From Macrostomum hystrix (lineage: Eukaryota > Animalia > Platyhelminthes), in the NCBI GenBank assembly GCA_950097015.1, contig CATNEN010000031.1, forward strand, positions 2,914,001-2,978,000: a stretch of DNA of 64,000 nt, written 5' to 3'. Both the position numbers and the translations under genes were made by a program. Within the stretch, counting starts at the first letter, position 1. The number at the start of each line of letters is the position of its first letter. Of this stretch, positions 1 to 64,000 are shown piece after piece. The notes below the pieces were generated by a model. That model had not been told where the DNA came from. It did no database searches and worked only from the letters and a program-made list of their open reading frames with translations.

Positions 1-183
1 GTTCATATTGGCGGCCTCGGGTTGCACAGATCTCCTCAGCCGATTGTGCAGCTCAACCAACCCGTTGTGCTCGGCATCAGTCATCTGACTGGAGGCAGGT
101 GGCAGCAGCAGCAGCAGCAGCAGCAGAAGCAGCAGCAGCAGGGTAGCCTTGCTCTCAATGTAAATAGTGCTAAAATTAATCAT
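1..183 (-). CDS. 5' coding part of a secreted CAP/SCP (PR-1/venom-allergen-like) domain protein; continues beyond the left edge
   Basis: Minus-strand translation from the ATG at 183: MINFSTIYIESKATLLLLLLLLLLLLPPASSQMTDAEHNGLVELHNRLRRSVQPEAANMN. A poly-Leu signal-peptide-like segment is followed by the LHNxxRxxVxPxAANM motif typical of the CAP-domain N-terminus. Absent from the ORF track because it is truncated. Confidence 0.8.
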   Translation of the reverse strand, partial: MINFSTIYIESKATLLLLLLLLLLLLLPPASSQMTDAEHNGLVELHNRLRRSVQPEAANMN

Positions 184-328
184 AGTAAAAATCAGGTTCA
201 ATTCCCAAATAACAGACTGGCCGGACTAAGATTCCCCGCCCATATCTACATATATACCAGGCCCTCTCAAACCCTGCAGCACTTCCATAAATTTTCTTCC
301 TTCATTTCTCGCCTGTCAGGAGCTGTCT

Positions 329-342
329 GTTGTCATGGCAAC
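329..342. promoter_or_regulatory. RFX X-box-like motif GTTGTCATGGCAAC
   Basis: One mismatch to the palindromic X-box GTTGCCATGGCAAC; about 145 bp upstream of the CAP gene ATG. Confidence 0.55.
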
Positions 343-872
343 ATAAGGTACACTGCTTAGTTAAAAATAATTGGCTGGCTGAGTTGAGGGGCGGGAAGGC
401 AGTCGGGACAATCTCCCTTCTCTCCCTCCTAGGAGCAAACAATTGCCTGCTCGCCAATATCCCAAACTGAGTGCAGCCTAACAAAGAGAGGAAGCGGCAG
501 AAACAGAACAGAGACTGTCGGCTGGCCCGCCTCATGCGGCTCATTAAGGCGGATGCTCTTCTAGGGAGACTGGAAACTCAAACGGATTCTTCAGAAATGC
601 GCAGCGAGCCTAAAAACCAAAGACTGAAAATGTATTCACTTAACAATGCACTGTGAATGCACGGGCTCTCTGTTGCGTTTGCACTTTAGTACTCGCATTG
701 TTGCTTCGATGTCTCTGTCTCTCTCTTTCCGTTCTCGCGCGCGCTATCGCTTTACCCCTTAGCCAGCCCTGTGTACAAGTACATTTGCGCTTGCACAATA
801 GTGGATGGTTTAAGCCCCGGCCAATCAGAGGGCGTTAAAAAACGAACCTACAAAAAAAGCAAAAATATTATT

Positions 873-1205
873 TGCAGTAAGACTGCAGGCACATTTGGTG
901 ACACTAGATTTGCAGCAGCGAGGAGGCAATTCTGCTCATTTCGCTGACTCCTGAGCACACAAGCTCACAGATACCGTACGCAGACACACACTCACACAGG
1001 TGTGTACATCTACCTCGACTTTCTCATCATCAGGCAGTGTACACTATCACTGCGCCTTGGAGGTTGGCCCTCAAGGGCGTAAATTGCATGACAAGCCTCC
1101 AAGCCTTCTCTCCGCGGCTGCACCAAAATTTAATGTTGCCTCGCCGTGGAATCGAGCTTAGGACCTTGGTGCAAGAGGCGAACGCGTTAGAAGATGTTGG
1201 TCCAA
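873..1205 (-). mobile_element. tRNA-derived SINE, family 1 (copy 1)
   Basis: Aligns by eye with 22633-22982, 61707-61976 and the inverted copy at 55855-56045 (shared ctgactcctgagcac and ccttggaggttggccctcaaggg blocks); tRNA-like head at the right end. Confidence 0.75.
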
Positions 1206-1317
1206 TATTGTGCATTGTTTTGCATTATTACAACAAAAATACTTTCAACTTTTCGGTTTACTTCTCCACTGCTTTCATCGCTAGCAACCTGACTTTGATT
1301 TTGACGCGACTAACACC

Positions 1318-1422
1318 CACAGATCATTCACAGTGAACACCCTGGATTCACAGATCATTCACAGTGAACACCCTGAATTCACAGATCATTCACAGTGAAC
1401 ACACTGGATTCACAGATCATTC
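1318..1422. repeat. 31-bp tandem repeat, left part (interrupted by the LTR element)
   Basis: Unit cacagatcattcacagtgaacac(c/a)ctg(g/a)att; resumes at 6374. Confidence 0.95.
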
Positions 1423-1599
1423 TGTAAGGTGTGCGGTGATTCATTCTCGCATCGCGTCGTAAGTTGGCTTCGTAAATTGTGCAATGCGATGTACATTCTC
1501 TGGTGTACATAGCCAAATATAAAGTCGCTCACTTGAGGCTTTAGTCACCTCGTGTTTTCTCGGTTCTCGCGCAAGTCTCGCCTTCTGAGCTAGTTTACA
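1423..1599 (+). repeat. 5' LTR
   Basis: tgtaaggtgtg...ctagtttaca; identical to 6197-6373 on base-by-base comparison. Confidence 0.97.
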
Positions 1600-1600
1600 T

Positions 1601-1613
1601 TGGTGGCAGCGGT
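1601..1613 (+). promoter_or_regulatory. Primer-binding site, probably tRNA-Leu
   Basis: TGGTGGCAGCGGT, 1 nt after the 5' LTR, is complementary to the ...ACCGCTGCCACCA 3' end of eukaryotic tRNA-Leu(AAG/TAG) as recalled. Confidence 0.8.
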
Positions 1614-1640
1614 CTCTATCTCAAGTCGGCCCACTCACTC

Positions 1641-2477
1641 ATGGCGCACGCCAATGCACTTTTGCCACCCAAGTTTTCCGGCTCAGACGATGCCGACATC
1701 AACATGTGGCTGCAAATGTTTGAGGACTTCGCCACGGATTCCGAGTGGGACGACAAAAAGATGGCATCGAAAATCCGGCTGCTCTTATCTGGCGAGGCGC
1801 TCGTCTTCGTGTGGGACCTGCCGGAGGAGAAGAAGAAGAGCTTCGCGACCATCAAGGACGAGCTGGTCAAGTTCTACCGTGGCAAGGAGAACTCGTTCTG
1901 CGCCATGTCGGAGTTCGAGAGCCGGAAACGACGCCAAGGAGAGTCGCTGAGGGAGCTGTGCCACGCTCTCAAGCTCCTGTACCGGAAGGCACGCCCTGAC
2001 CACGATCAGACGGTGAGAGACTGCGAAGTGCGACACCGACTGCTGGCTCTGCTGTCGAAGGAGATTCGCGAAGCGTTGCTGAAAGACGCTGACTGCAGCA
2101 GCAGCAGCCCGGAGCAGCTGGCGGACCGCGCCACGGCTCTTGAGAGCATCGGCGGCAGAGGCGCCTCTGCAAGCATCGCGGTAACATCGGTGAGCAGCCA
2201 AGTGGTGGACCGGCTGGAGCAGATGCAGGAGCAGCTGGCGGACCTGGCTGCGACGGTCGCCACCATCAGCAGCCGTGGACAGCGCGGTGCGCGAGGAAGA
2301 GGAGCTCGGGGGAGAGGCAGCGGTCGCGGGAAATGCTTCAACTGCGCTCAGCCCGGCCATTTCGCGGCCCAGTGCCCCAGGCAGGCCGCGCCAGCCGTGC
2401 CGCCCGTGTGCAGCCGCTGCTCAGGCAAAGGGCACCGGGTCGAGGTCTGCCCGACCCCGGCTTCGGGAAACTTCTGA
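1641..2477 (+). CDS. gag: Retrotransposon Gag, 278 aa
   Basis: ORF just after the PBS with two CCHC zinc knuckles (CFNCAQPGHFAAQC, CSRCSGKGHRVEVC). Confidence 0.93.
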   Translation: MAHANALLPPKFSGSDDADINMWLQMFEDFATDSEWDDKKMASKIRLLLSGEALVFVWDLPEEKKKSFATIKDELVKFYRGKENSFCAMSEFESRKRRQGESLRELCHALKLLYRKARPDHDQTVRDCEVRHRLLALLSKEIREALLKDADCSSSSPEQLADRATALESIGGRGASASIAVTSVSSQVVDRLEQMQEQLADLAATVATISSRGQRGARGRGARGRGSGRGKCFNCAQPGHFAAQCPRQAAPAVPPVCSRCSGKGHRVEVCPTPASGNF

Positions 2478-5400
2478 GGACTGGTGACCGTGGGCCATCA
2501 CCAGCCCTGCCTAGCAAGGCCCAAACCGCTTCGCTCTTCCTGCCCGGCAGCATCGCAGGCCGGCCCTGCAGGTGGCTGTTCGACACGGGCGCGCAGGTGA
2601 CGCTCGTATCAGCTGCCCAGTTTCGAGCTCTGGGAGTCGCAGCTCAGCTTCATCCGCCTCTCAGCACTCCGGTCGGGATCGATGGTCGACGCTTGGAGTC
2701 TCCGGCATGCGCAACGCTGGCCATTCAGGTGGGCGGACTGCCGCCCATGGAGCACCCGGTGACGGTGGTCGCCGACATTCAGCCGGAATGCGTGCTCGGC
2801 ATGGACGCCATCAGCAAGATGTGCTCAACCTTCAGCGTGGATCTCATGTCGTCTTCTGTCCTGCTGGGGTCAACCAGGATCCCAGTCCTGCCAGACAGGA
2901 ACTCCATGCCGGCCTGCCGGGTGGTGCCCACCGCCGTGGTCGCCAGAGTCGCCAGCACCGTGTCCATCCCAGCCCGCAGCCGCGTCATCATCCCGGTCAA
3001 GGTGGCATCGTACGTTGAGCAGGGTCTGTTCGAGCCCAGCTCTGACTTCGTCGACAAGACCGGCCTGCTGCCGAACCGGGCTCTGGTGGTCTCCAGCGCG
3101 GACGGCAACCTGCCGGTGGGAGTCTGCAACCTGAGCGCCGACCCGGTGGTGCTCTACCAGAATCAGGCCATCGGCAACTTCGACGCTGCCGAGCCTCACG
3201 GGCCCGACGGTGAAGCTTCGGAGGAGGCCGGCTTCAACATCAACCCGGAGCTGAGCCGGTCGCAGCGCGAGGTCATCGAAGCCCTGCTGAACCAGCATGA
3301 GCTGGCATTCGCCAGTCACGAGTTCGACCTGGGGACCACGCACCTACTGCAGCACGAGATCAACCTGGAACCCGGCAGCCGCCCCATCAAGCACAGGCAG
3401 CGGACAGTGCCACTGAACTTCAGACAGCAGGTGGACGACAAGATCAGCGAGATGCTGCGTCACGGGATCATCGAACCGTCATGCAGTCCGTGGGCGAGCA
3501 ATCTGCTGGTGGTGCGCAAGAAAAACAACGAAATCCGCATCTGCACCGACTGGAGGGCCCTCAACTCGTGCACCGTGAAGGACGCCTACCCGCTGCCGCC
3601 GCTGTCTGTCGCTCTGGACGCGCTCACTGGCAGCAGCTGGTTCAGCACGCTCGATCTCCGCCAAGGGTTCCTGCAGGTCGAGCTGCGCGAGCAGGACCGG
3701 GAGAAGACCGCCTTCTACACCACGCAAGGCCTGATGCAGTACAGGAAGCTCGGCTTCGGCCTCTGCAACGCCCCGGCGACCTTCCAGCGCCTGATGGACT
3801 TGACGATGGCGGGCCTGAACTGGACGGAGGTGCTCACCTACATGGACGACCTGATCCTGTTCAGCACGACGTTCGAGCAGCACGCGCAGACGCTGAAGGA
3901 AGTCCTGGGAAGGCTGCAGTCGGCGGGCCTCAAGCTGAACAAGCGCAAGAGCTGCTTCTGCTTCCAGGAGGTCGAGTACCTGGGGCACAAGATTTCGGCC
4001 GATGGGATCCAGCCAACCCAGGACAAGGTCAGCGCCATCCAGTCCATCCCGACGCCCGAGTGCGCTGAGGACGTTCGCCGGCTCGTCGGCATGCTGGGCT
4101 TCTACCGGCGGTTCGTGCCGCACTTCGCCAGCATTGCGAATCCGCTGCACCAGGCGACTCAGAAAAGTCGGCAGTTTCGGTGGACGGCAGAGTGCGAGGC
4201 AGCCCTGCGCGAGCTGAAGTCGGCGCTGTCGGCACCCCCAGTGCTGAAGCTGCCGGATTTCTCCAAGGGATTCCGGCTGTGCTGCGACAGCAGCGGCGTG
4301 GCCATCGCAGGAGTCCTAAGCCAGCTCCACGAAGGCGTCGAATGCCCGGTCGCCTACGCGTCGAGAGTCCTGAATAAGGCAGAGCGCAATTACTCGACCA
4401 CCCACAGAGAGCTTCTGGCGGTCGTGTGGGCCATGAAGCACTTCCGGAACTACTTGGCGTCCGCCGGCGAAATTCTCGTCTTCTCCGACCACAAGCCGCT
4501 GCAAGGGCTGCTGAACACCAAGGAACCCGAAGGTCGCCTGGCCAGGTGGATCACGCTCCTGCAGGAGATCAATTTCAAGCTGCTCTTCAGGCCTGGTCGC
4601 GAGAACGTGGTGGCGGACGCGCTGAGCCGGGCGGCGGCGACCCGGCTGACACCCGCCTGGTCGGACGAGGAAATCAGCGCGGCGCAGGCCGATGACCCGG
4701 TGCTGGCAGCGGCTCGCCAGGTGCTCATCGGACGGAGGCCCCGGCGAGGCAAGGCCGCAGACGACGCAGAGAGCCTGGTGAGGTCGGAGAACCTGGAGCT
4801 TGGCGAGGACGGCGTCATCAGGAGAAGCGGCTTCCCCGTCATTCCGCTGCAGCTTCGCCAGGAGCTACTGAGGCAGCTGCACGACGACCCGGCAAGCGGG
4901 CACCTCGGACTGGACAGGACGCTAGCGAGGGTCGTCAACAGAGCCTGGTGGCCTGGCCTGAAGGACGACGTCCAGCACTGGGTGAGCAGCTGCGAGGTGT
5001 GCCAGCGTCGCAAGGTACCGCACCAGCACCAAAGGGCGCCGCTGCAGGACAACACCGTGCCGTCAACTCCCTGGGAGATGGTGCAGGTGGACATCAAAGG
5101 ACCGCTGCCGGCCACAGAGACCGGTCAGAAGTACATCATCTGCTTCACCGACGTGTTCTCCAAGTGGGTCGAAGCGGCCCCAGCGACCAACATCGAGACT
5201 CGCACGGTCGCTGAAGCCATGCTGCGCAGCGTCGTCCTCCGCCACGGGTCGCCCGAGGTCATCCACTCCGATCAAGGTCGCCAGTTCGAAAGCGACGTCT
5301 TCCAGGAGCTGTGCCGGCTGCTCGACATTCGAAAGACCAGGACGACACCATTCCACCCCAGCGGCAATCCGGTGGTCGAGCGATTCAACCGGACTCTGGG

Positions 5401-6085
5401 CGACATGCTGGCGGCCTACTGCATGGAGCAGCAGGACAGGTGGGCGGCTTTCCTGCCGTACGTCATCTGGGCGTACAACTCGTCGGTCCACAGCACCACC
5501 AAGCGGTCACCGTACGCGGTGCTGCACGGCCGCGACCCCCGGATCCCAGCCGAGCTCAGCCTGCCCGCCGCCGGTGAGAGGCCGGTCGTCACGGACGCGC
5601 TGGCGGACGCCCGCGCCGGCCTGCAGCTAGTGCGGCAGCGCCTGCAGTCGACGCAGCGGTCGCGGAAGCAGCAGTACGACAAGCGCCAGCACTTCACTCC
5701 GTTCCAAGTCGGCCAGCTGGTGATGCTCAACAACCCGGCGGTGCAGAAGGGCCAGTCCAAGGCGCTCCGCCGGCGGTGGTTGGGGCCGTACCGAGTGCTC
5801 GAGAAGCTGGGCCCAGTCACCTACCGGATCTCCAAGCCCACCGGGCGGAGGCGGAGCTCGGTGGTGCACCACGACCGGCTGAAGGCGTTCGTGGCGAGGC
5901 GGCCGCAACCCGCTGTCCCGCAGCCCGCCGCCGACCCACCCGCTGCAGAGAGCGACCGGCCGCCCAGTCCGGCTGCCGACCCGCGTGAGACCTGGCAGGA
6001 GCTGCTAGACGAACCGGCGCCTGCTGGGCCCAGACGCTCGAATCGGACTCGGAGGCAGCCAGATTTTTTTGTCGCGCAATTTTGA
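2333..6085 (+). CDS. pol: Retrotransposon Pol (protease, RT, RNase H, integrase) in the -1 frame relative to gag; translation probably enters near 2471 by frameshift
   Basis: Uninterrupted ORF with the LFDTGA protease motif, YMDD RT motif, RNase H (CCDSSG...YASR), integrase HHCC and DDE (VDIKGP, HSDQG, VERFN) and a C-terminal GPY module. Confidence 0.97.
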   Translation: MLQLRSARPFRGPVPQAGRASRAARVQPLLRQRAPGRGLPDPGFGKLLRTGDRGPSPALPSKAQTASLFLPGSIAGRPCRWLFDTGAQVTLVSAAQFRALGVAAQLHPPLSTPVGIDGRRLESPACATLAIQVGGLPPMEHPVTVVADIQPECVLGMDAISKMCSTFSVDLMSSSVLLGSTRIPVLPDRNSMPACRVVPTAVVARVASTVSIPARSRVIIPVKVASYVEQGLFEPSSDFVDKTGLLPNRALVVSSADGNLPVGVCNLSADPVVLYQNQAIGNFDAAEPHGPDGEASEEAGFNINPELSRSQREVIEALLNQHELAFASHEFDLGTTHLLQHEINLEPGSRPIKHRQRTVPLNFRQQVDDKISEMLRHGIIEPSCSPWASNLLVVRKKNNEIRICTDWRALNSCTVKDAYPLPPLSVALDALTGSSWFSTLDLRQGFLQVELREQDREKTAFYTTQGLMQYRKLGFGLCNAPATFQRLMDLTMAGLNWTEVLTYMDDLILFSTTFEQHAQTLKEVLGRLQSAGLKLNKRKSCFCFQEVEYLGHKISADGIQPTQDKVSAIQSIPTPECAEDVRRLVGMLGFYRRFVPHFASIANPLHQATQKSRQFRWTAECEAALRELKSALSAPPVLKLPDFSKGFRLCCDSSGVAIAGVLSQLHEGVECPVAYASRVLNKAERNYSTTHRELLAVVWAMKHFRNYLASAGEILVFSDHKPLQGLLNTKEPEGRLARWITLLQEINFKLLFRPGRENVVADALSRAAATRLTPAWSDEEISAAQADDPVLAAARQVLIGRRPRRGKAADDAESLVRSENLELGEDGVIRRSGFPVIPLQLRQELLRQLHDDPASGHLGLDRTLARVVNRAWWPGLKDDVQHWVSSCEVCQRRKVPHQHQRAPLQDNTVPSTPWEMVQVDIKGPLPATETGQKYIICFTDVFSKWVEAAPATNIETRTVAEAMLRSVVLRHGSPEVIHSDQGRQFESDVFQELCRLLDIRKTRTTPFHPSGNPVVERFNRTLGDMLAAYCMEQQDRWAAFLPYVIWAYNSSVHSTTKRSPYAVLHGRDPRIPAELSLPAAGERPVVTDALADARAGLQLVRQRLQSTQRSRKQQYDKRQHFTPFQVGQLVMLNNPAVQKGQSKALRRRWLGPYRVLEKLGPVTYRISKPTGRRRSSVVHHDRLKAFVARRPQPAVPQPAADPPAAESDRPPSPAADPRETWQELLDEPAPAGPRRSNRTRRQPDFFVAQF
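2465..2523 (+). other. -1 programmed ribosomal frameshift signal (slippery heptamer plus pseudoknot)
   Basis: G GGA AAC in gag phase; stems 2481-2487/2498-2504 and 2491-2496/2518-2523. Confidence 0.8.
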
Positions 6086-6183
6086 GCTGCTAACTATTTT
6101 TTTGTTCTTATAAAGCTTGTAGTGCATCATTTTAAGCTGCCTAAAATATTTGTTTATTTTTTTGTTTTTAATGTCCTCAATTT

Positions 6184-6196
6184 AGGGATGGAGTGA
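6184..6196 (+). promoter_or_regulatory. Polypurine tract
   Basis: AGGGATGGAGTGA immediately before the 3' LTR. Confidence 0.8.
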
Positions 6197-6373
6197 TGTA
6201 AGGTGTGCGGTGATTCATTCTCGCATCGCGTCGTAAGTTGGCTTCGTAAATTGTGCAATGCGATGTACATTCTCTGGTGTACATAGCCAAATATAAAGTC
6301 GCTCACTTGAGGCTTTAGTCACCTCGTGTTTTCTCGGTTCTCGCGCAAGTCTCGCCTTCTGAGCTAGTTTACA
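6197..6373 (+). repeat. 3' LTR
   Basis: Identical to 1423-1599. Confidence 0.97.
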
Positions 6374-6847
6374 ATTCACAGTGAACACCCTGGATTCACA
6401 GATCATTCACAGTGAACACCCTGAATTCACAGATCATTCACAGTGAACACACTGGATTCACAGATCATTCACAGTGAACACCCTGGATTCACAGATCATT
6501 CACAGTGAACACACTGGATTCACAGATCATTCACAGTGAACACCCTGGATTCACAGATCATTCACAGTGAACACACTGGATTCACAGATCATTCACAGTG
6601 AACACACTGGATTCACAGATCATTCACAGTGAACACCCTGGATTCACAGATCATTCACAGTGAACACCCTGAATTCACAGATCATTCACAGTGAACACCC
6701 TGAATTCACAGATCATTCACAGTGAACACACTGGATTCACAGATCATTCACAGTGAACACACTGGATTCACAGATCATTCACAGTGAACACACTGGATTC
6801 ACAGATCATTCACAGTGAACACACTGGATTCACAGATCATTCACAGA
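6374..6847. repeat. 31-bp tandem repeat, right part
   Basis: About 15 units, continuing in register after the TSD. Confidence 0.95.
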
Positions 6848-7406
6848 GAGTATTTTGCATAAAAAAGGACGGAAGAACTTAAAGGGCATTAAAAAATGTT
6901 TTTCTTGCCAAAAGTGGATGGCATAAAAATACGTAATGTAAAAAAGCAAACACTATATTAGACAAATAAAATTGTTTAGCTTAAAAGTCAGTAGCAACTC
7001 CGTGACAGCGAATTAGATCGCGGAGAAGGATAAGTGTTAAGGAGGTAAATTTAGCACAAAATTGAAAGCAAAAGAAAGTAGCTCGTAATTCAAACCCGGC
7101 AACCGAGAAAAATAATTTGCACTTTTTTGTTTTAATGAGCAGATCATTTTTCAACTTCTAGAAATCAAAGTGCAAAACTCCGTCCTTGAGATGCTTTTGA
7201 AGCACACTAGAAAGAATATTATAATGAATGTATATGTATTGCGTAGACGAAAAAGAGTATTGACTGAGTAAAACAATGGTAGGCAATACATGCCTAACAA
7301 TCTGTGAAACAACAATGCACCGAAGGTAGCAGACAGACAAAGCAAGCTAAAAAATGTTAAGCACCAGAAATTCAGAAACAGAAGGATAAAAAGACAATGC
7401 AAGAGT

Positions 7407-9871
7407 AGTGTCTGCTGATAGTGTCTGCTGATAGTGTCTGCTGATAGTGACTCCCCTGAATATTCAGGGTGTCTGCTGATAGTGTCTGCTGATAGTGACT
7501 CCCCTGAATATTCAGGGTGTCTGCTGATAGTGTCTGCTGATAGTGACTCCCCTGAATATTCAGGGTGTCTGCTGATAGTGACTCCCCTGAATATTCAGGG
7601 TGTCCGCTGATAGTGACTGCTGATAGTGACTCCCCTGAATATTCAGGGTGTCTGCTGATAGTGACTGCTGATAGTGACTCCCCTGAATATTCAGGGTGTC
7701 TGCTGATAGTGACTGCTGATAGTGACTCCCCTGAATATTCAGGGTGTCTGCTGATAGTGAATGCTGATAGTGACTCCCCTGAATATTCAGGGTGTCTGCT
7801 GGCAGTGACTCCCCTGAATATTCAGGGTGTCTGCTGATAGTGACTCCCCTGAATATTCAGGGTGTCTGCTGATAGTGACTGCTGATAGTGACTCCCCTGA
7901 ATATTCAGGGTGTCTGCTGATAGTGACTGCTGATAGTGACTCCCCTGAATATTCAGGGTGTCTGCTGATAGTGACTCCCCTGAATATTCAGGGTGTCTGC
8001 TGATAGTGACTGCTGATAGTGACTCCCCTGAATATTCAGGGTGTCTGCTGATAGTGACTCCCCTGAATATTCTGGGTGTCTGCTGATAGTGACTCCCCTG
8101 AATATTCTGGGTGTCTGCTGATAGTGACTGCTGATAGTGACTCCCCTGAATATTCAGGGTGTCTGCTGATAGTGACTCCCCTGAATATTCTGGGTGTCTG
8201 CTGATAGTGACTCCCCTGAATATTCTGGGTGTCTGCTGATAGTGACTGCTGATAGTGACTCCCCTGAATATTCAGGGTGTCTGCTGATAGTGACTCCCCT
8301 GAATATTCAGGGTGTCTGCTGATAGTGACTCCCTGAATATTCAGGGTGTCTGCTGATAATGACTACCCGGAATATTCAGGGTGTCTGCTGATAGTGACTC
8401 CCCTGAAAATTCTGGGTGTCTGCTGATAGTGACTGCTGATAGTGACTCCCCTGAATATTCAGGGTGTCTGCTGATAGTGACTCCCCTGAATATTCTGGGT
8501 GTCTGCTGATAGTGACTCCCCTGAATATTCTGGGTGTCTGCTGATAGTGACTGCTGATAGTGACTCCCCTGAATATTCAGGGTGTCTGCTGATAGTGACT
8601 CCCCTGAATATTCAGGGTGTCTGCTGATAGTGACTCCCTGAATATTCAGGGTGTCTGCTGATAATGACTACCCGGAATATTCAGGGTGTCTGCTGATAGT
8701 GACTCCCCTGAAAATTCTGGGTGTCTGCTGATAGTGACTCCCCTGAGTATTCAGGGTGTCTGCTGATAGTGACTCCCCTGAATATTCAGGGTGTCTGCTG
8801 ATAGTGACTCCCCTGAATATTCTGGGTGTCTGCTGATAGTGACTCCCCTGAATATTCTGGGTGTCTGCTGATAGTGACTGCTGATAGTGACTCCCCTGAA
8901 TATTCTGGGTGTCTGCTGATAGTGACTGCTGATAGTGACTCCCCTGAATATTCAGGGTGTCTGCTGATAGTGACTCCCCTGAATATTCAGGGTGTCTGCT
9001 GATAGTGACTCCCTGAATATTCAGGGTGTCTGCTGATAATGACTACCCGGAATATTCAGGGTGTCTGCTGATAGTGACTCCCCTGAAAATTCTGGGTGTC
9101 TGCTGATAGTGACTCCCCTGAGTATTCAGGGTGTCTGCTGATAGTGACTCCCCTGAATATTCAGGGTGTCTGCTGATAGTGACTCCCCTGAATATTCTGG
9201 GTGTCTGCTGATAGTGACTCCCCTGAATATTCTGGGTGTCTGCTGATAGTGACTGCTGATAGTGACTCCCCTGAATATTCTGGGTGTCTGCTGATAGTGA
9301 CTGCTGATAGTGACTCCCCTGAATATTCAGGGTGTCTGCTGATAGTGACTCCCCTGAATATTCAGGGTGTCTGCTGATAGTGACTCCCTGAATATTCAGG
9401 GTGTCTGCTGATAATGACTACCCGGAATATTCAGGGTGTCTGCTGATAGTGACTCCCCTGAAAATTCTGGGTGTCTGCTGATAGTGACTCCCCTGAGTAT
9501 TCAGGGTGTCTGCTGATAGTGACTCCCCTGAATATTCAGGGTGTCTGCTTGTAGTGCCTCCCTGAATATTCAGCGTGTCTGCTGGTAGTGACTCCCCTGA
9601 ATATTCAGGGTGTCTGCTTGTAGTGCCTCCCTGAATATTCAGGGTGTCTGCTGGCAGTGACTCCCCTGAATATTCAGGGTGTCTGCTGGTAGTGATTCCC
9701 CTGAATATTCTGGGTGTCTGCTGATAGTGACTCCCCTGAATATTCTGGGTGTCTGCTGATAGTGACTCCCCTGAATATTCAGGGTGTCTGCTTGTAGTGC
9801 CTCCCTGAATATTCAGGGTGTCTGCTGGCAGTGACTCCCCTGAATATTCAGGGTGTCTGCTGGTAGTGACT
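7407..9871. repeat. ~35-bp (35/49-bp variants) minisatellite containing a 16-bp palindrome
   Basis: Unit ctgctgatagtgactcccctgaatattcagggtgt; higher-order variants recur at about 375-bp spacing. Confidence 0.95.
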
Positions 9872-10206
9872 TCCTCAAACTGAGTTCTTCCGAAATAGTA
9901 AATTTATTTAAAGTTTACTGTTTTATTGCATTTTCTACTTTAAATAGTAAGATATTTACATAGGTAAACAGACTAGGTAAAAATGTCAGTTAGGCTCGCA
10001 AATACTCCTTTCTGAGTTGGTCAGCGCAAAGACGAACATAAAATAGAGACTTCAAATCCCTGGGAAATAAAAAAATTAGCATAAAGATGATTGATTGAAA
10101 ACGAACTGAATTAACTGTTTAGCTAATTTGAAATCGAATCGAAGTTCATCAGGGGTTAGTGGCTGGAAATTCTGCGTTATTCCCCCGGTTTTCCCGGCCG
10201 CCAGCA

Positions 10207-13200
10207 TTAGGCCAGCGTGGTAAACAGGAACGAGGCAGCCGAACCGGCTCCCAGACCAAGCGTGAGGAAGAAGCTCATTAGAGCACCGTACAGTTCGGCA
10301 TTGTCGGGCTGGGCAGCAGCAGCACCTCTGGTCATGCTCAGTGCGCCCAGGTAGCCGTTGCTAAGGCCGAATAGGCATACCAACACGGGCAAGGCGGCAT
10401 CGGAGGTGAACAGCAGGGGTATGAGACGCTGCCGTCTCGGCTGATAGTTGCAGGCCAGGAACAGTGGCGCGAAGGCCAGGCGGAGCAGGGCCAGGGGCGC
10501 CAGGAGGCGGTCGGAACGCGGCAAGCCCAGGCCGGCAAACGATCGGCCGAGAAGATCGGAGGCGTTGAACGCCAGAAAGCAGGCCAGGGGCGCAAAAAAG
10601 AGCGAATCAGGCCTGGCAACTGAGACCACCGAGCTGAGCAGGGCCGGGTAGAGGCTTAGCGACACGGCAAACACCAGGAATACGGACACAGCCGGCCAGG
10701 TCAGGTCTGAGAGGGCGCGCTGCCAGCCAGAAGTTGCTGACGATGATGAAGACAAAGAAGACTGGCGAGGCAGGGACAGGCTGGAGGATGACGCTGACGA
10801 TGTTGGCTGATTGGTGTCGTCTGAGATAAAGCCTGCAACGAAGCGAGTTCAAAGAAATAATAAGTTCGAAAAGAACATACCCCCGTCTTCGTGCTAGCTA
10901 CTCTTTATTTTATGGCCAACTATTCATTCTGGTCTACTTACAGTAGCAAGCACGAAATACGTATTGCAGCGACACCAGATAGTAGGGAAGTTAAAACGGC
11001 CCCTTTAAGGTCCACACAAAAATTGTTCAATGAGCTTTAAGCTAAAAAACGTTCGTCATTTTGTTTCGAAAAAACATCATTTAATTAAGCAGTTTAAAAC
11101 TTTTAGATGATTATAATACGTTTCGTCATGTACTTACTGATTCGCTTAGCTTGTTCTTGCCCTACTGACCGCTTATTATTAAATTTTTATTTCTGACTTA
11201 GGTGTTTACTGACACCTGGGGATCGCCAGGATTAAGTGGTGCGAATTCACTGACTGTCCAATATTGATCTATCACAAACGGGCTATTGATCCTGTTCTAC
11301 TTACAGAGTGCAAACGAAACACGTATTGCAGCGACACCTTGTGTGAGTTAAAACGGCCCTTTTAAGGTCCACCAAAACGTCTATTTGGGGAACTTTAACT
11401 TGTTAGCCAATGTGCTATTAAAAAGCAAAAACCGCTCAGTTAACAGCTTTTTTAATTTTGAAAGTTAGTTTCTCTGAATAAAATCGGCTAGACATCTGTG
11501 TGTTAGCTGTTAGTGTTAGCTGTTAGGACAAAACAGACAATTCTGGTGAAAAATAAATTGGTAAGGCAGCTACTTTTTCTCCATCGCCTTCGCTTCATTG
11601 GCCTCATGGGAATGACGCAATCTGGTGAGTGTGGAGGCGGCACAGCAGAGCCATCCGAAAACGGTATCATTGATTGTACTCTTATAGTAGTCATAGACTA
11701 TTGCAAGCATTACTAATGACATACAAAGCTCTGTACTCACTCTGAGATCTGACCACCTGTTCCCTGACAAATGGCAGCCTACGCAGTGCCAGGTAAGCCA
11801 GCAGGCACAGCAGTAGTACGCAGGTGGCAGATACAAAGTATACTAAGCCAGCTAGGCGTGGACTGGAGCCGAGACCGAGGCTGGCTGTGTAAACAAGGGC
11901 TGCTATGACGCCTCCGCTGGCCTGGCCCTGTACGAGAGGGTTGGCATTTGGCTAGGTGAGGATGGCAAGGCTAGGGTGTCAGGAGATGCAGTAGGGTGTC
12001 AGGAGATGCAGTAAGGTGTCAGGAGATGCAGTAAGGTGTCAGGAGATGCAGTAGGGTGTCAGGAGATGCAGTAAGGTGTCAGGAGATGCAGTATGGTGTC
12101 AGGAGAAGCAGTAGGATGTCAGGAGCTGCAGTTAGGTGTCAGGAGAAGCAGTAGGATGTCAGGAGATGCAGTAAGGTGTCAGAAAATGCAGTAAGGTGTC
12201 AGAAAATGCAGTAAGGTGTCAGGAGATGCAGTAGGGTGTCAGGAGATGCAGTAAGGTGTCAGGAGATGCAGTATGGTGTCAGGAGATGCAGTAGGGTGTC
12301 AGGAGATGCAGTAGGGTGTCAGGAGATATTCCAAATGTTACCTGCATGAGCGCAGTGACGTAGCGATGCGGAAACATGGCAGCCAGACCGAACAGCGAGC
12401 CCTGTACCAGAGCCGCGCCACTGTTCACTACCACCACGGAGATCATTGTGCCCCAGAAGAATGCCTGCTGGTCTGGAGTTTTATGGTTCATCGCTCGATT
12501 ATTGTTTTTTATGCCAAGCAACACGATTTAATTTTAGACTAGTCTGCACTGGTGTTTGACCCACTACAGCCCATCAGAGGAACCTCAAATCCTATTCCCA
12601 GGACACCAGCCCATCAGAGGAACCTCAAAACCCACCCAGTCCATCTAATGATCCTCAAAACCCATCCCAGTCCATTTAATGATCCTCAAAAAATCCCAGT
12701 CCATCTAATTAGCCTCATAACCCATCCCAGTCCATCTAAAGAACCCCCAAAGCACCCCAGTCTTACTGAGAAACCCCCAAAGCCACCCAGTCTTACTGAG
12801 AAACCCCCAAAGCCACCCAGTCTTACTGAGAAACCCCCAAAGCCACCCAGTCTTACTGAGAAACCCCCAAAGCCACCCAGTCTTACTGAGAAACCCCCAA
12901 AGCCACCCCAGTCCATCTAACGAACCTTCAAAGCCACCCCAGTCCATCTAACGAACCCTCAAAGCCACCCCAGTCCATCTAACGAACCCTCAAAGCCACC
13001 CAGTCCATCTAACGAACCCTCATAGCCACCCCAGTCCATCTAACGAACCCTCATAGCCACCCCAGTCCATCTAACGAACCCTCAAAGCCACCCCAGTCCA
13101 TCTAACGAACCCTCAAAGCCACCCCAGTCCATCTAACGAACCCTCAAAGCCACCCCTGTCCATCTGAGGAACCCCCAAAGCCACCCCTGTCCATCTGAGG

Positions 13201-14188
13201 AACCCCCAAAGCCACCCAGTCCATCTGAGGAACCCCCAAAGCCACCCAGTCTTACTGAGAAACCCCCAAAGCCACCCAGTCTTACTGAGAAACCCCCAAA
13301 GCCACCTAGTCTTACTGAGAAACCCCCAAAGCCACCCAGTCTTACTGAGAAACCCCCAAAGCCACCCAGTCTTACTGAGAAACCCCCAAAGCCACCCAGT
13401 CTTACTGAGAAACCCCCAAAGCCACCCAGTCTTACTGAGAAACCCCCAAAGCCACCCAGTCTTACTGAGAAACCCCCAAAGCCACCCAGTCCATCTAACG
13501 AACCCTCATAGCCACCCCAGTCCATCTAACGAACCCTCAAAGCCACCCCAGTCCATCTAACGAACCCTCAAAGCCACCCCAGTCCATCTAACGAACCCTC
13601 ATAGCCACCCCAGTCCATCTAACGAACCCTCAAAGCCACCCCAGTCCATCAGCACTCACAGCTGTCAGTGTCAACGCAGACAAAGGCGGCAGTGGCAGTG
13701 AACACGGCAATCATGAGGCTAAGCCCGGCCAGGAGTCTTGTTGCCTGTCCGATTCGCTTAGTAACAGCGGCATTGGCCAGTGTGAAGACAATATTTGGCA
13801 GACTGGAAAACACGGCCAAATAGTTTTCGAATGTCAACTGCAGGTAGGTTGGCTGGCTGACGCCGCCAGTTTCGCTGCCATCAAAGCTGGCATTCCTCAG
13901 CTTGTAGTCAAAGTAGCTCTTGGCTGTAGTGAAGAAATTCCAAGGCAGCAGCGAGCCGATGCCCAGAAAGAAGAACAAAAGCAGGGCGGCGTGGAACGAG
14001 TCCCGACTGATTCTGCGGCCGCCGGTATAGTACAAATGAACACTGTCGCTGTTCGTAGGGCCATTCAACAGCGGAGTGTTGACACTGCTGTGCCCATACT
14101 GGTCCTCGGCTGCGGTTTCATTCTCATTCGGATTGTCTGAGTTGATTAACCAATCTGGCTGGCTTGCATAGCGCTGAGGTAACGGCAT
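10207..14188 (-). CDS. SLC29A: Equilibrative nucleoside transporter (SLC29/ENT family), 490 aa, 4 exons
   Basis: Exons 14188-13660, 12472-12342, 11927-11741, 10832-10207; all GT-AG with phases 1,0,1 consistent; total 1473 nt. Motifs LGIGSLLPWNFF, LMQGQASGG, FNASDLLGR, FGLSNGY, FLTLGLGAGS. Confidence 0.93.
11972..12327. repeat. 20-bp minisatellite in ENT intron 2
   Basis: Unit gtgtcaggagatgcagta(a/g)g. Confidence 0.95.
12570..13649. repeat. 30-31-bp minisatellite in ENT intron 1
   Basis: Blocks of aaagccacccagtcttactgagaaaccccc and aaagccaccccagtccatctaacgaaccctc. Confidence 0.95.
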
Positions 14189-14375
14189 TGGCCTGCGGAC
14201 TGGTGGGTTGACAATTGAGCTCTCTTACTAGGAAATTAAATACTATAGTAAATTCAGCTTCCAGACTCATCTATTCTCACCTTTTAGCTTTCATTCTGAT
14301 CAACAACTTACTCACCCAATTGTATTTTTAAGTCGTATTCTTCTCATCCCGTCTCTCCATTATTCTCATTCATTC

Positions 14376-17200
14376 CGTCTCCTATCTATCTCACCCCTTC
14401 GGTCTCCTATCTATCTCACCCCTTCAGTCTCCTATCTATCTCACCCCTTCAGTCTCCTATCTATCTCACCCCTTCAGTCTCCTATCTATCTCACTCCTTC
14501 AGTCACCTATCTATCTCACCCCTTCAGTCTCCTATCTATCTCACCCCTTCAGTCTCCTATCTATCTCACCCCTTCAGTCTCCTATCTATCTCACCCCTTC
14601 AGTCTCCTATCTATCTCACTCCTTCAGTCACCTATCTATCTCACTCCTTCAGTCACCTATCTATCTCACCCCTTCAGTCTCCTATCTATCTCACCCCTTC
14701 AGTCTCCTATCTATCTCACCCCTTCAGTCTCCTATCTATCTCACCCCTTCAGTCTCCTATCTATCTCACCCCTTCGGTCTCCTATCTATCTCACACCTTC
14801 GGTCTCCTATCTATCTCACCCCTTCGGTCTCCTATCTATCTCACACCTTCGGTCTCCTATCTATCTCACCCCTTCAGTCACCTATCTATCTCACCCCTTC
14901 GGTCTCCTATCTATCTCACTCCTTCAGTCACCTATCTATCTCACCCCTTCGGTCTCCTATCTATCTCACTCCTTCAGTCTCCCATCTATCTCACCCCTTC
15001 AGTCACCTATCTATCTCACCCCTTCGGTCTCCTATCTATCTCACCCCTTCAGTCTCCTATCTATCTCACTCCTTCAGTCACCTATCTATCTCACCCCTTC
15101 AGTCACCTATCTATCTCACTCCTTCAGTCACCTATCTATCTCACCCCTTCGGTCTCCTATCTATCTCACCCCTTCAGTCACCTATCTATCTCACTCCTTC
15201 AGTCACCTATCTATCTCACCCCTTCGGTCTCCTATCTATCTCACCCCTTCGGTCTCCTATCTATCTCACCTCTTCGGTCTCCTATCTATCTCACCCCTTC
15301 AGTCTCCCATCTATCTCACCCCTTCAGTCACCTATCTATCTCACCCCTTCAGTCACCTATCTATCTCACTCCTTCAGTCACCTATCTATCTCACCCCTTC
15401 GGTCTCCTATCTATCTCACCCCTTCGGTCTCCTATCTATCTCACCTCTTCGGTCTCCTATCTATCTCACCCCTTCAGTCACCTATCTATCTCACCCCTTC
15501 AGTCTCCTATCTATCTCACCTCTTCGGTCTCCTATCTATCTCACCCCTTCAGTCTACTATCTATCTCACCCCTTCGGTCTCCTATCTATCTCACCCCTTC
15601 GGTCTCCTATCTATCTCACCCCTTCGGTCTCCTATCTATCTCACTCCTTCAGTCTCCTATCTATCTCACCTCTTCGGTCTCCTATCTATCTCACCCCTTC
15701 AGTCTCCTATCTATCTCACCTCTTCGGTCTCCTATCTATCTCACCCCTTCAGTCTACTATCTATCTCACCCCTTCGGTCTCCTATCTATCTCACCCCTTC
15801 GGTCTCCTATCTATCTCACCCCTTCAGTCTTCTATCTATCTCACCCCTTCGGTCTCCTATCTATCTCACCCCTTCAGTCTCCTGTCTATCTCACCCCTTC
15901 GGTCTCCTATCTATCTCACTCCTTCAGTCACCTATCTATCTCACTCCTTCGGTCTTCTATCTATCTCACCCCTTCGGTCTCCTATCTATCTCACCCCTTC
16001 AGTCTCCTATCTATCTCACCTCTTCGGTCTCCTATCTATCTCACCCCTTCAGTCTTCTATCTATCTCACCCCTTCGGTCTCCTATCTATCTCACCCCTTC
16101 AGTCTCCTGTCTATCTCACCCCTTCGGTCTCCTATCTATCTCACTCCTTCAGTCACCTATCTATCTCACTCCTTCGGTCTTCTATCTATCTCACCCCTTC
16201 GGTCTCCTATCTATCTCACCCCTTCAGTCTCCTATCTATCTCACCCCTTCGGTCTCCTATCTATCTCACCCCTTCGGTCTCCTATCTATCTCACTCCTTC
16301 AGTCTCCTATCTATCTCACCTCTTCGGTCTCCTATCTATCTCACCCCTTCAGTCTCCTATCTATCTCACACCTTCGGTCTCCTATCTATCTCACCCCTTC
16401 AGTCTACTATCTATCTCACACCTTCAGTCTCCTATCTATCTCACCCCTTCGGTCTCCTATCTATCTCACCCCTTCGGTCTCCTATCTATCTCACCCCTTC
16501 AGTCTCCTATCTATCTCACCCCTTCGGTCTCCTATCTATCTCACCCCTTCGGTCTCCTATCTATCTCACCCCTTCAGTCTCCTATCTATCTCACCCCTTC
16601 AGTCTCCTATCTATCTCACCCCTTCAGTCTCCTATCTATCTCACCCCTTCGGTCTCCTATCTATCTCACCCCTTCAGTCTCCTATCTATCTCACCCCTTC
16701 GGTCTCCTATCTATCTCACCCCTTCGGTCTCCTATCTATCTCACACCTTCGGTCTCCTATCTATCTCACCCCTTCGGTCTCCTATCTATCTCTCCCCTTC
16801 GGTCTCCTATCTATCTCACCCCTTCAGTCTCCTATCTATCTCACCCCTTCGGTCACCTATCTATCTCACCTCTTCGGTCTCCTATCTATCTCACCCCTTC
16901 AGTCTACTATCTATCTCACCCCTTCGGTCTCCTATCTATCTCACCCCTTCGGTCTCCTATCTATCTCACCCCTTCGGTCTCCTATCTATCTCACTCCTTC
17001 AGTCTCCTATCTATCTCACCTCTTCGGTCTCCTATCTATCTCACCCCTTCAGTCTCCTATCTATCTCACCTCTTCGGTCTCCTATCTATCTCACCCCTTC
17101 GGTCTCCTATCTATCTCACCCCTTCAGTCTCCTATCTATCTCACCCCTTCGGTCTCCTATCTATCTCACCCCTTCGGTCTCCTATCTATCTCACCCCTTC
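14376..17200. repeat. 25-bp minisatellite upstream of the ENT start codon
   Basis: Unit cctatctatctcaccccttc(a/g)gtct, about 110 copies. Confidence 0.96.
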
Positions 17201-17959
17201 TTCTCTCTATTATTCTCAATCTTGCCTGCTATTCCTCTTACCGTATGCCTCCGATTCATCTCACCCTTTCATGTCTTCTCAAACGATCAATAGAGTCAAG
17301 TAAATATAGTTAATAGTTGAAGCGCATTGTATTTATTAAATCTCAGAAGCTTGTAAAAAATTATGGGAAAAGCTATTTAACAAATTAGCTATCCGCATTC
17401 ATGATCTCAGAGGATTAGAAAAGGGTCCACAACATATAAATAATAGGATAAGGTAAAGTTGCCTAGTTGCTCGATTTTAAATAAGGCCAAGAAGAAGCAC
17501 AAATAAAAATGTTTGAAAATGGTTTCGAAGAGTAAGGGAAGCATTTGGTACAAAGGCATGAAACTTAATTACGAGATTGATTTCATATAAGTTCAATGAC
17601 CAATTGGTCGAGAAGCGGTCGAGACAGATTGGTTCGCATTCGCAACTAAGTGTGTAAAGTACATAACTAATTAAAACGATGCTAATAAAAATTACACGTT
17701 GGATCATACTTAACTAAAAAATAGCATTTAATTGTTAAAAAATAATCTGGACTGATAATGATCCAGTCAATCGACAACAGAAATCAACTAACCAGTCAGA
17801 CAACCATTGTACAAGTGGATGAGCCGCTTTTTGTAATTTAAGTTTTGTACGCCAAAATCCCTAACTGACTACTGTTCCCTATCTGCACCCGACAGCTCAC
17901 GACTAATATATATTTTATTTAAGAAGCATGTTCAGCTATACTGCAAAACTAATCACCTA

Positions 17960-18195
17960 GTTATCTCACCTGCAGCAGCACCCACAACCGCATATTATCA
18001 CCTGTTGCACAACTAATTACCAGATTTTCTTACCTAATGCATGATAGCCGAGTCGTTATCTCACCTGCAGCAGCACCCACAACCGCATATTATCACCTGT
18101 TGCACAACTAATTACCAGATTTTCTTACCTAATACATAATAACCGAGTCGTTATCTCACCTGCAGCAGCACCCACAACCGCATATTATCACCTAT
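17960..18195. repeat. 95-bp unit, about 2.5 tandem copies
   Basis: gttatctcacctgcagcagcacccacaaccgc starts at 17960, 18055 and 18150. Confidence 0.9.
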
Positions 18196-18689
18196 TTTGC
18201 ACAACTGATAACTGATAATCTCATTTTGTCACCTTGCCGCGGAGCTCAACAGCTAATCTTCACACCTATCTGCGGCTAGACTGGCTAATTAAAAGAAGTG
18301 AAGACTTACAGTCGAATAAAAAATCCAGTTGGCTGGAGAATGAAAAGAAAGATAATGAGAACTAAGGTACTCGTAGAACAATTTATAACAACGAAAACGG
18401 AAAACATTCAGTAGAGGCTGGATGCCAAAAACAGAGGCTTAAAATGCTGTTCATTAAATTTTGACTTTACTCTGAAAAAGGATCTAAAAAACTTTTCTTG
18501 CGTTCACCGAGGCATCAAAATAAAACCTTCACAAGAGCTACTTAATAGTGCATTCGAGAACAAAAAAGAGGGATGAGAACTCATAGAATCAGAAATAAAT
18601 AACAAACCTACTTCTCTTGCAGCTACAACCAAAGAAACGTCAGTTCTAGTCCAACATGCGCAACGCGCTACTCGTCAGTAGGCTGCAAT

Positions 18690-20652
18690 TCACTTGTCGG
18701 CCGGAGCGTGCTGCTTCGGTGGCACAACCAGAACTGGCCGGTGCGTGTGGTGCAGAACGTAGTCGCTAACCGAGCCTAGAAAGGTGCGCCTCAGTAGGCC
18801 CTGGCCACGTGAGCCCATGACAATGAGCTCCACGTCTTCCTCTTCGGCCAGGTCCACAATGGCCTGGCCGGGACTGCGGGCGATGCGTTCGAGAAAGCGC
18901 ACGTGCTCAGCACCGAGACCGCGGCACAGCTCCTTGATGTCAACGGCCAGCTGCTTGGCTTGAGCCACCTGAGTTGAGTGGGAACAGGGGTGGCGTTTTA
19001 CAGGTGTGACAGGGGTGGCGTTTTACAGGTGTGACAGGGGTGGCGTTTTACAGGTGTGACAGTGGTGGCGTTTTACAGGTGTGACAGGGGTGGCGTTTTA
19101 CAGGTGTGACAGTGGTGGCGTTTTACAGGTGTGACAGGGGTGGCGTTTTACAGGTGGGAAAAGTGATATAGAAGGTGAGAAACAGTGAGACAGGAAGGGG
19201 AGAAACATTGATACATTAGGGGAGAAACAGTGAGACAGGAGGGGAGAAACAGGGAGAAACAGTGAGACAGGAGGGGAGAAACAAATACTGGTCTGCGCAC
19301 CTTCATATCTATCCCAAAAATGATCTAGAAAAAGTATTGTGAACTGAGAGAATGCAGCAGAAAAACTCAATGCATCTCTCCGAACTGATGACTTACTTCA
19401 ACTGTCTGGGGAATATTCTTGTCTTAGTAGCGACTGGGGCAGGAAATCGCAGATTCCAATATGTTATTCCCGATGAAAGGCTTGTGTCAGCGGTAATTAC
19501 TAGTATATTGCTAGCGGTTTGTACAGCTGGTCAAGGCCACATTAACAGATAAGGCCTTAGCTAACTCCTCAGCAGAGAATGATCCGGGTGTAAAGTGCAA
19601 ATTCATATGCCAGTTTCACCGCCCGGCTTAGATTTCTACAGGAATAACCCAAAATTAGTGACAGCAGTTGTGTGGGATCTGCAAAGCAAGGGAAAATTGG
19701 GTTAAAAATAGTCTACGAAGCACTGTCAGAAACATTCTTTTGCTTTTCATTTGCGTTTCTTCGAAAATAAAGTAAACGTAAATTTAGGTGACGCATGAGT
19801 TAATGGGAGAGTAGGATGAGTTGATGAAGAGATTGAAGGCTAACGGTTAAAGCGTCACACTCACGACTTGAAGGTCGGGGGTTCGATTCCCGACTCCAGT
19901 GGAACAATTAGCGTCCCTTAGAAAGACTCTTAAGTCTCTGCATAGCATTAAGCCAGCTGTTAAATGGGTACCAGCAGTAGCTGGGGCAATTGACGGTGGG
20001 TGTGGTGTTGCCCCCAGTCCATGGACCAAACAGCCGTACGCAGCCTTCATACGCAGCCTAACTGCGTTTTTTAATATTTTGTTTCGTTGTCTTTTTTTGC
20101 TGCTAAAAACTAGTTAAATATACTTTTATTGCACGTGTTTTTAATTGACTCTAAGTTGTCTATAGTTAGTACTACTTACAATCTTCATCCGAAGAGTAGG
20201 CTCATGACATTTTCATGACCCGATAGTTTTTTCTTGATTGAGCATTCTGTGTAATATCCTGTGATCTGGCCCATTTGTGGCAGGTGAAATGTTTTTATTA
20301 ATATTTAAGATATTCGTTTATTAAGCGATGAGTTTTTAAGTGCTTTATTTAACAATAAAAGAGGATAAAAGAGACCAATAAGGACCCGCGAACTGACCGT
20401 CTCCTCGAGGGCCTTTGAGTAGACCTCAGCCACAGCCGGTCCAGCCATGCCAAAGCCGAGCGCTACCTCAGGCGGCTCGGACACATTAACAAACACCAGC
20501 TGGTCAACTGGCCTGTGCAGTTTGCCCAGATACCAGCGAATCGCTCGCTCGCTGTGTTCGCTACGATCGACGGCTATGAGAACTTTGCGAATATCGACGC
20601 TGGCCTCTCCAGATATGGCAGAGGTCGCCTGGTTGCTTGCTTCGCTGGCCAT
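18690..20652 (-). CDS. Universal stress protein (UspA domain), 177 aa, 2 exons
   Basis: Exons 20652-20398 and 18968-18690, phase 0. [12 protein letters not shown] at the N-terminus, the [29 protein letters not shown]-binding motif, and a PVLVV end. Confidence 0.93.
18986..19156. repeat. 25-bp minisatellite in the USP intron
   Basis: Unit aggggtggcgttttacaggtgtgac. Confidence 0.9.
19830..20070 (+). mobile_element. tRNA-derived SINE, family 2 (copy 1)
   Basis: B box GGTTCGATTCC; body shared with 37431-37580 (+), 30740-31000 (-) and 60540-60690 (-). Confidence 0.7.
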
Positions 20653-21907
20653 GCTAGGCAGTTAGGCTAATAAGATTTGCTTGTATATGGAATGAGTCCA
20701 CCCCTTTGTTATGCTCAGCCTGCAAGCTGGAATGGAAAACTCTCTAGTGAAGGTAATTGTATATATCAGCATGATGATACATATGCCATGATTTTTTCAA
20801 TTGTTCATACATAATAAGAATACAAGACCTCAAATGAATAAATTCCTAATAATAGGTCTACTTGCTACTAGGCCTAAAATGATTCTAAAATTGGCCTAGA
20901 AAATGTATACTGTACACTTTTAGTGTTTTAATTTAGCTTTACTGGTTTGTTTATCCATAGTAATAATGATGTTAATATTTAGCTAAATTAAGTTTATAAT
21001 ATAAACTAGCTACTTACTTACAACTTTGGTAGCAATTAGTGTTGAATTATATTGTCGAGCTAGTGGAATTACATGCAAATAAAATAGTGAAAGAAATACA
21101 CTTACAAACCATTTATTTGAACATTAGTTATTAAACTTAAGAAGAGATACAAATTAGGATTAAAATGGAGCTAGGGGCAGATTCGCGGCATAAATTAGAA
21201 AAAATGAAGCACAAAATTGTATGGTATAAAATTATATATTTTTTAAATTATTGTCTAACATTTTCTATTAATCTTTGAAACATTGTTTTATATAATATTT
21301 ACTCACTTCATTGGCTATTTAGTCTATATATAAGATTTTTTAAGAATTCAGATATTAATAAAAATTTTACCAATCTGTGTTTACTCACATTTCTGGCTGT
21401 TTTAGGTAGGATTTTCAACTATATATTATGTAGTATACTAGTGAATTGCAACTGTCTTTGTCATTTTCAATAATTTTAACTTAAGCTATTGTGAGATAGA
21501 ATGTGCCAACAAAGGAATATATAGTGCTAAAGTCAATTTAGGTCAAGTGGTAAATGTGTTTTGCCTAAAGAAATTTGGTCAATGCATCTGATTTTCAACC
21601 TATTAAAAGGGGGCAACAACAAAACCCTAGTTAATGACTGATTGGATTAGGAATAAGTAGAAAATAAGAACATAAAACAAAAAATGTTAGAATCTAGGTA
21701 AAAAACTAGAAACTATGACCAGCCCTATATATAGGCATTATAGCCTATCAAAGGCTTTTTATTGTACCCAGACTTTCTCATTTTGGTGGTTGAATAGTGA
21801 ATTATTAGCATATTAGGTAAAATATAATCTCTAATTTTTAATAAAAAGCACAATCTATAAGTCAACTTGTGCAGTAGGCTAGTGGTGTATCCAGTGGGAG
21901 TCAAGGG

Positions 21908-22354
21908 GGATCCTAGACACTTTGTCATCTTACAACTTCGTCATCTTACAACTTCGTCATCCACTTGGAAGGTAGGACACTTCGTCATCCAGCCAATTGG
22001 CATGCTTTTAAGTTTGGTCAGTTCGTCATCTACTAATAACAAATAAGCAATTAAGTTCGTCATCAATAAAGTGAGGGTGGGGTGGTGGGGCAGAGGTGTG
22101 AACACACTTCACATCTTAAAATGCCAAAAAGAGGTGTCAAAACTGATTTCATTATAAGAGTTGAAAGAAAGGTGCCAACACGATGTGAGGAGGTGGGGAG
22201 GGGTGGTTCTGTTCTGTTCTAACTTTGAAAACTTTTGTTTTATAGATGACGAAGTGTCCACAAGTCTTAGTCTCTTCGTCATCCACCCTCTGAGATATTG
22301 GACAGATCGTCATCTGGATGACGAAGTTGTAAGATGACGAAGTGTCCAGGTACC
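21908..22354. mobile_element. Non-autonomous DNA transposon (MITE) with TIRs and internal CGTCATC repeats
   Basis: TIRs gacactttgtcatcttacaacttcgtcatc / gatgacgaagttgtaagatgacgaagtgtc; GTCAAGGG duplicated on both flanks (8-10 bp, ambiguous because of the G run); second copy at 56815-57833. Confidence 0.8.
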
Positions 22355-22632
22355 GTCAAGGGGGTTATAACCCTCAGGCCAACCCAGAGATACCAGGTTT
22401 TTTACAGCTGATGCAGCTGCACTGTGGATGGTAGGTATAGAATGGGCCATGGGGCTGTGGCTTATGTTCCTGCCAGACAGAAAAAAACTGGCTATGTCCC
22501 TGCAGTAGGATTAGTGGCTTAGAATTAGGCCATTGGCAAAAGCCTTTGGTTTAGTCATCAGGGAGTTAATTTCCATGGTTTTGACACTAAGATAAAGTCT
22601 CTCTATTATATTTCTTATAGTAATTTTTATTA

Positions 22633-22982
22633 TTGCAGGAGGGCTGAAGGCAATGGCACATCATTTGGTGACAGTAAACCCGCAGCCAGCAAGGACACAA
22701 TTCTACCCATTCTGCTGACTCCTGAGCACAGATGCACACAAATACTGTACGCAGGCACATGCTCACAAAGGTGTGTACATCTGCCCTGACTTTCATATCG
22801 ACAGGCAGTGTACACTCTCACTGGGCCTTGGAGGTTGGCCCTCAAGGGCGTAAATTGTACGAAAATCCCTCAAGCCTTGTGTACGCGGCTGCGCCCCAAA
22901 TAAATGTCGCCTCGCCGTGGAATCGAACTTAAGGAGCGTGGTGCGAGAGGCAAACACGATAACCGCTCTGCCACCGACCCCC
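22633..22982 (-). mobile_element. tRNA-derived SINE, family 1 (most complete copy)
   Basis: Minus-strand head gggtcggtggcagagcggttatcg...gttcgattccacgg with A and B boxes; AT-rich tail. Confidence 0.8.
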
Positions 22983-24465
22983 TTTTTATATTTGTTTCTA
23001 CTTCTATTATATTTTAGAAGAAGTAGTTAAAAAGACTTTTTATTGAGAAGTTAAATGCCCTTACGATAAAACCGCCTCCTAATGCAATCTTGACTATTTT
23101 TTAACATAAGTCTAGCTAGCTCTTCTTCCTTTATGCGTCAAAATTTATTTCGTGGAAAATAATATGTTCATAATTATGTGATCCATTGCATAAAGATCTC
23201 ACTAAAATTTTGCGAGTATTGAACAGGCAAAATAAACAAAATAAGCTTTTTCTAATCTGCTGACCAGGACTATCTGTATTAGTGATTGTTAGATTTGTTT
23301 TACCGTGACTGAGTAAACTACGGATTAATTTAGATCATCGATGCAAAAATGATATTATATAATTAGCAATATACACAGATATACCTAGATATGCATATAT
23401 ATTGATAGCTTTACATGTTTAGTGCATGAATGATTTTTCTTTATAGGAGAGCTATAAAGCTGCTTTAAAACTATAGTAGTTATTTGCTAATCATCCTTTC
23501 GAATAATTGGTTATAGCAGCGGACTGAAATAAGAGAATTAAAATAGCGAATGGCGAAAGTGGCTAGAATAAATTTAATGCAGAGTAGATTGCTTTTTTTG
23601 CTCCCGACAGAGAAGAAAGCTGATCCATTCGATGTGCTTAAATTTCACATCGAACATGCTAACAAAGAATAGACACAATCTTAAAAGATAAAAAATAGAC
23701 TGAATTTTATAGAGTGATCGCAGCTGCTACAGGGCTCCAAGTTTGGCTAGCCTAGGCCAGAGATTGCTTAGCATGAGCCAGAAAACTAACAGCAATATAG
23801 CATTTATTGTAATAATTTCAAACACGATAAACATTTTCCATGTAGCTATAAAGAAACGGCGTTACAAAAGCCGCGCTCACCCAACAAGTTACTCACAGGA
23901 CTACACTTTAGCATCTGCTGCATACTGGCTTACTAAATTGTCGCTTGAGAATCCCGACTCCCTACTACTAGAATTTCGAGATAAAAAACCTACGCTTTTT
24001 AGAGGTAAAAAAATAAAGCCAAACACAACAAAACCTATACTCGTAGGACCTGATATGTTTTCACCTATTTTTGGCTGAACACTGAACATGTTGCAGAATA
24101 AAGACTAATATAGACTAGTGCACATAGAGAGCATAATTGTAGTTGGTCGGCGACTTCAGACGTTTTTTTCAGTGTGTGCAGTCGTTCTAGCGTCCCTAGC
24201 TTGAGACAATGCCACGGGTTTTTATCTTGTGATATTTTTTGGATTTTAAGAACGACTAAAATAAAAAATGAAATCGACATAATCTTCAAAGAATGTTCTG
24301 AAGTTTTTACATGAAAAAAACATGTAGTCTAGTTTATCAGATCTTTGTTATCCTAGGAAAGGACGAAATACAGGGCTTATTGAAGCACATACTTATTAAG
24401 CTTTCGCAGTGTCTCTATGTCCCTCCATTTTGCGTCGATTTTAGCTGCTACTGATGTAATTTCCT

Positions 24466-24480
24466 GTTGCCAATGGCAAC
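24466..24480. promoter_or_regulatory. RFX X-box-like motif GTTGCCAATGGCAAC
   Basis: Inverted GTTGCC/GGCAAC half-sites with a 3-nt spacer, about 280 bp upstream of the calmodulin-like ATG. Confidence 0.55.
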
Positions 24481-24762
24481 GCTTCAAGAGCTCTATCTAG
24501 TCCTTAGTGGCGAAGTGATATAGCAGAAACTGTGAGGGTAGATATATGAGTGGACTCGCAAACTGTACAATTATATGTAGAGAAACGGCTACTCGGGGTG
24601 TGACCTGGTCTAACTTCACTGTACACACAGGAAAAAAGGCTGTGTCAACACACTCAAAGGCTTTTTTTATCTAGAACTTATATTAGTGTGAGCTCTGTGC
24701 TAAGATTCGTAGTTAAACGTTTAAAATATTTCTATCCAGACAGAGCAACAGCGGCAACAGCA

Positions 24763-27509
24763 ATGTCAGACTCTGATGAGGTAATAAAAAAGTATTTTTA
24801 AAATCAATTTGTTTTAATTGTTCGACTAAAAATCGTAGAAAGAATTATAAGTTTCTTCAAAATAAAAATAAAAATTGACATCCTCAGGTACCACAGGAGC
24901 GTCTGGACGAGGCGACAAGCTGTGGCTTTTCTGAGGACGAGGCCAAAGGTGAGTTGAGCAGTAGGACTACCAAGTCATTTGCCGCCCCCCCTTGGAAAAT
25001 TTTCTTGGCAGCGACCGAATGCTAACAGCATTGGGTGGTGGCTGATTGGTTGACAGACTAGGCGATGGTATACTCTGGTTGAGCTGCGCCTAATATTTAA
25101 GCTTGGTCTGTGAAATTGAAAAAATTCGCGTCAGAGTGTCCAATAGTGGCCTAGTTCCACCTGTTGTAGCCCCTGAAGGTCCAGCAGTCCGTCTAGATAA
25201 TTAGGTAGGTGACCACAGAATACGGAGATCATGATGCGCTGATAAGTTTTGAAGTCCTTGGCAAGGCCGCACTGAAGCGCAGTGCCAATTCGTGTATATA
25301 GGGGTGCATGAAATACAATGGGTATGAGATCGTCTTAACTAAAAAATCAAGACCCAAAACTTTTGCAGTGGTGTGGCGCTGTTTCTGCCTATTCGACGAG
25401 GACAACAGTGGCAGCATCGACGAGAACGAGCTGCGCAATGTGCTGCAAGTGGCCGACTGCGACGTTTCTGAGAACTCCGTCAAGAAGATGATGGAGGAGA
25501 TTGATACAGGTTTGCTTGGTTGATTGGCTGATTGACTGATTGGCTGATTGACTGATTGGCTGATTGGCTGATTGGCTGATTGACTGATTGGCTGATTGGC
25601 TGATTGGCTGATTGACTGATTGGCTGATTGGCTGATTGGCTGATTGACTGATTGGCTGTTTGCAGTGGCTGCGGACTGGACTAGTAGCTGGGGTGTGAGG
25701 CAGTAACTAATCCCTTTGAAGAGATTTTATAGACAAGGTAGGCTAGACATGACTGAAAGGAGCACATGGGAGGGGAACCGGGTAGGAGACAGGGGAGGAG
25801 ACTGGGGAGGAGACAGGGTAGAAGACAGTGTAGAAGACAAGGTAGGAGACCGGGGAGGAGACAGTGGATGAGACCGGGGAGGAGACAGTGGAGGAGACAG
25901 TGGAGGAGACAGTGGAGGAGACAGTGGAGGAGACAGTGGAGGAGACAGTGGAAGAGACAGGGGAGGAGACAGGGGAGGAGACTGGGGAGAAGACAGGGGA
26001 GGATACAGGGGAAGAGGCAGGGGAGACAGAGGAGGTAGATTGACAATGTAACAGACAGGGGATGTACAACAGTAGGTAAAAAGGCAGGAGAGGTGTATAT
26101 ACAGGGACAGGTAGATGTACTTGAGAAGGTAGACAGAGAAATATAATAATACATGATAAAAAGGTAAAGATAGCTGGGTATGCAAGGTTCTTTCCTAGAA
26201 GCAGAAGGACGCCAAAAATCCGTAGACCAAAGTTCCGGACCAAATCCCGCAGACGGCAATGGCACGGTCAGCTTCAAAGAGTTCTGCACAATGGCCAAGA
26301 AGAAGCAGAAGCAGAAGAATGATCGAGTTGAGAAGCTGCGGAAGGCTTTCAGCGTGAGTGCCCTAGATTCCAGTTTTGCATTTGTTTTATTGAATAAATA
26401 GTAAATCCGGAAATTTGTGCAACAGACCTTTGACACCGATGGCTCTGGCTATGTTGATCGCGACGAGCTAAAAGAGGGCTTGATGGCCATGGGCAAGGAG
26501 CCACTAAGCGAAGAGGAAATTGATAGCCTCATCAATATGGTGGACATGGATGGCGACGGCCAGCTGAGCATCGAGGGTGAGCAGTCGCTGCGAGTGGTGC
26601 ATTGTGTAGGATTCGGGGATGGCTGCAGTGCATTGTGTAGGATTTGGGGATGGCTGCAGTGCATTGTGTAGGATTTAGGGATGGCTGCAGTGCATTGTGT
26701 AGGATTTGGGGATGACTGCAGTGCATTGTGTAGGATTTGGGGATGGCTGCAGTGCATTGTGTAGGATTTGGGGATGACTGCAGTGCATTGTGTAGGATTT
26801 GGGGATGGCTGCAGTGCATTGTGTAGGATTTGGGGATGGCTGCAGTGCATTGTGTAGGATTTGGGGATGGCTGCAGTGCATTGTGTAGGATTTGGGAATG
26901 GCTGCAGTGCATTGTGTAGGATTTGGGGATGGCTGCAGTGCATTGTGTAGGATTTGGGGATGGCTGCAGTGCATTGTGTAGGATTCGGGGATGGCTGCAG
27001 TGCATTGTGTAGGATTTGGGGATGGCTGCAGTGCATTGTGTAGGATTTGGGGATGGCTGCAGTGCATTGTGTAGGATTTGGGAATGGCTGCAGTGCATTG
27101 TGTAGGATTTGGGGATGGCTGCAGTGCATTGTGTAGGATTTGGGAATGGCTGCAGTGCATTGTGTAGGATTTGGGGATGGCTGCAGTGCATTGTGTAGGA
27201 TTTGGGAATGGCTGCAGTGCATTGTGTAGGATTTGGGGATGGCTGCAGTGCATTGTGTAGGATTTGGGGATGGCTGCAGTGCATTGTGTAGGATTTGGGG
27301 ATGGCTGCAGTGCATTGTGTAGGATTTGGGGATGGCTGCAGTGCATTGTGTAGGATTTGGGGATGGCTGCAGTGCATTGTGTAGGATTTGGGGATGGCTG
27401 CAGTGAATTGTGTTGGATGCTGACACAGCTGATGCTGACAAACATTGCAGAATTCGCCCGGGTGCTGACCATGAGTGTGAGCGAGATGATTCAGCAGAAC
27501 TCGTCGTGA
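24763..27509 (+). CDS. Calmodulin-like four-EF-hand calcium-binding protein, 176 aa, 6 exons
   Basis: Exons 24763-24780, 24888-24948, 25369-25509, 26253-26353, 26426-26576, 27451-27509; phases consistent, total 531 nt. EF loops DEDNSGSIDENE, DTDGNGTVSFKE, DTDGSGYVDRDE, DMDGDGQLSIEE. Confidence 0.92.
25520..25658. repeat. 8-bp-based GATTG(G/A)CT simple repeat in CaM-like intron 3
   Basis: Seen directly. Confidence 0.9.
25765..26035. repeat. 12-bp repeat AGGAGACAGTGG in CaM-like intron 3
   Basis: Seen directly. Confidence 0.9.
26594..27405. repeat. 31-bp minisatellite in CaM-like intron 5
   Basis: Unit gcagtgcattgtgtaggatttggggatggct. Confidence 0.95.
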
Positions 27510-28214
27510 TCAATGATCGATTCCATAAGTAGTGTCAATTTACTGGACTTGAGATGAAAAACTATTAATTTTTATTGCAGTGACCTGAATCTTCGTTAAT
27601 TTGCATATATAAGAAAACGTGATATTCGATGATATTTTTAAAAATAAATAATAAATAGTAATGGGCCAGTGGCGTCGATGAGTTCTAAAGATTTTTGAGA
27701 ACACAATACTTTTTTGCATATTGCCTGGTATGCGAGTAAATATTTAAGCGAAAATCGAAAAAAAAAATAAAGTGGGCGTTTTTTTGTATATCTCGAGGTG
27801 AGTTTGAGCCCAAATGAGGCTGAAAACAAGTCTTCGAAATTTTATTTGAGTATCGCTCAAATAAATTACTCATATATACAGATTTATACAGAAATACAGA
27901 TGAAATTTTAACTAATCAAGTGTGCTGCAGAATTACACTAAATTTTAAACACTGGACATTCAAGTTAAAAGGGTTGACGGTGCGGTAGAAAAATGGGTTG
28001 CAGGAAAATGGGGTGGGTGCAGTTAAGGGAGATAAAATGGGACGGTGGGTGCATTAGGGTAGAGAAAATGGAGTGGTGCCGTTGGGTGAGAGAAAATGGG
28101 ACGGCAGTGAAGGGTGAGAAAATGGGGTGGGTGCAGTTGGGGGAGAGAGGAAATGGGGTGGTGGTTGCAGTAGGGTGAGAGAAAATGGGACGGCAGAGTA
28201 GGTGTTAGGAGGAG

Positions 28215-28275
28215 CTAAGGGCCGGATTTGGGAGCTTCGAGGGCCGCATCTGGCCCGCGGGCCGGAGGTTGCCGA
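28215..28275. mobile_element. Probable single terminus of a hAT-type MITE
   Basis: ggccgcatctggcccgcgggccggaggttgccgacccatg resembles common hAT-MITE right ends; no matching left end found. Confidence 0.4.
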
Positions 28276-29083
28276 CCCATGCTGTAGACAGTTAAGCAAA
28301 GTACACATGCAAACATATCAGTGATCGGTATTAAAAAAATAATCACGGATGTTATAGGACTTGTCAGAAAAGTCAAAATCTGTCTTTATCCATAGTCTAT
28401 ATTGTGCGCACATATCATGCCGAAAGATAGGCCTGCAGAGCATCAAATTAAACATAAATAAAAAATGTGTGCGACTCCAACCTCTTTAAAAAAAAAACTA
28501 ATTACATTGTAGTTAGATAGTTGCAATGCACAAGTAAAATACAATATTTCTGACTCGAAGCATCTAATTATCTTTAATTCATATTTCGTAAACAGAACAA
28601 CAATATCATGCGTTTTTAGAAGTAAAAGGTAAAAAACGAAAAAATGAAATTGCACTTTATTTGATGACTCAAAAACAAAACAGAGCGACACAGTGACTCA
28701 GCGCAGCAGTGAAAATTGGCATGAGGACTAGGAAAAAATAATTTTTTAGTCCTATACGATTAATATATATTGCGCGAAGATCCTATTATCAGTAGAGAAG
28801 CACACAATATTACTTCTCTAATTACGCTCATAGATCGTAAATCATGTTTTTCGCAACACTAAACAATATGAAAACTATAATAAACCTCAATAATACTAAT
28901 TATCTCTCGTTAAATAAGAAAGCAGGACGTAGACGAGCGCAAATCGTCCTTATCTGTCCCAGCCAATCAGCAAACAGGCCGATATATCTTGTTTCTAGCT
29001 CAGCCAATCAGCGAGTAGACCTAACATTAATTATGCTTATTCGGGTTCAGCCAATCAGCGAACACAACAGGTTCAACAGGCAG

Positions 29084-29407
29084 TTAGCCAACAGTCTCCG
29101 CTGGCACGAGGCGCATTCCCGCCACAGTCTGGAAGTAGATGAGGCCGGAGGACACGGCCAGCAGGGAGAACAGCACAAGGAGCACAACCCTTGGCACGTA
29201 CATGGTGTCAAACACGGCGCTGCGGTCAGCCAGCTGAGAGTCGCCACGCGGCAGGGTGACCAAAACGGCGGTGATGATGCCAACTATCAGCAGGAATGGC
29301 ACTCCGGCAAAACGGATACTCGAGTGAGTCCTGGCCGTGAACACCAGCAGCAGCAGGGCCAGGCCCCACAGCACCGCTAGCAATATGAGCCCTGTGCCGA
29401 TGGTCGC
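29084..29407 (-). CDS. TMEM218: TMEM218-like membrane protein, paralog B (107 aa from the acceptor; no own start codon)
   Basis: ATIGTGLILLAVLWGLALL...RFAGVPFLLIVGIITAVLVTLPR...VFDTMYVPRVVLLVLFS matches human TMEM218 as recalled (GVGAGVFILALLW...[23 protein letters not shown]...VDDFFIGRYVLL); starts right after ttttctag. Confidence 0.75.
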   Translation of the reverse strand, partial: ATIGTGLILLAVLWGLALLLLVFTARTHSSIRFAGVPFLLIVGIITAVLVTLPRGDSQLADRSAVFDTMYVPRVVLLVLFSLLAVSSGLIYFQTVAGMRLVPAETVG

Positions 29408-30227
29408 CTAGAAAATATCACGGGAATTCGGGGACAAAATGTGAAAATACTCAACTAATGCTACTTTTAGTAGGGGTAAATTAAAACTGATTCTTACGTT
29501 ATAGTTACGTTTTTTACTTTTAGATCTTGTCGTTGTAAATCACTATTGATTAAAAAATCTTAAGACAGTTATGCAAATGAAGATGATAAATATGTAAGCC
29601 AAATGAAGAACATATGAAAGTCAAACACCTATATCTTTATTTCTTTTAAGAATAAGTAAAAAACCAATGAGAATGTAAACTATAATTATAAAACGTGAAA
29701 TTGCACAGCATAACTAAAAATGATGACTAGTGTGAAATACAACCTCGGATTAATTTAGATCGAGTGTAGAAATTACATGAACACGAAGCATTAGGACTAT
29801 TCTTGCGTTGAGCACTGCTTAACTTATTAAGCTTTTGTAAATACCGCTGAAGACCAACTAGATCAAAGGTAAAAGTTTAGAATTTTGAGTTTGCTGCAAA
29901 TTTGCATACTTTTTGTGACCCTGAAAAGTCGGATGCTTCAAAGAAGTGCATGTAGCATTTTATACATTGTTTGTCGGGAGTTCTGGTAATCAGGGGTGGT
30001 GGGTGGGACCTGTGATTGGTCAATCGGAGTGTATAATCAGGGGTGGCTGGTGGGGCCCGTGATTGGTCAGTCGGGTGTACAAGCAGGGGTGGCAGTTAGG
30101 GCACATGATTGGTCAGTGAGGTGTACTAGCAGGGGTGGCGGGTGGGGCTGTTGTTTTGGTCAGTTGGGTGTACAAGCAGGGGTGGCGGGTGGGGCCTGTG
30201 ATTGGCCAGTGCATTGTGTTTCAGTTC

Positions 30228-30596
30228 TCAAATTCGAAGCGGCCTAGAAGCTGTCGCATGCAGCAAAGCCAGCTGCTGGAAGACGGTTGAGGCGAACGCT
30301 AGCGATAAGCCAGCCATCAGGCCGGCCCGACCAATCAGCATAAAGTCGACGGTAGCGGGGTCGGCCATTGGGCCAGATGGTCTTGGCATGCTGAGCAGTA
30401 CGACTGAGCTGAGAAGAGCTGCGGCAGTAATGCACAAGCCGACAGTTCGCCAGCTGGTTGAGGACTTCAGGCGGGCGGCCAGCAGCCAGGCCAGCAGGGC
30501 CAGGCACCACAGGCAGGCCAGGGCGACGATGCCTGGTCCGACACCATAGACCAGTGTGATAGCCTGCAAGGTGTTGAAATTCGGGCCCATGGTCAT
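30228..30596 (-). CDS. TMEM218: TMEM218-like membrane protein, paralog A (122 aa from ATG 30596, or 111 aa from the acceptor at 30563)
   Basis: LVYGVGPGIVALACLW...SVVLLSMPR...VDFMLIGRAGLM matches TMEM218 motifs as recalled; three hydrophobic segments. Confidence 0.82.
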   Translation of the reverse strand: MTMGPNFNTLQAITLVYGVGPGIVALACLWCLALLAWLLAARLKSSTSWRTVGLCITAAALLSSVVLLSMPRPSGPMADPATVDFMLIGRAGLMAGLSLAFASTVFQQLALLHATASRPLRI

Positions 30597-30739
30597 AAGA
30601 TTTAAGAGTAAAAGGAAAAAAACAATATTAAAAACTGATTGTAGAACTTAGGCTATTTAAGTTCAAACTCTGATGACAAAAACTAATTAAACAGACATTA
30701 TATTTATAATAATTATTAATTTATTTTTTGACCTGGCCC

Positions 30740-31000
30740 TAATTGGGTCACATGTGCAGCCGACAGCACAGCCGCAGCTATTGCCCGGCGTATCTGAAGG
30801 CTGCGCACGGCTGTTCAGTCCATGGACTCGGGGGACGCCGAACCCGCCATCAATTACCCAGCTAACGACAGTAGCAATTATCATCTGAGCGAACTGAAGC
30901 AATCTAGACACAAACTGTTTCAGTGGAGTCGAGAACCAAACCAACGCCGTTTAAAGGCGTGAGTCAGTCGCTCTAACCACTAGGCTAAAACCCCTCCATT
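30740..31000 (-). mobile_element. tRNA-derived SINE, family 2
   Basis: Reverse complement gives ggaggggttttagcctagtggttagagcg...gactccactgaaacag, homologous to the 19830 and 37431 copies. Confidence 0.7.
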
Positions 31001-33120
31001 GTAGCCTAGGCATTATGAAACAAATGAAACATGGTTTTAATTAGCTAACTTCAGTGATAATAATTTAGTCATTATTGATGATAAAGTCCGTTGATTGCAG
31101 TCATTAAAACAATCGACGCAGAAAAAAAGTAGATTCAAATTGACAAAATCGACTTATCAAAATACCTAAGTATCTGTATTTTTTCATAAAAAATATGTCA
31201 ATACTGATAACTATTATATACTCTACAAGTTTAGGAAAAACAGGTCATAGATAAAAATTAGCAATGAAAGATACTTATAAAGAGTTACATTCTTGTGCAA
31301 CATTTACAATTCTGAAGCTTGGAAAATCCTGGCATCTAGTTTCTGGACAGCATATTGACATCTAAAATACATTTATATTCAAAATTTATAAAATGCATAG
31401 CTTAGAGGGACAAAATATAAAAATGCCAGATATAAAAAATGTCAAACATTTTACAATGTCTTAATGACTAATAACATGAAGAAACTAGATAACATGCTGT
31501 TTTGTATAGATAAAGAATTGCAAATTATTTTTTTTTAGTAATAAAAAGCATCAAGGCTGGAATTATTGCATTAAATTTGATTCCAATGATTCGGTTAATA
31601 AATATTTCATGACATGACTTTCACGAATGACATGAAGCATCGGAAAAATTAGCATCCACTATACTAAAAATGAGATGAGGACACTGGACACCGGTGTCTT
31701 TCCTTCTTACCAAAGGTACTTCTTGGGATTGATTTTTTAATTGTTAATTTATAATTAAAACTGTATATAAAATTCATTTTGTTTGAAATTACCACCTATA
31801 AGTGGGTATAACCTCAACCATTTTCTTATTGGAAGACTAAGTATATTGGAAATCATGACATCAAGTTTCTCCGAACAGAAAAATGTTTTTATTCGATACT
31901 CAGCGTCCAGAAACGCAAGTACTGCAGCATGTAAATGAAGGGAACATGGTTAATGTATTAGCCATACAGGAATTATAATTTATAAACTAAGATTCCTTTC
32001 TACCAAAAAATAAGTCGACTCAATTTTTTATAAAAAAATTGTTTTATAAAATTTGCCTCAGGAGAATAAGTATTAGTTAAATATACATTCAACGTTAAAC
32101 TTAAACTCAAGGATAGTGTCTCTTATTGCCGAATAGGTTTCTTTTGTTTAACTATCATAAGCTTACGGTCGCGTTTTACGACATCACGTCCTTTTACTAA
32201 TTGTAACAACCGATTGTTTGTAAGCAAAGCACTTTTCGTTTACAAGCAAAAATATTAAGAGCATAATTGTTATTGCAGAAATTCATATTGAAAGCTAAGT
32301 TTATGCCCAAAGTTACACCCAATCAAAGACTAAATAGCATCACTGTTGTAAGCAGTAAGCAATACTAAATATGTAAGCAGTACTAAATAATGACTTACGC
32401 ATTGCAAAATGTCAATAGTTTTTATAAAATTAAGTGGATTTTACGTAAGAATTCGTAACTCGAGAAAGCTATATAAGTCGCTCGCTGCGGGTCCACTGTC
32501 ACGATATGATTGCGAGTGCCCAGCCCCCCAGCAAAAAGAATTATTTTTTAGCTATACGCTCGTATTAAGCTATTAGCTATACAGTGATACACTGTTAATG
32601 AGCGCTGCTAAGTAGTAAAGAAGCATCAGTAAATATAAAGAAAGTTTTTTTCTGTGACGTTTGCATAATAAAACGATTAAAATAGCACTTTTGTTGAACG
32701 GTGCCGCTTGTTCCAATTGCGATTTTATGCCAAATTACGTTTGCTTCATCGAATAAAGAAATAACATAAAGAAACGACGAGTTATCCAAATTCAAGGTTA
32801 TCTGGTGAACTAATTAGGCAAAAAGACATGAGCTATTGCTTGTATTTATATTTATTTGCTCTAAAAATGTGTGTTTTTAATGCCATTAGTTTATCTCGCT
32901 TACCACTCGCTACGCTTGCCGAGCTACACTGACTTAACCAAGTAAAAGGGACACAGAACACGGTGCATATTAACCAGCTTTCCGTATTAAAAACACAAAT
33001 CGATTGAAAGATTAAAGCCGACTATTTTACCCAACTAAAACATTAAGCAGTTTTCAAAAAACACGTAGAAAATTGAGTCAGTTGCAGCATCGCCTTTACA
33101 AAATAAACAGGCTAAGCCAA

Positions 33121-36100
33121 TCAGATCACTTTGTATCGACCCGGCAGGCGATTCAGCTGGGTAGAGGACTGCAGCCTTAGCAGCTCCTCTTTGACCACTC
33201 GGGTGATCTCCTTCTTGGCATTCTGAATGTTCATATCGGACAGCGATTCTACTAGCAGGTAGAGCGGCCGTTCGGCAGCCTCGGCAGCTTCGGGAGTTGG
33301 CGGCGGCGGCGGACGTTGCGCCATGAAGACGCCGCGGACGGAGATGCCAACGTCGCACAGTTCAGAGAGGTTGCCAAGGAACTCCCGGCTGGTTAGGCGC
33401 CAGCGCACATTCTGAGGAAAGTCGTTGATCTCCAGCTCAACTTCGTAGCTGAAAAAATATAGAACACAATTTTATTTGGCAGTATGCTCAGCCTAAACAG
33501 CATGGACATGCTTGAAATTTCCGAGTTTGAAAGAATCATGCTTGAAAGCGATGTTAGAATTATCCGTACCGTTTAACCGTAACCTGTTCAACTTCGACTG
33601 GCGTCTCCTCAACAGGCCGATAGCCCAGGCGAACGTTGAGCCGTTCGGCCATCTGATTAGCCAGAGTTCTGCTGCTAACGGCTATTGACGAAGGCGTCAA
33701 GCCAGACGGGCCGTACATCACAGACATGGCAGCCTGCAAATGTGCAATTTAAGTGAGACCGATTAGTTGCTATGGGATAGGGATCTTGAACCAGGATGGG
33801 AGAATTGAAGCCTCTTGTTAGCGGGATGGGGATCCGGAATCAGATTGGGAGAATTGAAGCCACTTGGTAGCAGGATGGGGATCTAGAATTAGGATGGGAG
33901 AATTGAAGCCCCATGGTAGCGAGATGGGGATCTTGAACCAGGATGGGAGAATTGAAGCCCCTTGGAAGCGTGATGGGGATCTACAATGATGGGAGAATTG
34001 AAGCCCATTGGAAGCGTGATGGGATCTACAATCAGGATGGGAGAATTGAAGCCCCTTGGAAGCGTGATGGGATCTACAATCAGGATGGGAGAATTGAAGC
34101 CCATTGGAAGCGTGATGGGGATTTGGAGTCAGAATGGGAGAATTGAAGCCCCTTGCTGCGACAAAAATAATTCAAATTAGCGCCAACCTGCTGTGTTGCA
34201 TCCTCCTGACGCCCCGCATTCAGCCGCTTAGCCCGATCCATTGCTAGGCGGAGCTTCTGCTGCAGCTCGTCATTCTGCGGCTCCGCAGTGGCAGAATGCG
34301 GAGCTGCCGGCTCCTGTCTGGCAGCCGAAGCGGCAGCGCCAAACGGAGCAGCTCCGCTGCCGACGTTGCCGGCGGCCCAATTGGCAGTGATAGCGGCAGC
34401 CGCCGCGGCAGCAGCAGCAGCAGCCGGGGTAGACGGAACAGCTGCCGCTGGCGACGGCAGGACTGAGCCATCGGAGGTCGCGGCGGCGGAGGTTGTTGCG
34501 CCAGATGCGGCCGACGATGTGGACGGAGCGCCGGGCGCCACATCCTTGACGCGCTGCCTCGGCGCGAACAGCTCCTCGATGTGGTCGTCAATGTTGTCGG
34601 CCTCATCGTCGGAGTCCTGGAGTCCCATTGAGGCCTTCTGCAGCTTCTTGCGCTCCTTTACTAGGCGAGATTCCTCATCGTCAAAGGCGTAGCCCTTGCA
34701 CCGACGGTTGAAACCGCTAGCGCTGCGCACCTGAGGAGAATGAGATTGTTTTAGCGATTGGGGATTACTTGCCTGAAAAATGAAAATATTGTTAGAAAAT
34801 AAACAGTGGAACTCACTGTCTTGCCCTCAGCCTCCATCCTCTGGACGTAGGCGTCCCAAAGCGCCTGCAGGTTAGCTGGCACCGGAGCCTGGGCCAGCTT
34901 CAGCGCCTTGATCAAATCGCCGGCGTGCTTCTCCTGGTCGCGAGTGATGAAAGTCACCGCGTGGCCAGTGTTGCCAGCGCGACCAGTTCTGGGAGGGTGG
35001 GAGAAATGGTATAACTCTGAGAAAACGAACAACTTTTGTAACAGAACTCGTACGATCCCGGGATTTAACAAAAGTGAAAGTACTGTTGCAAAAGCAAAAG
35101 TGCTCAAGAACTATTGGTGACTCAGTTGCTGGCGCAGGCAGTGCTCATCTTGGGACTTGGCTGGGATTGCCAGTCTTAAGCTGGGACTTAATCTTGGGAT
35201 TTTGAAGAGTGACAGTCCTGATCTTGGGATTTTGAAGAGTGACAGTCCTAATCTTGGGATTTTGAAGAGTGACAGTCCTGATCTTGGGATTTTGAAGAGC
35301 GACAGTCCTAATCTTGGGATTTTGAAGAGTGGCATTCCTAATCTTGGGATCTTGAAGAGAGTGACAGTCCTAATCTAAAGGGATCTTGAAGAGAGTGACA
35401 GTCCTAATCTTGGGATCTTGAAGAGAGTGACAGTCCTAATATTGGGAACTTGAAGAGAGTGACAGTCCTAATCTTGGGATCTTGAAGAGAGTGACAGTCC
35501 TAATATTGGGAACTTGAAGAGAGTGACAGTCCTAATCTTGGGATTTTGAAGAGTGGCATTCCTAATCTTGGGATTTTGAAGAGTGACAGTCCTAATCTTG
35601 GGATCTTGAAGATAGTGACAGTCCTAATCTTGGGATCTTGAAGAGAGTGACAGTCGTAATCTTGGGATCTTGTAGATAGTGACAGTCCTAATCTTAGGGT
35701 ATCTTGAAGAGAGTGACAGTCCTAATCTTGGGATTTTGAAGAGAGTGACAGTCCTAATCTTGGGATCTTGAAGAGAGTGACAGTCCTAATCTTGGGATCT
35801 TGAAGAGAGTGACAGTCCTAATCTTGGGATCTTGAAGAGAGTGACAGTCCTAATATTGGGATCTGGGATCTGGGAGTCGTGACTCACCTGCCGCATCGAT
35901 GCACATAGTCTTCGTAGTGATTCGGGCAGTCGTAATTGACCACTAGGATGAGGCCGGTGACGTCAAGTCCGCGGGCGGCGACGCTGGTGGCGATGAGCAG
36001 CCGGGAGTCGCCACGCTTGAAGGCGGTGATGACGCTGTCCCGATCGTACTGGTCAATGCCGCCGTGCAGCGACAAGCAGGGATAGGCGTGCTTCATCAGC

Positions 36101-39100
36101 AGCTTCATGAGCTCGTCGGCTTTCTCCTGCCTGTCGACAAAGATGAGGCAGCCGCCGCGCTCCTGATAGACGCCGAGGAGTTCCAGCAGCTTGAAGAACT
36201 TATCATCCTCCGTCAGCAGGATGATCTCCTGTTGAACCTCGCTGCACACAACCGCCCGACCGCCTACCACCACCTCAATGGGTGAGTCCAGCACTTTGCG
36301 GGCCAGGATTTCCATCTGGCGCGGGAATGTCGCGCTAAACATCACAGTCTGGCGATCCGGCCGGATCGACTCCACGATCTTCATCACCTGAGGGTGCGGG
36401 CGAATTTCGTATCAATAAAAAGTGCCGTTAAACTACTGACTTGAATGGAATAAATAAGTAGTATAATATGATGAGGTATTCGCCAAGGCCTTGGCGGCGT
36501 TTCTGACCGCGTCGCATTTTCTGCTAACGGACGTTAGGCAAGGACCCTGGAAATGCAGACATTAGTTCATTTAATACACGTAAGAGCATTGCTGGAACTC
36601 CTTGACACTTCCGTTATAATATACTACTTAAACAGCTAGTAGTATACCCGATTGGATGAGGTTGGCAAAAACACAGATCTGCAGAAATCGATTAACAATA
36701 GCACAATGGAGCGGGCTGAAATAGCAGAGCGGAGTGCATAAACAACACACTGGATAAAAAGCACTAGAAGCCTACGGTTGCTGCAGCTCTCTGGCATAGC
36801 TATAGCACACAAAAATGCAGATCCAGGACGCCCTCACTCACCGACCAGCCGGCTAAAAGGTGGGCCCGGCGCGCTCAGGATTCTCTTGCTTGGTTGTCTA
36901 TTACCAAGAGAATTCCCGGCTGATCTAGCCCATCCAGCTGAAATAGAGTGAGTTTTCAATGTCTCTAAAATACACTACCGCTCCGCCCCGCCCGGAGAAT
37001 AGTATAAACGAGCCCGCCTCACCTGCGGCTCGAATCCCATGTCGAACATTCGATCGGCCTCGTCAAGTACGCAGAAGGTGGTCCGTCGCAGATTGGTGAC
37101 CCGGCCTGCGTTGGCGGCCAGCATGTCAATCATGCGGCCCGGCGTGCAGACAACAATCTCGCAGCCGCGCTTGAGCTCGGCAATCTGCTCAGAGATGCCC
37201 GTACCGCCGTAGACGCAGACAACGCGCAGTCGAAGATGCTTGGCAAACTTCTTGGCCTCCTTGAATATCTGCAGAGCCAGCTCGCGAGTTGGCGTCATCA
37301 CCACCGCCATAGGGCCTTCGCCAGACTCCAGCGGTGGCTGCGCCCGGATGTGCACCAGCAGAGGCAGCAGGAAGGCCAGGGTCTTGCCGGAGCCGGTTGC
37401 TGCGATGCCAATCATGTCTCTGGGGCGTTTGAGAGGGGTTGTGTGTGGCCTATTGGTTAGAGTGTCGGACTGGCGACTTGAAGGTGGGGGGTTCGATTCC
37501 CGATTCCACTGGAACAATTTGTGCCCTTTAGAAAGACACTAAAATATCTGCATAGCTTCAATTCACTCAGCTGATTGGTTGGAACTAGAATATTTGAGGC
37601 TTGGGTGTGACGTATGAGATAAGGTGTGTCAGATGCTGCTAACTGAGTATCCAAATGAGATATGGTGTGTCAGATGCTGCTAACTGAGTATCCAAATGAG
37701 ATAAGGTGTGTCAGATGCTGCTAACTGAGTATCCAAATGAGATAAGGTGTTTCAGATGCTGCTAACTGAGTATCCAAATGAGATACGGTGTATCAGATGC
37801 TGCTAACTGAGTATCCAAATGAGATATGGTGTGTCAGATGCTGCTAACTGAGTATCCAAATGAGATAAGGTGTGTCAGATGCTGCTAACTGAGTATCCAA
37901 ATGAGATAAGGTGTGTCAGATGCTGCTAACTGAGTATCCAAATGAGATAAGGTGTGTCAGATGCTGCTAACTGAGTATCCAAATGAGATATGGTGTGTCA
38001 GATGCTGCTAACTGAGTATCCAAATGAGATAAGGTGTGTCAGATGCTGCTAACTGAGTATCCAAATGAGATAAGGTGTGTCAGATGCTGCTAACTGAGTA
38101 TCCAAATGAGATAAGGTGTGTCAGATGCTGCTAACTGAGTATCCAAATGAGATAAGGTGTGTCAGATGCTGCTAACTGAGTATCCAAATGAGATACGGTG
38201 TATCAGATGCTGCTAACTGAGTATCCAAATGAGATAAGGTGTGTCAGATGCTGCTAACTGAGTATCCAAATGAGATAAGGTGTATCAGATGCTGCTAACT
38301 GAGTATCCAAATGAGATAAGGTGTATCAGATGCTGCTAACTGAGTATCCAAATGAGATAAGGTGTGTCAGATGCTGCTAACTGAGTATCCAAATGAGATA
38401 AGGTGTATCAGATGCTGCTAACTGAGTATCCAAATGAGATATGGTGTGTCAGATGCTGCTAACTGAGTATCCAAATGAGATAAGGTGTGTCAGATGCTGC
38501 TAACTGAGTATCCAAATGAGATAAGGTGTTTCAGATGCTGCTAACTGAGTATCCAAATGAGATACGGTGTATCAGATGCTGCTAACTGAGTATCCAAATG
38601 AGATAAGGTGTGTCAGATGCTGCTAACTGAGTATCCAAATGAGATACGGTGTATCAGATGCTGCTAACTGAGTATCCAAATGAGATAAGGTGTGTCAGAT
38701 GCTGCTAACTGAGTATCCAAATGAGATAAGGTGTGTCAGATGCTGCTAACTGAGTATCCAAATGAGATAAGGTGTGTCAGATGCTGCTAACTGAGTATCC
38801 AAATGAGATAAGGTGTATCAGATGCTGCTAACTGAGTATCCAAATGAGATAAGGTGTATCAGATGCTGCTAACTGAGTATCCAAATGAGATAAGGTGTAT
38901 CAGATGCTGCTAACTGAGTATCCAAATGAGATAAAAAACTGATGATTAAAAAGAGAAAAGGAAGATGTCATGCCATTGACTCGTTCTAGAGCCATTTCAA
39001 ATCTAAGAGCATTGGACCCTATGACACTACTCAAAAGTAGAAATAAAAACTTTTAGAGTCGTTCTCACAGAGTCGCTTGAGTAGTCAATGAAAAGCTACA

Positions 39101-42100
39101 AACTATTCTAAAACGCAGCTTGTCAGGGTAGCAACAATTTTCATTATATGCATAGCAACAACAAACACTAATAGACAACTCACCTGCCGGACAGAGCAAT
39201 CGGCAGCGCCTGGCACTGGATAGGTGTCGGCTTCTCGAATTTGTAATGCCTTAGCAGGGCCAGCAGGTGTGAGCTGAGGCCGGCCTGGGCCCAGTCGCGC
39301 ACAGGCCTAGGACAGTTGCGCCCCTTGGCCTGGATGCCGCCGAGTTCTCGGCGCAGGTCGGCCACAGCTTCCGGCGTCATAGCGGCCACTTCCGGGGACT
39401 CGCGATAGAACTCCTTAACAAATGGCTCGTAATGAATTTTCGAGTGATCCACGGAGACCAGCTTCTCCTTTCGAGCCGATGCGTTGCGCGCCATCAGAGC
39501 CTCCTCAAGCGTCTGCTCTTCCTCCTCGCTGGAGTATTCCATGCCGTCAACGTCGGCCTCCATTAGTTCACCTTTGCGAGACATCCGCGGAGCGGCCGGT
39601 GCAGAATCTGCGGCGGGCTTCGATTCTCCAGACTGCGCGGCAGCAGATTCAACTGAAGTCGTCGAGGTGGTCGTCGCCCTGATGATGGTGACACGCGGCC
39701 CAGTAGCCGCGGCAGCAGCGTCGGCTAATCCGGCAGCTTGGGAGCCAGTTGACGGCTGGGGCTTCGCTGGCGCGGCCTTCTGCAGCTGGGCCATGTACGC
39801 GTCCAGTGAGTCAACGCCGTCATCGCCGCCTTCGACCTCCGCCAGCTTGGCCTTCTTCGCCAAAGCATCATCGTCGTCGTCATCGTGGCTGCCGCCGTTA
39901 TCCACCTTGCCACCATTGGCGGCGCTGTCCAGCTTACGACGCATCGGTGGCGGCGGCCGCAGGCCCGATGTCGGCGGCAGTGTCGGTAAACGAAGCGGCG
40001 CATTGGCCGCCGCCTCGGCGCGCTGCCGTTCGCGCTCCGCGCGCTCTCGTTCGATTCTCTCGCGCCTCTTCTGCATCTCAAACTCGAGCCTGCGCGCTTC
40101 AGCCTCTCGATCGATCGGCCCTTCGCCGATGATGACGGCGCCTTCCAGCTCGAATTTAGACGACTGCCGGTGCTGCTGCTGTTGCTGCTGAGTAGGCCTT
40201 ATAGGCGGCGCTGCCGGAAGAAACTGCGATTGCAACTGCGACTGGGGCGGAGCCGAAGCAGCAGCGGCAGCTGCTGTCAGCAACTCCGACTCGGCTGAGA
40301 CTGCGGAGGCGGCTTTAGCGGCAGCAGCGGCAGCGGCTGCAGCAGCGGCAACAGCAACAAGGCCGTCGCGCACTGCCGGTCTCATGTGATGAGACGGTGA
40401 GCGGCTCCGGCTTCGTCGGCTACCACCGCCGCCGCCGCCCCCGCCACCTCCGCCACCGCTTCGCTTGTGATCCGACCGGCCATGGTGGCGCTCGCGGCTG
40501 CCGGAGCGCTGCCTGCGCCGGTGCTTGTCCCGGTCGCGTGGCTCCCGATCTCGATCGGGACGGTCCCGATGGTCACGGTCTCGGTCGCGATCTCTATCCC
40601 GATCGCGGTCTCGATCGCGATGCCTGCATTTAGAAAACAAGCATTTGTCCTTGATTATATGCCAATCGCACAGTAAGACAATTACAAAGAATATATAGCT
40701 AAATTCATAAGTAATGAAATTCTTTACTTTAGTAAAAAAAATTTCTTAAAACAAAGAAAGAAGGCACTGGTCTCTTATTCTCCTGTCTTTGCTGGGCGTT
40801 TTCCGTGGATCAGAGGGTCACAGCCTCAAATAACCAACTCAACACTTGAAAACTTTCTTACTCAGTTATAGCTTATTTGCTTTTCGCCACACTGGCACGT
40901 TGCTTTGTCTCATAGGAATTGCACTCGTTTATATACACAAAAAGGTTTGTTAAAATAAATGAATTTGACAGAATATTTATAATATTTTACATATAAAAAT
41001 ATTTAGCGCATTAAAACAACGAGCATAGGTACGAATTTGACTTAAAAAATGATAAAAGCATCCCTACTACATACTAAAAAATGCCCTCTCCACCTCATCT
41101 CCCCAACTTCATCAAAACCTTTATTTCCAGTGCATACAAAACAAAAAGGTGCATTCAAACAAATTAAAGGTGTAGTTAAACAACATAATATATTTGCAGG
41201 AAATATTTTCTAAGAAATGTGGAACAGGGTCCTATCTCACAGTTTAATTATGGAAGTAGAAAATCTGCACTTAAACAAATTTCTGCCAGTGGGATAATTG
41301 GTGCTGGTGCTGATAAATTTTAAGCCATAATTGTATTGATTTATGAAATTGAATTAGATGCTCAAAATACTGAGAACTTTGCTTGGATCTACATATAGCT
41401 TCTATCCCGACCCACTTACTGGTCAAAAAATAAATAATATCTGGCCTTCTAGAGCTTTACGGCTTGCAAAATTTATTTTCTTTAAACAAATTGGCTAGAA
41501 TGCTACTATTGCTGCTATATAATGCTATTCCATAATGCTACAAAGACTTAAAATATGAAATAAGTAAGTGTTGAAGGGCTTTTTTATTAATATTAAAACT
41601 CGCTTCTTTTACACCCTAAATTGACCCTTTGAAATAATTCTTAATTTCCTTTGTCAATGACTTAACTATACTTCATAGACTGGCTATGTACTTTCCTTAC
41701 TTCATATGTATATATATTGCTTAATTTAGCCAGGTAGGCTGCTTTTTTTCCCAAATATGGTAGCATTCGCACAAGTGTCCGAGCGGCAAGACACTTTTTA
41801 CTTTCCTTACTTAGTCATAAACTATCTGGCTTTCTGGTTTTTTCCCAGTCTTTCAAGGCTTCCAAAATGGACTGAATTTGCCCAACTTTGTACACAGTGC
41901 TATTCACCAATTGGGATTTACCCTCTGCTCTTTTAGTTATTAAACTGTACTGCTTTTAATAATTATCTCCTTCTTTATTCTTTCGAATATTCACCGACTT
42001 GTGTGTAACCACAGACCTGCTTTTCTCCCTGTCTCTCTGAATAAGAATGATTTAAACACATTGAGACTTATTCTCCTTTATTCAACACAGAACTTGGCAT

Positions 42101-43521
42101 TAGGCACCAGTTGGAGTTCTAGGGCAGGGCAGTTCTAGGGCAGGTTTGCAGTTATATTTATAGCAAAAATTTGAGGTAGGTGATAAAAAACAGTAAAACA
42201 AAAGATAAAACAGGGAAAAGTGTTTGGCGGGAATTCAAGTTAAAAATATATGATAAAATTAGGGCCTGCCTCATAAGGCTTAAAATTTTGAATATGGATT
42301 CAACTGTTCTAGATACATCAAAGAAATTCTAGACAATAGAAAGCTTAGAAAGATTAGAATTTTATCCTTTACTATTGCTTTACTACAGTAAGTTGCTTCA
42401 GTATTGTGTATTGTTACTACTAAAAATTAGTCATATACTATATTAAGTATAAGTATAATTTATTGTTGTAATAGTAAATATTAGGCCTAGTAGAAACTAT
42501 TTGTTTTAATATTTGTGGGCACTTTGACATAGAAGCCTGCTATTACCCTGTGTTGTATAGTCATACATGCGCAACACCTGGCCGAACCGGCCGGGTGAAA
42601 TGAGGGCCAAGCAAGGTAAGTCGCAAAAACCAATCAACCAAGTGCAAAAAAATCAAAGGGGGGACCAAGGGACAAAAAAGGAAGGCGTGAAGAAAAGGAA
42701 AAAGGGGAGAGAAAAAGAGAGCAAATGAGAGCAAACTAAGTCGTAAATAGAGCAATGAAATGAACTAAGTCGCAAATGAGAGCAAAAACTAAGTCGCATG
42801 GCCAGCTAAGATTTGGGAGGTTGCACATGTATGTCAGTATAGTAAATACTTAATGTAACTTTTTGTTATTGTAAACAAAGTTTCTTACATGAATATTTTA
42901 TTTTTTGTTTCCACTTTGCTTAATATTACTGCTCATAATGTTGTTTATCACAAATGCAAAGCTTTGCAGTTTTATTATTGCTATTTTATGTTTTCTAATT
43001 AAAGATTAAAATGTCTGTTAAGAAAACTATTCAACCACAAACCACTATGCACATTTTTTCTAAATTCTGGGAATCCTTTTCTGAGGATGCATAATTTGGC
43101 ATAAAGCTTTGAGGCCTGTTTTCCACTTGGCATAAGGATTACACCTTAAACAAAATATGTAATTTGGTGTAAAATGAAGAAAGCATGTCATATTTATTCT
43201 GGCTTATCAACAGGACGATCTGGACTTAGGCAAATAACTAAAATATTTTGAAGTCTAGAGTAAAAATGAACTAAAAACTTAATTAATAAGTTTAGCAATA
43301 AAATATGCTTTAAGTTATGTAAAAAGTTTAATAGTTAAGTAAAACTGAATTTTAAGAGATAGAATAGGCCGAACTATCACATCAATGACAATATAATATA
43401 ATTAGTCTAGTTTTATCATGTCATGGTCTTACAGATGCTTCAACCTCCAATTAGGCATTATTTAGTTTTTAAGTAATAGTGTATTTAAGACATTTCTGAC
43501 TTACCTGTCTCTGCCGGACAT
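33121..43521 (-). CDS. DDX46: DEAD-box RNA helicase DDX46/Prp5, 1186 aa, 8 exons
   Basis: Exons 43521-43505 (MSGRDR), 40623-39184, 37419-37023, 36387-35888, 34988-34817, 34730-34188, 33733-33570, 33448-33121; phases 2,2,0,2,0,0,2 consistent; total 3561 nt. RD/RS N-terminus, Q motif (PTPIQCQ), [32 protein letters not shown] and C-terminal ELEINDFPQ. Confidence 0.95.
33770..34152. repeat. ~47-bp degenerate minisatellite in DDX46 intron 6
   Basis: Recurring ggatgggagaattgaagccc. Confidence 0.9.
35148..35870. repeat. 30-32-bp minisatellite in DDX46 intron 4
   Basis: Unit aatcttgggatcttgaag(ag)agtgacagtcct. Confidence 0.93.
36842..36937 (-). other. Candidate 96-nt cassette (poison) exon in DDX46 intron 3
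   Basis: ctctatttcag| acceptor and |gtgagt donor; in-frame TGA at codon 21. Confidence 0.55.
37431..37580 (+). mobile_element. tRNA-derived SINE, family 2 (5' part), abutting the DDX46 exon 3 acceptor
   Basis: tggcctattggttagagtgtcgg...ggttcgattcccgattccactggaacaat. Confidence 0.72.
37608..38935. repeat. 41-bp minisatellite in DDX46 intron 2
   Basis: Unit gagataaggtgtgtcagatgctgctaactgagtatccaaat. Confidence 0.96.
42562..42833. mobile_element. Possible MITE in DDX46 intron 1
   Basis: Imperfect terminal inverted repeats catacatgcgcaac / gttgcacatgtatg; GTATAGT near both flanks. Confidence 0.45.
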
Positions 43522-45650
43522 AACAATTTTTCACGATTAGTTTTTATTTACAAATAGCTGGCAAATTTGTTAACACACAGCCAGTTGGCCAGAATACTGG
43601 TCTCTTGAACCTCTTTTCGAATTAAAAGCTTACGACTTTTGATGAATGAAAACAGAGGTATTGAGATAGGAATCGTGAATATTAAGCGAATGAACTATAT
43701 AAGAGTTAGGTTGTAGGTAGTTCTTAAAAGCAACTTAGTGGGAAACTGCAATTAAGCTTGCAAGTTCCTTCTCGATATTCGATAAAAGTATCCAATGTCA
43801 TTTCATAGAAAATATTTCGCAATCGTAGGATTTTATATTACCTCGAAAATGTCCTAATTATTGACTTACCTATAGAAAACAAAAACGAATGAAATTTTAA
43901 GCTATTATCAGTATAAATCACTTTACGCGTATATGATATTCCTAGATTATTTTTTAACTGGCAAAGTTGCTAACTTTTAGGAGAGCTTAAATTAATAAGC
44001 AGTGTAAACTTAAGGCGTGAATTGTCTTTCGTTGATTGAACGTTAATTTTGTAAAACGCTCTTTCAGAGCTTAAGTTACGGGAACCTTTCAAAAAGAAGA
44101 GGATAAATAGAGGAGGATATATTATATTATGGAGGATAAAGACTATTGGTTGTGCACGTTTATCTAGCATGGTAGTTCACTTTTGAAGAAGGCTATTATT
44201 AAAGGTGATGGTTTATGCTTATACTTTGTAGTTCACAAATATCTAACTTACGAGCCGGTACAACCATCGTAATCTCGATGGTTACGTTAAGATCACCATC
44301 TTCACGAATGGTGAAGTAGTTCAATGGTGATTTAGTTCGAGAAGTGTTCTCTAAGCTTCGAGTTGCAATTTACTTTAGCTGCAGCTTTTCCTCTCCTAGT
44401 CCATTGAAGCTGTGAAAATAAAACCTTGCATATATACATTTTGAACGAATTGAAATGCAAGGCAAATAAGAAAACAAGAGAAAAAAGGCATTCGATGAAG
44501 CTTGTTGTGCAAACGTTAAAACGTTATTTTACTATAAGTAGTAAGAAAATTATTCGAACTTTAATTAAAAAAATCAATAGGTATGCGCATCATAAAATAA
44601 ATATTTCCTTATATAAACTAACTGTTCTGCAAGCAAATGTGGCATGGTGGGTTAGTGGGCAATCAAAGAAGATTGGATTAACTCCTTTATTTGTACAATT
44701 CCTGCAATTAAGTATGCAGAACGTATGAGGCTCTCACTGATTTGAGAGGAACTCACTAATAGCGATGATAAGCAATAAAAGTACACAAAAGTGCAACAAG
44801 ATAGCAGAAATAGAAGCTAAAAAAACTCTAAGCAACTTGCTCTCTATTAGACAATAGTAATCTGACTAGAGTACTATAAACATAAGGCAGATTAGAACGC
44901 GGTGTGGTAATCTAAACTGTACCAAATCAACGAACATACTGAATTAGTAGCAGAATTTTACATAGGGCGTACATTTTGTTATAAATAGTGAAACAAAAAA
45001 AGACAGTTTTGAATCAAACAAAATGAACAGAAACGACGCCTTGGATAGATTTACATCACATAAAATACCGAAATCGCATTAATACGCTCGTAGTTCAGTA
45101 GATATCTAGGGCAGATTATTTGTTGCAAAAACACAGAAAAATTTACTAAACTTGTTAGCTTGCTAAGGTGCCAAAAACCACATCCTTGGAAAAGTGGACA
45201 AGTGGCCAAGAGGAACGGGCAGACTCGTAAAATGACGCGACAGCAAATGTAATTGTTAATAATTTACGATATCTTTAATAGTACATCCGTCTAGTCTAAT
45301 ATATCTGTAATCATAATTGATAGATAGCGTGTTGGTGAGAAACACTCGACTCGAAGTCATACCGAAATAAGACATTACACAGCAGTCATTGTGCTGACAC
45401 AATTTTGTGCAGCTGACAAAACATGAATGTACATGTTTTAAACTATAAATTAGCACACCTATAATAAACACAACTAAACATTGACGTTTAAGATTAAATC
45501 GCGAATGTAACATATTGCTGAAATAAGCCTTGATGCTTGCCTATAGAAATTAGCTAGAACACTCGGCACTTAAACAAACGTTGCGTTAGAATAAGCAATG
45601 GTGTAAAATGATGATAGCAAGACCCTAGGCAGAGCTGGACAAACAAACTA

Positions 45651-46989
45651 CTACGGGTGTGTCATAAGTAATGTCACTGTGGTTGTTGTGCGGGAACCCA
45701 AAGCAATAATCATCCAAATATATTATATTCTGAAAGTACATTTATTGAGAAGTTGCCACCACACCTGAGCAGCAATTTTAATGTCTATGGCCAAAACTGT
45801 CGCAAGAATTTGTTAATCAGATTTAGCAAGCGCAACGCGATGAAATCTTCTTTTTGCAACGAGCAAAACTCAACATGAATCACGACAAGACGCACATCCA
45901 GTTTTACGCTTTCATTCGCTTCAAGCTTGGAAAATCTGCACTTGAAGTAGAGGAGGATCTCCGGAACACACTGCCAGACAACTGCCCAACTTTTCAGAAC
46001 TTTACTGATCCTGGGTTCGAATTGGGAGATGCCGCCAGATCTGGACGACCATGTTCAACCAGGACAATAGAGAACATCGAAGTCATCAGCGACCTGGTCA
46101 AGGAAGACCCGCGGCAGTCTGTCAGGGAGCTAGCGGACTGCTTGGAGATTGATTTTAAGACAGTCCATCACATCTTGACAGAGGATCTCCATCTCCGAAA
46201 CGTCTGCTCGGTCTGGGTGCCCCATGACCTCACTGCGGACCAACGTCAGGCCCGTGTGAACTGCGCCAATCAGATCCGCAAGGTGTTCAGCAGCCGGGGC
46301 TTGGATGACATCCTAAACTGCCTGGTTGTTGAGGATGAGACCTGGCTCCACCTGGATGGCAAAAGCAGCAAGGCAGACAATCGCTGCTGGCTGGGAGCTG
46401 GGGACTCCAGGCTGACTGTGACCAGGAGGTCCATCTCAGACAAGAAGACCATGCTGCTGGTGGCATTCACGTTAAACAAACGAGTCTCCATCTGTACAAC
46501 TCCGCCAAACACCAAGGTCGATGGCCAGTACTTCATCGACTTTGTCCGACACACTGGGAACCTCTGGCGCACGCTCCGGTCAAACCCGATTCACCTGAAC
46601 GAAGTTCTGTGGCAGATGGACAACGCACGGCCCCACACCTGTCAGGCTGTTTCGGATTTTCTGGCTGGACGGCGAGTAAATCTGCTCTGGCAGAGTCCCT
46701 ACAGCCCAGACTTCAACTTGTGCGACAGGTTTCTCTTTAAATGGCTGAAGGCAGACTTTTCGCAGAGAAGTTTCGCAAACCATGATGAGGTCAAAGAAGC
46801 CGCGTTGCACTGGTTCCGACAGCTGGAGGAAAAACACCTGCAGGCTGAGGTAGAGAAGCTGTACGAGCACTGCCAGAGGGTGATTGATATTGGGGGACAC
46901 TATGTTGTTGATTGATACAGTTTCGTTCATCTGCGATTGTTAGTTGGTCTGTTTTACCCTCAGTGACATTATTTATGACACACCCGAAG
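45651..46989 (+). mobile_element. Full-length mariner (DD34D) DNA transposon, 1339 bp
   Basis: 29-bp TIRs 45651-45679 and 46961-46989 with 2 mismatches; flanked by TA (45649-45650, 46990-46991). Confidence 0.93.
45875..46915 (+). CDS. Mariner transposase, 346 aa
   Basis: WVPHDL, EDETW, DNARPH, and YSPDFNLCD with 34 residues between the second and third catalytic Asp; RSGRP linker. Confidence 0.93.
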   Translation: MNHDKTHIQFYAFIRFKLGKSALEVEEDLRNTLPDNCPTFQNFTDPGFELGDAARSGRPCSTRTIENIEVISDLVKEDPRQSVRELADCLEIDFKTVHHILTEDLHLRNVCSVWVPHDLTADQRQARVNCANQIRKVFSSRGLDDILNCLVVEDETWLHLDGKSSKADNRCWLGAGDSRLTVTRRSISDKKTMLLVAFTLNKRVSICTTPPNTKVDGQYFIDFVRHTGNLWRTLRSNPIHLNEVLWQMDNARPHTCQAVSDFLAGRRVNLLWQSPYSPDFNLCDRFLFKWLKADFSQRSFANHDEVKEAALHWFRQLEEKHLQAEVEKLYEHCQRVIDIGGHYVVD

Positions 46990-47409
46990 TACAATGAACC
47001 ATCTACTTAGATGAACTCGAAACTTAAATAAGAGGAAAGCATGAAAAAATGACTTCCTTGGTGTAGCACCAATTTTGGGGCTTTGCAAGAAAAACAAATC
47101 ACTGACAAATAAGCTTCTGGCTTAGTACAGCAGTGTGTTGTACAGCCGACACTATGGCAATAAACTTAATGTGCAGATAGGAATAGGACACAACTATTTG
47201 CAAGGAAGGAAAAAAATTAAGTTTTTTGGAAGAGAAAAATTGACAATTTTTCATATAAAATCCATGAGAGGCTTGAAGACTGGCCAAGCCTGATTTGAGC
47301 CGTCCGATGAAAAAGTAGGAAAAAGGAAGAAGGGCCTGAACGTGCACAGAACAAACTGTATGGTGCTTAAGGCTGCGACTGTAGGGCGTAGGGTACGCTT
47401 GTATTGGCT

Positions 47410-48032
47410 GCTCGCTGATTGGCTAGGTGTGAAGCAGTAGCTGATTGGCTGGTTGTAGGGTAGTGTCTGATAGTCGATTGGCTGGTTGTAGGGTAGTGTC
47501 TGATAGCCGATTGGATGGGTGTAGGGTAGTGTCTGATAGCTGATTGGCTGGGTGTAGATAGTGTCTGATAGCTGATGGTTTGGGTGTAGGTAGTGTCTGA
47601 TAGCTGATTGGCTGGGTGTAGGTAGTGTCTGATAGCTGATGGTTTGGGTGTAGGTAGTGTCTGATAGCTGATTGGCTGGTTGTAGGTAGTGTCTGATAGC
47701 TGATGGGTTGGGTGTAGGTAGTGTCTGATAGCTGATTGGCTGGGTGTGGGGTAGTGTCTGATAGCTGATGGGTTGGGTGTAGGTAGTGTCTGATAGCTGA
47801 TTGGCTGGGTGTGGGGTAGTGTCTGATAGCTGATTGGCTGGGTGTGGGGTAGTGTCTGATAGCTGATTGGCTGGGTGTGGGGTAGTGTCTGATAGCTGAT
47901 TGGCTGGGTGTGGGGTAGTGTCTGATAGCTGATTGGCTGGGTGTAGGTAGTGTCTGATAGCTGATGGGTTGGGTGTAGGTAGTGTCTGATAGCTGATTGG
48001 CTGGGTGTGGGGTAGTGTCTGATAGCTGATTG
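47410..48032. repeat. 32-bp minisatellite downstream of CTDSP
   Basis: Unit tagtgtctgatagctgattggctgggtgt(a/g)gg. Confidence 0.93.
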
Positions 48033-48063
48033 TCTAAAGCGCAAAATCAGGCTTCAGCCAGAC

Positions 48064-51000
48064 TTAGTGCTCGTGCAGGTGCAGAATGTGGCCAAAGTTG
48101 AGCAGTGCGTGAGACGGTGGCGGATGCTCGCGAAGGTGGGCCGGTACGGACTGGGCTTTCGCGAGTTCCTCCATGTAGGGCAGGAGGTCGCGCAGCTCGG
48201 TGTCCGACTTCTCGCCGAGCCAGGTTTTCACCTGGATCTGCGCGGGTGAGAGTCGAAACAATAGCATTATTTATACGAGCGTAGCAAGCGTTTTCAAAAG
48301 ACTTTTAATTAAAAATGACAGCTGTGGGTTGTAAGATTGAGGATATCTGAAATATGATTCAAAAGGCCCACTCTGATTGAAGATATATTGTGGAGATGAC
48401 TTAAAAAACAATACTAGTGATCCTTATGGCAGTTATCCCAAACAAGAACAGTAAAATATAACTGTTCGACGAAGTAGTGGGGATAGGAAATTACGTATGG
48501 TGTCAAATAGGATAGTAGGGTGTCAGATCTGACAGTACGGAGCCATATGCGACACTTAGGGTGTCAGATGTGACAGTAGGGTGTCAGATGTGACAGTAGG
48601 GTGCCAGATCTGACAGTACGGAGCCATATGCGACACTTAGGGTGTCAGATGTGACAGTAGGGTGTCAGATGAGACAGTAGGGTGTCAGATGTGACAGTAG
48701 GGTGTCAGATGAGACAGTAGGGTGTCAGATGTGACAGTAGGGTGTCAGATGAGACAGTAGGGTGTCAGATGTGATAGTTATGTGTCAGAGGTTAGATAGC
48801 TAGGCACAGATGGTAATTGGTGTTACTCTATGGCGCTCTCACCGCGTTCTCTTTATTCAGCATATAGGACGCCGGCGAATTGTCAATGATGACGCACCGG
48901 TCAACTGGGCGTCCAAGCAGCGACAAGTCCTTCACGTAGTTGTCGCAGTGGAAGACGCAGGCCTCTCTGAACAGGCGGTACTTGAGTGCGCCCCACTTGT
49001 CCAGGTGGTCCGACACGGGGTCAGCGTACTGGATACAAAGAATGATGCAGCAGGTATTATGTATAAATAAATAGTCACAGTGACTTCTACTTTTTAATTG
49101 AAGAACGAAACTCAAAGTTTCTCAAACTCAAACTCAAAGTCCCTGATGAACGACTCAATCATTCCCACCCCTAGCTCAAGTCGTTCTTTTACCTCTGCTT
49201 TTCTTGATACATTGAATCTAACACTCCTCTGTCTCTTCCACCTTTTAATATTCCATCTCTGCCAACTGTTAATATTCCATCTCTGCCAACTGTAAATATT
49301 CCATCTCTGCCAACTGTTAATATTCCATCTGTCCCACCTGTTAATATTCCATCTCTCCCGCCTGTAAATATTCCATCTCTCCCACATGTTAATATTCCAT
49401 CTGTCCCACCTGTTAATATTCCATCTCTCCCACCTGTTAATATTCCATCTGTCCCACCTGTTAATATACCATATCTTTCACCTGTCACTCTGACCTTTAA
49501 AAGTTAGTTCATCGTAAAGGGCATACAAATGGTGTACTTTCAAGAAAATCGGTCATTCGGTTTGGGAGCTGTCGTGAAGTAGGCAGTGAGTATTTGAAAT
49601 ACACCCGAGGCCATTCCCCTGGGAGAAAATAGCGTCATATTTCTACTAATAATAAGCCTATCTTAGCTTTGCTAATACTAAGCTTGTGAGTTCTTATCCA
49701 GACTTGAAAAAGTGCACAAAGTATCAGAGATCAATAATTAATTATTGTCTATTCAGACTGTGGCAGACATCGGCGTTGAGGCTAACTTATTCATTTTCTA
49801 TATTAAGCGAAAACGGATAAACGAGTATGCAGACATGATACAATCATCTGAACAGCCAGTGCAGTGTCACTCTCCCAGCTGAACAGCCAGTGCAGTGTCA
49901 CTCTCCCAGCTGAACAGCCAGTGCAGTGTCACTCTCCCAGCTGAACAGCCAGTGCAGTGTCACTCTCCCAGCTGAACAGCCAGTGCAGTGTCACTCTCCC
50001 AGCTGAACAGCCAGTGCAGTGTCACTCTCCCAGCTGAACAGCCAGTGCAGTGTCACTCTCCCAGCTGAACAGCCAGTGCAGTGTCACTCTCCCAGCTGAA
50101 CAGCCAGTGCAGTGTCACTCTCCCAGCTGAACAGCCAGTGCAGTGTCACTCTCCCAGCTGAACAGCCAGTGCAGTGTCACTCTCCCAGCTGAACAGCCAG
50201 TGCAGTGTCACTCTCCCAGCTGAATAGCCAGTGCAGTGTCACTCTCCCAGCTGAATAGCCAGTGCAGTGTCACTCTCCCAGCTGAACAGCCAGTGCAGTG
50301 TCACTCTCCCAGCTGAACAGCCAGTGCAGTGTCACTCTCCCAGCTGAACAGCCAGTGCAGTGTCACTCTCCCAGCTGAACAGCCAGTGCAGTGTCACTCT
50401 CCCAGCTGAACAGCCAGTGCAGTGTCACTCTCCCAGCTGAATAGCCAGTGCAGTGTCACTCTCCCAGCTGAATAGCCAGTGCAGTGTCACTCTCCCAGCT
50501 GAATAGCCAGTGCAGTGTCACTCTCCCAGCTGAATAGCCAGTGCAGTGTCACTCTCCCAGCTGAACAGCCAGTGCAGTGTCACTCCCAGCTGAATAGCCA
50601 GTGCAGTGTCACTCCCAGCTGAATAGCCAGTGCAGTGTCACTCTCCCAGCTGAACAGCCAGTGCAGTGTCACTCTCCCAGCTGAATAGCCAGTGCAGTGT
50701 CACTCTCCCAGCTGAACAGCCAGTGCAGTGTCACTCTCCCAGCTGAACAGCCAGTGCAGTGTCACTCTCCCAGCTGAACAGCCAGTGCAGTGTCACTCCC
50801 AGCTGAACAGCCAGTGCAGTGTCACTCTCCCAGCTGAACAGCCAGTGCAGTGTCACTCCCAGCTGAATAGCCAGTGCAGTGTCACTCTCCCAGCTGAATA
50901 GCCAGTGCAGTGTCACTCTCCCAGCTGAACAGCCAGTGCAGTGTCACTCTCCCAGCTGAACAGCCAGTGCAGTGTCACTCTCCCAGCTGAATAGCCAGTG

Positions 51001-54000
51001 CAGTGTCACTCTCCCAGCTGAACAGCCAGTGCAGTGTCACTCCCAGCTGAATAGCCAGTGCAGTGTCACTCCCAGCTGAATAGCCAGTGCAGTGTCACTC
51101 TCCCAGCTGAACAGCCAGTGCAGTGTCACTCTCCCAGCTGAATAGCCAGTGCAGTGTCACTCTCCCAGCTGAACAGCCAGTGCAGTGTCACTCTCCCAGC
51201 TGAACAGCCAGTGCAGTGTCACTCTCCCAGCTGAACAGCCAGTGCAGTGTCACTCTCCCAGCTGAACAGCCAGTGCAGTGTCACTCTCCCAGCTGAACAG
51301 CCAGTGCAGTGTCACTCCCAGCTGAATAGCCAGTGCAGTGTCACTCTCCCAGCTGAATAGCCAGTGCAGTGTCACTCTCCCAGCTGAACAGCCAGTGCAG
51401 TGTCACTCTCCCAGCTGAACAGCCAGTGCAGTGTCACTCTCCCAGCTGAATAGCCAGTGCAGTGTCACTCTCCCAGCTGAACAGCCAGTGCAGTGTCACT
51501 CTCCCAGCTGAACAGCCAGTGCAGTGTCACTCTCCCAGCTGAACAGCCAGTGCAGTGTCACTCTCCCAGCTGAACAGCCAGTGCAGTGTCACTCTCCCAG
51601 CTGAACAGCCAGTGCAGTGTTACTCTCCCAGCTGAACAGCCAGTGCAGTGTCACTCTCCCAGCTGAACAGCCAGTGCAGTGTTACTCTCCCAGCTGAACA
51701 GCCAGTGCAGTGTCACTCTCCCAGCTGAACAGCCAGTGCAGTGTTACTCTCCCATTGCATAGCAGTGCATTGTTAGCCAAATCAGGCCGATTCTCACCTT
51801 GGCCAAGCTAGCCGTGAACAGCACGCATTCAAACAATTCGCCCATTCGCCTTAGAAACTCATCAGCGTAGGGCCGTTTGAGCACGTAGACCTGGTGAACG
51901 AAGCCTTCAATTTCGACGCCGATGCAGAAGTCAGGATCTTGAACGTACTGAAGCGAATAAGAATGAGAGGATGATTCCATAAATTAGCTTTGATCCGTAA
52001 ATCACACGGAAAACAGTAATACGGCAAGTTATAAGTGGGTTTGTTATTAGTGGCAAATCTCCCCTAGTTAATGATGAAAACAGAGGGAAAGTACTAGGTA
52101 CGTGGGAACGGGGATGGCGACAGGGCGAGCTGCTAAAGTGCGAATTCCATATTCAGTCTTCTATAATACTAAAGAACGACCTCCCATTTTCTACATTTTG
52201 GTGTAGAAATGTGAACCCGCGGGTCGAGTGCAAGCGTGTCACTGTGCCGGTTTAGGAAGCAAATGTACTTTTAATTTCATACAGTGGCCTTGTCACTCGC
52301 CTAAGCTAATGGTTAATGCTCGAAATTCCTATACAGTTTTTAATGGACACATTTTTATCGGCCCTTACTTAAAAGTAAAGCTATTGCAGCAAATGCGCCT
52401 ATTACAATAACAGATACACTACATGCGGCTGGTTAAGTGCTTTATCGACAACGATACATAATACAAATGGAAACAATAAATAGACACAAAAAATGGACAC
52501 ATTACAGACCATTTCCCAGTAAGCAACGCTGCCGAAATAGATCAAGCAGCTTTAACGACTAGTGTTTCAGAAGTGCTCAAACCGAGGACTGGAGGGGCTA
52601 GTGCTGTGCTCAAACTGAGGACTGGAGGGGCTAGTGCTCAAACTGAGGACTGGAGTGGCTATTGCTGTGCTCAAACTGAGGACTGGAGTGGCTAGTGCTG
52701 TGCTCAAACTGAGGACTCAAAGGACTAATGCTGTGCTCAAACTGAGGACTGGAGTGGCTAGTGCTGTGCTCAAACTGAGGACTGGAGTGGCTAGTGCTGT
52801 GCTCAAACTGAGGACTGGAGGGGCTGGTGCTGTGCTCAAACTGAGGACTGGAAGGGCTGGTGCTGTGCTCAAACTGAGGACTGGAGGGGCTGGTGCTGTG
52901 CTCAAACTGAGGACTGGAAGGGCTGGTGCTGTGCTCAAACTGAGGACTGGAAGGTCTAATGCACAAACTGAGGACTGGAGGGGCTGGTGCTGTGCTCAAA
53001 CTGAGGACTGGAGGGGCTGGTGCTGTGCTCAAAGTGAGGACTCAAAGGGCTAATGCTGTGCTCAAACTGAGGACTGGAGGGGCTAGTGCTCAAACTGAGG
53101 ACTGGAGTGGCTATTGCTGTGCTCAAACTGAGGACTGGAGTGGCTAGTGCTGTGCTCAAACTGAGGACTCAAAGGACTAATGCTGTGCTCAAACTGAGGA
53201 CTGGAGTGGCTAGTGCTGTGCTCAAACTGAGGACTGGAGTGGCTAGTGCTGTGCTCAAACTGAGGACTGGAGGGGCTGGTGCTGTGCTCAAACTGAGGAC
53301 TGGAAGGGCTGGTGCTGTGCTCAAACTGAGGACTGGAGGGGCTGGTGCTGTGCTCAAACTGAGGACTGGAAGGGCTGGTGCTGTGCTCAAACTGAGGACT
53401 GGAAGGTCTAATGCACAAACTGAGGACTGGAGGGGCTGGTGCTGTGCTCAAACTGAGGACTGGAGGGGCTGGTGCTGTGCTCAAAGTGAGGACTCAAAGG
53501 GCTAATGCTGTGCTCAAACTGAGGACTGGTGCTGTGCTCAAACTGAGGACTGGAGGGGCTGGTGCTGTGCTCAAACTGAGGACTGGAGGGTCTAGTGCTT
53601 AAACTGTGGACTGGAAGGGCGGGTGTTGTGGTCAAACTGAGGACTGGAGGGGCTAGTGCTTAAACTAAGGACTGGAAGGGCTGGTGCTGTGCTCAAACTG
53701 AGGACTGGAGGGGCTAGTGCTTAAACTAAGGACTGGAAGGGCTGGTGCTGTGCTCAAACTGAGCATTGGAAGGGCTGGTTATCGAACTTAGGACTGGAAG
53801 GGCTGGTGCCGTGCTCAAACTGATAGGACAGGAGGAGCTTTTGTGAAAATAATAGAAAAGTGGTCCAAGTTGGGCGGCACAGTAAAGGAGGAACCTCACC
53901 TTGAAGGAGCTATGTACCAGAGTCTCATCCAGGTCGATGACAGCGCAGATACGGTCGGCCATGGCGGGATCCCTCGGTCCCAGCAGGTCGGGTATCCTGG

Positions 54001-57000
54001 TTTGGCCATTCTTGTAGTGCTCGCTGCGACCCTCCGGCCCGCTTGAGTTGCCAACACCGAAGCAGCAGAGCAGGCGATTTAGAAGGCCGCCGCCACTGCG
54101 GCGTCGGCGTCGGCGTTTTCCATCGACTGGCGATTTCACCTGTTCCAGGTCCACCTCTGATAGGGCCTCATCTGAGATGATCAGGCATGGCGTGGGTAAG
54201 GTGGAAAATATAGCTCAGTAGATTATCAAGGCAACAATATATAAATTTGGGACTTTCTTAAAGTAACATATTTTCTAGCAAAACAGCATTCATATGGTGA
54301 GAAATGTCAATAAGCATAGTAAACAAATTTGTAAGTTTCGAAGCTCTTTTCCTTGGGTAAAACAAACATTTTAAGTACCACAGCATTAAAAAACCAATGC
54401 ATTGTTACACGAAAAGATGTCTGAATTCTAAGTGATATTGCCAATTAGAACAGAAATTTCAGGTGTCTTTGGCAGTAATTATTTGCCAACGAATGAAAAT
54501 ACCCATATTATAATGAACATGGGTATATATTCTAACTTTTAAGATAATCCATTACTTTAAGTATGGGTAATCAAACTTACTATAAATTTATTTTTAGTAT
54601 GAATTTTTAATGCATTTCTAAGTAATCTATGTTTCAAGGTACAAGACCTCATTATAATAATAGTAGTCAATTTAGTTGTGGTCAGAAAAATTGGCACTTA
54701 GTAGATTAAGCACTTTTAATGAATTATGGTACATATTGTAAATGTTAGTGATGTACATAGGTTACACTGTAACATAGGTTAGTCTAGTAACTATACCATT
54801 ACAAGCAATTTGATTTAAAGACATGTACATAAACATTAAATGTATAACTTATACTTGTCATTAATTAAAGTTTTACATTTTTGCCAGATATTATATTTTT
54901 TCTATTATGCCTACCACTTAAACAGAATATTTTCATTTAGTTCTATTACAAAGAAAAAAATAATGAAGAAAAATGTTATGATTACAAGGTTACAACCCTA
55001 ATAATATTGCAAAAATTATTTTTTTGCACTAAACTGGTGTTTAAAGTTTGTCATAGATCAAAATTTAGCTACTTTAAAAAAATGGGCAAATATCATGTTT
55101 TTATCAAAATATGAAACACTTTTTGTTGACAATAAAGCTTACATTTGCTTTTTTCTTCCTTAGTCAATCTGTAGTTAAAGCCATAAGACCATTTTGATGT
55201 AATTTAGCCTAATTTTTTGTAGTCACACTTTGTTTCTTTGGGATTAATATTTCTTTGTCTAATAATAGCAACTTACCAAAAATAAATACACATAGATGAA
55301 AAAACATACAGTTATTGGTAGGTAGGCATTTCTGGTCTTTTTGTCTGCCACAATATTGTATGCGATTATAGTTTTTCACGTTTTTCAAGTTTTTCATTTG
55401 AAAAAACTCATCTGCCATAAGGTCAAAGCTGCTACAGCTTTTATTGCCATAAAATAAAATATTGCATTGATTTTTAAATATACTCATGCCAGGGATGCTC
55501 ACACAAGTTTGGTTTGCAGGAAGGTGGTGCTCTTTGCAGGCTCCTCCCAGCTCTTAATTAAATTGTCACAGCCTGTTTTAACAAGGCAACATATATTGAC
55601 CTTTTGTTATCTGTGACTGCTAAGAGCAACAAACAAATATTGGATAACGCTGGACAGAACCTAAAACCACTACCCCAAAAAATTCTTGCTACACCCCCTG
55701 AGCAAAGACATTTTATTTGAAACAATTACAAATTTACATTTTGAATATTGAACCCAAAAATAATTGGCTGATGGATTGGCCATTGGTCTGTCTCTTGCCT
55801 TTTGCACCAAGGCTGGATTCTGCAGCAAGGCCACATTTATTTGTGGTGCAGCAGCAGAAAGAAGACTTGGGGGGTGTTATGTAATTTATGCCCTTGAGGG
55901 CCAACCTCCAAGGCACAGTGAGATTGTACACTGCCTAACAATGCGAAAATCAGGGCAGATGTACATACCTGTGTGAGCATGTGCCAGCGTACAGTATTTG
56001 TGTGCTTTTACGCTCAGGAGTCAGCATAATGGGTAGAATTATGGGGCTTCTTGAACTTTAATCCTATAAAATAGCTCCAGTTTTAGTAGGCACAGAAATC
56101 TGTCTATAGTTAAATAGATCTGTGTCTATCTATTATTATTATATATACAACTACTTTCCTAGGAATGGTTTTGTTATCACAGGATGACCAACATTTTTGG
56201 TACACAGGGGATTAGGGATTTTAGAAGATCATTCTTCTTGGGGTGTTTTTGTTGTAGGAGAATGGCAAATAAATAGGATTAAACTTCAATAGAGCCAAGG
56301 GGACCTATTAAAGATTACTCATCTCTAAAGATTACTCATTTTGGGTGGCCTTTAGGCCCTAGCCAAAAGGCTTTTGTGGGAACCCTAATATATAGGAATA
56401 CAACAAAAAGCTGGATATAGTGATTAAGAGGTTTTGGGTCAGGTAAATTCTGTGTGAATAATAAATAGGACAAACCTTTAATTGGAGACATGGGGACCTT
56501 TTGAAGATTATTACCATTTATTATAGGGTAGACCTAATGACATTTGTGGGTATCCAAATATATCTGAATCAGATACAATGATAATGACTCAATGAGGATA
56601 AATGACAGCAACAAATATGCAATGAAGAGCTCTTGTATTTTTATTAATTTATTTATATATAATGTTTGTGTATAAAAGTATGTAAATAAAGCCTAGTTTT
56701 ATTTTAAATTTTATTAAAAACTATAAGAAAACTAAGCTAACTACTTTATACATATTTTTTAAGTTACAGGTAAGCTACAAAAGATAGTCAATCAACAACC
56801 CACTGTATTCTAGCAGATTCTAGACACTTCATCATCTTACAACTTTGTCATCCACTTGGAAGGTAGGACACTTTGTCATCAGGCCAATTCGCATGCTTTA
56901 AAGTTTGGTCAGTTTGTCATCTACTAATAACAAGCAATCAAGTTCGTCATCAATAAAGTGAATACAGGACAGTTTGGTAACAGACAGTTCGGTAACACTC

Positions 57001-58346
57001 AAGGACAGTTCGGTAACATAGGCCTACAGGAGACAGTTCGGTAACATACAGGAGACAGTTCGGTAACACACCGGGGACAGTTCGGTAACAATTGAAAGTC
57101 AATAAAATCAATCTAGGTTTGTTCTAACAATGTATCTACTATCGTTGCTAGGACACAACTGACTGATGTTACTGATGTATCTGAAACTGACACGTCATTT
57201 AGAGTGTGTAAGTAGGGTAAAGGCTCGTTCAAAGGGATGTACAAAGGGATGAAAAATTAGTGCAAATTGTGTGATCACACGAAATATGGCCTCACTTGAT
57301 GACTGTATGAATGGGCCTTAAGTGTGCTAGTTGGCTGCTGAAATACTATTTATTGTAGCATTGATATCAATATACAAGAATTGTATTTTATCCGAACTAA
57401 ATATAAAATACTTTCTCAAAAAACCCTTCCAATCCAGTTTAATCAATTGTTACCGAACTGTCCCTTGATATGTTACCGAACTGTCCTATGGTGTTACCGA
57501 ACTGTCTGTTACCCAATTGTCTGTTACCGAATTGTCCTGCTACCAATAAAGTGAGGGTAGGGGTAGTGGGGCAGAGGTGTGAACACACTTCACACATTCA
57601 CACTCTAAATTGTCAAAAGTGTCAAAACTGATTATATAAGAGTTGAAAGATATATGCCAACACAATGTGAGGAGGGGTGGGGAGGGGTGGTTCTGTTTTA
57701 ACTTTGAAAACTTTTGTTTTATAGATGACAAAGTGATCACAAGTCTAAGTCTCTTTGTCATCCACCCTCTGAGATATTGGACAGATTGTCATCTGGATGA
57801 TGAAGTTGTAAGATGACAAAGTGTCCATGTACTTATTCTAGTAGGCCTATGATCCACTAGAAGATAGTGGGTGAAGTTTTAAGTCAATTGGAAAACATAA
57901 AGTATTTTATAGAATTTTATAGATAGGGCTGAAGCCTAAATTATGTCCTTGCTGGCTACAGGTTTACTGCCACCAAATGACAGCCCACAGCTGTCCTGCA
58001 AGGCTGCTATTATTATTATTGGCCATCGGGTCATTTTCAAAACCTGGATCTGAATGGCATTTAGGCCTATCTATTTAAATATATATATTTAAAGTTCAAT
58101 ATTTAAAATAACTCCACAAACTTTTACATGGACACAGTGCAAAGAAGAATACTACTACATACCAGCACACTGATTAGGGTTTGAGTTAGAGACATCATTT
58201 CCTTTCTTTTCAGGAGACTGGACAAATGATGATTCTTCATTTGATGTAGAAGTTCCCTCTTGCTCCTCTGTGTGTTCAGCTGGCAAGCTAATCCTTGCTA
58301 TGACAGCAGGATCAGTTACTTGTGTAATGACTGACGTGATATCCAT
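48064..58346 (-). CDS. CTDSP: Small CTD phosphatase (CTDSP/SCP family, HAD DxDxT), 321 aa, 5 exons
   Basis: Exons 58346-58163, 54171-53900, 51947-51798, 49028-48843, 48237-48064; phases 1,0,0,0; total 966 nt. [11 protein letters not shown]-terminus typical of the family, [37 protein letters not shown]. Confidence 0.93.
48510..48780. repeat. 20-bp minisatellite in CTDSP intron 4
   Basis: Unit gtagggtgtcagatg(t/a)gaca. Confidence 0.9.
49243..49482. repeat. 24-bp minisatellite in CTDSP intron 3
   Basis: Unit aatattccatct(c/g)tcccacctgtt. Confidence 0.9.
49850..51750. repeat. 31-bp minisatellite in CTDSP intron 3
   Basis: Unit gaa(c/t)agccagtgcagtgtcactctcccagct, about 60 near-identical copies. 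Confidence 0.96.
52572..53822. repeat. 33-bp minisatellite with a 452-bp higher-order duplication in CTDSP intron 2
   Basis: Unit tgctgtgctcaaactgaggactggaggggctgg; identical ORF translations at 52634 and 53086. Confidence 0.95.
55855..56045 (+). mobile_element. SINE family 1, partial body
   Basis: cccttgagggccaacctccaagg...gctcaggagtcagc is the reverse complement of the family-1 body. Confidence 0.7.
56815..57833. mobile_element. Second copy of the CGTCATC MITE, interrupted by a nested element
   Basis: Same TIRs and internal sequence as 21908-22354; TATTCTAG on both flanks. Confidence 0.8.
56960..57543. mobile_element. Nested foldback-like MITE with long subterminal ACAGTTCGGTAAC repeats
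   Basis: Inverted arrays (gacagttcggtaaca / tgttaccgaactgtc); CAATAAAGT(GA) is duplicated at both ends and single in the uninterrupted copy near 22060. Confidence 0.82.
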
Positions 58347-60062
58347 TTATTTCATGCATCTTCACAGTTGAAATAAAAAAATGCGTTATAAGCTGAGAAG
58401 ACAAGCATGTTATGCTTACAATTTTACTAAAGTTATCTAGTAAATCACTTAATTAGCAACTACTGGTACTACCAGTGATTTATTTGACAAATAATAGAGA
58501 ACTTCTGTTTTATATATTATTTTTCTTTAGGAACAAAATGTATAAGCTGCAAAATGAAAAGTAAGAATGGAGCTAAATGTAGTTTTATCTATTGATTTGT
58601 GGTAACTTTTTTTTCGATGAAATCGGATATTTTGACTTCCTAGAAAATAAAAATGCCGAGACACACTAACATTAAAACATAAAAAAGTTCGCTGCCCAAA
58701 GTTGTCTCTTTCTAATACACACGAAAAATAAAAATTATTTAAATAAAAGAACTATAAAAGCTTTTTTTGTGTATTCTATTTGCAACACTTCTATATAAAA
58801 ATCTATCTAACGTGTGTAACCTGGAGTATGATGAGAGTGCTTCAAAGCACTAAATAGGCAAGCTTAGAATTAACTTTTATAAAATGACTATGGATATAGC
58901 ACGAATATTTGCATCTAAATTGCACGATTTTTTTCATATGGAATCAAATTTAACCTTCTGTAATAAAAAAAAAGATCCACAAAATACGTAATACGTTTTT
59001 AATAATACATTTAACGTAAGAATAACATTTACGCATAGTCCATGAATCAAGCACTCATATAGGACTCACTGAGTAATGCAGACAGAATTATATTTTTGTT
59101 ACTTGCACTTGGTTTTAGACGAGTGTTGAGCGTTTTCTTGAATATAGTAGAAAAACTGTAAGACAAATGGAGTGCAATCAGATTAGTGTAACAATAGGGG
59201 CAGTGGAAACAATAGAATTACTGTGACTGCAATCCAGAACTTAATAGCAATCGGACAATAAAACTAAATACATAGAAGCAATCTGATAGTTTAGATTGTA
59301 CCGTCTTAAAAAACAAACTTCTGGAATGCCTACAAATAAAAACCATAAACACAGAAACTTTAAATTTTAATAACCAAAACTGTCTCAGTTCACTGATTTA
59401 CACTGTGCAGCTACGCACTAGTATAAATTTGTTACTTTTATAGCAAAAGCAAGTAAAAACCAATGGACGGCAGACATGCGATTCCTGCTTCAACACATAA
59501 GCAATTTAAGAGAATAGCTCTTAAGCTTATCTACACTAGCCGTAAATAGAAACTAGATAGACTGAAAGAAAAACGATTACTAAATTTGCCATCAAAACAA
59601 GACAAAGAATGATACAGCGTTTTTAACAGTTCCAGGATTGGTTTTTTAGTGGGAGGGAATGCAATACTAATTGGAATGGGCATGAGTTTAGCAAATCGGT
59701 GACGAAAAGCAAATTGTAATAATAATTAAACTGTATATTAAATACAAGTGTACGTCTGTAGTTATTTTACTACCAGCTAATTTATGATCACTCGACTAAT
59801 TTCATATCTTTGTAAGACTAAGAGAAAAACAACAAATCCTTAAACTTTCTAGATGACACGAAGTCTAAGAAAACCAGGCCATTTAAAGAATTCTTAAAGA
59901 GTTTTGTTTTATCATAAACATCTAGAATTTGAAGAAATCTTGACCAAAGACTAAGTACAGAAAGTGAGAGCACTTTCGAATTAATTTTATAATTCGTGTA
60001 ACAAAAAAGTCTGCTGGAAAGTCCCGCTTTCTATTCAATTTAACAATGCAAAGTTAACTCGA

Positions 60063-63000
60063 TCAACTGTCATTTTGTCTGCCGTTTCCACGGCCGTTGT
60101 TGCTGCGCGCTGAATCAGGTGGCGGCCTGTCCTGCCGCATTGCCAGGTAGGCGTCCCGGTCCAGGCTAGCCAGCTGGCGCGACAGGCCTGTGTCAGTCAG
60201 CCAGCGATTGAATCGCTGCTGAACCGCTTCCGTTAGCTGACGGCGCTGGCCGGGCGTGAGGCGGCATCGGCTGACCAGCTCCTGGAATTGCCGCTTCCTC
60301 TCTAGGCGCTCCTGCGATAAGCGTGTTGAAATGTATAAAAAAACTCATGACTTCTATCATTTTAGGTAAACGGCAGGAGTAACTATAAACACAGTTACAT
60401 AATAAAATGCCTCGTCATCTAATTATTAATCCGACAATTCAGACGCCCTCCACATTCAGACTTTTTCATTTCTCCGACAGACGACAGGGTAGCTATAAGG
60501 TACTATTTTTGTAATATATAAAATAATAATTGATTACACCTGCCCCAATCGGGCCAGATGCACAGCCGCAGCTATTGCGTGGGTTTGGCGCCACACCCAC
60601 TCTCAATAACCACAGCTGATGCTACCAATGGATTCAGGAATTGAACCCCCGACCTTCAAGCCGTCCTGCTAGGCTACAGTTCCCCTACAACTCACACAGA
60701 GCCTAATGCTCAAATACGCAGAGGCCACATTAACTTGGTGCCGCAGTTGCGCAGAAAAGTCAGCAGCACAGCAACGCATACCTGTACAGCCTCCTCGTAC
60801 TCAGGCGGCAGGTCCAGGCAGGTTAGCTCCGTCTCCTCGCTCTCGCCGAATTGAAACGGCACGGACATTGGAAAAAAGTCGGCCGGATGCATCGGCCGCC
60901 AGATGCTGGCCGCGGTGACGGAGTGGCCGTCAACGGTGGCGCCAGCCAGCAGGTGCGGCCTATTGTAGGCGCCTGGAGCCAGGGCTTTGTTGAGCTTGCT
61001 TAGACGGAGGCAGCGGCCCAGCTGGGGGAAGCTGGCGTGATGCGGCGCCAGCAGCAGCGACTCGCAGCCGGGCCCCAGCACCGGCTGGTTGGGCGTCATC
61101 ACGTGCAGGGTGCAGCGAACCGACCGGCTAACGCAGAGCCGGCGACAGGCGGCAACAACTACGCAGTCGGCGCACTGGTCAACCAGGAGGGTGCCGGAGC
61201 AGGCGCCCAGCAGGATCAGGGAGCGGGAGCACTTGTGCAGTGAGGCGCTGCGTAGCGGTGTCAGCAAGTACAGAGCCGAGTCGCTGCAGCGCCAGGCTAG
61301 GAGGCTGGCCTGTTGGCGCGGGAAAATGCGCCGATTTGCTGTGATGTTAGTTAATGCCAGAGGCCAGGAGTTCGAATCTCAGTCTGAGGCAAGATTCTTA
61401 TATCTAATAGTTCAGAGATGACTGAAAATTACTCAGCGACTATAGATCAAAAGTAGAAGCTTAGAGCTCAGTGGTCAAAGCTTGGAAGGCATTTTGAAAC
61501 CAAATTACTAAACAGACTAAACTAACAAATAAAATCGACAAGCAAAAAACTAGCTCGCAAAAAATAGACTAGCAAATCTAATAGGTAACTAACTCATGAC
61601 TACAAAAAAGAATTATTAATTTCTAAACTAAAAGTTTTTTCAAGTTAAACTAGCTCAACTTATCGGAATAATTCACCAACAATGTTATAAAAATAATGAT
61701 ATTAATTGCAGGGGGCTGCGGGCAATGGCACTTAATTTGGTGACACTAGACCCGCAGCCAGCGAGGAGGCAATTCTGCCCATCTCGCTGACTCCTGAGCA
61801 CACACTCTCACAGGTGTGCCTTGGAGGTTGGCCCTCAAGGGCACGAAATTGCACGACAAGCCCCCAAGCCTTCTCTCCGCGACTGCACCACAAATGAGTG
61901 TGGCCTCACCGCTGAATCGAGCTCAGGACCTTGGTGCAAGAGGCAAACACGTTAGACCGCTCTGCCAACGACCCTCCAGCCAACAATGTTACTAAACTAC
62001 GAGCCCCAGCTGGGCCACAAAAATCTCACCTGATCGCAGGTGTGGCCGCCCGCACGGCAGACAGTTTCCCTAGAGACGGCGTTCAACAATACCAGCTTGT
62101 CGGATGGCGCCGCCGCCTTCTCGGCGTTGCTGCAGACTCGACCGCGCGGCTTCGGCGCGTCAGAATACAGAGGCCAGCAGATCCGAGTGGAGCTGGCCAT
62201 CATGGCCTGGACGCCAAGCGGATTCTGGCCCAGATTGGCCAGTATCCAGGTGGCCAAAGGCCGGCAGGCGAAGCTGCGCGACAGCTTGCTGTACCCGCTG
62301 CTGGCTGCGAGGCGCGGCTGCGAGCCCAGCTCCTGCGGCGGAAAATAGGGGCGTCGAATTTATTGGTTTTTGTGATTCTACCTGACTTTGTACCTTATAC
62401 TCCTGGATCCTGCCGGATTCTCTCGATTACTCCTAGATTCTCCTAGATTCTCCTAGATTCTCCTGGATTCTTCTAGATTCTCCTAGATTATCCTGGATTC
62501 CCTTGGATTCTATTGGATTCTCCTAGATTCTCCTAGATTCTCTTGGATTCTCCTAGATTCTCTTGGATTCTCCTATATTCTCCTATATTCTCCTGGATTC
62601 TCTTAGATTCTCCTGGATTTTCTTGATTACTCCTAGATTCTCCTAGATTCTCCTGGATTTTCTTGGATTCTCTTGGATTGTCCTGGATTCTCATGGATTC
62701 TCTTGGATTGTCCTGGATTCTCTTGGATTGTCCTGGATTCTCTTGGATTGTCCTGGATTCTCCAAGATTCTCCCAGATTCTGCCTTTTACCTAAGTTACT
62801 GACTGATCTACTGACATTAGCAAGCAAATATTCTGAAAGAAATGAACAATAAATATTGAAATCGCAGACCTGGACGGTGCGCACTGTACGGCCGCCATCG
62901 TCGGAGCCGGCCAGCAGGAGGCGCAGAGCATCGGCGGCCTCCCTGGACAGCTGAGAATTGTCGCTGTAGGCGTCCGACTCCACTAGCAGGTCTAGCAGTT

Positions 63001-64000
63001 CGCGCAGATTCTCCTGCACAAATGCCATGTGAGTCTGCTCGTCCTGGCTTTTGGCAGCCGACGAGGCTGTGAGGGAGGCGGCCAAACTGCCGCCTTGGCT
63101 GAAGTCGCCGGATTCGCCCTCCGATCTGGGCCACTCGGCGCTGGTCGTCTGGTGACTGCGGCGCGGATTTTCCACGGATACGCTTGTAGCTGATTTGCTG
63201 TTTTGAAATCTCTCGCTAATCTTCCTTGCTTGTCAATCCGGACGCCTTCATCTCACTCCTCATGCCTTCATCTCACTCCTCATGCCTTTATCTCACTCCT
63301 CATGCCTTTATCTCACTCCTCATGCCTTTATCTCACTCCTCATGCCTTCATCTCACTCCTCATGCCTTCATCTCACTCCTCATGCCTTCATCTCACTCCT
63401 CATGCCTTCATCTCACTCCACATGCCTTCATCTCACTCCTCATGCCTTTATCTCACTCTTCATGCCTTCATCTCACTCCTCATGCCTTCATCTCACACCT
63501 TATGCCTTCACCTCACCTTTTATGGCTACATTTAAAAGACAAATACAAGGTATTTCTTCTCACCTACGCCTTAGATTAATGCTATTAATCTTCTGCATGT
63601 ACAGGAAGATGACAAAGGTGAACAGGTCCACGCTCTGCTGGTTGCGCACAGCCTCCTGGGCAGATCCTGGAGCCTCCTCGTGCAGCCGGCACTCTAGCTC
63701 GCTCAGCCGGTCCTGGTTAGTGCCGCAGGTCATCAGGCAGGCGTGGAACACGAGCCAGGCCACATCCGGCCCGGTGGCCAGGTGCTCCATTGCAAACAGT
63801 CGCCAGACGGGAAATGTTAGCTGGGGAAATCCGCTTGCGCCTTTGCTCCGCGCGTGCAGCACAAGCTTGCGCAGGTGCTTGGGTGTCAGCCGCTGGCAGG
63901 GGCTGACTGGGAACACGGCGAATGTCAACGGCTCGAAGCGCACCCAGAAACTAATAGAAGATTTGCCGCCGCCGGTTGCCGACAAAGTCGACGCCGCGGT
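60063..64000 (-). CDS. TBCCD1: TBCC-domain-containing protein 1, 5'-truncated by the window edge
   Basis: Exons >64000-63564, 63197-62870 (acceptor at 63183 also in phase), 62332-62030, 61309-60782, 60311-60063. FWVRFEP, SVDLFTFVIFLYMQKIN, YLLTPLRS and the TBCC beta-helix region, and QQRFNRWLTDTG match TBCCD1 as recalled. Confidence 0.88.
60540..60690 (-). mobile_element. SINE family 2, internally deleted copy in a TBCCD1 intron
   Basis: gaattgaacccccgaccttcaag and cacagccgcagctattgc are shared with the other copies. Confidence 0.6.
61707..61976 (-). mobile_element. SINE family 1, internally deleted copy in a TBCCD1 intron
   Basis: Homologous to 873-1205 and 22633-22982. Confidence 0.72.
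62425..62780. repeat. 10-bp repeat TTCTCCTAGA and variants in a TBCCD1 intron
   Basis: Seen directly. Confidence 0.9.
63240..63515. repeat. 20-bp minisatellite in a TBCCD1 intron
   Basis: Unit gcctt(c/t)atctcactcctcat. Confidence 0.92.

What the first reader, a model, noticed from the sequence alone, without database searches (positions are those of the whole stretch)
29084..30596. Tandem TMEM218 paralogs that appear to take their start codon from a spliced leader
Seen: two homologous 3-TM ORFs on the minus strand (WCLALLAWLLAARLKSS vs WGLALLLLVFTARTHSS; LLSMPR vs LVTLPR), about 820 bp apart. Each begins exactly after a pyrimidine-rich AG acceptor in phase 0 with an Ala codon: ttgcag|GCT at 30563 and ttttctag|GCG at 29407. 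Paralog B has an in-frame TAG immediately upstream and no Met until its last third. Paralog A ends in its own stop, and I found no suitable splice donor to join A to B. Established: flatworm spliced-leader exons end in AUG, which can act as the initiator, and human TMEM218 (ciliary transition zone) begins MAGTVLGVGAG as recalled. Inference: adding AUG at the acceptors gives MAITLVYGVGPG and MATIGTG, matching the homolog's N-terminus. Paralog B may therefore be an obligately trans-spliced gene invisible to ORF callers, and TMEM218 has duplicated and diverged here. I found no ATG|GT micro-exon in 30600-33100.
Basis: partly seen in the sequence, partly recalled or inferred. Interest (0 to 1): 0.75.

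Follow-up and report, generated by a model that had tools for sequence, protein, structure and literature searches.

The report
Flatworm TMEM218 genes borrowing leader AUG
Two neighbouring copies of the small ciliary membrane gene TMEM218 in the flatworm Macrostomum hystrix (plus a third copy elsewhere) open directly at a splice acceptor without the expected start codon, and most likely take it from the AUG that ends the worm's trans-spliced leader, a habit known in flatworms since 2006.

Summary
The window comes from the published Macrostomum hystrix assembly. On the minus strand lie two single-exon TMEM218-family ORFs, 820 nt apart. Each starts with an Ala codon directly after an AG: ttgcag|GCT at 30563 and ttttctag|GCG at 29407. 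Copy B passes Pfam's TMEM218_N cut-off. Copy A falls just below it but links to B and C by profile comparison (97%). I found a third copy (C) on contig C1 with the same layout (ctgcag|GCT, TAA three codons upstream).

The genome carries many SL RNA genes whose exon ends ...TTGCATG|GTAAG. No consensus cis donor ending in ATG lies upstream of any copy. The M. lignano orthologues of A and B are deposited as 'partial' proteins that begin at exactly that Ala. That is the result expected from a transcript pipeline that trims the leader together with its ATG.

The spliced-leader reading is therefore well supported, at about 0.78.

One correction: copy A also has its own in-frame ATGs 9 and 11 codons upstream, so only B and C are strictly ATG-less.

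The mechanism is known, and this scan has already noted it for several other genes of this genome. This is a new example, not a new kind.

The parts
30231..30563 (-). TMEM218 paralogue A: single coding exon of 111 codons from Ala (GCT) to the last sense codon; stop at 30228-30230
   Evidence: TMEM218_N 24 bits, residue 4 = profile position 4. (hhalign 97% to the B/C clade). (M. lignano orthologue P0002, 58% identity).
30564..30625 (-). Proposed trans-splice acceptor of A: pyrimidine tract (tgtttttttccttttactctt) followed by the first AG downstream (ccttgcag)
   Evidence: ttgcag fits the M. lignano trans-acceptor motif [T/C]TNCAG (PMC8629364).
30588..30596 (-). Two in-frame genomic ATGs of A (30596 and 30590; the second in accATGg context). 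They would give an 11- or 9-residue non-homologous N-terminal extension if the acceptor is not used.
   Evidence: The extension is absent from the M. lignano orthologue.
29991..30211 (.). 46-bp tandem repeat (4.7 copies) in the A-B spacer; on the gene strand each unit carries CCAAT and a GC-rich box
29636..29641 (-). Only AATAAA between A's stop and B's acceptor, 586 nt after A's stop and about 230 nt before B's acceptor
29408..29415 (-). Proposed trans-splice acceptor of B (ttttctag); its TAG is an in-frame stop directly before the first codon
29087..29407 (-). TMEM218 paralogue B: single coding exon of 107 codons from Ala (GCG); stop at 29084-29086; no Met before residue 69
   Evidence: (33.5 bits, above the cut-off of 27). 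(M. lignano orthologue P0001, 76% identity, starts ATVGSG).
30740..31010 (.). GC-rich block upstream of A that could be mistaken for an exon. It is a dispersed SINE-like repeat.
   Evidence: 1202 first-look candidates, 40 scored copies at 75-86% identity across contigs.
31819..31826 (-). The only ATG|GT between DDX46 and A's acceptor (aaaatg|gttgag); a poor donor
   Evidence: The consensus donor is GT[G/A]AG.

Best explanation
These are genes of the TMEM218 family (small three-pass membrane proteins; the family is known as a ciliary transition-zone component). The mature mRNAs are made by trans-splicing the Macrostomum spliced leader onto an acceptor that sits in phase 0 directly before the Ala-2 codon. 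The leader's last three bases, AUG, then serve as the initiator, giving M-AITLVYGVGPG... for A, M-ATIGTGLILLAV... for B and M-ALVLGVGVG... for the unlinked copy C. B and C have a stop just upstream and no usable Met, so they depend on the leader. A can in principle also start at its own upstream ATG when it is not trans-spliced. A and B may be co-transcribed as a two-gene operon resolved by the leader.

Shown: the gene anatomy, family membership, the SL genes ending in ATG|GT, the lack of cis donors, and the orthologous models that start at the same codon.
Inferred: that the leader is joined at these two sites in M. hystrix, and that its AUG is translated.
For: - Genome identity: 220,453,370 bases in 42 contigs equals the M. 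hystrix assembly.
- SL genes: 19 exact copies of ...CAATTTATTGCATG|GTAAG, with three predicted hairpins and an Sm-like site. The exon matches the SL assembled from M. hystrix RNA.
- About 10-20% of M. hystrix genes are trans-spliced, and the assembly's authors note that the SL ends in a start codon.
- All three paralogues start at AG|GC[T/G]. Stops lie at -1 (B) and -3 (C).
- GC content jumps from 0.26-0.31 to 0.52-0.62 exactly at the acceptor.
- The Pfam model aligns the Ala to profile positions 1-6 of TMEM218_N.
- The first internal Met lies after TM1, or after both TM1 and TM2, in all five proteins.
- No ATG|GT[AG]AG lies upstream.
- The GC-rich block upstream of A is a repeat, not an exon.
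- The M. lignano orthologues P0001 (PAA47812.1 and others) and P0002 are 'partial' and begin ATVGSG... and AVPLVYGVGPG..., the very codon predicted.
- That annotation cuts transcripts at SL-read peaks after trimming the whole 35-nt SL, including its ATG.
- The mechanism was established by Cheng et al. 2006 J Biol Chem 281:733, as cited in PMC12582326 and PMC9851317.
Against:
- B's acceptor is TAG, not the CAG of the commonest trans-acceptor motif.
- A has its own in-frame ATG in a good context.
- The M. lignano 'partial' models prove an exon or transcript boundary at that codon. They do not prove by themselves that the partner is the SL and not an unlinked cis exon.
- No M. lignano counterpart of copy C was found.
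Confidence: 0.78

Rival explanations
1. A conventional cis-spliced 5' exon that ends in ATG supplies the start. It could be shared by A and B as alternative last exons, with a separate one for C.
For: The acceptor is a normal-looking splice site. An intron directly after the start codon is a common gene layout. One ATG|GT exists at 31821 upstream of A, and two lie within 3 kb of C.
Against: None of these candidates fits GT[G/A]AG (gttgag, gtatat, gtttta). There is none at all in the 820 nt before B. The M. lignano transcript-based models of both genes contain no upstream exon and are left 5'-partial. A ends in its own stop and has a poly(A) signal before B.
Confidence: 0.1
2. Copy A is an ordinary gene translated from its own ATG at 30596 or 30590, with the AG at 30564 not used as an acceptor. 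Only B and C would need another explanation.
For: The frame is open from the ATG, with accATGg context and GC-rich third positions in the 11 codons.
Against: The 11 residues match nothing in the family profile. They are absent from the M. lignano orthologue, whose model starts at the Ala. The AG is the first one after a long pyrimidine tract and fits the trans-acceptor motif. Paralogues B and C have the acceptor at the same codon.
Confidence: 0.12
3. Copy B is a decaying duplicate (pseudogene) that lost its start codon, or it starts at a near-cognate codon such as TTG 29383.
For: There is no ATG, and a stop lies directly upstream. The acceptor is TAG, not CAG.
Against: - B has the best TMEM218_N score of the three.
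- It has an intact 107-codon frame with GC3 of 0.78 in AT-rich surroundings.
- Its M. lignano orthologue is 76% identical and transcribed, and the first 12 residues (ATIGTGLILLAV against ATVGSGLILLAV) are conserved, upstream of any near-cognate start.
Confidence: 0.05

Closest known systems
[quoted passage not shown]
   Same: The leader ends in AUG. The acceptor is in phase 0 before the first conserved codon. The recipient exon has no start codon of its own.
   Different: The 2006 work was done in Schistosoma mansoni with cDNAs and translation assays. Here the case is a free-living macrostomid, it rests on genome anatomy plus orthologous gene models, and it concerns a small paralogue family that shares the layout.
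TMEM218 (Pfam PF25810 TMEM218_N), a ciliary transition-zone membrane protein of animals
   Same: About 110 residues, three hydrophobic segments, a G-x-G N-terminus, and a Pfam hit (B above the cut-off).
   Different: There are three diverged paralogues (33-38% identity), two of them in tandem. A scores below Pfam's cut-off. Localisation was not tested.
Macrostomum lignano BOX15_Mlig019803g1 (PAA47812.1, PAA54063.1, PAA66495.1) and BOX15_Mlig020715g1, 'hypothetical protein, partial'
   Same: These are orthologues of B (76%) and A (58%). They start at the same Ala and have no Met.
   Different: They are deposited without a name, a start codon or any comment on the leader. Whether they are adjacent in M. 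lignano could not be checked.
SL-resolved operons of Macrostomum (Ustyantsev & Berezikov 2021, PMC8629364)
   Same: A and B are on the same strand, 820 nt apart (below the 1-kb operon threshold), with a repeat in the spacer and a downstream gene that starts at an acceptor.
   Different: A polycistronic precursor was not shown. The spacer also carries CCAAT/GC-box repeats that could be B's own promoter.

Membership tests
TMEM218 family (PF25810) | Match to the TMEM218_N profile at or above the curated cut-off (27 bits) | tested here: met
   B scores 33.5 bits. Its orthologue P0001 scores 32.4. C scores 29.1 in the six-frame genome search and 26.6 as a protein.
TMEM218 family (PF25810) | The same match for copy A | tested here: inconclusive
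   A scores 23.6-24.0 bits and P0002 14.2 bits, both below the cut-off. However, hhalign of A+P0002 against B+P0001+C gives 97% probability, E 6.5e-11, over 85 columns.
TMEM218 family (PF25810) | Small protein (about 110-115 aa) with three transmembrane segments | tested here: met
   Kyte-Doolittle scan: three hydrophobic segments in A, B, C, P0001 and P0002.
TMEM218 family (PF25810) | Localisation to, and function at, the ciliary transition zone | not testable with these tools
   This needs tagging or knock-down in the worm.
SL-AUG-initiated mRNAs (flatworm slORFs) | The species has an SL RNA whose exon ends in AUG followed by a GU donor | tested here: met
   19 exact SL gene copies with ...GCATG|GTAAG, plus a variant array. 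The published M. hystrix SL ends in ATG.
SL-AUG-initiated mRNAs (flatworm slORFs) | AG acceptor in phase 0 directly before the first conserved codon, with no usable genomic AUG in the exon | tested here: met
   Met for B and C. For A the acceptor is present, but genomic ATGs lie 9 and 11 codons upstream in the would-be outron.
SL-AUG-initiated mRNAs (flatworm slORFs) | SL-bearing transcripts joined at that acceptor | not testable with these tools
The only support is indirect: M. lignano transcript-based models start at the same codon and are 5'-partial.
SL-AUG-initiated mRNAs (flatworm slORFs) | Translation starts at the SL AUG | not testable with these tools
   This needs ribosome profiling or N-terminal proteomics.
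SL-resolved operon | Same-strand neighbours less than 1 kb apart, with the downstream gene trans-spliced and a polycistronic precursor | tested here: inconclusive
   The spacing is 820 nt, with AATAAA 230 nt before B's acceptor. No precursor RNA was seen.

The most novel reading that the evidence does not exclude
All three paralogues, including the unlinked copy C, keep the acceptor directly before Ala-2. Dependence on the leader's AUG would then predate the duplications and be locked in for this gene family. A and B would be co-transcribed as an operon of paralogues. A would additionally switch between a leader-started canonical protein and an own-ATG form with an extra N-terminal tail, which could change membrane insertion.
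Probability: 0.25. Interest if true: 0.4.

Novelty: new member of a known kind. Interest (0 to 1): 0.3.

Why it matters
The main value is for annotation. ORF callers and standard pipelines will miss or truncate such genes. B and C have no ATG, and the M. lignano orthologues sit in GenBank as unnamed 'partial' proteins, so a conserved ciliary gene family looks absent or broken in macrostomids. The case also gives a clean small test set (three paralogues, one of which has a back-up ATG) for asking how strictly flatworm genes depend on the leader's AUG. It does not reveal a new mechanism.

Tried and rejected
The word searches returned only the M. lignano proteins, and nothing for copy C.
- SL-bearing genomic copies as a proxy for in-frame use of the SL AUG. 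The 11 loci fetched have the SL exon followed by short ORFs only (3-43 codons). Seven of them share the continuation GCT[TA]C[AG]ACTC[AG]CTT.. and look like one dispersed family. They say nothing on TMEM218.
- The GC-rich block at 30740-31010 as a possible 5' exon was rejected. It is a dispersed repeat, and ARAGORN finds no tRNA there.
- Rfam on the whole window found no hit.
- A further TMEM218 copy: only three exist; a fourth match at E 0.4 was dismissed.
- The large profile search (search of protein representatives) was not used.
- I did not build or search a joined 'M + exon' or 'SL + exon' sequence. The exons were searched by reference only.

Full report
**Where the window comes from.** The window's assembly has 220,453,370 bases in 42 contigs. 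These are exactly the figures published for Macrostomum hystrix (Wiberg et al. 2023, PMC10468722). The window is C31:2914001-2978000.

**The observation.** On the minus strand, copy A reads ccttgcag|GCT ATC ACA CTG... from 30563 to a TGA at 30228-30230. Copy B reads ttttctag|GCG ACC ATC GGC... from 29407 to a TAA at 29084-29086. The gap between A's stop and B's first codon is 820 nt.
- B's acceptor TAG is itself an in-frame stop, and B's first Met is residue 69 of 107.
- A and B are 34% identical over 73 residues.
- Each copy has three hydrophobic segments.
- GC content rises from 0.29-0.31 upstream to 0.62 in both exons, exactly at the acceptor. GC3 is 0.67 for A and 0.78 for B.

- A has in-frame ATGs at 30596 and 30590 (accATGg) with no stop before the acceptor. 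A plain ORF caller therefore does find A as a 122-aa ORF.
- One ATG|GT does exist in 30600-33100, at 31821. Its donor (gttgag) is poor.

**Family.** Pfam TMEM218_N (PF25810, cut-off 27 bits) scores as follows:
- B: 33.5 bits.
- A: 23.6-24.0 bits.
- A third copy, C, at C1:1376178: 29.1 bits in the six-frame genome search and 26.6 bits as a protein.

A profile of A with its orthologue matches a profile of B, its orthologue and C at 97% probability, E 6.5e-11. A profile search of the whole genome finds only these three copies. The Ala that follows each acceptor aligns to profile position 1 (A), 3 (C) or 6 (B) of the 60-position N-terminal model. The family's N-terminus therefore lies right at the acceptor.

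**The third copy shows the same layout.** Copy C (L002:1501-1833) reads taa ctg cag|GCT TTG GTC CTG GGC GTT GGT. It has a stop three codons upstream, no ATG, and its first Met at residue 34. So three paralogues that are only 33-38% identical all have an AG directly before the Ala-2 codon where the family would have its Met codon. For unrelated sequence the chance of this is about (1/16)^3.

**Does the worm have the needed leader?** Yes.
- The 35-nt M. lignano SL (taken from PMC8629364) followed by GT occurs 19 times without mismatch in this genome.
- The gene reads ...CCGTAAAGACGGTCTCTTACTGCGAAGACTCAATTTATTGCATG|GTAAGACACCG.... It folds into three hairpins with an AUUUUUAG Sm-like stretch.
- The exon equals the SL assembled from M. 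hystrix RNA by the assembly's authors, who mark its final ATG as a start codon.
- They estimate that 10-20% of M. hystrix genes are trans-spliced.

**Is there a cis exon instead?** I found no credible one.
- No ATG|GT occurs in the 820 nt before B.
- Only the weak site at 31821 lies in the 2.6 kb between the end of DDX46 (stop at 33121-33123) and A.
- For C there is none within 1.5 kb, and only gtatat and gtttta sites within 3 kb. The Macrostomum donor consensus is GT[G/A]AG.
- The one GC-rich block upstream of A (30740-31010) is a dispersed SINE-like repeat with over a thousand candidate copies, not an exon.
- The acceptors of A (ttgcag) and C (ctgcag) fit the top motif at M. lignano trans-splice sites, [T/C]TNCAG. 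B (ttctag) does not, but that motif covers only 9551 of 21,754 sites.

**Evidence from a related species.** The word search found one relative for each of A and B, and both are from M. lignano.
- P0001: BOX15_Mlig019803g1, accessions PAA47812.1, PAA54063.1 and PAA66495.1; 107 aa; 76% identical to B.
- P0002: BOX15_Mlig020715g1; 115 aa; 58% identical to A.

Both are labelled 'partial' and have no Met. They start ATVGSGLILLAV... and AVPLVYGVGPG..., at exactly the codon that follows the acceptor in M. hystrix.

The M. lignano annotation is transcript-based. SL-containing reads are trimmed of the leader (the 35 nt include the ATG) and mapped. Transcripts are then cut at those peaks, and TransDecoder calls the ORFs (PMC5730564; PMC8629364). 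A 5'-partial ORF is called only when the frame is open to the transcript's first bases. Both models therefore say that the mature transcript begins at that Ala codon with no upstream exon attached. This is what a leader-started mRNA looks like after trimming.

These orthologues also show two further things.
- The A/B duplication is older than the split of the two species.
- B is under constraint, including its first twelve residues. That argues against a pseudogene or a downstream near-cognate start.

A's 11-residue genomic extension has no counterpart in P0002.

**What is not shown.** I saw no M. hystrix RNA.
- The protein collection holds no M. hystrix transcript-derived product of A, B or C.
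- The M. lignano models prove a transcript or exon boundary at that codon, not the identity of the partner.
The exons were searched by reference only.
- The large profile search was spared.

**Mechanism and its parts.**
- Most likely (0.78) the SL is joined at 30563 and 29407 (and at C1:1376178), and its AUG starts the three proteins. The following Ala would favour Met removal.
- B and C have no alternative. A may keep a second, leader-independent start.
- A and B are 820 nt apart, below the 1-kb limit used for Macrostomum operons. A single AATAAA sits 230 nt before B's acceptor. An operon of the two paralogues is therefore plausible, at about even odds.
- The spacer also holds 4.7 copies of a 46-bp unit with CCAAT and GC boxes. 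This could instead be B's own promoter.

**Comparison with what is known.** Use of the flatworm SL's terminal AUG as initiator was shown in Schistosoma mansoni in 2006. That work is cited in PMC12582326 and PMC9851317, which report that the AUG is in frame in 28% of trans-spliced transcripts and that more than 40 cDNAs require it. Earlier notes of this scan report the same habit for several other genes of this genome, including TAF10, XPA, ARL5 and TMEM160. I did not test those notes and use them only as context. The present case is a further example, in a small ciliary gene family with three copies. Its value is for annotation and not as a new mechanism.

Noticed in passing
G000:C39:12.667-12.750 Mb (L030): A second SL RNA gene type sits in a 927-bp tandem array with at least 80 copies. 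Its exon ends ...GACTCTCTTTTTTGCATG|GTAAG, and its 5' flank and intron differ from the canonical gene. Each unit also carries a 5S rRNA gene (117.9 bits). The assembly paper reports a single SL for M. hystrix.
   Followed up: partly
G000:C15 and C17 (L005-L013): The canonical SL RNA genes recur every 11,645 bp in tandem repeats. A U1 snRNA gene (151.7 bits) lies about 300 bp from the SL gene on the same strand of the locus.
   Followed up: partly
L019, L020, L022, L024, L028, L029 (C7, C38, C24, C1, C8): Dispersed copies of the full SL exon, including its transcribed 5' part (gccgtaaagac...). They are followed not by GTAAG but by a shared sequence GCTTCAACTCGCTTCGCTTCGTAAATCG.... They may be retro-copies of one trans-spliced RNA or a mobile element that carries the leader.
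   Followed up: no
window 30740-31010: SINE-like dispersed repeat of about 270 bp with a tRNA-like head (ggggttttagcctagtggttagagcg...). There are over 1000 candidate copies in the genome at 75-86% identity. ARAGORN calls no tRNA.
   Followed up: partly
window 28960-29075 and 29991-30211; L002:2015-2030: CCAAT/ATTGG boxes are repeated around the TMEM218 copies. There are five CCAAT-plus-GC-box units after A, three gctgattggctg units after B, and one accaatcaca after C. Their role is unknown.
   Followed up: no
window 33121-36400 (-): The upstream neighbour on the same strand is the DEAD-box helicase DDX46/Prp5. It ends at 33121, and AATAAA follows near 32855.
   Followed up: no
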